Source: Chiloscyllium plagiosum
Taxonomy: Eukaryota
Direction: 5' to 3'
Assembly: GCF_004010195.1 (NCBI RefSeq)
Contig: NC_057714.1
Span: forward strand, 15,676,738-15,740,737
DNA: 64,000 nucleotides
Positions 1-64,000 of the stretch are shown piece after piece. Position 1 is the stretch's first letter. The number at the start of each line of letters is the position of its first letter. A program made the position numbers and the translations under genes. Under the pieces are notes generated by a model. That model was not told the DNA's origin. It saw only the letters and a program-made list of their open reading frames with translations, and searched no databases.

Positions 1-1269
1 TCTTGCCTACTTTGTGCGCCATATAATTTCACTCCACAGGTTTGAACAGATTGTCCACCTAATAAAATGAAACTAATGAAAACAGTACTCACTGCACAGG
101 TTATAAAAATGTTTGCGTTGAAGCAAAACCTATATTTACCAAGTATGTATCAACATAATTCAGGATCCTCAGAACTAGCTGGTATCTTATCACTTCTGTG
201 CACTTGGAAAAATAGCCCCATTAGACAAGAATACTGTCATCTCCTAAAGGGATTATAGATGAAATGCTTTTTTGACCACTTACATTACACAGTTACATTA
301 AGAGTGTTATTCTGCTTTATTGCAACTAACTGTTTGTTTTTCTAGACTAAAGCAGAGAGTTTTCTAGCCATATGACAGACAGTCTCAAATCTGAATGCAG
401 ACTTGCAACAAATAAAAAGTTCATCCTTCAGGTCATAGTACCATGTACACAATGACCTAGTGAACCGGAAATGTCACATGATGGCATTGGAAAGGGTCAA
501 TGTTTGTCCTGTGTGTAAGAGTAATTGCTGAGATGATTTATTGGTTGAGAGCATGCTGTTGCCATTTGAGAGTTTGCAGTCAAGACAAGAAAAAAAGCTC
601 AGGTAACATTTAAAGTTCAAAAAGGCAGGGAACCTTCTCTTGCTAATACTCTCAAATGCACCAAAAAGGAAGATACTCCGTAGAGACTCATAAGAAAGTT
701 TGTGGTAAACTATTAGCATTTGTTATAAGTCTTCATTGTGTATTTTAAGTAAAATTCATCCATATGAATATTTCAAGATACAATTCAAATCAGTTCGCCA
801 ATAGGAAGATTATTCAACTGAGCTGTACAGATCAAGAAAATCATAGTCCCTCCCTTAATCCATGTTGAATTAACTGATCCCAGTCAATTCATCAGTAAAT
901 GCTAAACAAAACAACATATCTTAGGACATAAATGGGACCAGATGAATCTACCTGAGCTCCCACTTTATCATAGAACCATGGAACATAGCACTGAAGGAAG
1001 GAATGTGTATCTGACTAGCTCTTAGAAAAAATAATTCTGCTTAGACATACACCCTTCATTTATAGATATGTATATTCCTCATCCTCCAGCATCATATCTT
1101 TTTACAGTTATTTGTGGAATCAGCTTCCACCATCTTTTCAAGATTCCGACAATTCTCTGATTGCAAAATGTTTTCCTTCATCTCCCCTCTACATTTTTTG
1201 CCAATTACTTTGGTTATCAGCCTAATCACCAGAAAAAAATGTTCTTCTCTATCTACTCATTCAAAACCT

Positions 1270-2030
1270 TCCATTGCCTTAAAAAAAACTCCATTAACCT
1301 TTTCTGTTCTAAGAAGGACTGTCTGATTTTTTCAAACTCTCCTTGTACCTAAAGCCTGACATCCCTGGTAACTACTCTCTCTATGCCTTTTCTAAGGCTT
1401 TCACTTTTTCTGAAGTGCAGTCTCCAGAATTGCCCATCGTCTAAAGCACCTCACATTAAACTTCCCTGCCCTAAAATCTATTTTCTATTCTGAGATCCAT
1501 TTCATCAACCTGTCTGTCATCCTGAAACCTCGAACTTTCCTCATCATACACAAATACTAAGATTTATATAATTTTCAAACGTTATCATTTGCTTCTGGTG
1601 GACTCCAGCCTGACTCTTGTTGAACACCACTGCAAACCACATCCCAGTTGAAAGAACATTCATTCACCACCAACTTTTGATTTCGGCCACTAAGCCAATT
1701 TAGTATCCTTGCTGCCTCTAATTTCCTGAACTTCTATGTTCTTATTCAGTTTCCCTGTCTGGCACTTTGTTAAATCTTCTCCAAAAGTCCATACGTAAAA
1801 TATTTACTACACTATCTTCACGAATCTTCTCTGTTGCATCGTTGTAAGACGTTAATCAAGTTGGCCATGATTTGCCTTCCACAAATCCACACTGGGTCTC
1901 CTTGATTACCGCATGTCTTATAAAATGAAAGTTTATTTTGTCTGTGATGCTGCTTTTCAATAACTTCCCCAGTAACGATGTTAGGTTGATTATTCTGTAA
2001 TTTCCTGGTTTATTTCCTCTTCCTTTTCTT
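1270..2030 (-). mobile_element. Heavily decayed CR1-type LINE RT fragment
   Basis: Patchy similarity to the CR1 RT copies elsewhere in the window (e.g. ggcactttgttaaatcttctccaaaagtccatac, the reverse of the YMDF.K.F.KV region); no intact ORF. Confidence 0.5.
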
Positions 2031-2881
2031 GAATAACAGTACAGTGTTCATGTTATTTGTCCATATCTTTCATGCAGAGCAGTCTACAATGCTTTCATTC
2101 TGCAGAAGTATGTGTTGTCTGCTTTGTTTGACAATGGACAGTTCACAAGCAAATGGTCCTTTGCCAACTAAAGCTAGCCTTTGCCTCCATAACTCCCATG
2201 GGTCCCTCCATCATTATGTGGGGCAGCCATGATGGACCAGCTGCTCTTTCTCTGTCAATCAATTTCCTTTGTTTATGTGCCTCTGGAGTCCCTTCAGTGG
2301 AACTCAGGAACAGTGAGCCCACGCTATCACAAAAACTATGGTGCTACTTGACACTGCTGAAACAATTTGAATGATCAGACTGTTCAGGCTGGGTGTTGTT
2401 TCAAGGACATCTTAGTTCCCAGGATCTGTATCAACTATTTTTTTCTCTTTTGTTCAAAGGTGTGGAGAGGGTTTGCAGCCTAAACACTTTTTCTTTTCTC
2501 TTTTGTCCCTTCCCTTATTATCCCTTCCTCAATTCTATTACATGCTAACTTCAGTGTGATAATGCTGGTGTAGATAATCCAGCCCAATGTGTTGGGAGAT
2601 TGTGAACTCCTAGACCATGAAACCTCACTTGAGATGCACTCGCAAGAAAAATAAAGGATACCTTGTAAAAATACAACTCTGGGACAAGAAAATGCATCGG
2701 ATAATTTGACCATGACAGAGTAGCTTAGCAAATACAGCTTCAGGGAGAGAGCAAAATAGAAAACAACTCCATCTCCTTCCTCAGCAACTGTTCACAGTTC
2801 TACTTTATTCCAGATAGAACTCATCTGAAAATTCACCTATAATGTTTTCGACTTCCAAAATGTTCAGAGGTCTTCCTTCAC

Positions 2882-4165
2882 CATAGAACATAGAACATTA
2901 CAGCATGGTTATGGCCCTTCAGCCCTTGATGTTGCGCTGACCCGTGAAACCAATCCGAAGCCCATCTAACCTATACTATTCCATTTTTGTCCATATGTCT
3001 ATCCCATGACCATTTAAATGCCCTTAAAGTTGGCGAGGCTACTATTGTTGCAGGCAGGGCGTTCCACACCCTTACTACTCTGAGTAAAGAAACTAGCTCT
3101 GACGTCTGTCCTATATCTATCAACTCTCAATTTAAAGCTCTGCCCCCTCGTGCTAGCCATCACTACTCAAGGTAAAAGGCTCTCCCTGTCCACCCTATCT
3201 AACCCTCTGATTATCTTGTATGTCTCAATTAAGTTACCTTTCACCCTTCTTCTCTCCAACAAAAACAGCTTCAAATCAATCAGCCTTTCTTCGTAAGACC
3301 TTCCTTCCACACTAGGCAACATCCTAGTAAATCTCCTCTGAACCATTTCCAAAGCTTCCACATCCTTCCTATAATGCGGTGACCAGAGCTGTATACAATA
3401 CTCCAAGTGCAGCCGCACCGGAGTTTTGTACAGCTGCAGCATGACCTCATGGTTCTGAAACTCAATCTCTCTCCTAATAAAAGCTAACACTCCGTATGCC
3501 TTCTTAACAACCCTATCAACTTGGATGGCAACTTTCAGGGATCCAAGTACATGGACTCTGAGATCTCTCCGTTCATCTACACTACCAAGAATCTTACCAT
3601 GAACCCAGTACTCTGCATTCCCGTTACTCCTTCCAAAGTGAATCACCTCACACTTTTCTACGTTTAACTCCGTTTGCCATCTCTCAGCCCTGCTCTGCAG
3701 TATACCCACGTCCCTCTATAACCTACAACATCCTTCGGCACTATCCACAACTCTACCGACCTTAATGTCATCTGCAAATTTACTAACCCATCCTTCCACG
3801 CCCTCATCCAGGTCATTTATAAAAATGACAAACAGCAGTGGACCCAACTCAGATCCTTGTGGTACACCACTAGTAACAGAACACCAGGATGAACATTTCT
3901 CATCAACCACCACCATCTGTCTTATTTCAGCTAGCCAATTTCTGATCCAAACCACTAAATCATCCTCAATCCTATGCCTCCATACTTTGTGCAATAGCCT
4001 ACCATGGGGAACCTTATCAAACGCCTTACTGAAATCCATATACACCACATCAACTGCTTTATCCTCATCCACCTGTTTGGTCACCTTCTCAAAGAAATCA
4101 GTAAGGTTTGTGAGGCACAACCTACCCTTTACAAAACTGTGTTGACTATCCCTAATCAACTTATT
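2882..4165 (-). mobile_element. 5'-truncated CR1/HER1-like LINE (ORF2 RT C-terminal half + 3' tail)
   Basis: ORFs 3716..4159 ([31 protein letters not shown]) and 3167..3709 (LEYCIQLWSP, VQRRFTRML); catagaacatagaaca tail at 2882-2897. Confidence 0.92.
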
Positions 4166-4259
4166 CTATTCTGCATTTAGAGATTAACACTCAACCCCAA
4201 GTACTACCTTGTGCATGCTTTCAATATCCTTTATCTACAACCCTGACTTACTCAGTTTC

Positions 4260-4440
4260 AGAGATTTCCAAACATAAGTTCCTCCTGAGGTATCAGTATT
4301 TAGCCTGGTGGGAGCTGCAAGAAAATACTCTGCTGATGTTTTCTCTGAAGACTCCAGACTCTCATCCTCAGAGGTACACAAGAACGCTTCTAGGATAGCT
4401 TGGCATTTCACCACAGCTGGCATTGAGAGGCAAGCAGAAC
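4260..4440 (-). pseudogene. Possible fragment of a Harbinger-type Myb/SANT accessory gene
   Basis: 4291-4372 aligns without gaps to 33316-33397 at roughly 60-65% identity by eye; both encode an acidic, S/T-rich peptide on the minus strand. Confidence 0.35.
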
Positions 4441-4749
4441 ATGCAAGATGAAAGAAAGTTGGAGAAGTAATTTGCATTAGTCTTCAAAGTACTGTTGAGA
4501 TAATGAAAACACTTTCAGGATGGCAACATATAACTAGTAGAGTACCACAGGGATCAAAGTTGGAGCCTGCAGTCACTGTAACTGTGTGGCAAATTGGGAA
4601 GAATGGCCGATAGTAACTACTGCAGTGTGTCAGACTGGCCTGCACTCACCATTGCAATGAGACAGAGCGGGAAGCTTAGCGCACAACCTCCATCCCAGTG
4701 AAGCAGACTGGAAGAATGGCATACAGCTTCTGTCAGTGAGGCAGCCTGG

Positions 4750-5420
4750 GAAAGACATTTGCATCAGTCTTCACGAGAGAGGACATAAGTCGTAACATGG
4801 AAACAGGCCGTAAATGAGGAATTGAAAGGCAGGGGAGGAACTCAAGACAATCACCGATGAAATAATACTCAGGGAGGCCAAAAGCAGGAAACAGCAGGCC
4901 AGTTAGCTTACCGTTTGTCATTGGAAAAACATTAAAAGCTATTATTAAATACATTATTACAGAGCACTTGCATAAACTCAAGGTAATCAGGTAGGGTCAA
5001 CATGGTTTTGTCAAAGGGAAATCATGTTTAACTAATTTGTGACCTTGTAGATATTTATAAAATCATGAGGGAAATAGATAAGGTGAATAGCAAAGGTATT
5101 TTGGGTGAGTTCAAAACTAAGGGCATTTTTTAAGCTGAGGTATTTGGATAGGTACATGAATAGGCCCTTCTTCATGCCTGAAACGTCAATTCTCCTGTTC
5201 CTTTGATGCTGCCTGACCTGCTGCGCTTTTCCAGCAACACATTTTTAAGCTCTGATCCCCAGCATCTGCAGTCCTCACTTTCTCCTAGGTACATGAATAG
5301 AAAAGATGTAGAATGATATGGGCCAAAGTGGAACACATTTAGTTTAGGGAAACTTGGTTGGCCAGGACGCATTGGACTGAAGTGTCTGCTTCTGTACAGT
5401 ATCACTCTGTGACTCTATTG
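4750..5420 (+). mobile_element. Deleted CR1 RT/3' tail fragments, interrupted by a PLE end
   Basis: caggccagttagctt and catggttttgtcaaagggaaatcatg RT segments; tail ending actctgtgactctat. Confidence 0.7.
5164..5285 (+). mobile_element. Penelope-like element terminal fragment (family A) with 15 bp TSD
   Basis: gatgctgcctgacctgctgcgcttttccagc...catctgcagtcctcactttctcc, the same terminus as 9190-9276; TSD taggtacatgaatag at 5149-5163 and 5286-5300. Confidence 0.85.
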
Positions 5421-5519
5421 CAGTTCCAACATAACTGCTAGAACGAACACTTTGTTAAAGATATCAATTCTTTTTACTGCCTTCCTGAGTGAGAATGTAA
5501 TTTAACACTAGTAATCTGG

Positions 5520-6081
5520 ATGTTCACTCATTCATGAACTGTGGGCATAATTGGCTCGGTTAACATTTACTGGCAACCCCTAATTGTCCTTGAGAACGTG
5601 GTTATGAGCTACTATCTTCAACCACTTCAGTCCATTTGGTTTGGTGTTGCTTGTAGTGCTATTAGGAATGAAACTCAAGGATTTTGACACAGTGACAGTC
5701 AGGGGCAAAAGAGAGGACTGCAGATGCTGGAGATCAAAGTCAAGATTAAAGTGGCTCCTGCCCGAAACATTGATTTTCCTGCTCTTCGGATGCTGCCTGA
5801 CCTGCTGTGCTTTTCCAACACCACTCTAATCTTGACAGTGACAGTCAAGTCAAGATGGCGTGTGGCTTGGAGAGGAGCATGCAAGTGGGAGTATTCCCAT
5901 GTATCTGCTTCTCTTGTCCTCTAGACAGTAGACATTGTGTATTTTAATCGGCTTGAGGGGCTGCTGCAGTGGAGATACATATTGTACACACAGTAAATAT
6001 CAAAAGATAGGGTGCCAATGAAGTTATCTCCTTTCTGGTGAAAGGAGTTCAGATTCCTGAATGGTGTTGGAGCCGCACTCA
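5520..6081 (-). mobile_element. Older CR1-like LINE 3' part (host of two PLE insertions; continues at 9277-10060)
   Basis: Same tail family as 23000-23120 and 57815-58650 (catttattg..catccctaattgcccttgag); ttggagc...actca resumes after the PLE at 9277. Confidence 0.6.
5702..5834. mobile_element. PLE family A fold-back mini-insertion with 13 bp TSD
   Basis: Inverted arms gtcaagattaaagtgg / ccactctaatcttgac; TSD acagtgacagtca at 5689-5701 and 5835-5847. Confidence 0.8.
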
Positions 6082-9000
6082 GAGTCAATAAAGTATGGCT
6101 CTGGAAAAAGCACAGCAGGTCAGGAAGCATCTGAGGAGAAAGAGAGTTGACGTTTCGGGCATAACCCTTCACCAAGAATGGGACGGGGGAAGGTGGATAA
6201 GACATGAATAGGAGGAGGTGGAGTGGAACTGGGGGAAAGGGAGGTGGGATGCGAGGTGATTGTGATAGGTCAGTGGGAGGTGTGGAGCAGATGGGTGGGA
6301 AGGAAGATGGACAGGTAGGACAGGTCAAGAGGGCAGAGCCAAGTCAAAGGGTTAGATCAGGAATGGGTGGGTGGGTGGGAGGGGAGATTTGGAAACAGAT
6401 GAATTCAATGTTGAGGCCATGTGATTGTAGGCTCCCGAGGCTTAAGATGAGGTGTTCCTCCTCCAGTTTGCAGGTTGCCTTGTGTAGGCAGTGGAGGAGG
6501 CCCAGAATAGAGTGAGAGGGGGAGTTGAAATGGATGGCCCCAGGAAGGTGGGGTTGGTTGGTGCATATGGAGAGGTTTCCTGAACTGTTCCGTGAGTTTG
6601 CAGTCGATCTTTTTGATGTAGAGGAGACTACATTGAGAGCAATGGCTGTAGTAAATGACATTTGAAGATATGCAAGTTGGTACCACTGACCACGGTCCCT
6701 CCACCCTCTCAGTTGCCGTCAACAATTTCACTGATAGCGTTGACTGTACTGCCTCCACAGATGCTGTCAGTCACATGACTGCCAACATCACCATTGATCA
6801 CATGACCTCTCTCACACACACTCCAGAGATAGACCCCATCCCAACTCCCAACTCCAGCTCGACAGTGACTCCAGCCCCAAGCCTGGCTAGATATTTAATA
6901 TTGCTCCCAGATCTCCTCCTCACGGAGGACGAATGGTCAGTCCTCAGTCTTCATTTCACTATGCCCCCATGTCAATGAATTCCCAATGCACTGTGATGTT
7001 GAACTCTTTTTCCATCACCTCTGCCTCCGTGCCTACTTTCTTGATCGCAACTTCCACCCACCCTCTGAAGACCCGTTCTCCTGCCTCCAACAAACTCCAT
7101 CTTCTTGGACATCCCATGCCGGCCTCTTACCCTCCCTCGACCTCTTCATCTCCAATTGCCATCACGACATTAACAGCATCAATCTCTCCACCTCTCATCC
7201 ACACCATCTTCCTGTCCTTGCAACATGCAGCCCTCCACTCTAACCCTAACCTCACTGTTAAAACAGCTGACAAGGGAGACACAGTCGTAGTAGTATGGCA
7301 CACCAATGTCTACATTGTTGAGGCCAGACACCAACTCGCTGGCACCTTCTTATTGTCCCCTCGATCACGACCCTACCTTTTATCACCAAGCCATCATCTC
7401 CAAAAGCCTTATCAGCTCAAGTGATCTCCCATTCTCAGCCTCTAACCTTGGACTGCTCAGTTCTCTTACCCAAAATCCACAAACCTGACTGTCCTGGTTG
7501 ATCAACTGTCTCCACCTGCTCCTGTTCCACTGAACTCAACCCCACTTACCTCAACTCTGTCTTATCCCCCATGGTGCAGGAACTCCCCACATATGTTTGT
7601 GACACCACTCACGCCTTCCACTTCCTCCATGACTTCCGATTCCTTGGCCCCTAACACCTCATCATCATGGACATCTAATCCCTCTATACCTGAATCCCCC
7701 TTGAGGAAGGACTAAAAGCCCTCCATTTTTTCCTCTCCTGCAGACCCACCTATTTCCCGCTCCAAAGATACTCTCATTCAATTGGCAGAACTGGTCTTCA
7801 CCCTTAACAACTTCTCCGTTCAATCCTTGCACTTCCTACAAACCAGTCAGGTGGCTATGTGTACCTGTATGGGCGCCAGTTATGCCTGCCTCTCCGTAGC
7901 ATATATGGAACAGTCCCTCTTTCATACCTACAGTGGCACCATTCCTATTCCTACCTTTCCTCCACTATACTGATGACTGTGTTGGCGCTGCCTTATGCTC
8001 CCATGAGGAGCTTGAACCGTTCACCCACTACACCAATATCTTCCACCCTGACCGCAAGTTCATCTGGACCACCTCTGACACCTCCCTCCCCTTCCTGGAC
8101 CTCTCTATCTCCAGTGACTGAGTTAACACTGACATCTACTTTCAACCCACTGACTCCCACAATTTGTCTTGACTATACCTCCTCCCAGTCCCCACCTGTA
8201 AAAACACAATCCTTTACTCCCAATTCCTCTGTCCCCACATATCTGCTCTCAGGATGAGTGATTCCACTCCAGAACATCCTAGACATCCTACTACTTCCAG
8301 AACCGAAATTTCCCCTCCCCTGTTATCAACAATGCGCTCCACTGCATCTCCTCCATTTCCCGCACATGTGCCTTTGAACCCCATCCCAGCCAATCACAAA
8401 AAGGATAGAATCACCCTGATCCTCACGTTCCACCCCACGAATCTCCAAATCCAGTGTATCATCCTCCGCCATTTTTGCCATCGATAGGCAGACCCCAGCA
8501 TCAAAAATATATTTCCATTCGCCACCCTTATCTGCTTTCCGTAACACAACTCCCCCATTAGGTCCACACTGCCCACCAAATCCCTCTCCATACCCGGCAC
8601 CTTCGCCTGCCGCTGCAGGACCTGCACATAAACCTCCCCCCTCCCCCATCTCTGTCCAAGGCCCCAAAGGATCACTCCAAATCTGGCAGAGATTTACTTG
8701 CATATCCTTAAAACCTCATTTACTGCATCCAATGCTCTCAATGTGGTTTCTCCTACATTGGAGAGATCAAGCACAAACTCGCGGAATGGTGCAGGGAACA
8801 TCTCTGGTCTATACGCACGATCCAACCCTACCTTCTTGTGATCATCCAGTTCAACTCCCCCTCCACTTCCCCGATTATATGTCCGTTCTGGGCCCCATCC
8901 ACCATCTAAACAAGGCAAACTGCAGGAAAAATGACTCATTTTCTGCCTCAGGAGCATATAGGCATATAGCCTCAACATTGAATTCACCAGTTTCCAAGTC

Positions 9001-9276
9001 TCCCCTCCTCCCACCCCATCCCAGATTCAATCCAACTCAGCTCCACCCTCTTGACCTGACCATCTGTACATCTGTACATCTTCCTTCCTACCTGCTCAAT
9101 TCCCACTAACCTAATTTCTTTCTCATTCCCTTTCCCTCTCCCCAGTCCTGATGAAGTGTTATGACTGACATGTCAACTCTCTTTATCCTCAGATGCTGCC
9201 TGACCTGCTGTGCTTTATCCAGCACCACACTTCATCAACTCTGACTTATTCAGCATCTGCAGTTCTCACTACCTCC
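6082..9276 (+). mobile_element. Penelope-like retroelement, decayed, with inverted 5' pseudo-LTR/GIY-YIG segment
   Basis: 6082-6660 is an inverted copy of the 3' region (GIY-YIG + terminus); the forward body carries RT and GIY-YIG motifs; degenerate TSD ttggagccgcactca / ttggagctatactca. Confidence 0.9.
6890..9000 (+). pseudogene. PLE reverse transcriptase + GIY-YIG endonuclease, frameshifted
   Basis: LTVKTADKG, MDI*SLYT*IP (~7670), VAMCTCMGASYA (~7850), HYTDD (for YIDD, ~7970), LPFLD (~8090), LIYCIQCSQCGFSYIGE (~8715-8765); many stops and frameshifts. Confidence 0.88.
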
Positions 9277-10060
9277 TTGGAGCTATACTCAACCAGGCAT
9301 ATTAAAAGAATCTTATCATATTCCTGCCTTGTGGATTATGGACAAGAATTTGACAGGTTATGATGTGAATTACTCACTACAGAATTCCAATCAGCTGTTC
9401 TACTCTTTAAGCCATTGTATTTATATGGTTTACCCAGTTTAGTTTCCGATGAGTGTTAATTTCCAAATGATAAGTAATGGGGAATCAGCAGTTGTGATGC
9501 CATTGAATGTGAAGGAGTGATGGTTGGATTCTCTTGTAGAGGAGGTCCTTGCCAAGCATTTGTGTGGCATAAATGTTGTCTTGATCTTGATGCTTTTACA
9601 TAGTAAAGCTTCATTACCCGAGGAGTTACAAATGGTGCTGAATATTATGCAAACATTAGCAATCACTCTCATGTCTGACCTAATAATGGAGTAAGGTCAT
9701 TGATTAAGCAGCTGAAGATGGTTGGAGCTGTAACATTGCCCTGAGGAGTTCCTGCAAGATGTTTAGGGATTGAAATGATTGACCTCCAACTAACACAACC
9801 ATTTTCCTTTGTGCTTGATATGACTCTGACCAGCAGAGAATTTTCCCCTGATTCCCATTGACTCCAAATTTGGTTCGGGCTTCTTCTTGCTACACTCAGC
9901 TAGTTTTTGTGCTTAATGTCATGGGCAGTCAGCTTGACTTCCCCTTTTGAATTCAACTTTTTTGTTCATGTTTGGACCAAGTCTGCCATGAAGTCAGAAG
10001 CTGAGCGAGCCCAGCAGAACTCAAACTGTTCATCAGTGAACTGGACATTGATGTGTCAGT
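9277..10060 (-). mobile_element. Older CR1-like LINE RT fragment (continuation of 5520-6081)
   Basis: cattgccctgaggagttcctgcaagatg (reverse of ..GTPQGNV), gtctgccatg, gcaaacattagcaatc RT segments. Confidence 0.6.
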
Positions 10061-11029
10061 GACTGGAGTGATGTCTCTGTATGTTACTGGACATGGGGAA
10101 CCATGTTGGCTTGCTTTGTCACTTATTTTCATACAATGTGCACTACTGGCTTTTCAAGGATTGTATCTTCTGTATCAATTGTTATCAGTAAAGGGGACAG
10201 ATTGATGAGTATCAGATCAACCATGGTCTCATTAAATGGTAGTGTAGAACTGATGGACTGAATATCCTGCTACTGCTCTTATATCTTTTGGTTTTAATTG
10301 GCCCATGTAATTTACAGTAATGTACTACTAGCACGGAAAATGATCCATCTTCAAATGTCATGAAAAATTCCAGAAAGTTTTTGTTATTGCCTGCTCCTCA
10401 GTTTATAGTCCTGCCTTTCACTTATACATTCAAGGATCTAGACAAATAAGGGACTTGCAGCACAAAATTTGGAATTTCTCAACCCCCACAGCACAGGCAT
10501 GAGTATATCTCATAACTCCAGTTTTGTCAGGTTCACACGCACAGAAGTAAGGAGAAAGTGGCAGCTGCACAGTTGGTACTATTCTGAAAAGTAGCAAAGT
10601 AAGTTGGCCATGAAAAGCACTTTAAATGCTATGAAGAAACAATCGGATGTTTTACAAGACCCGACACTGCTGTCACAATGAACACTTTATGAAACAACAA
10701 AGCAATTAAATGGGGGAAAAGAATATAATAGAAGCTGGTTATATGACAGCAAAATCAATAATAACTGGATAATGATAACTTCACTTTTTTTGCAAAACCC
10801 AGTGGCACTATTCCAAGACTGAATGAAAATAATAGGTGGAAATAAATTATTTGCTTTAGGTGCCTACATTTACAAAATGGAAAATACATTTACTGGTGCC
10901 TGTTTATTTTTGATTCACCAGCCACACATGCATTTTATTTATCAGTCCCTGGAAAAACGTATACTTGTGATGACATTCCTAATGCCAGATATTAATTGTG
11001 CAGGTCTACAAGTATCACTTTTCTCACCA

Positions 11030-11271
11030 GGGTAAAAACAATGACTGCAGATGCTGGAAACCAGAGTCTAGATTAGAGTGGTGCTGGAAAAGCACTGCAG
11101 TTCAGGCAACATCCGAGGAGCAGGAAAATCGATGTTTCGGGCAAAAGCCCTTCATCAGGAATAGACAGTCTATTCCTGATGAAGGGCTTTTGCCCGAAAC
11201 ATCGATTTTCCTGCTCCTCGGATGTTGCCTGAACTGCAATGCTTTTCCAGCACCACTCTAATAATCTAGAC
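11030..11271. mobile_element. PLE family A near-perfect palindromic mini-element with ~15 bp TSD
   Basis: 95 bp arms (11072-11166 / 11168-11262) around a 1 nt centre at 11167, one mismatch; TSD tcacttttctcacca 11015-11029 / tcacttttctaacca 11272-11286. Confidence 0.92.
11172..11207 (+). ncRNA. Minimal hammerhead ribozyme motif (mirror copy at 11127-11162 on minus)
   Basis: CUGAUGA-A-GGGC(UUUU)GCCC-GAAA-C-AUC; the helix III palindrome ACGU has become ACAU. Confidence 0.6.
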
Positions 11272-11733
11272 TCACTTTTCTAACCAAACAGCAGCTCAGC
11301 AGCAACGAGGAAAATGTTTGTTATGTGAAAGAGCTCATCGCTTGTTATGGGAAATTCTGATGCCATTTGTTCAGAGTATCTCCGAAGTTCTCTATGGTTC
11401 AACTTGCCCCTTGTTACTTTTCGGTAAATTTGATGTCATAAACCTTTCTAAGGCTGGGGGGAGCACTTTAGGTAATATAGAATTAAACAATTTTCCCTCT
11501 TACATGTTGAATAATTTCATAGCAATAAAAAGCAGAAATATCTTCCACACTGTAAGGAATCTAATCTAATCTAAAACATCCCAGTAAATTAAATGCACCA
11601 CAGTGGTGAATTTATTTCAGAAACTGAAACTTCACAGAGTCCTATGCTCAATGGTAGTTTGTTAGAATTAGAAGAAAATTAGAAAGTTCACAGAGGAATT
11701 GGAGTTTGTCAGTGTTGTTTGGATATGGTGTGT

Positions 11734-11819
11734 GGTGGAAATGTGTTGCTGGAAAAGCGCAGCAGGTCAGGCAGCATCCAGGGAACAGGAGAATCGACGT
11801 TTCAGGCATAAGCCCTTCT
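11734..11819 (-). mobile_element. PLE family A terminal fragment with 16 bp TSD
   Basis: TSD tttggatatggtgtgt at 11718-11733 and 11820-11835. Confidence 0.85.
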
Positions 11820-12261
11820 TTTGGATATGGTGTGTCCAAAACAGAGTCGGAAATAGAGCCAGTCAGTGGCTTTCTTTTTAAAGAGAGTGAGTTCTCTTTT
11901 TAAAGAGAAAGTCGATGCGCTTTTGAGAAAGCAATAGAAGATATGGGAAAGGAGAAGATAAAGAGCACTTTAAGACAGCAAGCAAGATAGATTCATTGAC
12001 CTACTTTTATGCTGTAAAATTAAAAAGTCAGAAATCTTCCATTTCCAGTTGAAGAGAGATAGTGGGCAAGTTTCATAGTGTCATCTCGCCATGGCTCAGG
12101 GCAAGTTATCTAACGCAATGTTCCACTTTTCACCTCCTCAAATATGCGAGCTGTATTTTGGATGTGTTATTTGAATTTTGGGGCAAGCAAGATAGAACTT
12201 CTTGCCACGTCTAGCAACTTCCAGCTTCCAAAAGTGTGTCACCATATTTAAATGTGGTGGA

Positions 12262-13362
12262 ACGAAGAGGATTAATGAGGGTAGAGCGGTGGACGTGATT
12301 TATATGGACTTCAGTAAAGCATTCCACAAGATTCCCTATGGGAGACTGATTAGCAAGGTTGGGTCTCATTGAATACAGGGAGAACTAGCCATTTGGATAC
12401 AGAACTGGCTCAAAGGTAGAAAGCAGAGGGTGGTGGTGGAGGGTTGCTTTTCAGACTGGAGGCCTGAGATCGGTTCTGGCACCTCAATTTGTTGTCATTT
12501 ACATAAATGATTTGGATGTGAGCATAAGAGATACAGTTAGTAGGTTTGCAGATAACACCAAAATTGGAGGTGTAGTGGACAGCGAAGAGTGGCAGATGGA
12601 GTTTAATTTAGATAAATGTGAAGTGCTGCATTTTGGGAAAGCAAACCTTAACAGGACTTATACATTTAATGGCAAGGTCCTAGGGAGTGTTGCTGAACAA
12701 AGAGACCTTGGAGTATAGGTTCATAGCTCCTTGAAAGTGGAGTCGCAAGTAGATAGGATAGTGAAGAAGGCGTTTGGTATGCTTTCCTTTATTGGTCAGT
12801 GTAATGAGTACAGGAGTTGGGAGGTCATGTTGCAACTGTACAGGACATTGGTTAGGCCACTTTTGGAATATTGCATACAATTCTGGTCTCCTTCCTATTG
12901 GAAAGATGTTGTGAAACTTGAAAGGGTTCAGGAAAGATTTGAGCTATAGGGAAAGATTGAATAGGCCGAGGCTGTTTTCCCTGGAACATCGGAGGCTGAG
13001 GGGTGACCTTATAGAGGTTTATAAAATCATGACGGGCATGGATAGGATAAATAGACAAAATCTTTTCCCTGGGGTGGGGGAGTCCAGAACTAGAGGGCAA
13101 AGGTTTAGGGTGAGAGGGGAAAGATATAAAAGAGACCTAAGGGGCAACATTTTCACACAGAAGGTGGTACGTATGTAGAATGAGCTGCCAGAGGAAGTGG
13201 TGGAGGCTAGTACAATTGCAACATTTAAACGGCATCTGGATGGGTATATGAATAGGAAGGGATTGGAGGGATATGGGCCGGGTGCTGGCAGGTGGGACTA
13301 TCTTGGGTTGGGATGTCTGGTCAGCATGGATGGGTTGCTTTCGTGCTGTACCTCTCTATGAC
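12262..13362 (+). mobile_element. 5'-truncated CR1/HER1-like LINE
   Basis: ORFs 12512..12718 (RFADNTKIGG), 12731..12949 (LEYCIQFWSP), 12918..13178 (RRLRGDLIEVYKI); tail ctctatgac. Confidence 0.9.
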
Positions 13363-13439
13363 ACGACTTCATATGCTCTAAGCAAAGTACAACCTTCACT
13401 CTGTGCTGCTTGCCCCAGATCTGTCAAGGCTCGACACAG

Positions 13440-13670
13440 AAGAAAGGCAAGCTTGCTTGTGATTTCCCAGAGAAGGATCTTGACAGGCTGGTGAATGGGG
13501 TGATGGGAGATGAGTACAGCATCAGTCCTCTTTCTTGTTAAGCATAGTAATAGCCTATGCTACCAGACCCAGCCAGTCTGGACAAAGATAGCAACATGGT
13601 TCAGTTCTGTCTTCTATGTATGAAGGGGTAGCCAAGAAAGGGCTAATGGCACCATCTTCTGTCTGCTACC
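13440..13670 (+). pseudogene. Myb/SANT-like domain remnant (Harbinger/PIF accessory gene)
   Basis: Translates in pieces as KGKLACDFPEKDLDRLVNGVM ... QTQPVWTKIATWFSSV, resembling the Myb_DNA-bind_5 pattern (F...L..L...V ... W..IA..VS). Confidence 0.5.
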
Positions 13671-14022
13671 TCACACTTATCAGGCTTTCATTCTAACCCA
13701 GCCATTGCATGTGCATCTCACAAAGGCTGATGTGCTACAACCCTCAGAAATGCAAGCATTAAGGACTCTCAGTCATTTCATCCTCTCCAGCAACAAACAT
13801 TTGTACATAGAAACGTATGAACAAGGAGCAGGGAAGAGTCTTTTCGCCCCTCAAGCCTTATCTACCATTCAACAAGATTAATCTCACCTCATAATTTAAC
13901 CCCTTCATTGAAGTGAAGATTGTAAACTGGGTTCTCACCATTCCTCTGGGCCTCCTTGCTGGATCTTTGCCTGCTGCCTCTCCCTTTGGAGGCTATGTAA
14001 CAGCCATTGGAGATTGCTGTTA

Positions 14023-14340
14023 ATTAGATTAGATTACTTACAGTGTGGAAACAGGCCCTTCGGCCCAACAAGTCCACACTGACCCTCCGAAGAGCAACCT
14101 ACCCAGACCCATTCCCCTACATTTACCCCTTCACCTAACACTATGGGCAATTTAGCATGGCCAATTCACCTAACCTGCACATCTTTAGACTGTGGGAGGA
14201 AACCAGAGCACCTGGAGAGAACCCACGCAGACATGGGGAGAATGTGCAAACTCCACACAGACAGTTGCCCGAGGCAGGATTTGAACCCGGGTCTTTGGCG
14301 CTGTGAGGCAGCAGTGCTAACCACTGTGCCACCGTGCCAC
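14023..14340 (-). mobile_element. HE1-like V-SINE
   Basis: tRNA-like head (tggcacagtggttagc box A, ggttcaaatcc box B), V-domain tgtgtggagtttgcacattctcccc, (atcta)n tail. Confidence 0.9.
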
Positions 14341-14710
14341 CTGTTCTTACTGAAGCTTTCAGACTTGCTGTCTCCTCCTTTGCCTTTTGATTAAGAGCAA
14401 GATCTCAAGGAAGCCAAGCATAAATCTGCCATTTCAGCTCTGTAAGTAGATAATATGTGGTCACGTTGGAGAGATCACGCAGCATTATTGAAGGAAGACC
14501 TGAATCTTCACCTTCATAGGAATCAATCAAAGTATAGAATTTTCCCAAGAAAATCATTTGATAAGAACCTCTGAGTATTTGACCTTATCAAATACACAAC
14601 TGTCCATGCTCCACTGCGAGTAGGTTTCTGGCCATAGGTAACCAAGGAAAGTCACCCATCTGAACTTCCCTTCCATATTAAGGCCCAGGTACTTATAGTC
14701 CATATGCAAG

Positions 14711-14767
14711 GAGAAAGTGAGGACTGCAGATGCTGGTGATCAGAGCTTAAAAATGTGTTGCTAAAAA
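14711..14767 (-). mobile_element. PLE family A extreme terminus (57 bp) with 14 bp TSD
   Basis: TSD agtccatatgcaag at 14697-14710 and 14768-14781. Confidence 0.82.
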
Positions 14768-15379
14768 AGTCCATATGCAAGTCAAATTTGTATGTATGCA
14801 AGTGGGAATTCAATGCAGAACAATATAAAGCAGCCATTTGTAAATGCAGGAAATGTTAGTATGTCAAGTATTTAAAATTACATCTCTGTACGGGATTGTG
14901 TTCACAAATATGAGTGTTTATAAGTTGGATGTTCATAAATTGAGCGTTTTCTGGACAATTGGTTTCATCAAATTCTGCTTTTCAGTATTTTGTTACAATA
15001 AGACCTGTTGAGCTTACAAGAAGAGGAGGCAACATTCATGATTTCTTGAGGCCATACCTTTTCTGTATTTTTTTTGCCAATTACTGACCACCAGGTGAAA
15101 TAACAAATGAAGGAAAATGTGTGGCATTGCTTTTTCAGTGAACGCATGATTACTAAAATTATGCCTTGCAGGGTCTCAAAAGTTGGGAATTCCACCCAAA
15201 GGTTTCTTACTCTGCCCTCACTGCATGCAGTCGCAGCAAGTTTATAAACTTATTGCCCAGTTGACTTTAAAGACAAAATGGTGAGTTATCACTTGACTGA
15301 CATGTAGGTTCCATGTGTGACATGAATTCTTCCTCAGTTTTCATGCTCCCTTTTGTGTTGCTGTTATTATGATCATGAT

Positions 15380-15706
15380 AACCCTTCTGCTCCACCATTC
15401 GATCATGTCTGATATGTTTTTCAAGCCCCTTCTTCTGCCTTCTCTGCAAAACCCTTGATCCCCTTACCAATCAAGAACTGTCCATTTCTGAACTATATTG
15501 CACTCAATGACTTGCCTCCACAGTCCTCCGTGACAATGAGTTCCACAGATTGATTGAAGAAATTCCTTGTGATCTCAGTTCTAAAGAGTCGTCCCTCAGT
15601 CTGAGAACGTGCCCTGATGGTCTAGTCTCCCCTACTAGTGGAAACACCTTCTCCACATCTACTCTATCCAGGCCTCTCCCTGTTCTGTAAGTTTCAATCA
15701 GATTCC
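15380..15706 (-). mobile_element. CR1 3' fragment
   Basis: NLIETYR..RGLDRVDVEKVFPLVGETR...LWNSL in ORF 15504..15944. Confidence 0.8.
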
Positions 15707-15708
15707 GC

Positions 15709-15954
15709 ACCCCCTCCTCCTTAGAGCAGAATGGCCTGGCAGGTGCATGCATGTTTTGATTGTCCCTCCGCTCTGGAATAGTTACTGTCATAAAGAGGTG
15801 GTTTATTTGGTCAGAGACCAAGCATGATAATACCCCCTCCTCCTTAGAGCAGAATGGCCTGGCAGGTGCATGCATGTTTTGATTGTCCCTCTGCTCTGGA
15901 ATAGTTACTGTCATAAAGAGGTGGTTTATTTGGTCAGAGACCAAGCATGATAGT
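15709..15954. repeat. 123 bp tandem duplication (2 copies)
   Basis: 15709-15831 and 15832-15954, about 2 mismatches. Confidence 0.92.
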
Positions 15955-16437
15955 AGGCAAAAGTGAGGACTGCAGATGCTGGAAACCAGAGTTTAGGTCA
16001 GAGTGATGCTGGAAAAGCACAGCAGGTCAGGCAACATCCGAGAAGCAGGAAAATCGACATTTCGGGCAAAAGCCCTTTATCAGGAATAGAGGCAGGGAGC
16101 GGAAGATGAGGCATTCTTCCTTCAGGCGTCGGGTGGTGAGGGAGTGGCGGTGGAGGAGGCCCAGAACCTGCAAATCCTCAGCAGAGTGGGAGGGGGAGTT
16201 GAAATGTTGGGCCACGGGGCGGTGAGGTTGATTAGTATGGGTGTCCCAGAGATGTTCCCTAAAGCGCTCTGCTAGGAGACGTCCAGTCTCTCCAATGTAG
16301 TGGAGACAGCATCGGGAGCAACGAATACAATAAATGACATTGGTGGATGTGCAGGTGAAACTTTGATGGATGTGGAAGGCTGCTCTTCGGATGCTGCCTG
16401 ACCTGCTGTGCTTTTCCAGCACCACTCTAATCTAAAC
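15955..16437 (-). mobile_element. PLE mini-element: inverted terminal arms enclosing a GIY-YIG fragment
   Basis: ORF 16027..16425 contains FTCTSTNVIYCIRCSRCCLHYIGETGRLLAERFREH; TSD ccaagcatgata at 15941-15952 and 16438-16449. Confidence 0.88.
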
Positions 16438-19400
16438 CCAAGCATGATAATGCTGTAAGGCTGATACTTTCTTGATGCTGAGTAGTCTTGCATGAAGAGT
16501 GCAGGAAGAATGTAGTCAGTGACTATAGGAAAGCCTTGTACAAAAGAAATGGTACTATGTGAAGTGAGAATAGAAGGCCAGCATAGCCATTCTGTGAACT
16601 GCAACAGACTTCAATGAGACAAGTTGTCAGGTACCCCCACTATTTTAGCCGTCAAATCTTTACCCCATCAAGTTTATCAGTTATGAGGAGGAAATTTGGA
16701 AGTGCAAGGTTTATAATACTGACATGTAGTATTAATGAGATGCAATTTTACAGAAAACAGCTCCTCTAAGCCTTGAGGACTAGATTGTATGAATTTTTCT
16801 CTATGTTGAGAATCTCTTCTTGTTCAATCCTGTCTTGTTTAGTCATCTGGTTATTATTGTCAGCATAGTAGGCAGGGACAAATTTCATCCCTTGATTTCA
16901 TGAGTTTCCATTAGCTGAATAGTCTTTACTCATTCTTGATCTTATAAGAATATCAGAAATTGGTGCAGAAGTAGGACAAGTAACTCCCTTTAGCATTTTC
17001 TGCCATTCAACATTCCATGGTTAATTGTCCAACTCAATTCTACTTTTCCACACAAATTCCTTGATTCCCTTAAATTTTATTAATTGCAGTTTTACATTTA
17101 CTTAATGACTGGGCATCCACAGTTGTCTTGGATAAACAATTCCCAAGTTCACAACACTTTGAATGAAGAAACTTTTCCTCACCTCTTTCCTAGATGGTGA
17201 AACCATACCTGTTCTTGTTTTACTGCAGCCAATCTACAGTTCACATTGTAATATAGTTAATATCTAAAATGCTCGTATTCAATAACATTTTTATGAATGT
17301 GATTGTAACCTCTGAACTCATGTTATATATTAAAAGGTGAAATGATCAAAATCTAAGGACTACTATTTACATCTAGTCCCCACTAATGCTCAATCATCAA
17401 TCCAGTCAGGAAATTGTGGAATTGTAGCCTTTGAATAAATTCAATGATCTCTTGGGTGTACTTCTTCCAAAAAAAAAAAATCGCACAAAATGGAACAAGG
17501 ATTCATATATAAAATGTAATTTTAGTTCCCTCCCTCCATTTTCAAACTTGTACTTGATCCACCTAAGTAATTATTAGCATGAATAATTCTTCCATTAAAG
17601 AAAAGTCATGCTGTGATACCTTAAAGACAATGAATAAAATTGAAATAATGGGATCCAGCACTCAGCTTCCTTGGACTCCATGGAAAGTGGCTTTAGATTT
17701 GAAATCAATGGCACTTCAACATCATTTCGAATTTAATGCAAGTTATTATGATTAACCTTAACTTCCAAAAGGATGTGCATTGTGGTCTTGTCAGAGGGTA
17801 AGCTTTAAAAAAGTCCTGAAACAGAGATAAAATTCATCATGAAATCATCTGAACGAAAAACAGAAAATGCTGGAGAAACTCAGCAGGTTTGGTTGCAACT
17901 ATGGACAGAGAGTTATGAGTTGCATCTGTCATGACTTATTCAGGGTGCACATGCGTAACCTTTAAAAAGAAGTTGGATATGAGGTAGGAATGATCTTTGA
18001 ATTGAGTATTTTAACGAGACTGCATGCTGTTGTAATTCTGGGAGAGTTTCTCAGGCTCAGGAAATCTAACAGATGAAAAGAAGTGAAGAAGGGGTGAGTC
18101 CATGCAATAAGTGCCTTTATAGCCCTGCCTGTGTATCAGAAAAAGCACAAGTGCTTTTTGCATGCTCGATAAACAATCCAGTAAACCCTCCCACCTCTCT
18201 CTCTCATGACCTAATTGATTACCTTGTGCGCCTCCACATCTCCCAACAACCATCTGCCTCCCTGACAACCATTAGACAAGCAATAGGTCCCAACCCCATT
18301 TTAAAAAATGTGGTACGTCCAAGAAACGAGTACATTTGTATTTCCTAATCTCAAAGCAACATTCTCGAACCATCCTTGATTCGGGACTATGAGTCTATGT
18401 CTATATGACTGAAAAACAAAAACATTTTGGAAACTGAAAATCTACCATCAAGGAAGCAACTGTTGACATTAATAAATATGTCTCAAAATTTTGTCAGTTC
18501 TTTAATATCATTAGACATTACACCAGCAGTCAGAGGTCAATGAAGTCGTTTCTGTTCAAGCATTTGGACATATAGATGTAGATCACTGATTGTCCTCACT
18601 CAAATACAATGTGATTGTGTAGTGTAATGGTGATTTCAGTAAAAGCATTGATTTTAAACATGCCCTCAATACCACATTCAAATTATAATATTACTGATAA
18701 AACTGCTAAGCTCTTATTCCTCACCAGGAACAGACTGAATATTAACCATTTCTTGATCAATAATAATGAATGGAATCTTTGCCTTTTTTTTATTTTTGCA
18801 GTAGATATTCTGTTTAGAGATATTCATAAATCTGAACATGAGGAATAATAATCAAACTACATGGGAGCCACTTGTGTGCCCATAATGGGCATAAGCAGAT
18901 TTTCCTCTTCTGCCATTGGGCATTGCTATCAAAGTTATCTAATTAAAATCGGAGGACTCTGCAACTGGACCAGAAATTCAGGCGATTTGTGATTTTAAAA
19001 ATAACTTGTCATTTAACCCTACCAGTTAGTGCCTTCCGGGGTGGAATAATAACATTTTATCACATGGTCCTTTCTGTTTATTGATAGGTTTACTTACTCC
19101 TTTGGACACATGGTATGTTTGCAATTAGTTACATGTTTGATAACAGTACAGAATATGGAAAATCTGCCTATGAGCTCAGATATTGAAATATGCACTTCCA
19201 TAATGTTTATACTGAAGTCTATATTTCTAATAAGAGTGAATTTTTTCCCCTTTTGTTTTAAGTCATTCCCTCTATTCTTTCTTTCCCTTGCGAGATTCCT
19301 AGAATACCTTGGCAGTTTACCCAATTTGCTGCCAAATTCCACAGCTTTGCCATATCCACAAGTCAATTCAGTGAAAGGGAGTTTAGATCAAACTCAGACA

Positions 19401-19699
19401 AGTAGTGTCCAATTAATCTACTCTCAAGCATCAAAAATGTAAGGAAAGACACCCCACTGGCAATTATATCAAACAGTACTTGTCTTGCAAAACTCACTCA
19501 TGCTTACTTTGGCTCTGCCAAGCCATCAGTAGAATTGCACGGCTCTAGGCCTCACTTTAGTTTTAGTACAAACATGGATGAAAGAGTTGAACTCAAGAGG
19601 GAAGCGAGGGTAATTACTCTCAACATCATTTGACTGTAGTGTAGTGCAGCAGCATAGATAGTTTACCCTGTATCCTCACACTTTGACCACTAATTCTAG

Positions 19700-20960
19700 A
19701 GTTCACAACCAAGGGAAAAATTCTTCTCTGCATTTAGTCTGCCCATCCTTGTAAGAATTTAATGTGTTTCAATCAAATCCCATATCATCTTTTTGAATAC
19801 CAGTGAATGTAGATCCAATCAAATCAATCTCTTATCACAACATTCCTGCTGTGCCCCAAATCAGCCTAAGGGAACGTCCAATGCACTTTCTCTACAGCAA
19901 GTATACCCTCTGTTAGGTAGGAAGACCAAAACTGCATGCAATACTTCAGGTATGATCTCACCAAGGCCCTGGGTAATGACAGTAAAAAATCCCCACTTCT
20001 GAATTCAAGTTCTCTTATACTGAAGGCCAATATATTACTTGCCTTCCTAATTGCTTGCTGCACCTGCCTATCTACTTTCATTCACTGGTGTACGAGGACT
20101 CTGAGTTCCCTTTGTGCATCTACATTACCCGATATATCATCATTTAAATAGTGCTCTTCCTTTCTGGTTTTCACACCAATGTGTATTACTTCACATTCAG
20201 ACACACCTGCCACCTGTTTGCCCACTCATTTAACTTGCCGAAAACACCTTGAAACCTCCTTGTATCCTCTTCATAACTCGCAATCCCACTCAGTTTTGTG
20301 TCATCAGCAAACTTGGAATGTTGCAATTGGTTCCCTCATCCAGGTAATTTATATAAATCATGAACAGCTGGAGCCCAAGCACTGATCCTTGTGGTAATCC
20401 ACTGGCATTTGAAAAAAAGAGCCATTTATTTGCAATCTCTGTTTCCGGTTAGTCAACCAATTATTGATCCATGCCAATACTTTATCCCTATCCCATATGC
20501 TTTCCCTTTGTCACTAACTTTTTTATGTGGGACCTTATCAAAAGCTTTCTGAAAATTCAAATACACTCACACTCACTGGTTCTCTCTGATCTGTTCTACT
20601 AGTTACATTGTGAAAAAAAATGCTAGTGGATTTGTTAAGCCTGATTTGCAATTCATAAACCCATACAGACTTTGTCTACGTTGACAAAGCGTGGCACTGG
20701 AAAAAGCACCGCAAGTCAGGCAGCATTCAAGGAGCAAGAGAGTCAACATTTCAGGTAAGAATCTTCTTCAGGATGTTGTATAATCTCAATAATGTTTTCC
20801 AAATTTTCTTTTGTAATAGACTCTAGCCTTTCCCCCATTCCTAATGTTTGGTTAATTGGTCTTTAACTCTCTGTTTCCTCTCTTTCTCCCTTTTTAAAAT
20901 AGTGCCATTACATTTGCCACCTCTCCAAAGCACTGCACCAAAATCTGTAGCAATTTGGAA
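19700..20960 (-). mobile_element. Decayed CR1 RT fragment, containing a PLE end at 20680-20773
   Basis: ORF 19866..20081 (ALVRSYLKYCMQFWS); gtgggaccttatcaaaagctttctgaaaattc (reverse of F.KAFDKVP). Confidence 0.8.
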
Positions 20961-21549
20961 GCTGACATTCATTTACTCATCTCCTTATCTACAGGGCTCA
21001 ATTCAGAAAATTGTTCAAACGCTCACCGCAAGCCTGAACCCCAGGTAATACTCCAAACTCTGGATGCCATCTCGGACACACAATGACTTGATGAGTACTC
21101 TATTCACCATCACAAACATTCTTTCTCTCTGCCACTAATGCATAGTGGTAATTGTGTACACTGTGTCTATAAGATGCACAGCAGCAACTCAGCAAAACTT
21201 TTTCAACAGCTCTTTCAAATTTCACAGCCTCAATCAGTTTGAAGGACAATGGTCACTTGCACAAGGAAACATCATTTTCAAATTTGTCTCCAAGCCACAC
21301 CTCACCCTTCAATATGATGGGGCCAAAATCCTGCAGCTGCCTTCAGTTGCACTGTGGGTGTCCCTAAAGCATATCCAGTATTTCAGGAATTGGGCTCTGG
21401 ACCACTTTCTCAAAAACAATTATGGCAAATGCACGCTGGTTTGTGGATCTTGCAGCTGCTCATGGGATTGCAGGCTTAGTTAAAGATTTATTACAGTTTT
21501 TTTATAGTTATTACAGACATTATAGTTTACTAACATAACATTTTTACAT

Positions 21550-21690
21550 TTGGATACATGAATAGGAAAGATTTAGCAGGATATGGACTAGGAGCAGGTG
21601 GGTGGGACTAGTTTGGTTCGGGATTATGTGCGGCATGGAATTGTTTGCACCGAAAACTCTGCTTCTGTGCTGTACGACTTTGTGACTTTA
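21550..21690 (+). mobile_element. CR1 3' tail
   Basis: ggatacatgaataggaaagatttagcaggatatgg...ctgtgctgtacgact, as in the other CR1 tails. Confidence 0.7.
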
Positions 21691-24401
21691 TAACATTCTC
21701 ATCCAATGAACGAATAAAAAAAGTAACTGAACAAGGATTGTGATTATATAATTAAAAAGGATAATGCACCTATTACAAACTATCAGCTGCAATGTTAAAT
21801 GCCAGTTCCTTCTCCAAGGATTAAAAAAGCATTTGTAGCTAGATTTTTTTGTGTAGGATGCAAAATGGTGAATTAAAAAAAATAAAAAAAATACAGAGGG
21901 TAAAATTCAAATTGGCTGGGCTTTAAACTGGATGTTATACACCTCCTTTCAGTTTTCTTTCCGATTGAGACCACATCTCCCCTCTTAAGTCTAACATGCC
22001 AAACTCAGGAAATTACACCAGTCAACAGCATGTCACTGCTTACCCCAGGAGTAAAGCTTTGGTTTCTTACGGGATTTCTTTACACTTTGTAATGAGAAGA
22101 ATGAGACAGAAAAAAAGGGGAAAAAAAATGTAAAATAAAAGGAAACCAAATTGAGGGTTGTTAAACTTATAATTGATTAGTATAACCTAATACCCTTTCA
22201 CATACTTTAATGATCACAACATAATGATTCACCTGAACTAACATACCTACTGTAACGGCATCTTTACGTTCCAAAATCTATACCATACTGGGAAGCAGTA
22301 CTATTACCAATTGTCAGTGGATAACTTACATTTTAATCATGATTACACTCACAAGTGAAACAACAGTGATCCTCTGGTACAAAATAATGGGATGGGATGT
22401 AAAAAACAATAATGTTAACAGTAAATCATATTAAGTCCTTTTAAGTCCCTTATATGCATTTACTGGATAACTAGGTCAGAACAATATTATCTTAATTGAT
22501 TTTTCAAAAGAATCCTGACAGAAATATGTCAATGCATGAATATTTCTTCATGCATCATTAAAACAAGATTGGCTTTTAACAAAAGAAGAACCCTTTGCAG
22601 AATTGATTCTTGCTTCAGGCTGCCTGCAAGTAAGTGTATTACATAAAAATCTATACAGGATATTAAAACAACACTACTCTGCAAGACAGATACAATTAAA
22701 AGCTGACACCCACACCACTATGTCTACTACAGTGGATTGCCAACAAGCACGATTAAGATCTTGAAGGTATCTGTAATCAATGTATGAATGCATTTTGGGC
22801 TATTGTTTAAGCTTATGGAAGACTTGTCAGTCGGCAGGTGTCTTGGCGCTAGGCTGTACAGTGAGAAACAGAACAGTCAAGTGGTGGAGCTTTCCATTGT
22901 GTATGTGAACTGGAATATAGAAACAGTTCTAAAAACCAGTCCAACTGATAGAATGTCACCTAGTGGTAAGCTAACCAACATGCTTTATTCTGTTTATTCT
23001 CAGGATGTGGGTGTTGCTGGTAAGCCCAGTATTTATTGTTCACTCCTAGTTGCCTTCCCAAGGTGGTGGTGAACCTCCTCCTTGACCTGTTTTAGTCCAT
23101 GTGATGAAGATGCTCCCTCACAATATTATCAGCTGTACTTTGTCAGGCTGTAGACAGTTTTTAAAAGCCATTCCTTTAATAACTGTTTTCCCACTCACAC
23201 GTTTAGACAGATTTCTGAAGGCATTCTATTACGAAACAATATTTTCCTTTAGAAATAACAAAGAATGGAAATTATCTTAGCGCATTTCTAGTGTTATTAA
23301 TAGACTATCCTCCACAGTCCCAGTGCCATGGTGACCAATTTCAGTCAGGAATCAAGCAAAAGTCCTTTCACTGAATTAAGCTTCAGTACCACCAAAAAAC
23401 CTCATCCAATGATTACCCGAGGAGAACACAAGTTGCATGCAAGCTATTGTCTATAATATGAAGATAATATCATTAATTGTAAAAGCGAGATGAAGAAACT
23501 TTTATAATGATTTTGGTCTTCATTCAAAGTATTAATGAGAATAGGGACAAGTGTGTAAATAGCCTGTAAAATACAATCTAAATTGCACAGATTTAATGCA
23601 GTCAAAAAACAAAATTTTAATGCAATATGACTTTCAAGTATGCCAATAATAAAAGTTAATAAAAACTTAGTTTAAAAAATAAACAAAAGACTTTATGATT
23701 ACATTGAAGTATTTTGTCACTATGGTGCACTTGGCATATAATAAAGGATTGGACAGGTGCTCCCTATACAATGTATTTCTTAACATTATTCTAAATCTTT
23801 GGATGTTTTGTTGCCACTCCAGAATCAAGCTCTGTATTTTTTACCTCCATTTTTATTTGCTGCCTAATTTCTACTTATTTTCTCTTTACCTCATCCAGAT
23901 CTGTCACTCCTGTCATCGTTCCACTTTTTTTCTTCTGACATGAGTAATTTGTCCACAAATTCGTGCCTTTATCCTTCAGCCATCCTCAAATACTCCACTC
24001 CACTGCTGTCTCACATTTGAACCTTTAGAAAACTGCCTGCTTCTTTTGACTCCTGCAAATTACCTCCCCGTTATTTCTCTCCTCCAGTCTCGCCTCCAAT
24101 ACAAGTACAAAGTGATCACGGACTGTTATTTCTTTACCTTTATTCAGAAATATGAACATTGCTAGCAAGGTAGTGTTTATTGTCCTTCCCCAACTGCTTG
24201 TGAGATTCTTGAATTGCTACAGTCCCAAGTGTTAAAAGCTGCTAAAGCCTAACCCACTAGTTCCAATTCCTAACTCCAAGTTCCTTCAGGTAATATACTA
24301 ATTCCAATTTATGCCTCTCTCCTGTTAATACAGAATTTAATATCCTTTTATACCCATGGTAATCTTTTACTGTTCTTCCATTTTGCAACTCAAAGTATAT
24401 T

Positions 24402-24620
24402 TCATAGTCATAGAGATGTACAGCATGGAAGCTGGCCCTTTGGTCCAACTCGTCTATGCTGAACAGATATCCGAAATTAATCTAGTCTGATTTGACAGCA
24501 TTTGGCCCATATCCCTCTAAACCGTTCCTATTCATATATTCATCCAGATATCTTTTAAATGTTATAATTGTAACATCCTCCACCATGTCCTCTGGCAACT
24601 CATTCCATACATGCATCACC
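24402..24620 (-). mobile_element. CR1 3' tail
   Basis: catagtcatagagatgtacagcatggaa tail. Confidence 0.8.
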
Positions 24621-25290
24621 ATTCCCGCTTTCCACAAAGACTGCTCCCTCCTTGACTACCTGGTCAGGTCCACCTTTTTCCCACCCCCCCCCTCACCCTC
24701 CCCCAACAACCCACCCTACCTTCCTGGCACCCTCCCCTGCTACCGCAGGAATTTGATAACCTGCGCCCACACCTCCTCCCTCACCTCCATCCAAGGCCCC
24801 AAAGGAGTCTTCCACATCATCAAAGTTTTACCTGCACATCCACCAATATCATTTATTGTATCCGTTGCTCCCGATGTGGTCTCCTCTACATTGGGGAGAC
24901 TGGACGCCTCCTAGCAGAGCGCTTGAGGGAACATCTCTGGGATCCCCGCACCAATCAACCCCACCGCCCTGTGGCCCAACATTTCAATGCCTCCTCCCAT
25001 GCTGCTGAGGACATGCAGGTCCTGGGCCTCCTTCACCGTCGCTCCCTCACCACCTGACACCTGGAGGAAGAACACCTCATCTTCCGTCTCGGAACACTTC
25101 AACCCCATGGCATCAATGTGGATTTCACCAGTTTCCTCATTTCCCCTTTCCCCCACCTCACCTCAGCTCCAACCTTCCAGCTCAGCTCTGTCCCCATGAC
25201 TTGTCCTACCTGCCTATCTTCCTTTCCACCTATCCACCAACCTCTTCTCTGATCTATTGACCTGCTGTGCTTTTCCAGCACCACTCTAAC
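24621..25290 (+). mobile_element. PLE 3' fragment (GIY-YIG region + terminus)
   Basis: FTCTSTNIIYCIRCSRCGLLYIGETGRLLAERLREH encoded at ~24826-24935; ends gacctgctgtgcttttccagcaccactctaa. Confidence 0.88.
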
Positions 25291-25948
25291 CATAACAAGC
25301 TGCCTGACTTTTTGTCTGTGCTAAAAGAGAAGTCAAGAAAGAACTATGGTGAGTCTTTAATTTCTGGCTGAAGGTGCAAAGCACAAAACAGCAATACAAG
25401 GCAGAGACCCTGTGAACATCCAAGCAGATGCAAAGCAAGCAAGCACTGCAATAGTAAGCAAGGAACTCTGTCCAAAATGGAGGCTGGTAGGTGCAAGTGG
25501 CAAGTGTACTTCCTCTGCCTTTTGCATCAGATATTGTCACCATCTGGTTTTTATCCAGTAAGTAGAAAAATAGGAAACTCCTTTTCAACGAGCTGAGATT
25601 AGATAAGAATGGCATGCCAACACGTGCAAATAGATGCAAGTGGGCCTCTCACTCACTGGTGAGATTCATATCTCACCATTCAAAACTTGGTTGGAGTATC
25701 CAATATTTTCCTTTTGACATCAAAAATTTCATTTCTGCATTTCATTCGTTTTTTTTTACCCCAACTGACTTGCCAATGTTCATGCTGTTCAGGGACAGTG
25801 TAAGAGTCAGCCTATTGGCTTTCTCCCTGTTACCAGCACAACCTTCAAAACTCCCATTTACAGCTGCAGAGATCCTTTGATCATACAGTTCTTTACTATT
25901 TCAACATTCCTTTTGTTTCTCTACTCCCCCCACTGTCCATATGAAAGG

Positions 25949-26022
25949 CCTCCTTGTGCTATGCTGTCATGGTATTTGTTCACCTCCTCCTTGTGCTATG
26001 CTGTCATGGTATTTGTTCATCT
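25949..26022. repeat. 37 bp tandem duplication
   Basis: cctccttgtgctatgctgtcatggtatttgttca(c/t)ct x2. Confidence 0.9.
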
Positions 26023-28454
26023 CCTATAGACTTTGCTGTTATTCACTCAGACAGCCAGATGTTCACACATGTTAAGGTTGAGTAAAGGTTGAGGCTGCTC
26101 TGACACCACACCTGGGTGGCCACTATCTGGTTGTGTACCTTGCATTCCACCACAGTCTTTCCTTTTGTTATAACAATATCAAAACGTTTGAACCATAAAA
26201 TCTTGGAAACATTCAACAAGACAGGTATCATCTGAGGAGGGAACAGACAGGTTAGATCTTTCAGGTTTAGATTTGCAGGTTTAAATCTTTCATCAGAACT
26301 GGTGCATTATTTTACATTTAGGAAATTGAATTAACAAAATGAGTAGAAAAAAGCAGCATATTGCAAGCAATTTCATGTCGGCATAGTACGTTGAGAAATT
26401 GCTCTCCCAGGTTATGGACTATATTCTAAAAAACATACTTCGTAATTTATTTGTTGCAGTACATAAGTATTGATTGGTGTTGCGAATGACATTTCAGAAA
26501 TAACATTAATGACATTTACACAAGCAGTTGATAGGATACTTCAATGCTTGAACCCACATGTCAATCTCCTAGAATGAGGGCAAAATCTTTAGCACTATAG
26601 CTACAGGACAAAATAAGTGTTTCTTTAAAATATTTTAGCTTTACAGAAATGAGACACCAGTGACATCCATTGTTGTTATCGCCAACAGAAAGAACCTTGT
26701 AAAAATAATGATACTGGATCCAGCTAGAAAAACATGGATAGATACTTGAGAACATTATGTACCATTGTAACTCTTGCAGTTAATTAAATACTGGAAGAAG
26801 GTTAGACAGATGTTCTTTTAATGATGAATTGGTTGTGTCTTTGAAGTTGTATATTTTGAAAACTTTCATTCAGAAACAAAAAAGACAATGATCAGTAAGG
26901 GACCTCTTAATGATATGAAGAATTGAGACATCAGAAATCGGTATTCTCAGTTAATGCTTCCCTTTTTGTTTTTAAAACAAATTGTACTTACGACATAGTC
27001 CAACCTACATAAAATGCTAAGTAGAAATGTATTGGTGGGATAACGTTGTTTTTGCTTTTATAAAAATCCAATTGTTTGAACTTAATAAACTCCTTTCAGT
27101 AGTAATATACCCAGAAAAAAAGAGAGCGGATTGGAAGGATTAGTTCTTGTCTATCTGACTGTTACACAAACATTTCAGTAACTACTGATAGGACTGTCAA
27201 AGGAATGTTTCTGATATGAAAACTCTATTACGGTAGTTTAACCAGGAAATTGTGAAAACAGTCAGAAATACTTATATTTGGTATTGATGTTCTTCACTTG
27301 ATTTTCTACACTTCTAACTTACAAACAATTTGTGCAGTTTATTCAAAAAATCAGGTATGTCTGTGAGAAATGAGGAGGTGTAAAAGTCTTAACTTCAAAT
27401 TAGGCACAATTCCTACAACACAGAGGACATAACATTGGAAGTTGAGGTCCAAGGAACTTCATCAAAACAAATTAGATGAGCTGCAGGAAATTAGGAGCTT
27501 CGATTCATACCGAAGCCCTGTGGCAAGACTGCATCTCGAGGATGGAAGTAAATGGCAGGGGTCAGGGGTCAGCAGCTGGAAGCAGCCTACAACTGTTTGA
27601 AGGAGTCAGAAGAAGCACTCTTTCTAACTTCTCAAATGCTGAAAAACATTAAAATCTTTTGTCCTTTTGAGCTACCTCCTGCTGTTCCTTTATAAACTGT
27701 TAATTTAAGCTGATTAAGAAAAAACAACTGGAGCTTGCATTGACTAAATTCTGTCTAGAGTGAACAAATCTAGGAGTCTGAGTCTGAAGTGAGCTGAAGT
27801 CTGAAATCTCATTCCAATATTGCATAAATGTTCCCGTTTGCTACATTGGTTCTATTGCACACACTTTAGATAGAAAATATGACATGGTCTTTAATTTTAG
27901 ACACCCGGTTCATCCTCAATGAATATCCCCTAAATTTTTGTTTTTGAGGGTTCTTGTTTAAATGAATGTGAAAATTGATTTATATCAAAGACTGTGAAGA
28001 TGCCTGGAATTGTTTTTTTTTCTTAAAAGGTTAGTTAAACGAAACTTAGAACTTCAAAAACAAAAACACTGACTGCAAGAGAAAATTAAGTAAACAACCA
28101 GAGCCTTATAGACTGCAATCTACTAAGAGAGGAGCCACCTACTTATCCTTTCCTACAATTTTGAGAAAGCCCTTTTGGAAATCAGCGTAAATGCTGTAAA
28201 ATGGATGGATCAATTCTCCCAAGGAGCCTTTGATATGTCCTAAATAAATTGCTTCTGAAAATATCTTTGTGTCAACCGCCAGTATGTGGTAAACCTATCT
28301 GTCTGTATTACCAGATAGGACACCGGACCAAAAGCCATCTGGACTGGTTTATACTTGTAGTAATCAGAACCAGATGGATCTTATTGACGACATGGTCCTT
28401 GATTGGCCCAGGTTAACACTCCCAATCAGGAAGCCCTAGCCAACAAAAAAAAAA

Positions 28455-29003
28455 CAGGGGATGGGAGGGACGGGGGCTTGCTGGGTCTGTATTGTATGCA
28501 CTGTTTCTTTATGTAACTGGATTGTCTTACGTATAAAGGCCATTGTTGCTGTCTTTTTATATTTGAAACTGGGATTTGTGGTTTGTCCTCAATTCCCTGT
28601 AAACTGGTTGAACGGTAGGGTTTGGGGCCTAGCTTTGCTGTTCCTCTCCCTTGTAAAATTAACATATACAGCTGTAAATGTTAATTGTTTTTTGTAAATT
28701 GTTTTGTAATTTGTTTAATAAAATAAAAACAGGGGATGGCGGCTTGCTGGGTCTGTATTGTATGCACTGTTTCTTTATGTAACTGGATTGGTCTTTTATG
28801 TATAAGTGTCATTGTCACTGTCTTTTATGTGGAACTGGGATTTGAGGTTTGTCCTCATCTCCCTGTAAACTGGTTGAATGGTAGGGTTTGGAGCCTGGCT
28901 TTACTGCTCCTCTCCCTTGTAAAATTGCTGTTGTATACAGCTGTAAATGTTAACTGTTTGTTGTAAACTATTTTGTAATTTTGAAATAAAACTTTAAAAA
29001 AAA
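28455..29003 (+). mobile_element. Two tandem ~275 bp poly(A)-tailed retroelement 3' ends (Tx1/L1-like 3' UTR)
   Basis: Copies at ~28455-28729 and ~28730-29003, each beginning caggggat and ending AATAAA + A-run. Confidence 0.6.
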
Positions 29004-29200
29004 CAGGGGATTTAGGATCTCCTCAGTTTAGGAGACTGACTGTGAGCTGGCCAGCCACAGAGAATAAAAAAAAAAACAGGCAATGAGAATCTCCTCAATT
29101 TAGGGTCTGATTCTGAGCTACCTGGCCACAGGGGAAAAAAAATGTTAAACTGGGAGATTAAGGATCTCCTCAATTCAGGAGACTGACTCTGAGCTGGCTG
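29004..29200 (+). repeat. Three diverged ~65-75 bp LTR-derived units separated by A-runs
   Basis: ggatctcctca.tt.agg...ctga.t.tgagct unit at ~29004, ~29077 and ~29150. Confidence 0.75.
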
Positions 29201-31325
29201 GCTATAGCCAATATATTATGTACAAGTAAATAATGAATAGCTTAATAATGGGATATTAGCCTCTGCACAGTTAGTTCAATATCTTGCCCTTTTTCTTTCT
29301 TTAAGATTTAACAGTTATTTAGCCAAAGATTTTATTTTAAAATGTTGGAGATGCATCTTACCAGAAATCTGTTTAGTGTCAATTTTGGTGAGTTTCTTGC
29401 AGGGCTTCTCTTCACCAGACTAGTGAGTTTTCTTGTGCTATCTACCCAAATTCAATGGATTATTATTCACCACCATTCCATTGTGCCCTGCTCATCCCAT
29501 TCTCTCACACACGAGGCAGAAGTATTCTCCACTGCTGGCACTGGTGTTGTATTTAAAGTCCAGCAGTGCACCCAGTCAAGCTCTGGTATTCCACAGCTGC
29601 TATACATGGTTCCCAACAATTGTCCCAGCTATATAGGTCAGAGAGTAATTGACACCCCACTTTGCTCAAGGAGCCTGAAGGTGCTGGTAGATACAGAATG
29701 CATGTGGTCATTGCCCCGAGACATGACCTGAGATGTTGGTAACTAGTGTCCAAGATAAGGTTTGGTGGAGCAAGTGGTGATCTGAGAGAATGAGAAAATG
29801 TATATCAATGAGATGACATAACAAAGAGGAATCATGCAATTAAAACATGCAGTCATCCTCCTTGCTCTTCATTGACAACAACCTCATCTCGTCATTAAAC
29901 ACTTGGTTAGTAAATGGAACGTTTTGCTCTCAGTCTCAGGAAACTCACATGATTTTCCCTACTTTTCACCATTGTATTTAGGAAAGACCTGTCCTTGAAG
30001 TGCACAGAAGAAGTATTTCTGTGCTGAATTTTCCTAATATCTGAATAATATGGTCAATAGCAAGAAAATGGTAAAAATATGGTCAGAATGAAACAATAAG
30101 ATTTGCAACTTTGGGGAAAAGATATCCAAGTTTCCTCTAAGGTTTCGACAACTAGGTGAGAACTTTGCTCGTGAGTTGTGAGGGGGCCTATTTGCATGCA
30201 CTGTCTCACAATCATTTAATCTCATCTTCTTTATCTATAGTTTGCTATTCTTTCAATTACTGGCATGAACTTAGATGGCACCAATTTTTGGTGGCTGCAG
30301 CTTGCCAGTGTATTCTTCATGCAACTGCCTTGGGCAGCACTCATTAACATCTAAGTACATGCTCCGTGGGCAGCGACAGCCTGCACCTTCTGCCCTAACA
30401 AGGTGACATCAGCAAAGCAGCCTCACCATGTCAGACTGACTTATAATATAGTTCAGCACTTCACTGCTGAAATGTGGAGTTCCCCAATACTTTACTTTGC
30501 AAAACTGACATCAGGTTGCTTTGCCTGCAGAGACAGGAACCCAACTCATGCGACAGAACAAGGTGCACTCAGGGCTCTTATTTCATTTCTTAGCACTCAC
30601 ATTATACTTACTTTGATGGTCATAGTATCTTTGCTTTACCTCATCTTTTAGTGCACCCACGCTCTATTCAGAATTAGCAGACTCGCAGTAGTTCTCGCTT
30701 GCTTTTCCTTTAGCACAGACAGAAATTGAGGAAGCTTACTCGTTTGCCAACAAGGGGGTGGACATGTTGCTGCGGGGCACCATGCTATAGCATGTACCAG
30801 CAGGTTACATGGCTAACACACTGAATGTTCTTCAACCAAATGACCATGTCTAAGAGGAGTGTTTTTTTTTCCCAATCAAAGGGAACAGGGTCAGTCAAAG
30901 GAAACTGGCAGTCATTTAAGGCCACTGTCAATCCAGGGGCATGTCCAAGAGCACTCGGAAACTTAGTGCAACTAGGCTCTGGGAATCTGTGTCCTTACAT
31001 TCCGGGGATAGGGTCACAATCCATCCAGAAGTCAAGACTGACCGGTTCAGAGATCACTGGTAATTCAGTTGGAAACTGCACAGTGATCATTCTGGGCTCT
31101 AGTCTGTGCTCAGGCAGGACTGTGCCCCAAGGTAGTCAAGGGTGATGGGGTAAATTTGAGGGATTTACACACTAATCATCAAAGGGGGATATCAGGAGCC
31201 ACACTCTATTGGGGAAGTCTAGTATGGGAATTGGAAGCAGCATGCTAGGATACTGATGGGACAACAGTGTGAAAGGGGCAGATGGGCAACTCTTACAAGT
31301 AAAGGTCTATAGATGATAGTGAAAA

Positions 31326-32155
31326 TGAAATAACTCCACAGAAGGTGGTATCTTGTCACCAAGTTACCCTTCATGCACATGTGGAGAGTCCTTGACACTG
31401 ATCCAACTCCTTCAGAACCAGCTCTCAGAGTGATCGCTATGCTTGGCACACCTATTCTTTTTTTATTTTCATTTTTTTTCCTTTTTTGTGTGTGCAGGTG
31501 TGAGACACAGTAAAGGACACAAGATGTACAAATCTTTATTCAATTTCCACCACTAGGAAGAAAAAAACACCCAAGTGGTCAGTGACAAACAATGCCCTTC
31601 ACAACAAAGGACAATGCTGCATGACACTCCTATAGTTTTTTTTTCTTTTTTTCTTTTTTTTTTCTTACTCACACTGATCCAACTCTCAAAAGGGAAAACA
31701 CCCAGTGGTCAGTGACAAACAATGCCCTTCACATCAAAGGACAATGCTGCATGACACTCCTATAGTTTTTTTTTCTTTTTTTCTTTTTTTTTCTTACTCA
31801 CACTGATCCAACTCTCAAAAGGGAAAACACCCGAGTGGCCAGTGACAAGCAGTGACACTCAAGTTTATTTATTTTTTCCTTTTTCTTTCTTTTTTAATTT
31901 TTTTTTTGTTTTATTAAACGACACTTCTATAGTTATCTGTCAGTCAGGGCTCCCTGATTGGACCAGATTAACAGTTCCAATCAGGGAAGTCATAGAGTCA
32001 TAGAGATGTATAGCATGGAAACAGACTCTTCGGTCCAACCCATCCATGCTGACCAGATATCCCAACCCAATCTAGTCCTACCTGCCAGCCCCTGGCCCAT
32101 ATCCCTCCTCGTATTCTTCATTATCCATTTGGCTGGCCACATTACAATCACTACA
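31326..32155 (-). mobile_element. Solo LTR related to 28356-29278, interrupted by poly(A) inserts and a CR1 tail (31989-32105)
   Basis: Reverse complement starts tgtagtgattg, contains ctgattgg...ccaatcagggagccct, ends gagttatttca. Confidence 0.65.
31457..31919 (-). mobile_element. Stack of short poly(A)-tailed Tx1-like 3' ends with a repeated target motif
   Basis: Four T-rich tracts on plus (~31457, 31636, 31766, 31863); gacactc(ctatag)-type motif at 31623, 31753, 31854 and 31920; shared core aaaacaccc.agtgg.cagtgacaa; the Tx1 assignment is from recall, not a search. Confidence 0.6.
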
Positions 32156-32699
32156 GGAGGGGTGTGGGTCTTTTCAAAAGTGGGGAGCATGGTGGAGGTT
32201 ATCAATAATCAGAACAATCCTCATTTCAGTGGTAGGCTGGCGTGGTTGGTGCATCATGATATTGGGAGTTATTAGTAGACCTGGCACTTGGTGGGGGGGG
32301 AGGGAGTTGAGATACATTGGAATGATAATTAGTTAAATATTTTAGGTTAGAACATGGGAAGGCTCAAACCTAATGGGGTTTATAAAGACTGCACTATAGA
32401 AAGGAACATGAAGGTGTGGAGCCTCAAAATAACAGGTGAAGCCTACAACTCACTATCTTAAGATGTGCAATATCTTTCATCTGCCTTAACTGTGCAAATA
32501 AACTTGAAAGATGGCTCTCAGTACATGCAAGGTGGTAGAGTAAGTTTATTTTTCTTTGTCTGTGCGACCGGACTTTACCTGTAGGTGAAAATGGAACTTT
32601 CAGGGAAAATCGCATTAATCATGTACATCATAAATTCAAGAATAAACACAATTTTGCATGTGTGCCTCATGCATTGACCAACAATGTGGCTTCTTCTGA

Positions 32700-32805
32700 C
32701 ACTTTTTGTGGTAGTATCGCTACTTCTGTGCAAGGAGGCCCAGGTTCGACTCCCAGCCACTCTAAGGACGTGTAGTAACATCTTGAACAGGTTGTTTAGA
32801 AAATG
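32700..32805 (+). mobile_element. Short tRNA-derived SINE
   Basis: gtggtagt (box A-like) ... ggttcgactcc (box B), then a non-tRNA body. Confidence 0.55.
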
Positions 32806-32844
32806 TCTATGCAAAACAAAGATATTGCTTACAAATCCTGATAC

Positions 32845-33230
32845 AAAGTGATAAAGACCAGACCAAACCCCCTCAAAATTTACCAAGGAGCTAGCCTAGA
32901 ACCCTGACTTTTTTCTTATTTAAAGGCAAGTGCAAGGTGCTGTGTTTCAGATGTAATTTGATTGGTCCACTACAGGCTACAACTCAGTCAAAATACAAAC
33001 AAATATAACCCCCAAAAATTGACATAACTTTAAGTCTGATGAAACACTTAATAAAATATTTAACAACTAATTATTAACTGTTCCAATATAGCAGCATCCT
33101 CTAAAGACACTCTTGGCAAAGGCAAATTCAGCAAAACAGATTTTCTGAATGTGCTCTTTCCTCCTCAGTCCAGGACAAAGGAGCAATCTAATGGCAGAGA
33201 GAGAATTCATGCTTTTTGCTGCAGGAACCT
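32845..33230. mobile_element. Probable LTR-like repeat fragment
   Basis: gaccagaccaaaccccctcaaaa...gattggtc resembles a common shark LTR-like repeat (recall only). Confidence 0.35.
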
Positions 33231-33249
33231 GGAATGTTTTTCCCTCAAC

Positions 33250-34075
33250 AAGCTGTGAGTCATATGCTCACCAGAATAGTTCCAATGTTTACACTAGCTA
33301 AAATACTCACTGAAATGTCAGCATTTGAGCTGGTATTAGGTTCAGGAGAAAACCTTGCCAGTGCTTCCTCTGAGACACTGGTAGTTTCTTCCTCAGAATT
33401 GGAGGAGATAGTGGCTAGAGACACTGGCCTTTTGTGGGAGGAGGCTGTGTATTTGCCTGTGGTGCCTGCAGAAGAGGGGAGAGGGTGTGACTTGTGCAAT
33501 AGGAGTAGAAGCTTGAGTATATAAAGAATTCATTCACAGTGGTGATAATGGGAGAGCAGCACAATGCATCGCAATTAATTTTGTTTGGTTGTTAGCACAT
33601 GAAGATCTCAGCACCCCTGTATGTGCGATGCTGGTCCTCTCCTACGAGCTCAAGGCTTCTCCTCATATGGCCACCCTATCACAAATCTTGGCAGTTTCAG
33701 CCTTATTGTGGACTATTTTCTTCAGCAATAAGACAAAAGGATGGATTGCCTAACATGAAAGTAGCTGGCAGAACTGTTAGTACTTGTGTCCTGAGTGAGT
33801 AAGTAGGAAGAGCTGGCAGAAAGAGGTAGTAGTCTTTAGGTATGAGGTGGGAAAGAGCCAGTGAATGAGGTTGCTGTGTGTAATATTGAGGGTGGTAGAC
33901 AATGAGCCTTCATGGTGGTGGCTTCAATGGCAGAGTTAAAGTGAACGTGTAGTATCAGAGAGAAGATGGTAACAGTTACCATTGCATAGTACAGAAGGTC
34001 ACTGACCTTCTTACAGCATTGTAGTATGTTCCTCCAAACTATGACTATCACACTGACCCAGGAGGCAAATTGTGG
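33250..34075 (-). pseudogene. Harbinger/PIF Myb/SANT-like accessory gene remnant (three exon-like blocks)
   Basis: SWVSVIVIVWRNILQCCKKVSDLL (~33995-34065; cf. R...QC.KK..DL), YEE.ALELVGEDQHRTYRGAEI (~33605-33670), and the S/T-rich block in ORF 33260..33499. Confidence 0.6.
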
Positions 34076-34469
34076 TGATTATTTGTTAAGGTTATAGGTC
34101 TTAGATATTCATTTTAGTGGTGCTCATGCTTCATGCTTATAAACTGAAGAGCATCAACAAGTTAGTTCTTTGCATAGACTCCAGGCTTACAACATTGTAG
34201 TTTCATTCTCCTTCACTGATCTAAGTAAGATTTCTGTGAAAACCAAGAGGACCTTTCCTTTTAATAAGGGATAACAAGAGTTTGAAATTGTCAGATTTAT
34301 AATATCACTCATTTAAATGTTTTGACATTATTTAACTGAATGTTAGATTACGTTTAGATTTTTTCCACCTCTTATGCAAAGTAACTTTATACTGATTGTG
34401 CAACATATGATTCAATGTGCACCATTGCAAATCTTTGTTGTCTATATTAAGAACTCAGAACTTGTGATT

Positions 34470-34650
34470 ATTCCAACTGATTTATTTGAAATCACAAGCT
34501 TTTGGAGCACTGCTCCTTCATCACTTTACCTGACAAAGGATCAGCACTTCGAAAGCTTGTGATTTCAAATAAACTTGTTGAACTATAACATGGTGTTGTG
34601 CGACTTCTGACTTTATCCATCCCAGTCCAACACCAGCACCTCCACATCAT
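34470..34650. mobile_element. PLE family B fold-back mini-element with decayed hammerheads
   Basis: tttatttgaaatcacaagctt...aagcttgtgatttcaaataaa inverted arms; ends cccagtccaacaccagcacctccacatcat. Confidence 0.75.
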
Positions 34651-35084
34651 ATTAAAAAGCTCACCTGAATGTGCCCCATGGGACTTGCCATATTGTTCTA
34701 TTTTTAGGCAGGCAGTAGGAAATGTGAATATATTTTAAAGAACAGCAACTTGCATTTATTTACTGGTCATTCCCCTTACAAGTTTTTTTTTAAAACTTGA
34801 AAGCCTTTTACCTGAGGCAGTATCTGATGGCTATAATCAAATTGGCCCTAAGACCCTCCAAACCTTGACCTCCCAGAGTCTCTGCATTTACAAACCCTCT
34901 GAAAGAAACCAGGGATAATGTAATCTTGTTAAAGGAGCAGCAGCATCAGAACTGTACCATACTGTGCTACCCTTTCACAAAACCATGATGAATTTACCTG
35001 ATTGCATTGAGATTTTTTAAGTGCCTTGCTTTAACAACCTTAATAATAGATTCCAGCATTTCCCCTATGACAGATTCTAAATGA

Positions 35085-35270
35085 AATAAAACTGGAGAAA
35101 TGTCAGCAGTTCTGGTAGCATTCATGGAGTGAGGAAAATGTGTTAATGTTTTGAGTCTAGTGACTCTTCTTCTATTTCTCTGTTCACAGATGCTGCTGCC
35201 AGACCTGATGAATTTCTCCAGGTTTTTCTGTTTTTGTTTCAGATTTCCAACATCTGCAGTATTTTACTTT
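35085..35270. mobile_element. Old PLE-terminus fold-back remnant
   Basis: ctggagaaat.tcagcag.tctggtagca / tgccagacctgatgaatttctccag inverted arms, then catctgcagt. Confidence 0.55.
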
Positions 35271-35480
35271 AATTACCTTGAGAATGAGCTCCTTATTTCT
35301 AGTTTTAGTAAGGTGGATCCAAAACTGGTTTGGTGATAGAAGATGGTTGTGATAGAAGGTCATTTGCGTGACTGGATGCTGATGTGTAGTGACATACTAT
35401 AGGTATCAGTGCTGGGTCTCTTACTGTTTGTGATATATAGAAATATATCAACAGTGTGATATTGTGATATATCAACAGTG

Positions 35481-35609
35481 CTTCGCCCAGAGGCCCACTG
35501 AAGATGTTACCTAGTAGGGTGACGAAACGCCTGGAAATGAACCTTCCAGCTCAGCGAGCAGACCTTCATCCAGAACCTCAACCTGAGCTACAAAGCTTCT
35601 CAAAACCCG
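35481..35609 (+). mobile_element. PLE family C terminal fragment with hammerhead motif (35495-35534)
   Basis: cca-CUGAAGA-U-GUUACC..GGUGAC-GAAAC-GCC-ugg; flanked by atatagaaa at 35435-35443 and 35610-35618. Confidence 0.65.
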
Positions 35610-35910
35610 ATATAGAAACAATATAGATGAGAATGTGGAGGGATAATAAGTAAGATTGCAGATGACATGAAGCTTGGTCGTGTGGTTAAATCATGAGAAA
35701 GAAGGTCTTAGATTACAGGAGGATATAAATGGATTGGTTCCAGATGGGCAAATCAGTGGCAGATAGAATTTAACACTGAATAGTGTGAGATGATGTAGTT
35801 TGGAAGAAGTAACAGGTGCTCAATGAATAACTGCAGGATTAGGAATCAATATGGACTAATGAAGAACGGATTTTCATTAGAAAGCACAGAGCACCAGAGG
35901 GACCTTAAAA

Positions 35911-36209
35911 TTTAGATTACTTACAGTGTGGAAACAGGCCCTTCGGCCCAACAAGTCCACACCGACCCACCGAAGCACAACCCACGCAGACCCATTCCCC
36001 TACATTTACCCCTGCCCCTAACACTACAGACAATTTAACATGGCCAATTCACCTGACCTGCACATCTTTGGACTGTGGGAGGAAACCAGAGCACCCAGAG
36101 GAAACCCACACAGAGAATGTGCAAACTCCACACAGTCAGTTGCCTGAGGCAGGAATTGAACCCAGGTCTCTGGCACTGTGAGGCAGCAGTGCTAACCACT
36201 GTGCCACCC
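35911..36209 (-). mobile_element. HE1-like V-SINE
   Basis: Same head, V-domain and tail as 14023-14340. Confidence 0.9.
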
Positions 36210-36920
36210 AATGTTTGTCCATAGATCACTGAAGGAAACAGGATAGGTTATTAGGGTAGTTAAGTAGGAATTCAGGATACTGCCTTTATTAGTCATGGCA
36301 TAAATTTTAAGAGCAGGGAAATTATGTTGGAGTTGAACAAAAACTTTTTTTAGGCCACAGCTGGAATACTGTGTGCAGCTCCCATTACCACATAATGTGA
36401 GTGATGGGAAGGGGCAAGGCCAGAGGCAAAGGTGATAGGTCAGATGTGGAATGAGGACCCTGTCAACCACAGTCGGTGGGAAACCACAGTTATGGAAGAA
36501 TCGGAATGTGGGAATGGCAAAACAATGGTGAGTCTGACTGCCAGACTGGAAAGAAAAGTCAACATTGTTTGTCCTTCAACGCTCCTACAACTCCCCCACC
36601 CCTAGACATTTAGACATTTAGACTCGAACCTTTAGCATGCTCTCTCTCCACAGATGCTGCCTGACCCGCTGTGATCACCACTCTTTTTGTTTTCAGTTCA
36701 GATTCCACCAAGTGCAGTAAGTGCTCCTAACCGACAGGTCGGTCATTTGCAATTTTCTCTCCCATCACCATCACACATCCCCTCACCTTCTGAAATAGTC
36801 GGATTACATTTGCAAATTTTCACTCCACAGTAACCTTTTTCCAGAATCTACAGAATTTGAAAGGGAACCATTAAGGCATCCACTTTCTCTATTGTTAAAA
36901 ATCACACAACACCAGTTATA

Positions 36921-37075
36921 TCCCCTCCTCCAAGTCCCTCCTCCCTACCTTTTATCTTCTCCTGCTGAACACTCTCTGCTCATTCCTGAAGAAGGGCCTG
37001 TGCCCGAAACGTCGAATCTCCTGTTCCCTGGATGCTGCCTGACCTGCTGTGCTGTTCCAGCAATAAAGTTTCAAC
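36921..37075 (+). mobile_element. PLE family A terminal fragment
   Basis: cctgaagaagggcctgtgcccgaaacgtcgaatctcctgttccctggatgctgcctgacctgctgtgctgttccagcaataaagtttcaac. Confidence 0.88.
36982..37017 (+). ncRNA. Intact minimal type-I hammerhead ribozyme motif
   Basis: Helix I auuc/gaau; core CUGAAGA + extra A; helix II GGGC(CUGU)GCCC; GAAA; palindromic ACGU helix III; GUC cleavage triplet at 37011-37013. Confidence 0.75.
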
Positions 37076-37711
37076 TAGTTAAGTAGGAATTCAGGATACT
37101 GCCTTTATTAGTCATGGCATAAATTTTAAGAGCAGGGAAATTATGTTGGAGTTGAACAAAAACTTTTTTTAGGCCACAGCTGGAATACTGTGTGCAGCTC
37201 CCATTACCACATAATGTGAGTGATGGGAAGGGGCAAGGCCAGAGGCAAAGGTGATAGGTCAGATGTGGAATGAGGACCCTGTCAACCACAGTCGGTGGGA
37301 AACCACAGTTATGGAAGAATCGGAATGTGGGAATGGCAAAACAATGGTGAGTCTGACTGCCAGACTGGAAAGAAAAGTCAACATTGTTTGTCCTTCAACG
37401 CTCCTACAACTCCCCCACCCCTAGACATTTAGACATTTAGACTCGAACCTTTAGCATGCTCTCTCTCCACAGATGCTGCCTGACCCGCTGTGATCACCAC
37501 TCTTTTTGTTTTCAGTTCAGATTCCACCAAGTGCAGTAAGTGCTCCTAACCGACAGGTCTGTCATTTGCAATTTTCTCTCCCATCACCATCACACATCCC
37601 CTCACCTTCTGAAATAGTCGGATTACATTTGCAAATTTTCACTCCACAGTAACCTTTTTCCAGAATCTACAGAATTTGAAAGGGAACCATTAAGGCATCC
37701 ACTTTCTCTAT

Positions 37712-37990
37712 TGTTAAAAATCACACAACACCAGTTATAGTCCAACAAGTTTATTTGGAAGCGCTAGCTTTTGGCAATCTAGGTTTGTTCAATATATTGT
37801 ATCAGCTGCATGACACTATGATGTTGTGCTATAAATTCAGTGTCTTATTTTTCTGCCCCCATTAGCTACCTGACGAAGGAGCAGAGCTCTCAAAGCAAGT
37901 ATTTCCAAATAAACCTGTTGGACTATAACCTGGTGTTGTGTGGTTTTTAATTTTGTCCATCCCAGTCCAACACCAGCATCTCGTCATCAT
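37712..37990 (+). mobile_element. PLE family B mini-element with inverted arms and 12 bp TSD
   Basis: ttaaaaatcacacaacacca...tggtgttgtgtggtttttaa; TSD cactttctctat at 37700-37711 and 37991-38002; decayed hammerhead cctgacgaaggagcagagctctcaaagc. Confidence 0.85.
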
Positions 37991-38002
37991 CACTTTCTCT
38001 AT

Positions 38003-39400
38003 AGTAATTTCCTCCAAAACTTTAGGATGTAGTTTATCAGGGCTGGGGGATTTATTGACCTTCAATCCATTAATTTCCTGAGTATTAATTACTAATATTG
38101 TTCCTCGTTTTCAAAAGCCACTTAGTTCCCAAGTATTTCTGGCAGATTCTCTGTATTGTCCTGAACATCATGATTCCCCAAAGCTTTCTGCACAGCATGG
38201 TTGCTAATTAGCTCTGTCCCATTAACACAGCAGTAGATCAAAAATCACCTCATCCCTCGCTGATTCTTCAACATACTGCTCCAGAATTCATCTTGTACAC
38301 ACCCCAGGAGTTTCTCCACCAGAGCATTTGCTGATTTGTTTTATCTAATCTCTATGCAAACTAAAGTGACTCATATTTCTGTACCAACCACATTACAAAC
38401 ATCACTCATTTCCTGATTTATACCATATCTAACAATAACATTTACTAGTTGGCACCCTATAATCATAGCTCACCAATGTTTGCTGCCCCTTGCTGTTTCT
38501 TAGCTCCACCTAAATTAATTCTGCATCTTGATCCTTCAGTTTAAATTCTGCGCCACTACTGTACTATTTTAGCCCTTATTAAGAGTATTACTCCACCTCC
38601 ATTCTTTTTTGCCTTTGCTCCTTAAATAACATATATCCTTGAAAATTTGAATCCAGGTATTTTTGTCACTCTGTAAACATGCCTCTGTAATGGCAGTTAA
38701 ATCATACTCATATCCCTCTATCTGTTCCAACAAAATTGTGTATGTTAATGCAAATGCTGAATGCTTTGAGGTTGTATTCTGCATTCTAATCTCATCTTGC
38801 CTTCACTTCCTCTGTCATCTTCTAATTTCACTTGTAGTTTTCTACTTCCTGTTACTGGTTTTGCTTCCCTCCAATCTCAGTTCCCTGTAAGATTCATCTC
38901 CTTGCCAATCTACTTTAAACTCACCAAATCAGCAACAACACTGGCAGGTATCAGTCCCAATACTGCTAAAATACAAGCAGCCATCTTGGATAGGGCCCAC
39001 CTGCTCTGGAATCAGTCACAATGTCTCAGGAATCTGGTCCACTCCCTCTTACACTAATTCTTCACCCACTTGTTCAACCATTCAGTTTTAATATTCCTGT
39101 ACTCACCAGCACCTGACACTGGGAGCAATCATAAGATGACTGCTCTTGAAGTTCTGCTTTTTAGTTTTTTTTCTAATCTGCCTTCGAGTCTTTATCCCTC
39201 TACCTATCTAGGTCTGGACTACAACCTCTGGCTGTTCACTTTCCCCCAAATCAATGTCCTGCAGCTGCTAGGCGAGTTTCTTGATCCTGGAACCAGAGAA
39301 GCAACATACTATCCTGGAGTCATGTGTGTGGCCTCAGAAATGCCTGCTATGTTTCCCAACTAATGAAACCACTCGTTGCTACTGCTTTGTAAGTCTTCTT
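38003..39400 (-). mobile_element. Decayed CR1 (endonuclease and ORF1-side fragments)
   Basis: KSPSPDKLHPKVLEE (ORF 37862..38065); YDLTAITEACL (ORF 38569..38784, APE endonuclease N-terminus). Confidence 0.7.
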
Positions 39401-40928
39401 TCTCTCCTCCAGGGCATTTGAGTCACCTGTGCTGCTGTGTAGTCAATTCTCGCGAGATGTTTTTCCAGGGTTTTCATCCTGTACTCGACAGGACAATTCA
39501 CAAGAAATACAAAAGTAAAGGGAAAACAGCGCTTATTCTGTATGAAAGGAGAACGCTGACTTGCAAGTGGATTCTGATCAGCAGAGGCATTGACATGGAG
39601 AATGTACCAAATAATGAATACTATGTATAAAGTGGTACTGACTTGATCTTTGTTGTTTTATTGTAGCTAAATCTGATGCATTTTGATAGCACCTGTAACT
39701 CTCTAATTCAGCCATTTGTTTGAGTCAGTCATGGTCCTTCGACATTTTCAAATGTTTCAGGGAGTGGCAAGTTTAATTTTTCTGAGTTTTGTCCTGCTCC
39801 AGGTGTTCATAGGGAGCATGATATGATGTTTCTCCCACTGTGGTAACTTTACGGCAGGTTGGGTTTTCAAGTTGCTCAGATATGCTCAAAACTGCGACAA
39901 TCTATTGTTGTGGGTTCAGTTCTAGATGACTTTCACAGTGTTTCAATCTAAGTTACAGATATGTTTAAATGCTTGGTTCTTTTTTAAAAACAAGTTAAAC
40001 TGAGCCACTTATACACATCACATTTTGAAGATGGACTAAGCTACAGCCCCTTCACTAGAGTCTCATGTCCACCATCATGCGGTCAAAATGTAATCAATGG
40101 CAAACCTTCCTTTGTTGTTCAGGAATTAACTGTTTAATCCACATATGTACCATATATCATAAAGTAAGGCACTAAAAGTAAAAATCACACATTAGGTATA
40201 CAATCACAAATGCATGTTGAACTGTCAATCAACCAGGGATGAATTATTATATAGCAGCCTGCAAATGTCTGTTCAAGACAGCCCTGTTGAAGTTTATTTG
40301 CAGGTGGCACCAGTAGCTCACTTCTGCATCAGTTCTTGCTTGCACACAGCAGCGTTTTCTTTTTGTTTGGAATTGCAGGGACCGATGTATTATCAAAGCA
40401 CTAAAAGCATGTAACACAGAAGGACTGTATCACAGGGACTAAACTTTGTAAACAAGTAGCTGTGTATCTGTAAATGTGATTTCCCCTGACATAAATGACA
40501 GAAACATATGGCACAAGACAAGAAATGTCTGATACCAGGATAGATTAATATCCTGCTATATTTATTGGCTATATTTATGATATGATCCTATCTGACAGTG
40601 TAAGACAAGGGAGAAACAACTAATGACTTTTTCTTGAACCTGCTGACAAAAGACAGTTGACCAGGCAAAAAACTTTTTTTAAACTAACCAATTCTTTAAC
40701 CTTTTTTTTAAGAAACAAAATTTTTAATGATACACAAACTACTGCACAGAAATCAGTGGTACAGAGCAGCATGGAACATTGCCAGATTCCTACAAAATTC
40801 ATGGTTGTGTTAAAGCATGATAGGCTGAGAGATGGGAAACCTCATAAAATTGTGATGGAAGGTAGCGGGAAGTAAGGCCTGATATCTGTCCACTGCCACA
40901 GTATTCTCAACTAAGTCATTTAAGAGAT

Positions 40929-41088
40929 CAGGTCAAGCAGCATCCAAGGAGCAGGAAAATCACCGTTTTGGGCATAAGCCCTTCATCAGGGCTCATTCCT
41001 GATGATGGGCTTATGTCCGAAATATCAGTTCTCCAGCTCCTTTGATGCTGCCTGACCTGCTGCGCTTTTCCAGCAACACATTTTTAAG
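40929..41088. mobile_element. PLE family A palindromic mini-element with two decayed hammerheads
   Basis: gggcataagcccttcatcagg-gctcatt-cctgatgatgggcttatgtcc centre; inverted arms. Confidence 0.82.
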
Positions 41089-41417
41089 ACATATGACTTT
41101 CCATTGCATTAAAGAAATCAAGTACTGTAAATGAAAGTTGTTAGCCTGGTGTTTTGTTTCCATCAACTTCAATGGATTGCCAAGATGTTTTATGGCAGCC
41201 ACAAAATTGTCTTTCTGGCTTCAGGCCCTAATCAATTTATTTGGAAAAAAATTGGTCATTTAGCATGTACATTTTTTTCCCTGACTTCAGTTAGCTCAAG
41301 GAAATAAATTCTCCGAAAGGAATAAACGCAAAGGAGTCAATACCTGGTCTGGAGAGACGCTAAGGAAGCTGCTTTTTTGGTCTTTACCAATATGGTGGAT
41401 GATGCACTTCTTTAAAA

Positions 41418-41933
41418 CATGGAATCCCTACAGCCATTTGCCCCAACAAGTCCACACCAACCCTATGAAGATAAACCCAGCCAGACCCATTCCCTTACCC
41501 TACTACTCCACATGTCCCCTGATTAATACAGAGCTGAAAATGTGTTGCTGGAAAAGCGCAGCAGGTCAGGCAGCATCCAGGGAACAGNNNNNNNNNNNNN
41601 NNNNNNNNNNNNNNNNNNNNNNNNNNNNNNNNNNNNNNNNNNNNNCTGACCTGCTGCGCTTTTCCAGCAACACATTTTCAGCTCTGATCTCCAGCATCTG
41701 CAGACGTCACCTTCTCCCCTGATTAATACACCTAACCTACACATTCCTGTACACTCTCGGCAATTCAGCACGGCCAATTCACCTATCCTGAGCATCTTTG
41801 GACTGTGGGAGCAAACCCTCGCAAACACCGGGAGACTGTGCAAACTCTACACAGACAGTCACCCGAGGCTGGAATCGAACCCAGAACCCTAGCACTGTGA
41901 GGCAGCAGTGCTAACCACTGAGCCATCATGCCA
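41418..41933 (-). mobile_element. HE1-like V-SINE interrupted by a PLE palindrome
   Basis: Tail at ~41418, head at ~41933; insert at 41531-41714. Confidence 0.85.
41531..41714. mobile_element. PLE family A palindrome with 16 bp TSD and a central assembly gap (N, 41588-41645)
   Basis: Arms gagctgaaaatgtgttgctggaaaagcgcagcaggtcag / ctgacctgctgcgcttttccagcaacacattttcagctc; TSD tcccctgattaataca at 41515-41530 and 41715-41730. Confidence 0.88.
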
Positions 41934-42349
41934 TCTCTAACTTCTGGTTAGGCATGTATGCTGGCTGCCATGTTGAATTCATTTGTACCTCCTTTTACCT
42001 GTAAAAATGACACAATCTCCATCAAGTCTTGGGTCCAAATGTCAAAGATGAATCAGAAGACACTGTCTTAATGGTTCACCAATTAATAGACATGTTTCAC
42101 AGAATATTTGGTTGTTTTTCTTATCCAGTACAGCTAGTCCTTGAAGAAACTTTGCAGATTTTGCCTCTCAAGCTGGTAAAGGAGGAGATAGAGAGATTTT
42201 AATTTATAATTGGTTAAAATGTTATGGGGAGAAGACAGTAAAGTGGAGCTGAGTCCGAGATAAGATCAAGTTGCGGTCGTATTAAATGACAGAGCGGTCT
42301 CGAGGGCCTGAATTGCCAACAATTGATCCTAGCTTTTATTGAAGTTATG

Positions 42350-42695
42350 GCGACACGGTGACTCATTGGCTGACATTGCTGTATCAGAGGGTTCAATTCC
42401 AACCTTGGCAACTATCTGTGTGGAGTTTGCACATTCTCCCCGTGTCTGTGTGGGTTTCCTCCAGGTGGCTTCGGTTTCCTTCCACAGTCCAAAGATGTGC
42501 AGGTTAGGTAGTTTTGCCATGCTAAATTGCCCACTGTCGTCCAGGGATGTGTAGGCTAGGTGGACTATCCATGGGAAATGCAGGGTTACAGAGAAGGGTA
42601 GGGGATGGCGGGTCTAGGTGGGATGCTGTTTGGAGGGCCAGTGTGGACTCAATGGGTCGAATGACCTGCTTCCATACTGTAGGGATTCTATGATT
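42350..42695 (+). mobile_element. HE1-like V-SINE (preceded by a CR1 tail at 42210-42330)
   Basis: ggttcaattcc box B, V-domain, gggattctatgattct tail. Confidence 0.85.
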
Positions 42696-44239
42696 CTGCG
42701 AAGTCTAATACCTAAAGGTTAGAGCTCTGATCTAAATCATTCAGCAGTGATTTATTTGTACACCCATTAGAAACAAATGTAAAGAAATTTTGCATTAATT
42801 ACTACTGAATGAAGTCTTGATTTTGCAATTTTAAATAAAAAGGAAATTTCAAAGCTACCTTTAAGGAAATATTTATGGTCAATTTTGAGTTTTGTCCTGT
42901 TTGTTAATGAGTTTTACACCTGACTGCTGTACTAGAAATCAAATGTATGAATAACTTTCAAATTATTGTGCATGTGTAAAATACACATTGACTATTTTTC
43001 AGATATATTGTACCAAAGAGCTTCAATCCAACTGAACAAGAAACACTAACTGCTGAATAAATTGGTCAACCCCTTGGAGAGCCTTCTGAGCTGGCTGGTG
43101 CTAAAGTGAATCATTCTTTGCCTACTCACCTCTTTCCATATGCTTCTAATGTACTGGAAAGCCTTCCGCACTGATTGCTTTTGATTACATCTTAGGATAT
43201 CTCGGGCTGCTGAATGTTCCAAATAGAACAATCTTGACTTCTCTTCCAAAAACCCTCTGGACTGATCATTGTCAGGTTAAGTTATGTTTTAATAGCAGGC
43301 ATATCAATGCGAGGTTTGTGCACAGCTGTGTTAAAATCGAGAGGCCTAAATAAGCAGTAAAACCATGTGAGTTTTTCCATTTATCATAGCCTTCTGACAG
43401 AAACTCTGACAAGCTAGTTTGTGCTACTGTGTGTTCTGTGCCAGGATATTCCCAGAATCCATTATTCCCAGGTCAGTGAATATATCTTCTAAATGGTGCA
43501 ATAATTAATGAAACATTTGCATTTTTCTCTTCCAATGACTTCACATGCAACCAAGCTGAGAAACTGGAGACAAGACAAACTATTATTCACGACAGATGGC
43601 AGAGGTGAAAAATTCAACCACACATTGTTTTCCTTCTTTCTCAAATAAACACACCAGCAAAAACGACACTTGGCTGAAGCAACAACAATTAGAGTTTTCC
43701 CCCCTCGGACACTTACATTTATTTCCATGTGGACATGACATCTGCTGAATGGTCCTGAAAAACCCATGCATCATTTTTGCTCTTAAATACATTGCTTTAT
43801 CCAGTGGAAGCAACAACCCAGCAAACAGTGACATCCTATATTCAGGAACGTTCACATTTAAAGGTCACATCTCAAGGCAACAGTTCATCAAAGTGATCCC
43901 AATCAAAGGATAATATAAGTAGCACATTTACCACAGAACCTTAAATTAAACTCTTGACATTGTAGCATGTTGAGAAACTGAAGGTAGGATTCAGTTGCCG
44001 TGGGTGAATTGTCAGTGTTCTGTTAAAAATACATCATATTCTCTACCTTCTCTGTATTTAGCACATAAAAGTAGAAAATATTTAGCATAGGGAAAAGTTT
44101 GATTGAGATTAGTAGAATATTAAAAACAGTAGGGTACAGAAAATACATCATGATGTGCAATGGGATACCAAAGATATAAGAGAGCATATTATGACTCTAT
44201 AGAATATGGGAATTTTATGAGAAAGAAATATGCATTAAA

Positions 44240-44490
44240 ATAGCATATACCATAATCTCCAGGTGTCCCAAAATGCTTTTAGCCAATGTAGTATTTTGGA
44301 TGTGTTGTAATATAAGAAATGTGGCAGACAAGCAAGCTCCCACAAACAGTAATAAACTAAATGACCCATATCATTTTTTCTGGAAGTCGAGTGAGAGCTG
44401 GATTTTGGCTAGTTCAGCAGGACTCCTATTTTCCTTTTTGAATCAAGCTGAGTGATTTCTATACCTATGTGTACAGGCAGATGGGGTCAA
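44240..44490 (-). mobile_element. DeuSINE (SacSINE1/AmnSINE-like) remnant; head probably at 45040-45175
   Basis: cccaaaatgcttttagccaatg...gcaagctcccacaaacag...ggcagatgggg resembles the Deu-domain region; 45040-45175 ends gtgcgaccactggttgacagctgac (reverse tRNA-like head). Confidence 0.5.
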
Positions 44491-46224
44491 TGTTCCCACT
44501 AAGCTACAATGATCACAGGCTTGCAGCAGCCTGAAAGGTACTGCAAAAACCTTGTTCTTAACCAAATACTTTGTGTGCACAACAAAAGAATGTAAAAGTA
44601 CTGTCCATCAAAAGAAACTGGCTTCACACAATAAAATTTTACCAAGGAGTAATGGTTAGTGTATGTCTTACAGTCAGTATGTCAGTACATCTTTAAGAAA
44701 CATGCTCATGATACCATAACTGTATCATAGCGTGTGATCCTATGGTATAAAGTTAGTTAACATTCCTATCTTAACTCAAGCCACTTGAAGCATGATACAC
44801 TGATGGAATCATGTTACTCCCTGTAATCAAACAATTTAATGTCAAATGGGACATGGATGTACTTATGAATGTAATATTTGTGTTATTAGTCAACTATAAT
44901 AAATATCTGTTCAATCTTTCAATACCACATTACTGACAACCTAGACTCTTATATAGTGAGGCATAAGATAAGCATTGTGGCATCAGGAATAGATACCCTG
45001 TTGGAGGTAAAACACACACAAAGTGGGGTCTTTGTTAAATTTCTTATCTGCTAGACAACATATCAAGCCCAACTACAGCACTGCCTCAGTAATGCACTGT
45101 CACTCAAATCTCCCGAGTGGGACTGTCTTCCACAGCCTTTTGTTGTAAAAGTGCGACCACTGGTTGACAGCTGACTCTTAAACTCTATATACTTGCAGGT
45201 CAGACTCTTTAGACTGGTACAAAAGAAACAACATACCTTGGAATTTTATGGCCCCAAAGAGTAGGATGGCAAGCTATAGGGTTGAAACTTGCTTGCCCTG
45301 ACAGTGCCATTGTGTCCACTGCATAAACTGTGATTTTTAAGTGTGGCAGGGGAGGCTTTGAGATGTTCACTCGCCCCTGAACTTATGGCAAATTAAGAAT
45401 CTCCCTCTACCATCCCTGGGATTTCCCTTATGGCAGACGATAGCCTAGAGCAAGTGACCAGGCTATCAAGTGAAAATTGGTTAAATTGATGGCCAGGCAA
45501 GGATGGGTTTTTAGACCTTCTTTTCAAGTTCCCTTTGCCAATGGGAATCTGCGGCCAAGATATTGCCCCTCACATTTCCAGACCATTCCTCTTCCCCCTA
45601 GATGGAGCATACCATCCATCCCAGCTCACCACCCTCCTGCCAGCCTGGCCTGAGTAACACCTTTGACTTATCTTTGCCTGAGTTTAATCAGTGTCTGCTT
45701 TTCATCCTCTTCAATCTCTGCAATGGTGACTGTTCCAAATGGTGCTCCTGTGATGACAACTGCTGACCCTCTGCTTGGCAGCCCTGAGATATAGGATGTC
45801 TGTCATGAGGGTGGAGAAAGGTCTGTCTCGGGCAGACTAACGGATTGTTTTCCATTAAACGGTTGCAGGAACAGGTTTGCAAATCAACATTCGGCTTGCC
45901 AAACACCGCATAAAAATTATTTGAGGGAAAATAATAGATCGTGGACTAATTACTTTGAAAATTGTGAAATTATACGGATAGTCGAGAGAGCATCCAGTTA
46001 TAAAAGTTAATTCCACATAAATGCTCTTTTATCCATATTAGAGTTATTAATCACATCTTCAGAACTCATGACTCAAAGGTTAGCAAAGGTGCTTGTGTAA
46101 ATAAATAATGCTGATAGTTCTCTGAATCCTATTCTTTCACATGTTTCATACTGAAGTGGTGCGATATTAGCGCTTGTAATTGTAATAATTGTGAACTTTT
46201 GGAATTGCTGGTTTTATACAGAAA

Positions 46225-46568
46225 GAATCCCTACAGTATGGAAACAGGCCATTCAGCCCATTGAGTCCACAACAAACCTCCAAAGAGCGTCTCACCAGTC
46301 CCACTTCCTGCCCACGTCCACCCCCATCTGTGTAACCCTGAATTTCCCGGCTAACCCACTTAGCCTGCACATCGCTGGGCACTATAGGCAATTTAGCATG
46401 ACCAATCCACCTAACCTGCACATAATTAGTCAGTGAGAGGAAACCAGAGCACCCGGTGGAAACCCAAGCAGACACGGGGGGAGTGTGCAAGCTCCAGACA
46501 GTCGCCCAAGGGTGGAATTGAATCCAGGTCCCTGCTGTTGTGAGACAGCAGTGAACCACCATACCACC
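46225..46568 (-). mobile_element. HE1-like V-SINE
   Basis: gaatccctacagtatggaaacaggcc tail; V-domain; decayed head. Confidence 0.85.
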
Positions 46569-47070
46569 CCCACTGGGGAGTAGGAATACAGGTTGAGTCA
46601 TAGAGCTGTACAGCATGGAAACAAACCTTTCAGTCCAACTCATCCATGCTGACCAGATATCCTAAATTAATCTAGGCCCATTTGTCAGCATGTAGCCCAT
46701 GTGCCTCCAAACCTTTTCTATTCATAAACCCATCCAGATGCCTTTTAAATGTTTTAATTGTACCAGCCTCCATCCCTTCCTCTGACAGCTCATTAAATAC
46801 ATGCACCACCTCCTACGTGAAAAAATTTGCCCCTTAGATCCCTTTTAAATCTTTCCCCTCTCAGCTTAAACCTGTGCCCTTGAGCTATGCACTACCCCAC
46901 CCCGGGGAAAAGACCTTGGCTATTCACCCTATCCATGCTCCTCTTTATTTTATAAAACTCTATAATGTCCCTCAGCACCAATGCTCCAGAGAAAATAGGT
47001 CCGACTATTCAGCCTCTCCCTATAGCTCTAACCCTGGCAACAACCTTGTAAATCTTTTCTGAACCCCTTC

Positions 47071-47296
47071 AAGAGTATACTTAAGAGGGAAATCAAGGAC
47101 ATGCGATAGCTTTGACAAATTGGGTTAAGGAGAATACATTAGGGAGAAATGAGTAACAAGGGAGAGATTAGAGCCCCTTGAAGATCAGCAAGGCCACATA
47201 TGTGTGGAACCGCAGGAGATGGGGGAGATACTAAATGAGTATTTTGCGTATGGGTTTACTGTAGAGAAGGATACGAAAGATAGAGAACATGGGGAA
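47071..47296 (+). repeat. 226 bp inverted copy of 48337-48562 inserted in the same CR1
   Basis: Reverse-complement match with about 3 mismatches. Confidence 0.9.
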
Positions 47297-49356
47297 CATC
47301 CTTCCTATAGCTGGGAGACCAGAACTGCACACAGTATTCCAAAAGTGACCTTATCAATGTCCCGTACAGCTGCAACATGACCTCTCAACTCCTGTACTCA
47401 ATGTACTGACCAATAAAGGCAAAAATTTTCTTCACTATCCTGTTGATCTAGGGTTCCACTTTCAAGGAACTATGAACCTGTACTCCGAGGTGTCAAAGGT
47501 TCAGCAACACTCCCCAGGACTGTAATATTACATGTACGTGTCTTGCCCTGCTTTGCTTTTCCAAAATGCAACACCTTATATTGATCTAAATTAAACTCCA
47601 TCTGCCGCTCCTCAGCCCATTAGCCCATCTGATCAAGGTCCCTTGTATTCTGAGGTAACCTTCTTCACTGTCCATTACACCTCTAATTTTGGTGTCATCT
47701 GCAAGCTTACTAACCATACCTCCTTTGTTCACATCAAAATCATTTACATAAATGACAAAAAGCAGTGGACCCAGCACTGATCCTTGTGGCACACTCTGGT
47801 CACAGGCCTTCAGTCTGAAAAGTCTCCACCACCATCCTTTGTCTTCTTCCTTCAAGCCAATGCTGTATCCAAATAGCTAGTTCTCCCTGTATTCCATGTG
47901 ATCTATCCTCTTCATTACTTCTTCAAAAAATTCAAGGAAGTCAATGAGAAATGATTTCCCACACACATCTAAGTTGACTATCCCTAATTAGTCCCTGCCT
48001 TTCCAAATATATGTAAATCCAATCCTTCTGGATTCCCTCCAAGAACTTGCCCACTTCTGACAGGCTCACTGGTTTATAGTTCCCTGGCTTTTCCTTACCA
48101 CTTTTCTTCAGAAGTGACACTACATTAGCCCATGTCCGGTCTTCTGGCACCTCACCTGTGGCTATCAATGTGACAAATATCTCAGCAAGAGGCCCAACAA
48201 TCACTTCCCTAGCTTCCCACAGAGTTCTAGGGTACACTTGATCAGGTCACAGGGACTTATCCATCTTTATGCATTTTAAGATCTCCAGTACCACTTCTTC
48301 TGTAATATGGACATTTCACAAGATACCACTATTTATTTCCCCATGTTCTTTATCTTTCGTATCCTTCTCTACAGTAAACCCATACGCAAAATACTCATTT
48401 AGTATCTCCCCCATCTCCTGCGGTTCCACACATATGTGGCCTTGCTGATCTTTAAGGGGCTCTAATCTCTCCCTTGTTACTCATTTCTCCCTAATGTATT
48501 CTCCTTAACCCAATTTGTCAAAGCTATCTCATGTCCTTGATTTCCCTCTTAAGTATACTCTTACTGCCTTTATACTCTTCTAGGGATTCACTCCATCCCT
48601 GCTGTCTATACCTGTCATATGGTTTATTCTTATTCTTGACAAAAAACACAATTTCTCTAGTCATCCAGCTTTCCCTACACCTATTAGTCTTGCCCTTTGC
48701 CCTCACAGAAACATATGTGGACTCTCGTTATCTCACATTTGAAGGCTTCCCATTTTCCAGCCATCTCTTTATCTGCGGACATCACCCCAATAAACTTTTG
48801 AATGTTCTTGTCTAATACAGTCAAAATTAACCTTCCTCCAATTTATAATTTTACGTTTCCGATTCTGTCTATCCTTTTCCATCGCTATTTTCAAACTATT
48901 AGAAAATGGTCCTGACCCGAAAGTGCTCCCCCTTCAGTCACCTGCCCTGCCTTATTTCCCAAGAGTAGGTTACGTTTTGCACCTTCTCTAGTAGGTACGC
49001 CCACATACTGAAACAGAAACATTTCTTGTATACAAAGTCCTCCCCATCCAAGCCTTTAACACTATGACAGTCCGAGTCTATGTTTGGAAAGTTAAAATCC
49101 CCTACCATTACCACCCTATCATTCTTACAGATAACTGAGATTTCTTTACAAATTTATTTCTCAGTTTCCGGCTATTGGAGGTGATCATCCCTTTCTTATT
49201 TCTCAGTTCCGCCCAAATAACTTCCCTGGACCTATTCCCAGGAATATGCTCTTTAAGTACAGCTGTAATGGTATCCCTAATCAAAAAGGCCACTCCCTCT
49301 CCTCTCTTCCTACCCCCCAATCCCTGCCACACCCTTCCTATGGTATCTATATCCTG

Positions 49357-49412
49357 GTTGAAACTTTATTGCTGGAACAGCACAGCAGGTCAGGCAGCAT
49401 CCAGGGAACAGG
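49357..49412 (-). mobile_element. PLE family A terminal fragment
   Basis: gttgaaactttattgctggaacagcacagcaggtcaggcagcatccagggaacagg is the reverse complement of 37020-37075. Confidence 0.8.
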
Positions 49413-49639
49413 ACCCTGAACCATGTCTCTGCCTCAGCTATATCCCAGTCCCATGTCGCTAACCATGCCCTGAAATAATTTGCCTTACCTGTTAGGCCTC
49501 TTGCATTGAAATAAATGCAATTTAATTTATCAGTCCTACCTTGTGCTCAGCTTTGTTCCTGCTTGTTTGACTCACTCCTTTTCCCAACTGCATCAGTCTC
49601 AGACTGATCTGTTTTCTCACTGTCTCCCCTACTTACTAG

Positions 49640-50570
49640 CTTAAATCCTCCCGAACAGCTTGAGCAAATGTTCCCACCCGTATATTAGTCCCCTTCCATT
49701 TCAGGTGCAATCCGTCCTTCTTATAGAGTTCACTTCTACCGCAGAAGAGATTCCAATGATCCCAGAATGTGAATCCTTCTCAGCTGTGCCAGCTCCTCAG
49801 CCACACATTAATCTACTCTATCCTCCTAATCCTACCATCACTAGCTTGTGGGGCTATGAGCAATCCACATATTACTCCCCTCAAGGACCTCCTTTTAAAA
49901 TTCCTACCTAAATTCCTATGTTCTCTCCTTAGAATATTGTCCTTTTCCCTTCATATGTCATTAGTTCCAATGTGTACAATGACCTCCTGCTACTCTCTCT
50001 CCCTTTTGAGAATATTCTACATCCTCTCCAAGATATCCTTGATCTTGGCACCAGGGAATAAATACACCATTCTGATCTCTTGTTATTGGTAACAGAAACA
50101 TCTAACTGTGCCTCTGACTAGAGAGTCCCCTATCACAATTAATTGCTTGGAACCTGATATGCCCTCATTACATTAGAGCTAGTCTCAGTATCAGGAATCT
50201 GGCTGTCAGTGCTACATTCCCCTGAGAGTGCATTGCCCCCTGCATTTTTCAAACAGCATTCTTGTTTGAGATGAAGATAGCCACAGGCTATGCTTACACC
50301 ACCTATCTACCCCTCTGACATTTCCTGGAGGTAACCCATGTACCTAACTATATCTATGGTTTTCTCCCCTCCTGTAACTGCCATCGATCACATCCCCTAG
50401 CTCCCATAAATTCTTCACTGCCTCCAACTGATGCTCCAACCAATCCATGCGATCAAATAGGATTCACAACCAAACACACTTCCTGCAGACATAATCATCA
50501 GCGACATGGAAATTCTCCATAATCTCGCATATTCGACAGGAAGGGTACATCACTCTACTAAAGGTCATCT
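49640..50570 (-). pseudogene. CR1 ORF1 with Cys-rich N-terminus and SGNH/GDSL esterase domain
   Basis: IVIGDSLVRG (~50110-50140), VIVHIGTND (~49957-49984), KDGLH (~49705-49720), DDYVCRKC (~50475-50500); disrupted. Confidence 0.8.
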
Positions 50571-51802
50571 TTGCATCTTAACAATCTACAGACGCAGAAA
50601 ATAGCTGAGTCTTACTGCTCTAAAAACACTGCTCCAAGCTTACTTAGTATCTATTTTTTATATTTTCAAAGTTTAATCACAACAGATCCCAATAAAAACA
50701 CATAATCAAAAATGAACCCACCCTACTCACTATTCTTGAATTACAAAAAATCCTATAAGGTTACAATTTAAAAACTAGCCACTTATCTGTTCCTGTGGTG
50801 TGAGCTCTCCCATACAGGTTTCTCCAAACTCAGCTGTGAATTTTATTGTCTGCTTAGTTTTCATAGACAAACCCCAATGTCCAGAGATACTTGAAACCTA
50901 ACAACAGAGGCAGTCAGCAGTGCAGATTCACTGCTGGGTCAGACAGCTGTGCAGGTTTATTTCTCTATCTATTTCACTTCCTCCATGGTATCTGCTCCCT
51001 CTCCTTTCCTCCTATTTAAAGTACCATTGTCTTGATCTTTTTTATTCCCCAAAGCTCCAAAACAATGCAACAGCTTATAGAACAGTAATTACTGCTCATA
51101 GAATTCAAGGAAATCAGCTCCAACACTGAAAATACCTCAAAAAAAAGGAGCAGCTCTTACACACACAAATTCTACCCATCCTCCATAATAACTTCCCAGA
51201 ATTACTCAGAATCCTTGTATAAGAGAATAAAATTCAGAAATGATATAATAGCCTCTGTAGATGAATTTGTTTATCCCACATAATCATAGCCCAGTTAAAT
51301 GTTTTAGACAACAGTAAAAACTACTACTGTAATGACCAGCAATACTAAGTAAGCCCTTTGCCTCCACCATATGACAAACTCTTGGTTACCTGCTGTAATA
51401 CACAATACTGTGCACACCACTTCACCATCAAAATATTATTTTTCACAGTTAGGGTTACAGTGAAATTCTAGCTTTCTCAGAAAGTTATCCCAGCTAAAAC
51501 TGAGTTTAACATTACATAACACCGAGATTGAAAGGAGGAATTTTACCAATCAAGAACGGGTGCTGTGGTATTACTTTTGGTTCCCCATGATGTATGCTTG
51601 GCTGCTAAAGTTGGTGTGACCATTAGACTCCAATGAAGATATAATTCAATAAGACAGTTGGATGTGAATGAGGAACCTTTATAAGAATTTAAATTCATAC
51701 TTCATTCCTTCATACTTAACAACTTGAAGTTCAAATTACTGACTAGTGAAAAAAAAGTGAGTTGAAGACGTCAAGGTGTCAATTTATTTCAGATGCCTGA
51801 CA

Positions 51803-52038
51803 TTAGATTAGATTCCCTACAGTGTGGAACAGGCCCTTCGGCCCAACCATTCCACTCCGACCCTTCCGAAGAGTAACCTACCCAGACCCATTTCTCTCTG
51901 ATTAATGGGCAATTTAGCATGGCCAATCCACCTAACCTACACATCTTTGGACTGTGGGAGGAAAATGGAGCACCCAGAGGAAACCCATGCAGACACAGGA
52001 AGAATGTGCAAACTCCACACAGACAGTCACCCGAGGCT
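51803..52038 (-). mobile_element. HE1-like V-SINE, head-truncated (left half of a head-to-head pair)
   Basis: ttagattagattccctac tail; V-domain; ends at cacccgaggct. Confidence 0.88.
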
Positions 52039-52039
52039 A

Positions 52040-52358
52040 GCAGCATGGTGGCTCAGTGGTTAGCACTGCTGCTGCCTCACAGCACCAGGGACCCAGGTTC
52101 AATTCCAGCCTTGGGCGACTGTCTGTGTGAAGTTTGCACATTCTCCCCGCGTCTGCATGGGTTTCCTCTGGGTGCTCCTCTGGATGTTTCCTCCCACAGT
52201 CCAAAGATGTGCAGGTTAGGTGAATTAGCCATTCTGAATTGCCCACAGTGTTACAGCATTAGTCAAAGGGAAATGGGTCTGGGTGGGTTACTCTTTGGAG
52301 GGTCGGTGTGGACTTGTTGGGCCGAAGGGCCTGTTACCACATTGTAGGGAATCTAATC
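52040..52358 (+). mobile_element. HE1-like V-SINE (right half of the pair)
   Basis: tggctcagtggttagc box A, ggttcaattcc box B, gtagggaatctaat tail. Confidence 0.9.
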
Positions 52359-53864
52359 GACATTATAAATGCTCAGTTCTTACACCTACTTTGAAAATTC
52401 TCTGCAAATGCGTGTCAGAGAGTACTAATCACCTTACAGGTATTTCAATATATTGGAGCAGACTTCAGAAGACACATTGGATATTTTGGTTTTCCTCTTC
52501 CAATGTGCTATCACCATCCATGAAAATGATGGTATGCTTGAGGTATGTCAGCAAGAGAGAAGTGTACAGGAGAGGATTTAAGGTTATAAGAGGCACCACC
52601 CAAAAAAAAAACAGAATGTTGAAACAGACGCTCCGTTTCCTCGACTTCTTAGAAAAGAAAATCTGTAGTTTACCATGTCAGAAGTTAGCAGGTACCTGCA
52701 AACTGTTAGAAGACCTACTGTTTGTTCAAGCTGACAACTACTAACAAAGCATGGCTATTAGCGTGAGCACCAGTCTCAGCTTTCTAACCTCTGCTTCTTT
52801 CCAGGGCATTACCAGAGATAAATCAAGTCTTAAATGCAGAAGGCAGATGATGGACAGATTATTTGGCAAGGCTGGGTGTTATGTAAACTTCCTCAGTGCT
52901 GACAGAAGATATAATAAGTGGCACTTACATTCACTTCTCTCACTAGCTTCTTACAGTTAGAGAGGATGTCAGTGACTGCATACATCTGGCAATCTCGGAG
53001 GTGTCATAAGTCACAAGGAAAATTATTCTATCAATATATGGTTGGTGACAACCACAGCAAGAAGTGCAAATCATACAAATGTGCACCATATTCTTTGGGA
53101 GCTTGAATTATGTTTTCAAACTTCAGTAAGCCATTATTCCAGATCTTTTATCTTCAAGGAAACAGGTCTAAAATCTAACACATCGCAGATTTGTGGCACT
53201 ATCTTCAAACTTGTTCATGACACCAGAGAGGGACCCCATTAATGATGTACAAAAACAATATGAGCTAATATGACTACCAAGTGTATGATCAAGTCAGCTG
53301 TTGGAATGTTAGTGCCTTGACAGGTTTGGAGGAGTCTTTCAATATTTGTCAATGAAAATACCCAAACTAATGATGGCAAATTGTATTCTGCATAACACGG
53401 CCCAGCAGAGAGTGTTATGGATGGAGGAGGCAAAGGAAGCTTATGACTGACCTGTACATGAGGACTAAACCAAAGGAGAAGGTGGCGTTTGAGGATAAAT
53501 AGGACAATCTGGAATCTGTCACCTGACTAACAGTCTGCATTTCTGCCCAGGATGGTAGAAGTACCAAATTGGTTTAAAGGTTCAGCTCACATGAGGTGAC
53601 TCAAACAAATAACAATAACAAAGAAAATTCTACAGCCTGCCCTCACCATCACCAGCAAAACCCACTGCACTACAAACAGGCCTTCAGCCACACATCTACC
53701 TCATTGCAGATTCTTACAACTGGTTCACCACTTATTCTCAGTCACCATGACACAAGTGAAAGCTTAAGTTGACAATCCGAACAGAACATTTAAGTAATAA
53801 AGTGAGACAGGTGAATGGATCTTATGTGCAAGCCATCAGCAAAGGAAATTTTTCAACAGAACAT

Positions 53865-54163
53865 TTAGATTAGATTACTTACAGTGTGGAAACAGGCCCT
53901 TCAGCCAAACAAGCCCACACCAACGTTCCACCCAGACCCATTCCCCTACATTTACCCCTTCACCTAACACTACAGGCAATTTAGCATGGCCAATTCACCT
54001 AACCCGCACATTTTTGGACTGTGGGAGGAAACCGGAGCACCCGGCGGAAACACATGCAGACATGAGGAGGATGTGCAAACTCCACACAGGCAGTTGCCGG
54101 AGGTGGGAATTGAACCCAGGCCTCTGGCGCTGTGAGGTAGCAGTGCTAACTGCTGTGCCACCC
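53865..54163 (-). mobile_element. HE1-like V-SINE
   Basis: Same family as 14023-14340. Confidence 0.9.
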
Positions 54164-54919
54164 TTCAGATAATAATCATGTATTACAATCACTTAGTCTT
54201 ATACCTCCCAGCACCATTACATGGTGCAACTCAGGGCTTCTGCAGATATACAGAAATACTGTTCAGATTCCTATTCTGTTTACTGAGTTTCTATTTAGAG
54301 AGACTATTTACTATTCCTCTAGAGTTCAGAGCCCTTATAGGCCCTAAAAGATGATTGACTCACATCTTTGTAGGGGAAGTGAAAACATGGGATCTGAGGC
54401 AGCATTTCAGCTACTGAATAAATGAGGTACAATGGAGTGTTACCGGAGTGGAACTCCCTTTCCTGTGTTCCCTTTCACCATCATCCTTTTACTGGGCCTA
54501 CCATTCCTACTACTTTGCACAGATAACCATGAAGATCAGTGACATGTTGAATTTCATGTATAAACTGTCAGTCATCTTGTTTAAAGCAGCAGACATGTTG
54601 CATCCAAGGTTGGCATGGAAGTGGTCATGGACTACACAGGCTCATTTTGAGCAGGTTCCTTGAGCCTTTCTGAACATAAGCTCTCTTTTCATCACAAACA
54701 TTCTTATTATTATCTAAAGCACTCCATGATTATGGAGAGTGTGTGTTGCTATGTTGTCACTATGTCTCTGACATATTCCCTGTTAACGGTAGCCCTTGAA
54801 ATTCAATATGGTGTCCAATTTATTGGATCTTGGAAATGATTGCAACCCCTGTCATATAGACTGTCCATCACTCTCCCTGCCATTAATGAGTGTTCATGTT
54901 CACTTCTTTCAGAATGTTG

Positions 54920-55458
54920 TGTGCGGTTCTGGTCTCCCTAATATAGAAAGGATGTTGTGAAACTTGAAAGGGTTCAGAAAAGATTTACAAGGATGTTGCC
55001 AGGGTTGGAAGGTTTGAGCTATAGGGAGAGGCCGAATAGACTGGAGCTACTGTCCCTGGAGCATCGAAGACTGAAAGGTGACCTTATAGAGGTATACATA
55101 ACCATAAGGGGCATGGATCGGGTAGACAGACAAGGTCTTTTCCCAGGAGTGTGTGAGTCCAAATCTAGAGGGCACAGGTTTAAGGTAAGAGGGGAAAAAT
55201 TTAAAAGGGACCTAAGGGGTGACGTTTTTAATGCAGAGGGTGGTGTATATATGGAATGAGCCCCCAGAGGAAGTGGTACAGGCTGGTACAATTACAACAT
55301 TTAAAAAAACATCTGGATGGGTATATGAATAGGAAGGATTTAGAGGAATATGGGTCAAATGTTGGAAAATGGGACTAGATTAGTTTAGGACATCTCTTTG
55401 GAATGGATGAGTTGGATCAAAGAGTCTGTTTCCATGCCGTACATTTCTATGATTCTAT
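54920..55458 (+). mobile_element. CR1 3' end
   Basis: ORF 54957..55259 (LERVQKRFTRML, RRLKGDLIEVY); tail ttctatgattctat. Confidence 0.9.
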
Positions 55459-56699
55459 TTGATTAACACTCACCAAGTGATGGACTGGCAAACTCTCTAA
55501 ATGGAGTCCATCCAATATGATCATCTATGCTGGTACACTCCATTAGGTCCTGTAATGGTGAACCCTCAAAGAATTAAGTCTTCTGTGGAATCATTCTCAA
55601 AGATGTTGATGCACAACTTGTATGCCTGACAGATGACTCTGGAAGACAAAAAGTGTATGAATTAGATTTGCAAAATGACAAAATATTTAAAATTTGAAGA
55701 CGGCCAGTTATCTTTGCTGCAGCAGTTGCTATGAGCTGTCACTTCTGAACTGATAAGTCAGAGACGTTCTCACAGTGTATCAGTATCGCTGTACTTCTGA
55801 CAAACCAGTTGAAGCACCCAGAGAAAAATATCTGAAGAACAAGTCTGGCCAGCCAAAGAAAGATATCGCAATATCAAAACCAGGAAGTTAAGATCACTGA
55901 ATTGACTTTCCAGTTTTATCATCCTCCACCAATAATTTATTTTTCCTGTTTGTCTGAGTGTAAGGAGGTATAATAAGGGTATTAGAGGTTTAGTTGCAGC
56001 AATGTATTTCAATGACGTACTTGTTTGCCTTTAGCAATATTCTAATTACTTATAATAAATAATAATTCTTATTCAGTGCAGAAGCCTAGTCTGTGCTTTC
56101 TATCAACCTTGGTCTGAAAGTCAGGTAAATTGAGATATAGTGCATACTTTAAAAACCTTTAATGTTTGGTACAACTTCAGAAATAGTGAGGCTCGATTTA
56201 TAGTGTGCCATCCCAGTGGGTCATAACAGAACAAAGTTATGTGTGTGTCAGAGATACATTTACTTCTGTCCCCAGATTTATGAAACTTTACAGTTTCTCT
56301 GAGGCCAATGGAAATGCAACACCTTTCTCCTGTACATCTGTGAGCTATACCACTTGAGACGGGCCACCTCCCATCACACACTCTTGTATTTTCCCCTTTC
56401 TCTTTCAGATCTCTCTCCCCCCATGACTCCTCATAGAATGACCAAGTGAGTATTTGCATTGTCTTCACAGTTCAAGAGGCGGCTAAAGGAAAGAGGTGGA
56501 ATTAATAATGTTTGATCAGATAAACATAAAGATGAGCTCTTTAAAAGACTGGTGGTCCTCAAACTGGAATGTTAACTGATCTTACCTTGTTGAAGAAAGC
56601 AAGTGTGAAGATTGTAAATGTTTGCAACAATCACAATTCCTCTTGGGTGTAAGGGTGATGTTTAAGACTGCATAATTGTAATTTTATGTTCTTGTTTTA

Positions 56700-57800
56700 A
56701 AGGAGAGAGATAAGCCTGTCAACTCTATGTCAGACAGTTAAGTAAGTGGCTTTAGCGATGATAATCCAATGGGCATAATGAATTGGCAACTGAAAAATTT
56801 GAGATAATGATTGGAAATCAATCTGGACTTGTTAAAGACAAATTAGGTTTCATAATTTGTGTTATTTGATCAAGTAACAATTTAGGTTGATGAGGATAAT
56901 GTGGTTGATATTATGTGCATGAACTTCCAAAAGACATTTCATATACCATATACCACATCATGAACATAGAATCATAGAATCCCTACACTGTGGACACAGA
57001 CCATTTGGCCCAAGAAATCCACACCGACCTGCCAAAGAGTATCTCACCCAGACCCATTCCCCTGACTAATGCACCTAGTCTACACATGTCTGAAACACTA
57101 TGGGCAATTTAGCATGGCCAATTCTTTGGATTGTGGGACAAAACTGGAACACCTGGAGGAAACCCACACAGACACAGGGAGAATGTGCAAACTCTACACA
57201 GACAGTTACCCAAGGCTGGAATCAAACCCAGGTCCCTGGCACTGTGAGCCAACAGTGCTAACCATTGAGCCACTGTGCCACTCCCTTATATTAGAATAAT
57301 ATGGTTTCAATAGTAGATGATTTAATTTACCAAACATTGACTAGGAATGTCATAGTGTTAAGGGTATGGAAGAATTTATTAAATGAGTTCAACAAAGTTT
57401 TCTTTTATCAATTTGTACATGTTCCTTCTATAGGAGGAAAGAAACATGACCTTCTTTTGAGTAATAAGACAGGTCAAGTGACTGAAGTGATAATAGGGGA
57501 ACACTTTTAGGTCTAGTAATCAAAGATCTATTTGTTTTAGAATAGTCAAGGAAAATGATAAGCCTTTCATAAAAATTTACGTTTTTAATTGGAGTAAAGC
57601 AAATTTTAATGGTATGAGACAAGAACTTTCAAATGTTGGTTGGAATAGACTGTTGGCAGGGAAGAGACATCTGATAAGTGAGAGGCTTTCAGATATCTTA
57701 TTGAAGTCCAAGTGATTAAAGAGGCAATGGTAGAATGAATTCAATGTTTATCGAAAGGAGAATGTGGTGATGAATGTTTGTTGACAGACTGGAGGCAAGT
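56700..57800 (+). mobile_element. Decayed CR1 fragments (with an HE1 SINE inside)
   Basis: tgcatgaacttccaaaagacatt (.MNFQK.F), gaccttcttttgagtaataagacaggtcaagtg, ggggaacactttt. Confidence 0.65.
56962..57280 (-). mobile_element. HE1-like V-SINE
   Basis: catagaatcatagaatccctac tail, V-domain, head at ~57280. Confidence 0.85.
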
Positions 57801-58059
57801 GTAATTTAGTTCTTTTTTAATTCACTTGTGGGAATTGGACATCTTTGGCTGGCCAGAATTTTATTGCTCATCCCTAGTTGCCCTTGAGACGGTGGTGGTG
57901 GTGAATTTCTTGAACTGCTGCAGCCCACATGCTGCAGGTTGACCACAATATCCTTTGGGAGGAAATTTCAGCATTTCAACCCAGAAAGAGTGAAGGAAGA
58001 ACAATATATTTCCATGTCAAGATAATGAGTGGCTTAGAAAAGAGCTTGAAGGTTAGAAT

Positions 58060-58178
58060 ACAGTGGTAGTTTCATTTTCATGTGTAAATCACAAAACATT
58101 TTTTTTAAAGTTAACCCGAGAATGCAACTCTAAAAAAAATGTTTTGTGATTTACACATGAAAGTGAAACTATCACTGT
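58060..58178. repeat. Fold-back inverted repeat (~48 bp arms)
   Basis: acagtggtagtttcattttcatgtgtaaatcacaaaacatttttttta / taaaaaaaatgttttgtgatttacacatgaaagtgaaactatcactgt. Confidence 0.85.
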
Positions 58179-58224
58179 TCCCATGTATCTGCTGCCCTTG
58201 TCCTTCTAGGTCAAGATGATCATG

Positions 58225-58373
58225 ATTCGGAGATGCCGGTGTTGGACTGGGGTGTACAAAGTTAAAAATCACACAACACCAGGTTATAGTCCAACAGGTT
58301 TAATTGGAAGCACACTAGCTTTCGGATTCCAATTAAACCTGTTGGACTATAACCTGGTGTTGTGTGATTTTTA
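58225..58373. mobile_element. PLE family B fold-back mini-element with 12 bp TSD
   Basis: Perfect 48 bp arms 58262-58309 / 58327-58374; TSD aagatgatcatg at 58213-58224 and 58374-58385. Confidence 0.88.
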
Positions 58374-59389
58374 AAGATGATCATGGGTTTGGAAGGTACT
58401 GTCTCAGGGTCTTAGGTGAATTTCTGCATTGCATCTTGTGGATAGTACACACTGCTATTACTGAGTGTCGTTGCTGGAGGGAGTGGATGCTTGTGGATCT
58501 GATGCCAATCAAATGGCTGCTTTGTCCTGGATGATGTCAAGCTTCTTGAGTGTTGTTGGAGCTGCATCCAGGCAAGTGGGGAGTATTCCATCAGACTCCT
58601 GACTTGTGCCTTGTAGATAGTTGATAGGCTTGGGGGACTTAGGAAGTGAGTTTAGTCAGATTGGTTTAGGGTTGTCACCCCTCTTTTAGGCTTATTTTAA
58701 TAAGCTGGTCTTGGGAAAACAGCATAATTTCAAAGATTACAGATGATATAAATGTCAGAATGTCGTGAAAATCATTACAGTCTTCAGGAGGCCATAGACA
58801 TTCAGGCCTTAGGCTTTAGCTGTAGTATCATATTCAATAGTGGGAATGGAGTATTGTTGTCAATGCAATCAATAGAGCACTGCCAATAAAATGGCCACAT
58901 GATCCATAGCATATATGTAGATGCAGTTGCAATGCAATCCTGTTATGCAGATATCTCAGCTGGCAGTCAAAAACTGAAAACATTATTCACTAAAGTATAG
59001 GGATGCAAATATATCTGTCAGTCCAAGATGTTAATTAAAAAAAAAACTTTTCCTTCCTCGTTCTTTCTTTCGCGCATAACTTGTAGTAACATGAAATCTT
59101 GTGCTGTCAGAGCAAGCTCGTAACTGTTGCTGGCAAACATTGTAAAGTGCTTCCTTACACATTGAGCACAATGATTAAAGATTTACTGCAAAGGTAGTTT
59201 TGTCTCTATACTTCCCATTTTCAGAGACGTTCAGTTTAGTTCCTAAACTTTCCATTTTTAGACATGATTCTGCACGTGCACGTTCTTTGCTCCACCAAGT
59301 GGTGACATTGCCCATAAGCACAGACCTCTGGGAATCAAGGATGACAAGTTCTTAAGGGTGTCAATGGGCATATATTAGAAACAAATAAC

Positions 59390-59765
59390 AAGAAGGGATT
59401 CTGAGTACTTCAGTAATGTGGAGAGATGGGAGAAGCTGATTTTTCTCATGAGAACTTTCCATAAAGTTCAAAATCATGAACTATCATGAGTTTTGTGAGA
59501 GTAAGTGGGGAAAAAAGAATAATTCCAGTAGCACAAGGATCTTTAACCATATTGGCAGGTTGTCATGAACTGGGATACACTACCTGAACTGATAGTGGAA
59601 GGAGATGAATAGCAGTATTCAAAAGAGAACTTTGCAAATACCTGAAGTGAAAAACTGACAGCGTCATGTGGAAAAGGTATGGGACTGGTATTAGCAGGTT
59701 AATTTTTTCAGTGTTGGCATAGGCCCAATGAATGATCCCACGTGCCTGAATCATTCTATAATCCT
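59390..59765 (+). mobile_element. Decayed CR1 3' end
   Basis: gttcaaaatcatgaa, tattcaaaagagaactt, tail tcattctataatcct. Confidence 0.6.
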
Positions 59766-61194
59766 AAGGTGTAAAAAAAGAACATGGTCATACATGCAGG
59801 TCAGTCCACCCATTTTGCACCTCACTTGGGCTCCCAAGTTCCAAAGTGGCCAGTGCAATTTTGCAGCATAGAAATGTAATTTTCCAGTTAAAAATGATTT
59901 CCAGGATAATAATTGATTTACGTATAAATTACGATCCTGCCTTGATTTCTAGATAAAGTGTCTGCATTTAATTTGGTGCTGTAATGTAACTTGGCTGACT
60001 GCATTGACTGAAATTATTTAACAATACTGTTGATACAATTTTAGCAATGGAGGTTGTGAATAAGTACTGTGATTTTCTTTATTGACACCCAATGACTCGA
60101 TCTTATATAGAAGTAAAGAGTGGAATGGAAAGCAATTCGTTACAGCTGCTACATGAATATTTCCATTCGATTAAAGAATTATGCTAATTAAAGTGTCCCA
60201 CCAACTGTCTTGTTTACTTAAGATGGCGATCAACTGTTAATCAATTTGCTGTAAGAGATTGGTTTTTAAAGATTAATGCTTATGATGGAAGATCCAAAAA
60301 AACACTGAATGCTTCCATGTCTATTGCGATTCATCCGCACAAAGACGACTTAACTTTAAAATAATATCCAAATGTCTCAAATCTTCAAATCTATAAACAT
60401 ATAAAGTTGAGGGCCTTAAAAATTCCAGAAGCCACAAATAATATTATTACAATTAACTATCCTGTTGTGTGACCCAGCATGGGGGTGGACCTCTCTGCCC
60501 TCTGAAAACCCTATTTCAATTAGTCACGGCACTTAACGGGTTTAACACTGAAGTTATTCAATAAAAGTATACAGCTGATGGCTTTTTAAAGTTATAAATT
60601 TTCAATGTTGTCTCATTACTTTATTTCTTAATTCAAAATTATGTGTTCTCCATTGTTTTGGAAGGAATAGTTGGTTTAAGCTATAACATTGACAAAAATA
60701 AAGGAGTACATAAAGGATCAAAGGGAACTTCTAAAACAGTTAATTCCAGACTTGTAATTATCAATTAAACCTGTACTAAGTAAAATACAAAGAAACCAAT
60801 CACACGAGAGCACGCACAGTGCAGCAAGATGCCACGGAGTTCATAAGCAGGACATACGCATTTTATCAATTACTTAACCTTTTAATGTCATCTGCAATTG
60901 AGTGTTTCTGTTATAAAGAGACATATGTATGATGCACAGTATGAAATTTTATTTTGAAAGATACCACATTCTATGATATTAATAGGAGCATGAACTAATC
61001 TCAAAAATAAGCAAATTTAAACAAAGACTATCTGTTAATCTGAACAGCATTTTAAATTAAAATGTGTGACACTTTCTTTGGTGCATTGTTGCTGAAAAAC
61101 AGTACCAATGGCCAGGTTTCATGCTTTTTATAGCTATGATATAACTTTTATTACTTTATAATCTCCCATAAAGGTATAGAGAAACTTGAGTATT

Positions 61195-61375
61195 TCAATT
61201 TTTCAATGTATAATTTCAGTTACATCAGACTGTAAATTTTTGCTATAAATTCTGTGTGTTAGGAGTGAGCCCTCCACTACAACCTGATGAAGGAGCGACG
61301 CTCTGAAAGCTAGTGTGCTTCCAATTAAACCTGTTGGACAATAACCTGGTGTTGTTTGATTTTTGACTTTGTACA
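61195..61375 (+). mobile_element. PLE family B terminal fragment
   Basis: ttccaattaaacctgttggacaataacctggtgttg matches 58327-58362. Confidence 0.8.
61282..61314 (+). ncRNA. Minimal hammerhead ribozyme motif (family B)
   Basis: ac-CUGAUGA-A-GGAGC(GAC)GCUCU-GAAA-G-CUA-gu; palindromic AGCU helix III, CUA triplet. Confidence 0.65.
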
Positions 61376-61809
61376 TTTGATATTCTTGTGAAACGTCCTG
61401 ACCGCAAGACGAAAATCTTCAACAAAATGCATCTTTTATGAGCAATACTTAAGTGTTTACTACAACTGACTATTTGAAAAGTGGGAAAATTTTGTCAATA
61501 GTGTTCCATTTCCAATACGTTGATCAGAAGTATGCACCAATTTTACTCCCTTATGTTTTTTTCTGTTTCTGTTGTGATTATAACTTAAATGTAAAGTGCC
61601 AGCAGCATGTACAGAAGACGTGTGGTGAGGAAGTTCTGTGGTAACATGTGCCATCAGCCTACAAAGTAGCAGGTAATGGCAAGCTAATAAACAGCATCCT
61701 GGTCAAGCATGGCCACAATATTTTCACTAACTCCATCATTATTATTGTAAGACTTGACAGCACAAAGATTTCAGGGTTACTTATTAAAAAGAAAAGTTTT
61801 AAATAGATC

Positions 61810-63865
61810 AAATTCTCCAGCTCTGGCAACATCCTTGTAAATCTTTTCTGAACCCTTTCAAGTTTCACAACATCGTTCCTCCAGGAAGGAGACCAGAACT
61901 GCATGCAATATTCCAAAAGTGGCCTAACCAATGTCCTGCAACATGACCTCCCAACTCCTATAATCAATACACTGATCAATAAAGAAAAGCATACTAAACA
62001 CCTTCCGATTCACTATCCTAACTACCTGCGATCTACTTTCAAGGATCTATGAACCTACACTCCAAGATTTCTTTGTTCAGCAACACTCCCTAGGACCTTA
62101 CCATTAAATGTATACGTACTGCTCTGATTTACTTTTCAAAAATGCAGCACCTCGCATTTATCTAAATTAAATTCCACCTGCCACCTCTCAGCCCATTGGC
62201 CCATCTGATCAAGATCCTATTGTACTCTGAGGTAACTATCTTCTTCTTCACTATCCATTACACTTCCAATTTTGGTGTCATCTGCAAACTTACTAACTAT
62301 ACCTCTTATGCTCACATTCAAATCATTCATATGAATGACGAAAAGCAGTGGACCCAGCACCGATCCTTGTGGCACTATACTGGTCGCAGGCCTCCAGTCT
62401 GAAAAGCAATCCTCCACTACCACCCTCTGTCTTCTATCTTTGAGCCAGTTCTGTATCCAAATGGCTAGTTCTCCTTGGATTCCATGAAATCTAACCTTGC
62501 TAACCAGTCTCCCATGAGGACGCTTGTCGAAAGCCTTACTCCATATAGATCATATCTCCCATTCTATCCTCATTAATCCTCTTTGTTACTTCTTGAAAAA
62601 CTCAGTCAAGTTTGTGAGACATGCACAAAGTCATATTGACTATCTGAAATCAGTCCATGCCTTTCCAAATACATGTAAATCATGTCCCTCAGGATTCCCT
62701 CCAATAACTTGCCTATCACCGATGTCAGATTCCCTGGCTTTTCCTTGCCACCTTCCATACAGTACTCATTTAGTATCTCTCCCATCTCCTATGGCTCCAC
62801 ACACAGGCTGCCTTGGGGCGGCATGTTGGCTCAGTAGTTAGCACTGCTGCCTCACAGCACCAGGGACTTGGGTTCGAGTCCACCTCAGCTGACTGTCTGT
62901 GTGGAGTTTGCACATTCTCCGTGTCTGCATGGATTTCCTCTAGGTGCTCTGGTTTTCTCCCACAATCCAAAGATGTGCAGGTCAGGTGGATTGGCCATGC
63001 TAAATTGCCCATAGTCAAGAGTAAATATAGGGTAGAGGAATAGGTCTGATGGGTTACTCTTCGGAGGGTCGGTGTGTACTTGTTGGGCTGAAGGGCTTGT
63101 TCCCATACTGTAGGGAATCTAATCTAAATCATAAATAGTGATACCATGTTAGCCAACCTCCAGTCTTCCGCACCTCAGCTGTGACTATCGATGATATGAA
63201 TATCTCAGCAAGGGGCCCAGAAATCGCTTCCCACAGAGTTCCAGGGTAAACCAGATCAAGTCCTGGGGATTTTATCCACCTTTATGCGTTTCAAGAGATC
63301 CAGCACCACCTCCTCTGTAATATGGACATTTTCTAAGATGTCACCATCTAATTCCCCACATTCTATATCTTCCATGCCCTTCTCCATAGTAAACACTGAT
63401 GTAAAATACTTGTTTAGTATCTCCCCCATCTTCTATGGCTCCACACACAGACTGCCTTGCTGATCTTTGAGGGGCCTTATTAGCTCCCTAGTTATTCTTT
63501 TGTCCTTAATGTATGAACAAAATTCCTTTGGATTCTCCTTAATCCTATTTGCCAAAGCTATCTCATGTCCCGTTTTTGCCCTCCTGATTTCCCTCTTAAG
63601 TATACTTCTGCCTTTATACTTTTCTAAAGATTCATTCGATCTCTCCTGTCGATACCTGATATATACTTGCTTCTTTTTCTTAACCAAAACCTCAATTCCT
63701 CTAGTCATCCCACATTCCCTACACCTACCAGCCTTGCCTTTCACCATAACAGGAATATACTGTCTCTAGACTCTTGTTATCTCATTTTTGAAGATTTCCC
63801 ATTTTCTAGCCGTCCTATTACCTGTGAACATCTGCCCACCCCCCCAATCAGCTTTTGAAAGTTCC
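61810..63865 (-). mobile_element. CR1/HER1-like LINE ORF2 fragment
   Basis: ORFs 61659..61979, 62217..62423 (VPQGSVLGPLLF, KFADD) and 63433..63747. Confidence 0.9.
62816..63128 (+). mobile_element. HE1-like V-SINE inserted in CR1
   Basis: gggcggcatgttggctcagtagttagc head, ggttcgagtcc box B, gggaatctaatcta tail. Confidence 0.9.
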
Positions 63866-64000
63866 ACAAAGAAAACCATTGACTTCAAACAAAACTGCAC
63901 AAGCCTGATACACCATCTTCAAGTGTCACAAGATTTTGATAGCCAGTTTATTTAAAACAAATAAAATTATCAGAATTGATGGAGTCCTGAACCTGCTACA

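Follow-up and report, generated by a model that had tools for sequence, protein, structure and literature searches.

The window, a 64-kb stretch of the Chiloscyllium plagiosum genome, contains two interrupted long terminal repeats (LTRs). LTR1 lies on the + strand and runs from its TG at 28356 to its CA at 29278, while LTR2 occupies the − strand from 32155 (TG) to 31326 (CA). Both are ~236-bp Gypsy-type LTRs enlarged by insertions. They carry a reversed and a forward CCAAT box (28400 and 28422 in LTR1; 31983 and 31961 in LTR2) and a common U3 anchor, and each is broken at a TATA-like site 19-20 nt 3′ of that anchor. The original prediction described two related LTRs with TG..CA ends and paired CCAAT boxes, broken at the same TATA-proximal site. 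Coordinates and anchor bear this out and the relationship holds for LTR type, but the two align at only 31/46 and 75/130 letters and represent different subfamilies. The break pattern is confirmed as real and well above chance. Both are candidate solo LTRs in that no Gypsy coding sequence was matched in the 64-kb window, a flank duplication giving no basis for the term (their outer 5-bp flanks match at 3/5 and 2/5 positions). No tRNA genes were found in the window.

The 5′ part of LTR1 (28356..28462, + strand; subfamily 2) comprises U3, the two CCAAT boxes, an A-rich decayed TATA region and a first target copy (28449-28462). Two 5′-truncated, A-tailed copies of a non-coding passenger, family A, follow at 28463..28723 and 28738..28997 (+), identical at 209/234 letters. 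A copy of the target-site duplication separates them (28724..28737, +) and another lies 3′ of the second (28998..29011, +). In the next segment (29012..29143, +), a target copy at 29071-29084 separates two A-tailed 72-bp units, each of which reproduces the initial ~60 nt of LTR sequence behind the TATA and derives from either the LTR R region or the family A head. The 3′ remainder (29144..29278, +) carries the oldest target copy, an Inr-like element, R-U5 and the CA end.

LTR2 (subfamily 1) reads on the − strand throughout. Its 5′ part (31920..32155) contains U3, two CCAAT boxes and a first target copy (31920-31933). Embedded in this U3, off the target site, is the 3′ end of a LINE (31988..32110) that provides an internal control; we take it to be CR1-type, CR1-like coding being observed upstream of it at other loci. 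At the target site itself, 31767..31919 consists of a family A 3′ stub, an A-run, a foreign target copy and an A-tailed 5′ leader piece of LINE variant B2, in which the variant's own 3′ UTR piece is joined to an LTR-derived head; the segment is likely a single read-through insertion. It is followed by a 130-bp unit bounded by two target copies (31623..31766), an A-tailed 3′ UTR piece of a Tx1-clade LINE, family B (31458..31622), and the 3′ remainder with the oldest target copy, R-U5 and the CA end (31326..31457). The middle unit shares its private 5′ changes with the 3′ neighbour and its interrupted A-tail with the 5′ one. Because it is chimeric in this way it represents a tandem DNA duplication, and an assignment of the two 130-bp units to separate hits was rejected. 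LTR2 has received about two insertion events and this one duplication.

The target motifs recur three times in each LTR as predicted, caggggat at 28455, 28730 and 29004 and ctata(g/a)gagtgtc at 31920, 31753 and 31623. The proposed stacks of poly(A)-tailed inserts stand with two corrections: one LTR2 unit is the duplication, and the first A-run of LTR1 (28445-28454) has the same length in empty LTRs and is the decayed TATA region rather than an insert tail. The inserts do have different bodies, A in LTR1 and B in LTR2, but LTR2 also holds the family A stub, so the two LTRs have one insert family in common.

The target element shows an LTR-internal-LTR structure at L103 and L104. Its internal region matches RT_RNaseH (E 3e-25) with a weak protease match and, positioned after RT, a weak integrase lead (score 0.85); the best PDB match is Ty3 Gag-Pol. 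TG..CA repeats around protease, RT, RNase H and integrase in this order, the integrase being the weak part, identify a Ty3/Gypsy element. Insert-free LTRs are frequent (22/27 and 11/27 among the best 30 of 700-3400 candidates per search). Since empty copies are common, the inserts are not normal components of the LTR, a possibility raised with the original prediction.

The insert at 31458..31622 is the 3′ UTR of family B, a Tx1-clade APE-RT non-LTR retrotransposon. ORF pieces (L091/L092) comprise an ORF1 with a CCHC knuckle and an ORF2 with an N-terminal APE endonuclease and RT, with domain matches to PF03372 (E 3.8e-14) and PF00078 (E 7e-36), and A-tails, 5′ truncation and target-site duplications are all present among the copies. 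Matches to Xenopus Tx1L span the whole of ORF2 and reach 61% identity over a 424-aa RT piece. An unrooted RT tree containing no L1 rows places family B with Tx1L, turtle, sturgeon and one unnamed sequence against 12 others (split 100/100); when a CR1 outgroup on a long branch was included, the placement came out without resolution. Family B is one autonomous lineage with at least two 5′ variants. Its copies look old, none being intact among those sampled.

Family A is a ~1.7-kb non-coding unit. No tblastn match to ORF1 or ORF2 below E 0.08 was obtained in five full units, and it was accordingly rejected as an autonomous Tx1 family: the LTR1 insert is a passenger devoid of coding of its own and not a second LINE, so that one autonomous lineage replaces the two or more Tx1-like families first envisaged. 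A classical SINE was rejected too, given the length, the LTR-like head and the lack of an Rfam match to any ribozyme or structured RNA in the family A unit (or in the family B head). Families A and B have no tail in common, and for this reason the mobilizer of A can be assigned only by inference, from shared sites and duplication length. The 5′ heads of both families match LTR sequence behind the TATA. Constant renewal of heads from the local LTR was rejected on the basis of L146 and L016, where a subfamily-2-type family A head is joined without a seam into a subfamily-1 LTR. At L156 the head may depart from this pattern of non-renewal.

Site preference was assessed on the best 30 of 700-3400 candidates per search, a non-random sample to which all copy counts in this paragraph refer. 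Scored by eye, 20/28 family A and 15/29 family B copies occupy the LTR site, against 0/29 for the CR1-type LINE and 0/28 for an A-tailed SINE. The motif AAACAGGAG (≤1 mismatch) lies 3′ of the tail in 19/28 A and 14/29 B copies, compared with 0.25 and 1.7 in shuffled flanks and with 1/29 CR1-type and 2/29 SINE ends. The flanks behind the tails are therefore non-random, and the genome-wide targeting of an LTR promoter region by a Tx1-clade LINE, in LTR orientation, is upheld. In 39/40 broken LTRs the break falls 14-21 nt 3′ of one anchor, and every LTR-resident insert examined runs in the direction of its LTR. Target-specific Tx1 families have been defined by more than 20% of flanks being of one sequence type, in the portion of PMC4494074 that deals with them, and both families exceed this value. 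Targeting is strong yet leaky: no LTR surrounds 14/29 B and 5/28 A copies, whose sites have little in common besides an A-rich start, and off-target stacks occur at L038, L050 and L071.

The target-site duplications are ~14 bp long, begin with the first A of TATAAA and contain private changes of their own LTR. The stacks are composed of copies from different source elements, and many tails are followed by target, LTR piece and second A-tail, that is, by read-through pieces. Within stacks, the promoter-side (5′-most) family B copy is the youngest in 25-27/36 cases (Wilcoxon p 0.003-0.004, counted on merged loci); the order is not significant for family A (9/15). Neighbours share an identical 5′ start in 23/56 B and 8/14 A pairs, versus 85/5229 (1.6%) and 11/527 cross-locus pairs. 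Neighbouring copies are ~90% alike and just 2/70 pairs exceed 97%. Some of the same-start pairs arose by duplication or have ~60 nt of private changes in common (window LTR2, L101).

Taken jointly, these data make it quite probable that the preferred landing site of the Tx1-clade LINE is the TATA-like box of a short Gypsy-type LTR, into which it brings passenger A and now and then other A-tailed RNAs as well as itself. Target-primed reverse transcription is the likely route, and the LTR promoter likely serves to transcribe the LINE. The family B endonuclease would nick the LTR at the TATA-like box, and reverse transcription primed from the nick would insert B, A or another A-tailed RNA, the site presumably being chosen by the endonuclease and not by the RNA. 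Each new copy would enter the target copy adjoining U3. The cut top strand may then pair with the new cDNA where the latter matches sequence behind the target, which would give neighbours the same 5′ start and full-length heads a seamless junction, and so keep promoter and head in register. Transcripts would begin in the LTR and continue through the stack.

The choice of site could instead be RNA-guided, the 3′ target copy of a read-through RNA pairing with the nicked strand. The abundant read-through pieces would suit such homing, as would the several family A copies that carry ATAAACAGG directly 5′ of the A-run. It is nonetheless improbable: 8/14 off-target B copies bear read-through pieces yet inserted elsewhere (best 30 of 700-3400 candidates per search), whereas RNAs from other sources did reach the site. 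One copy of the cyclin C 3′ UTR, a host mRNA piece lacking LTR sequence, sits there with a duplication, and an unrelated A-tailed SINE does so in 3/27 LTRs (again from the best 30 of 700-3400 candidates). That SINE was rejected as a third targeted family given the 0/28 noted above.

TFIIIB/C tethering guides Ty3 and TRE elements, and an analogous guidance of the LINE to TATA boxes by the RNA polymerase II start complex (TBP/TFIID), sequence playing a minor role, would explain a break inside TATAAA. It would also explain the uniform insert direction, for which, however, a strand-specific nick suffices. Off-target sites start A-rich, lie within decayed repeats and do not resemble promoters, and both window LTRs were hit repeatedly despite decay and a mutated TATA, which renders tethering very unlikely. 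An ordinary L1-type T/A preference acting on a very common TATA-like sequence is scarcely credible and already contradicted by the controls: the putative bottom-strand nick TTTAT/AT does resemble the L1 consensus TTTT/AA as given in the relevant part of PMC1950540, and off-target duplications start A-rich, but 0/28 copies of a SINE with thousands of candidates and 0/29 of the CR1-type LINE lie in the LTR site, where 52-71% of the B and A copies reside (in samples of the best 30 among 700-3400 candidates). Spread of a few LTR-borne inserts by the Gypsy element itself, with stacks grown by unequal crossover, is largely refuted and of negligible probability; the 130-bp LTR2 unit is such a duplication and shared 5′ starts are common, but this reading accounts for a minority of units only, given the frequent empty LTRs, starts that vary among loci, duplications with locally private changes, and six same-start B copies at L175 whose bodies and tails differ.

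Judged from sequence, family B probably uses the LTR promoter for its transcription, and the read-through pieces and the LTR-derived heads of A and B may reflect R2-like co-transcription from the target. Reads of one single-cell run on one stack and one empty LTR gave no pile of 5′ ends that would mark a transcription start, and the 5′ ends of heads scatter over positions ~11, 16, 27 and 31-32, versus an Inr-like A at 34. Downstream, 57/329 reads stop in A-runs 17-19 nt 3′ of the LTR AATAAA, compatible with a poly(A) site, though genomic A-tailed copies may also yield such reads. Genomic A-runs can act as priming sites, and read depth on family B tails was for this reason left out of the evidence.

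One joint reading, promoter piracy, is evenly balanced between right and wrong. A promoterless LINE would cut the TATA box of a Gypsy LTR and always sit directly behind U3; its head would be a copy of the first ~60 transcribed bases of the LTR, so that homology-guided 5′ joining remakes a working promoter-head junction at each jump. The 1.7-kb non-coding element would employ the same trick, and the dated stacks would record a joining step otherwise hard to see in LINEs. The system offers a clear vertebrate case of one transposon apparently living off the promoter of another. PMC4494074 asks by what means such elements, and their partners, are transcribed; if this promoter use is true, the question is answered for one Tx1 lineage. 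How an L1-related enzyme joins 5′ ends is poorly understood, and the stacks preserve numerous natural examples of this step and of the order in which insertions arrived. Work on site-directed LINEs may also profit from an APE endonuclease whose stagger is defined at 14 bp and whose target is dispensable.

That Tx1 elements target transposons, among them LTR elements, is already published; the present system is a sharper variant. The parasite-of-a-parasite relationship was put forward as undescribed in sharks, and the literature searched (Repbase and subscription journals lying outside that scope) gave no shark report. In other vertebrates it is in print: the crocodilian families Tx1-8_Crp and Tx1-4_AMi prefer LTR retrotransposons, as family B does (Kojima 2015, PMC4494074, main text). 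Their heads derive from U1/U2 snRNA while the shark heads are copied from the target. The passages of that main text on the two families do not state where in the LTR element the insertions fall, and mention neither an order of ages nor 5′ starts in common. The single alligator protein in the RT tree does not group with the shark element, and need not represent either family. The closest named protein to family B, on the same side of the 100/100 split, is Tx1L of Xenopus laevis (YTX2_XENLA), which has a sequence-specific endonuclease and likewise inserts into another transposon (PMC1950540, in the passages on Tx1L). Its targeting, described as stringent, is directed at the DNA transposon Tx1D, whereas that of family B is directed at an LTR promoter and is leaky.

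Transcribed multicopy targets are also used by R2 and R1 (28S rDNA) and Keno (U2 snRNA genes), and R2 relies on co-transcription from its target, according to the sections of PMC4494074 on these elements; for family B co-transcription is a deduction. These targets are host RNA genes and not an LTR. R2 further differs in its restriction-like endonuclease and its ribozyme; Rfam finds no ribozyme in the A unit or B head. HeT-A of Drosophila belongs to a different clade, targets chromosome ends and has a promoter in its own 3′ UTR, unlike family B. It nevertheless forms head-to-tail telomeric arrays in which transcription of an element begins in the sequence upstream, and like variant B2 it bears 5′ pieces taken from the neighbouring element.

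The two repeats lie where the original prediction had placed them, LTR1 at window 28356-29278 (+) and LTR2 at 31326-32155 (-), with TG..CA ends, paired CCAAT boxes and target motifs that recur inside both. Judged by their sequence, they are members of two LTR subfamilies. At two loci elsewhere, such LTRs flank an internal stretch whose protease-like, RT-like, RNase H and integrase-like pieces follow one another as in Gypsy elements (a firm match for RNase H, weak ones for protease and integrase); no Gypsy coding sequence was found within the window. Searches of the 3.56-Gb genome with the 3' halves of the repeats returned 2455 first-look candidates for LTR2 and 706 for LTR1. Empty copies are ~236 bp long. 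An insert sits at the target site, a TATA-like box, in 5/27 of the best LTR2-type copies (29 copies besides the window's own, two dropped for a missing 5' part) and in 16/27 LTR1-type copies (29 copies, two uninformative; read by eye over 155 upstream bases). Of these 16, 13 hold family A, family B, LTR pieces or A-runs, and three hold a SINE. Because empty copies occur among both types (22/27 and 11/27), the inserts are not a normal internal part of the LTR.

The insert families, A from LTR1 and B from LTR2, favor the promoter region of the LTR, as had been predicted from the window. The motif AAACAGGAG (at most one mismatch) follows 19/28 A tails against 0.25 in shuffled flanks, and 14/29 B tails against 1.7, after exclusion of one duplicate and of the locus in the window itself; its chance rate in random DNA is 0.8% (A) and 2.5% (B). 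Since the motif can travel along with the RNA, the LTR halves around each stack of inserts were also scored by eye, which placed 20/28 A copies in an LTR, 5 outside and 3 undecided, and 15/29 B copies in an LTR and 14 outside. By the same search procedure, none of the copies read of a CR1-type end (0/29) or of an A-tailed SINE (0/28, one anchorless locus dropped) lay at the target site. Sixty-nine U3 anchors occur in 241 merged loci, mostly fetched through A or B: 21 continue into R-like sequence, 6 are empty LTRs that the pattern missed, 2 are false and 40 are broken. The breakpoint lies 14-21 nt behind the anchor in 39/40 broken LTRs, with inserts oriented like the LTR.

Duplications at the LTR site span ~14 bp and begin with the first A of TATAAA. 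They repeat the private changes of each LTR, and the insertions therefore took place in situ. Off-target duplications span 12-16 bp and have only an A-rich start in common, so that the site preference is strong but leaky. Stacks are found off target as well; three loci (L038, L050, L071) hold several inserts with a single repeated duplication and no LTR around them. At L019 and L069, off-target insertions lie in or beside a common repeat carrying TATAACCTGG, which we take to be Penelope-like. A dispersed, A-tailed SINE-like family of ~115 nt, presumably tRNA-like (3395 candidates; window 32708-32803, +; also L222, L234 and L238), occupies the LTR site in three LTRs, yet in 0/28 of its own best copies.

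Coding sequence sits 5' of the family B 3' UTR (1413 candidates), and walking 5' led to near-full copies of about 7 kb, every one broken, that encode a CCHC ORF1, an APE endonuclease (PF03372) and an RT (PF00078). The best named full-length match among those listed is Xenopus Tx1L ORF2 (61%, 424 aa). In an unrooted 18-row tree, for which 17 rows were chosen by name among the 120 matches listed, B falls together with Tx1L and with proteins from turtle and sturgeon (split support 100/100), which supplies the RT placement that the original prediction had proposed. Its suggestion of two or more Tx1-like families is not supported, B being the one autonomous lineage found: full units of A (2327 candidates), about 1.7 kb and arranged in head-to-tail arrays, gave no Tx1 coding match and no tail in common with B in the five units tested. 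Family A is a non-autonomous passenger, presumably mobilised by B, since the two share sites, occur together in mixed stacks and have duplications of the same length. Non-coding partners can have a Tx1 target in common, according to PMC4494074. One variant of A (L030/L108, L102) has a doubled head that has captured the LTR's CCAAT-TATA core.

A cellular transcript has entered the same site. At L023:916-1435, a 520-bp piece flanked by the duplication lies in the LTR target, and its single parent elsewhere (L172, 98%) is the 3' UTR that follows the final exons of cyclin C. This one case argues that protein rather than RNA pairing locates the target site. The endonuclease of Tx1L is described as specific in PMC1950540.

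The 5' ends of B open with ~60 bases found behind TATA in the LTR (29 loci beside the query), as do those of A; B heads derive from LTR subfamily 1 and A heads from subfamily 2. An element seen in the sequence 29 nt behind the first T of TATA resembles what we take to be an Inr. At L141, L146 and L016 the head lies directly against U3 with no seam, and at L016 it arrived with the element, since its type is unlike that of the host LTR. Many of the B heads consist of a short 5' piece with an A-tail. In 8/14 off-target B copies the tail is followed by the target together with LTR or head sequence, which places the sources of these copies within LTRs or arrays and implies read-through. We infer that B and A may use the LTR promoter; no transcription start site was found in the RNA reads. 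Fifty-seven reads terminate in a run of A that lies 17-19 nt past the AATAAA of the LTR (L140:1581-1583), and genomic A-tailed LTR pieces at L020 and L091 end at the same position. Transcription from a flanking transposon has been raised as possible for Tx1 elements in PMC4494074. Variant B2 (L092, L186/L091, L180, L050; window 31767-31853) lacks the target and Inr part, and its 5' leader comes from its own 3' end, a piece of which is joined to an LTR-derived head.

Duplication accounts for a minority of stack units, among them the middle unit of LTR2. Neighbouring inserts are about 90% alike, and only 2/70 pairs exceed 97%. After loci had been merged, the B copy on the promoter side was the one with closer relatives at other loci in 25-27/36 stacks (p 0.004-0.03 by sign test, about 0.004 by Wilcoxon test); for A this held in 9/15, which is not significant. 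Identical 5' starts are shared by 23/56 B neighbour pairs (12/26 loci) vs 1.6% across loci, and by 8/14 A pairs vs 2.1%; at L175, six copies have one 5' start and different bodies. In the simplest reading, fresh copies would go into the target copy adjoining U3, and the cut top strand would pair with new cDNA wherever this matches resident sequence. The same pairing could also attach LTR-derived heads without a seam. A-tails in many stacks are regularly broken by G or T (e.g. window 31637-31662).

The observation is real: it concerns a Tx1 LINE system with a preferred target, and systems of this kind are already known. For the predicted parasite-of-a-parasite relationship, no shark report turned up in the literature searched, which did not include Repbase, but the relationship is not new in kind: like family B, crocodilian Tx1-8_Crp and Tx1-4_AMi prefer LTR retrotransposons, as stated in PMC4494074. 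We did not find in print the putative nick inside the LTR TATA box, the target-derived heads on both LINE and passenger, the probable promoter-side order of insertion or the shared 5' joints. Elsewhere in the window are two recent tandem duplications, of 123 bp at 99% (15709-15952) and 37 bp at 97% (25949-26025).
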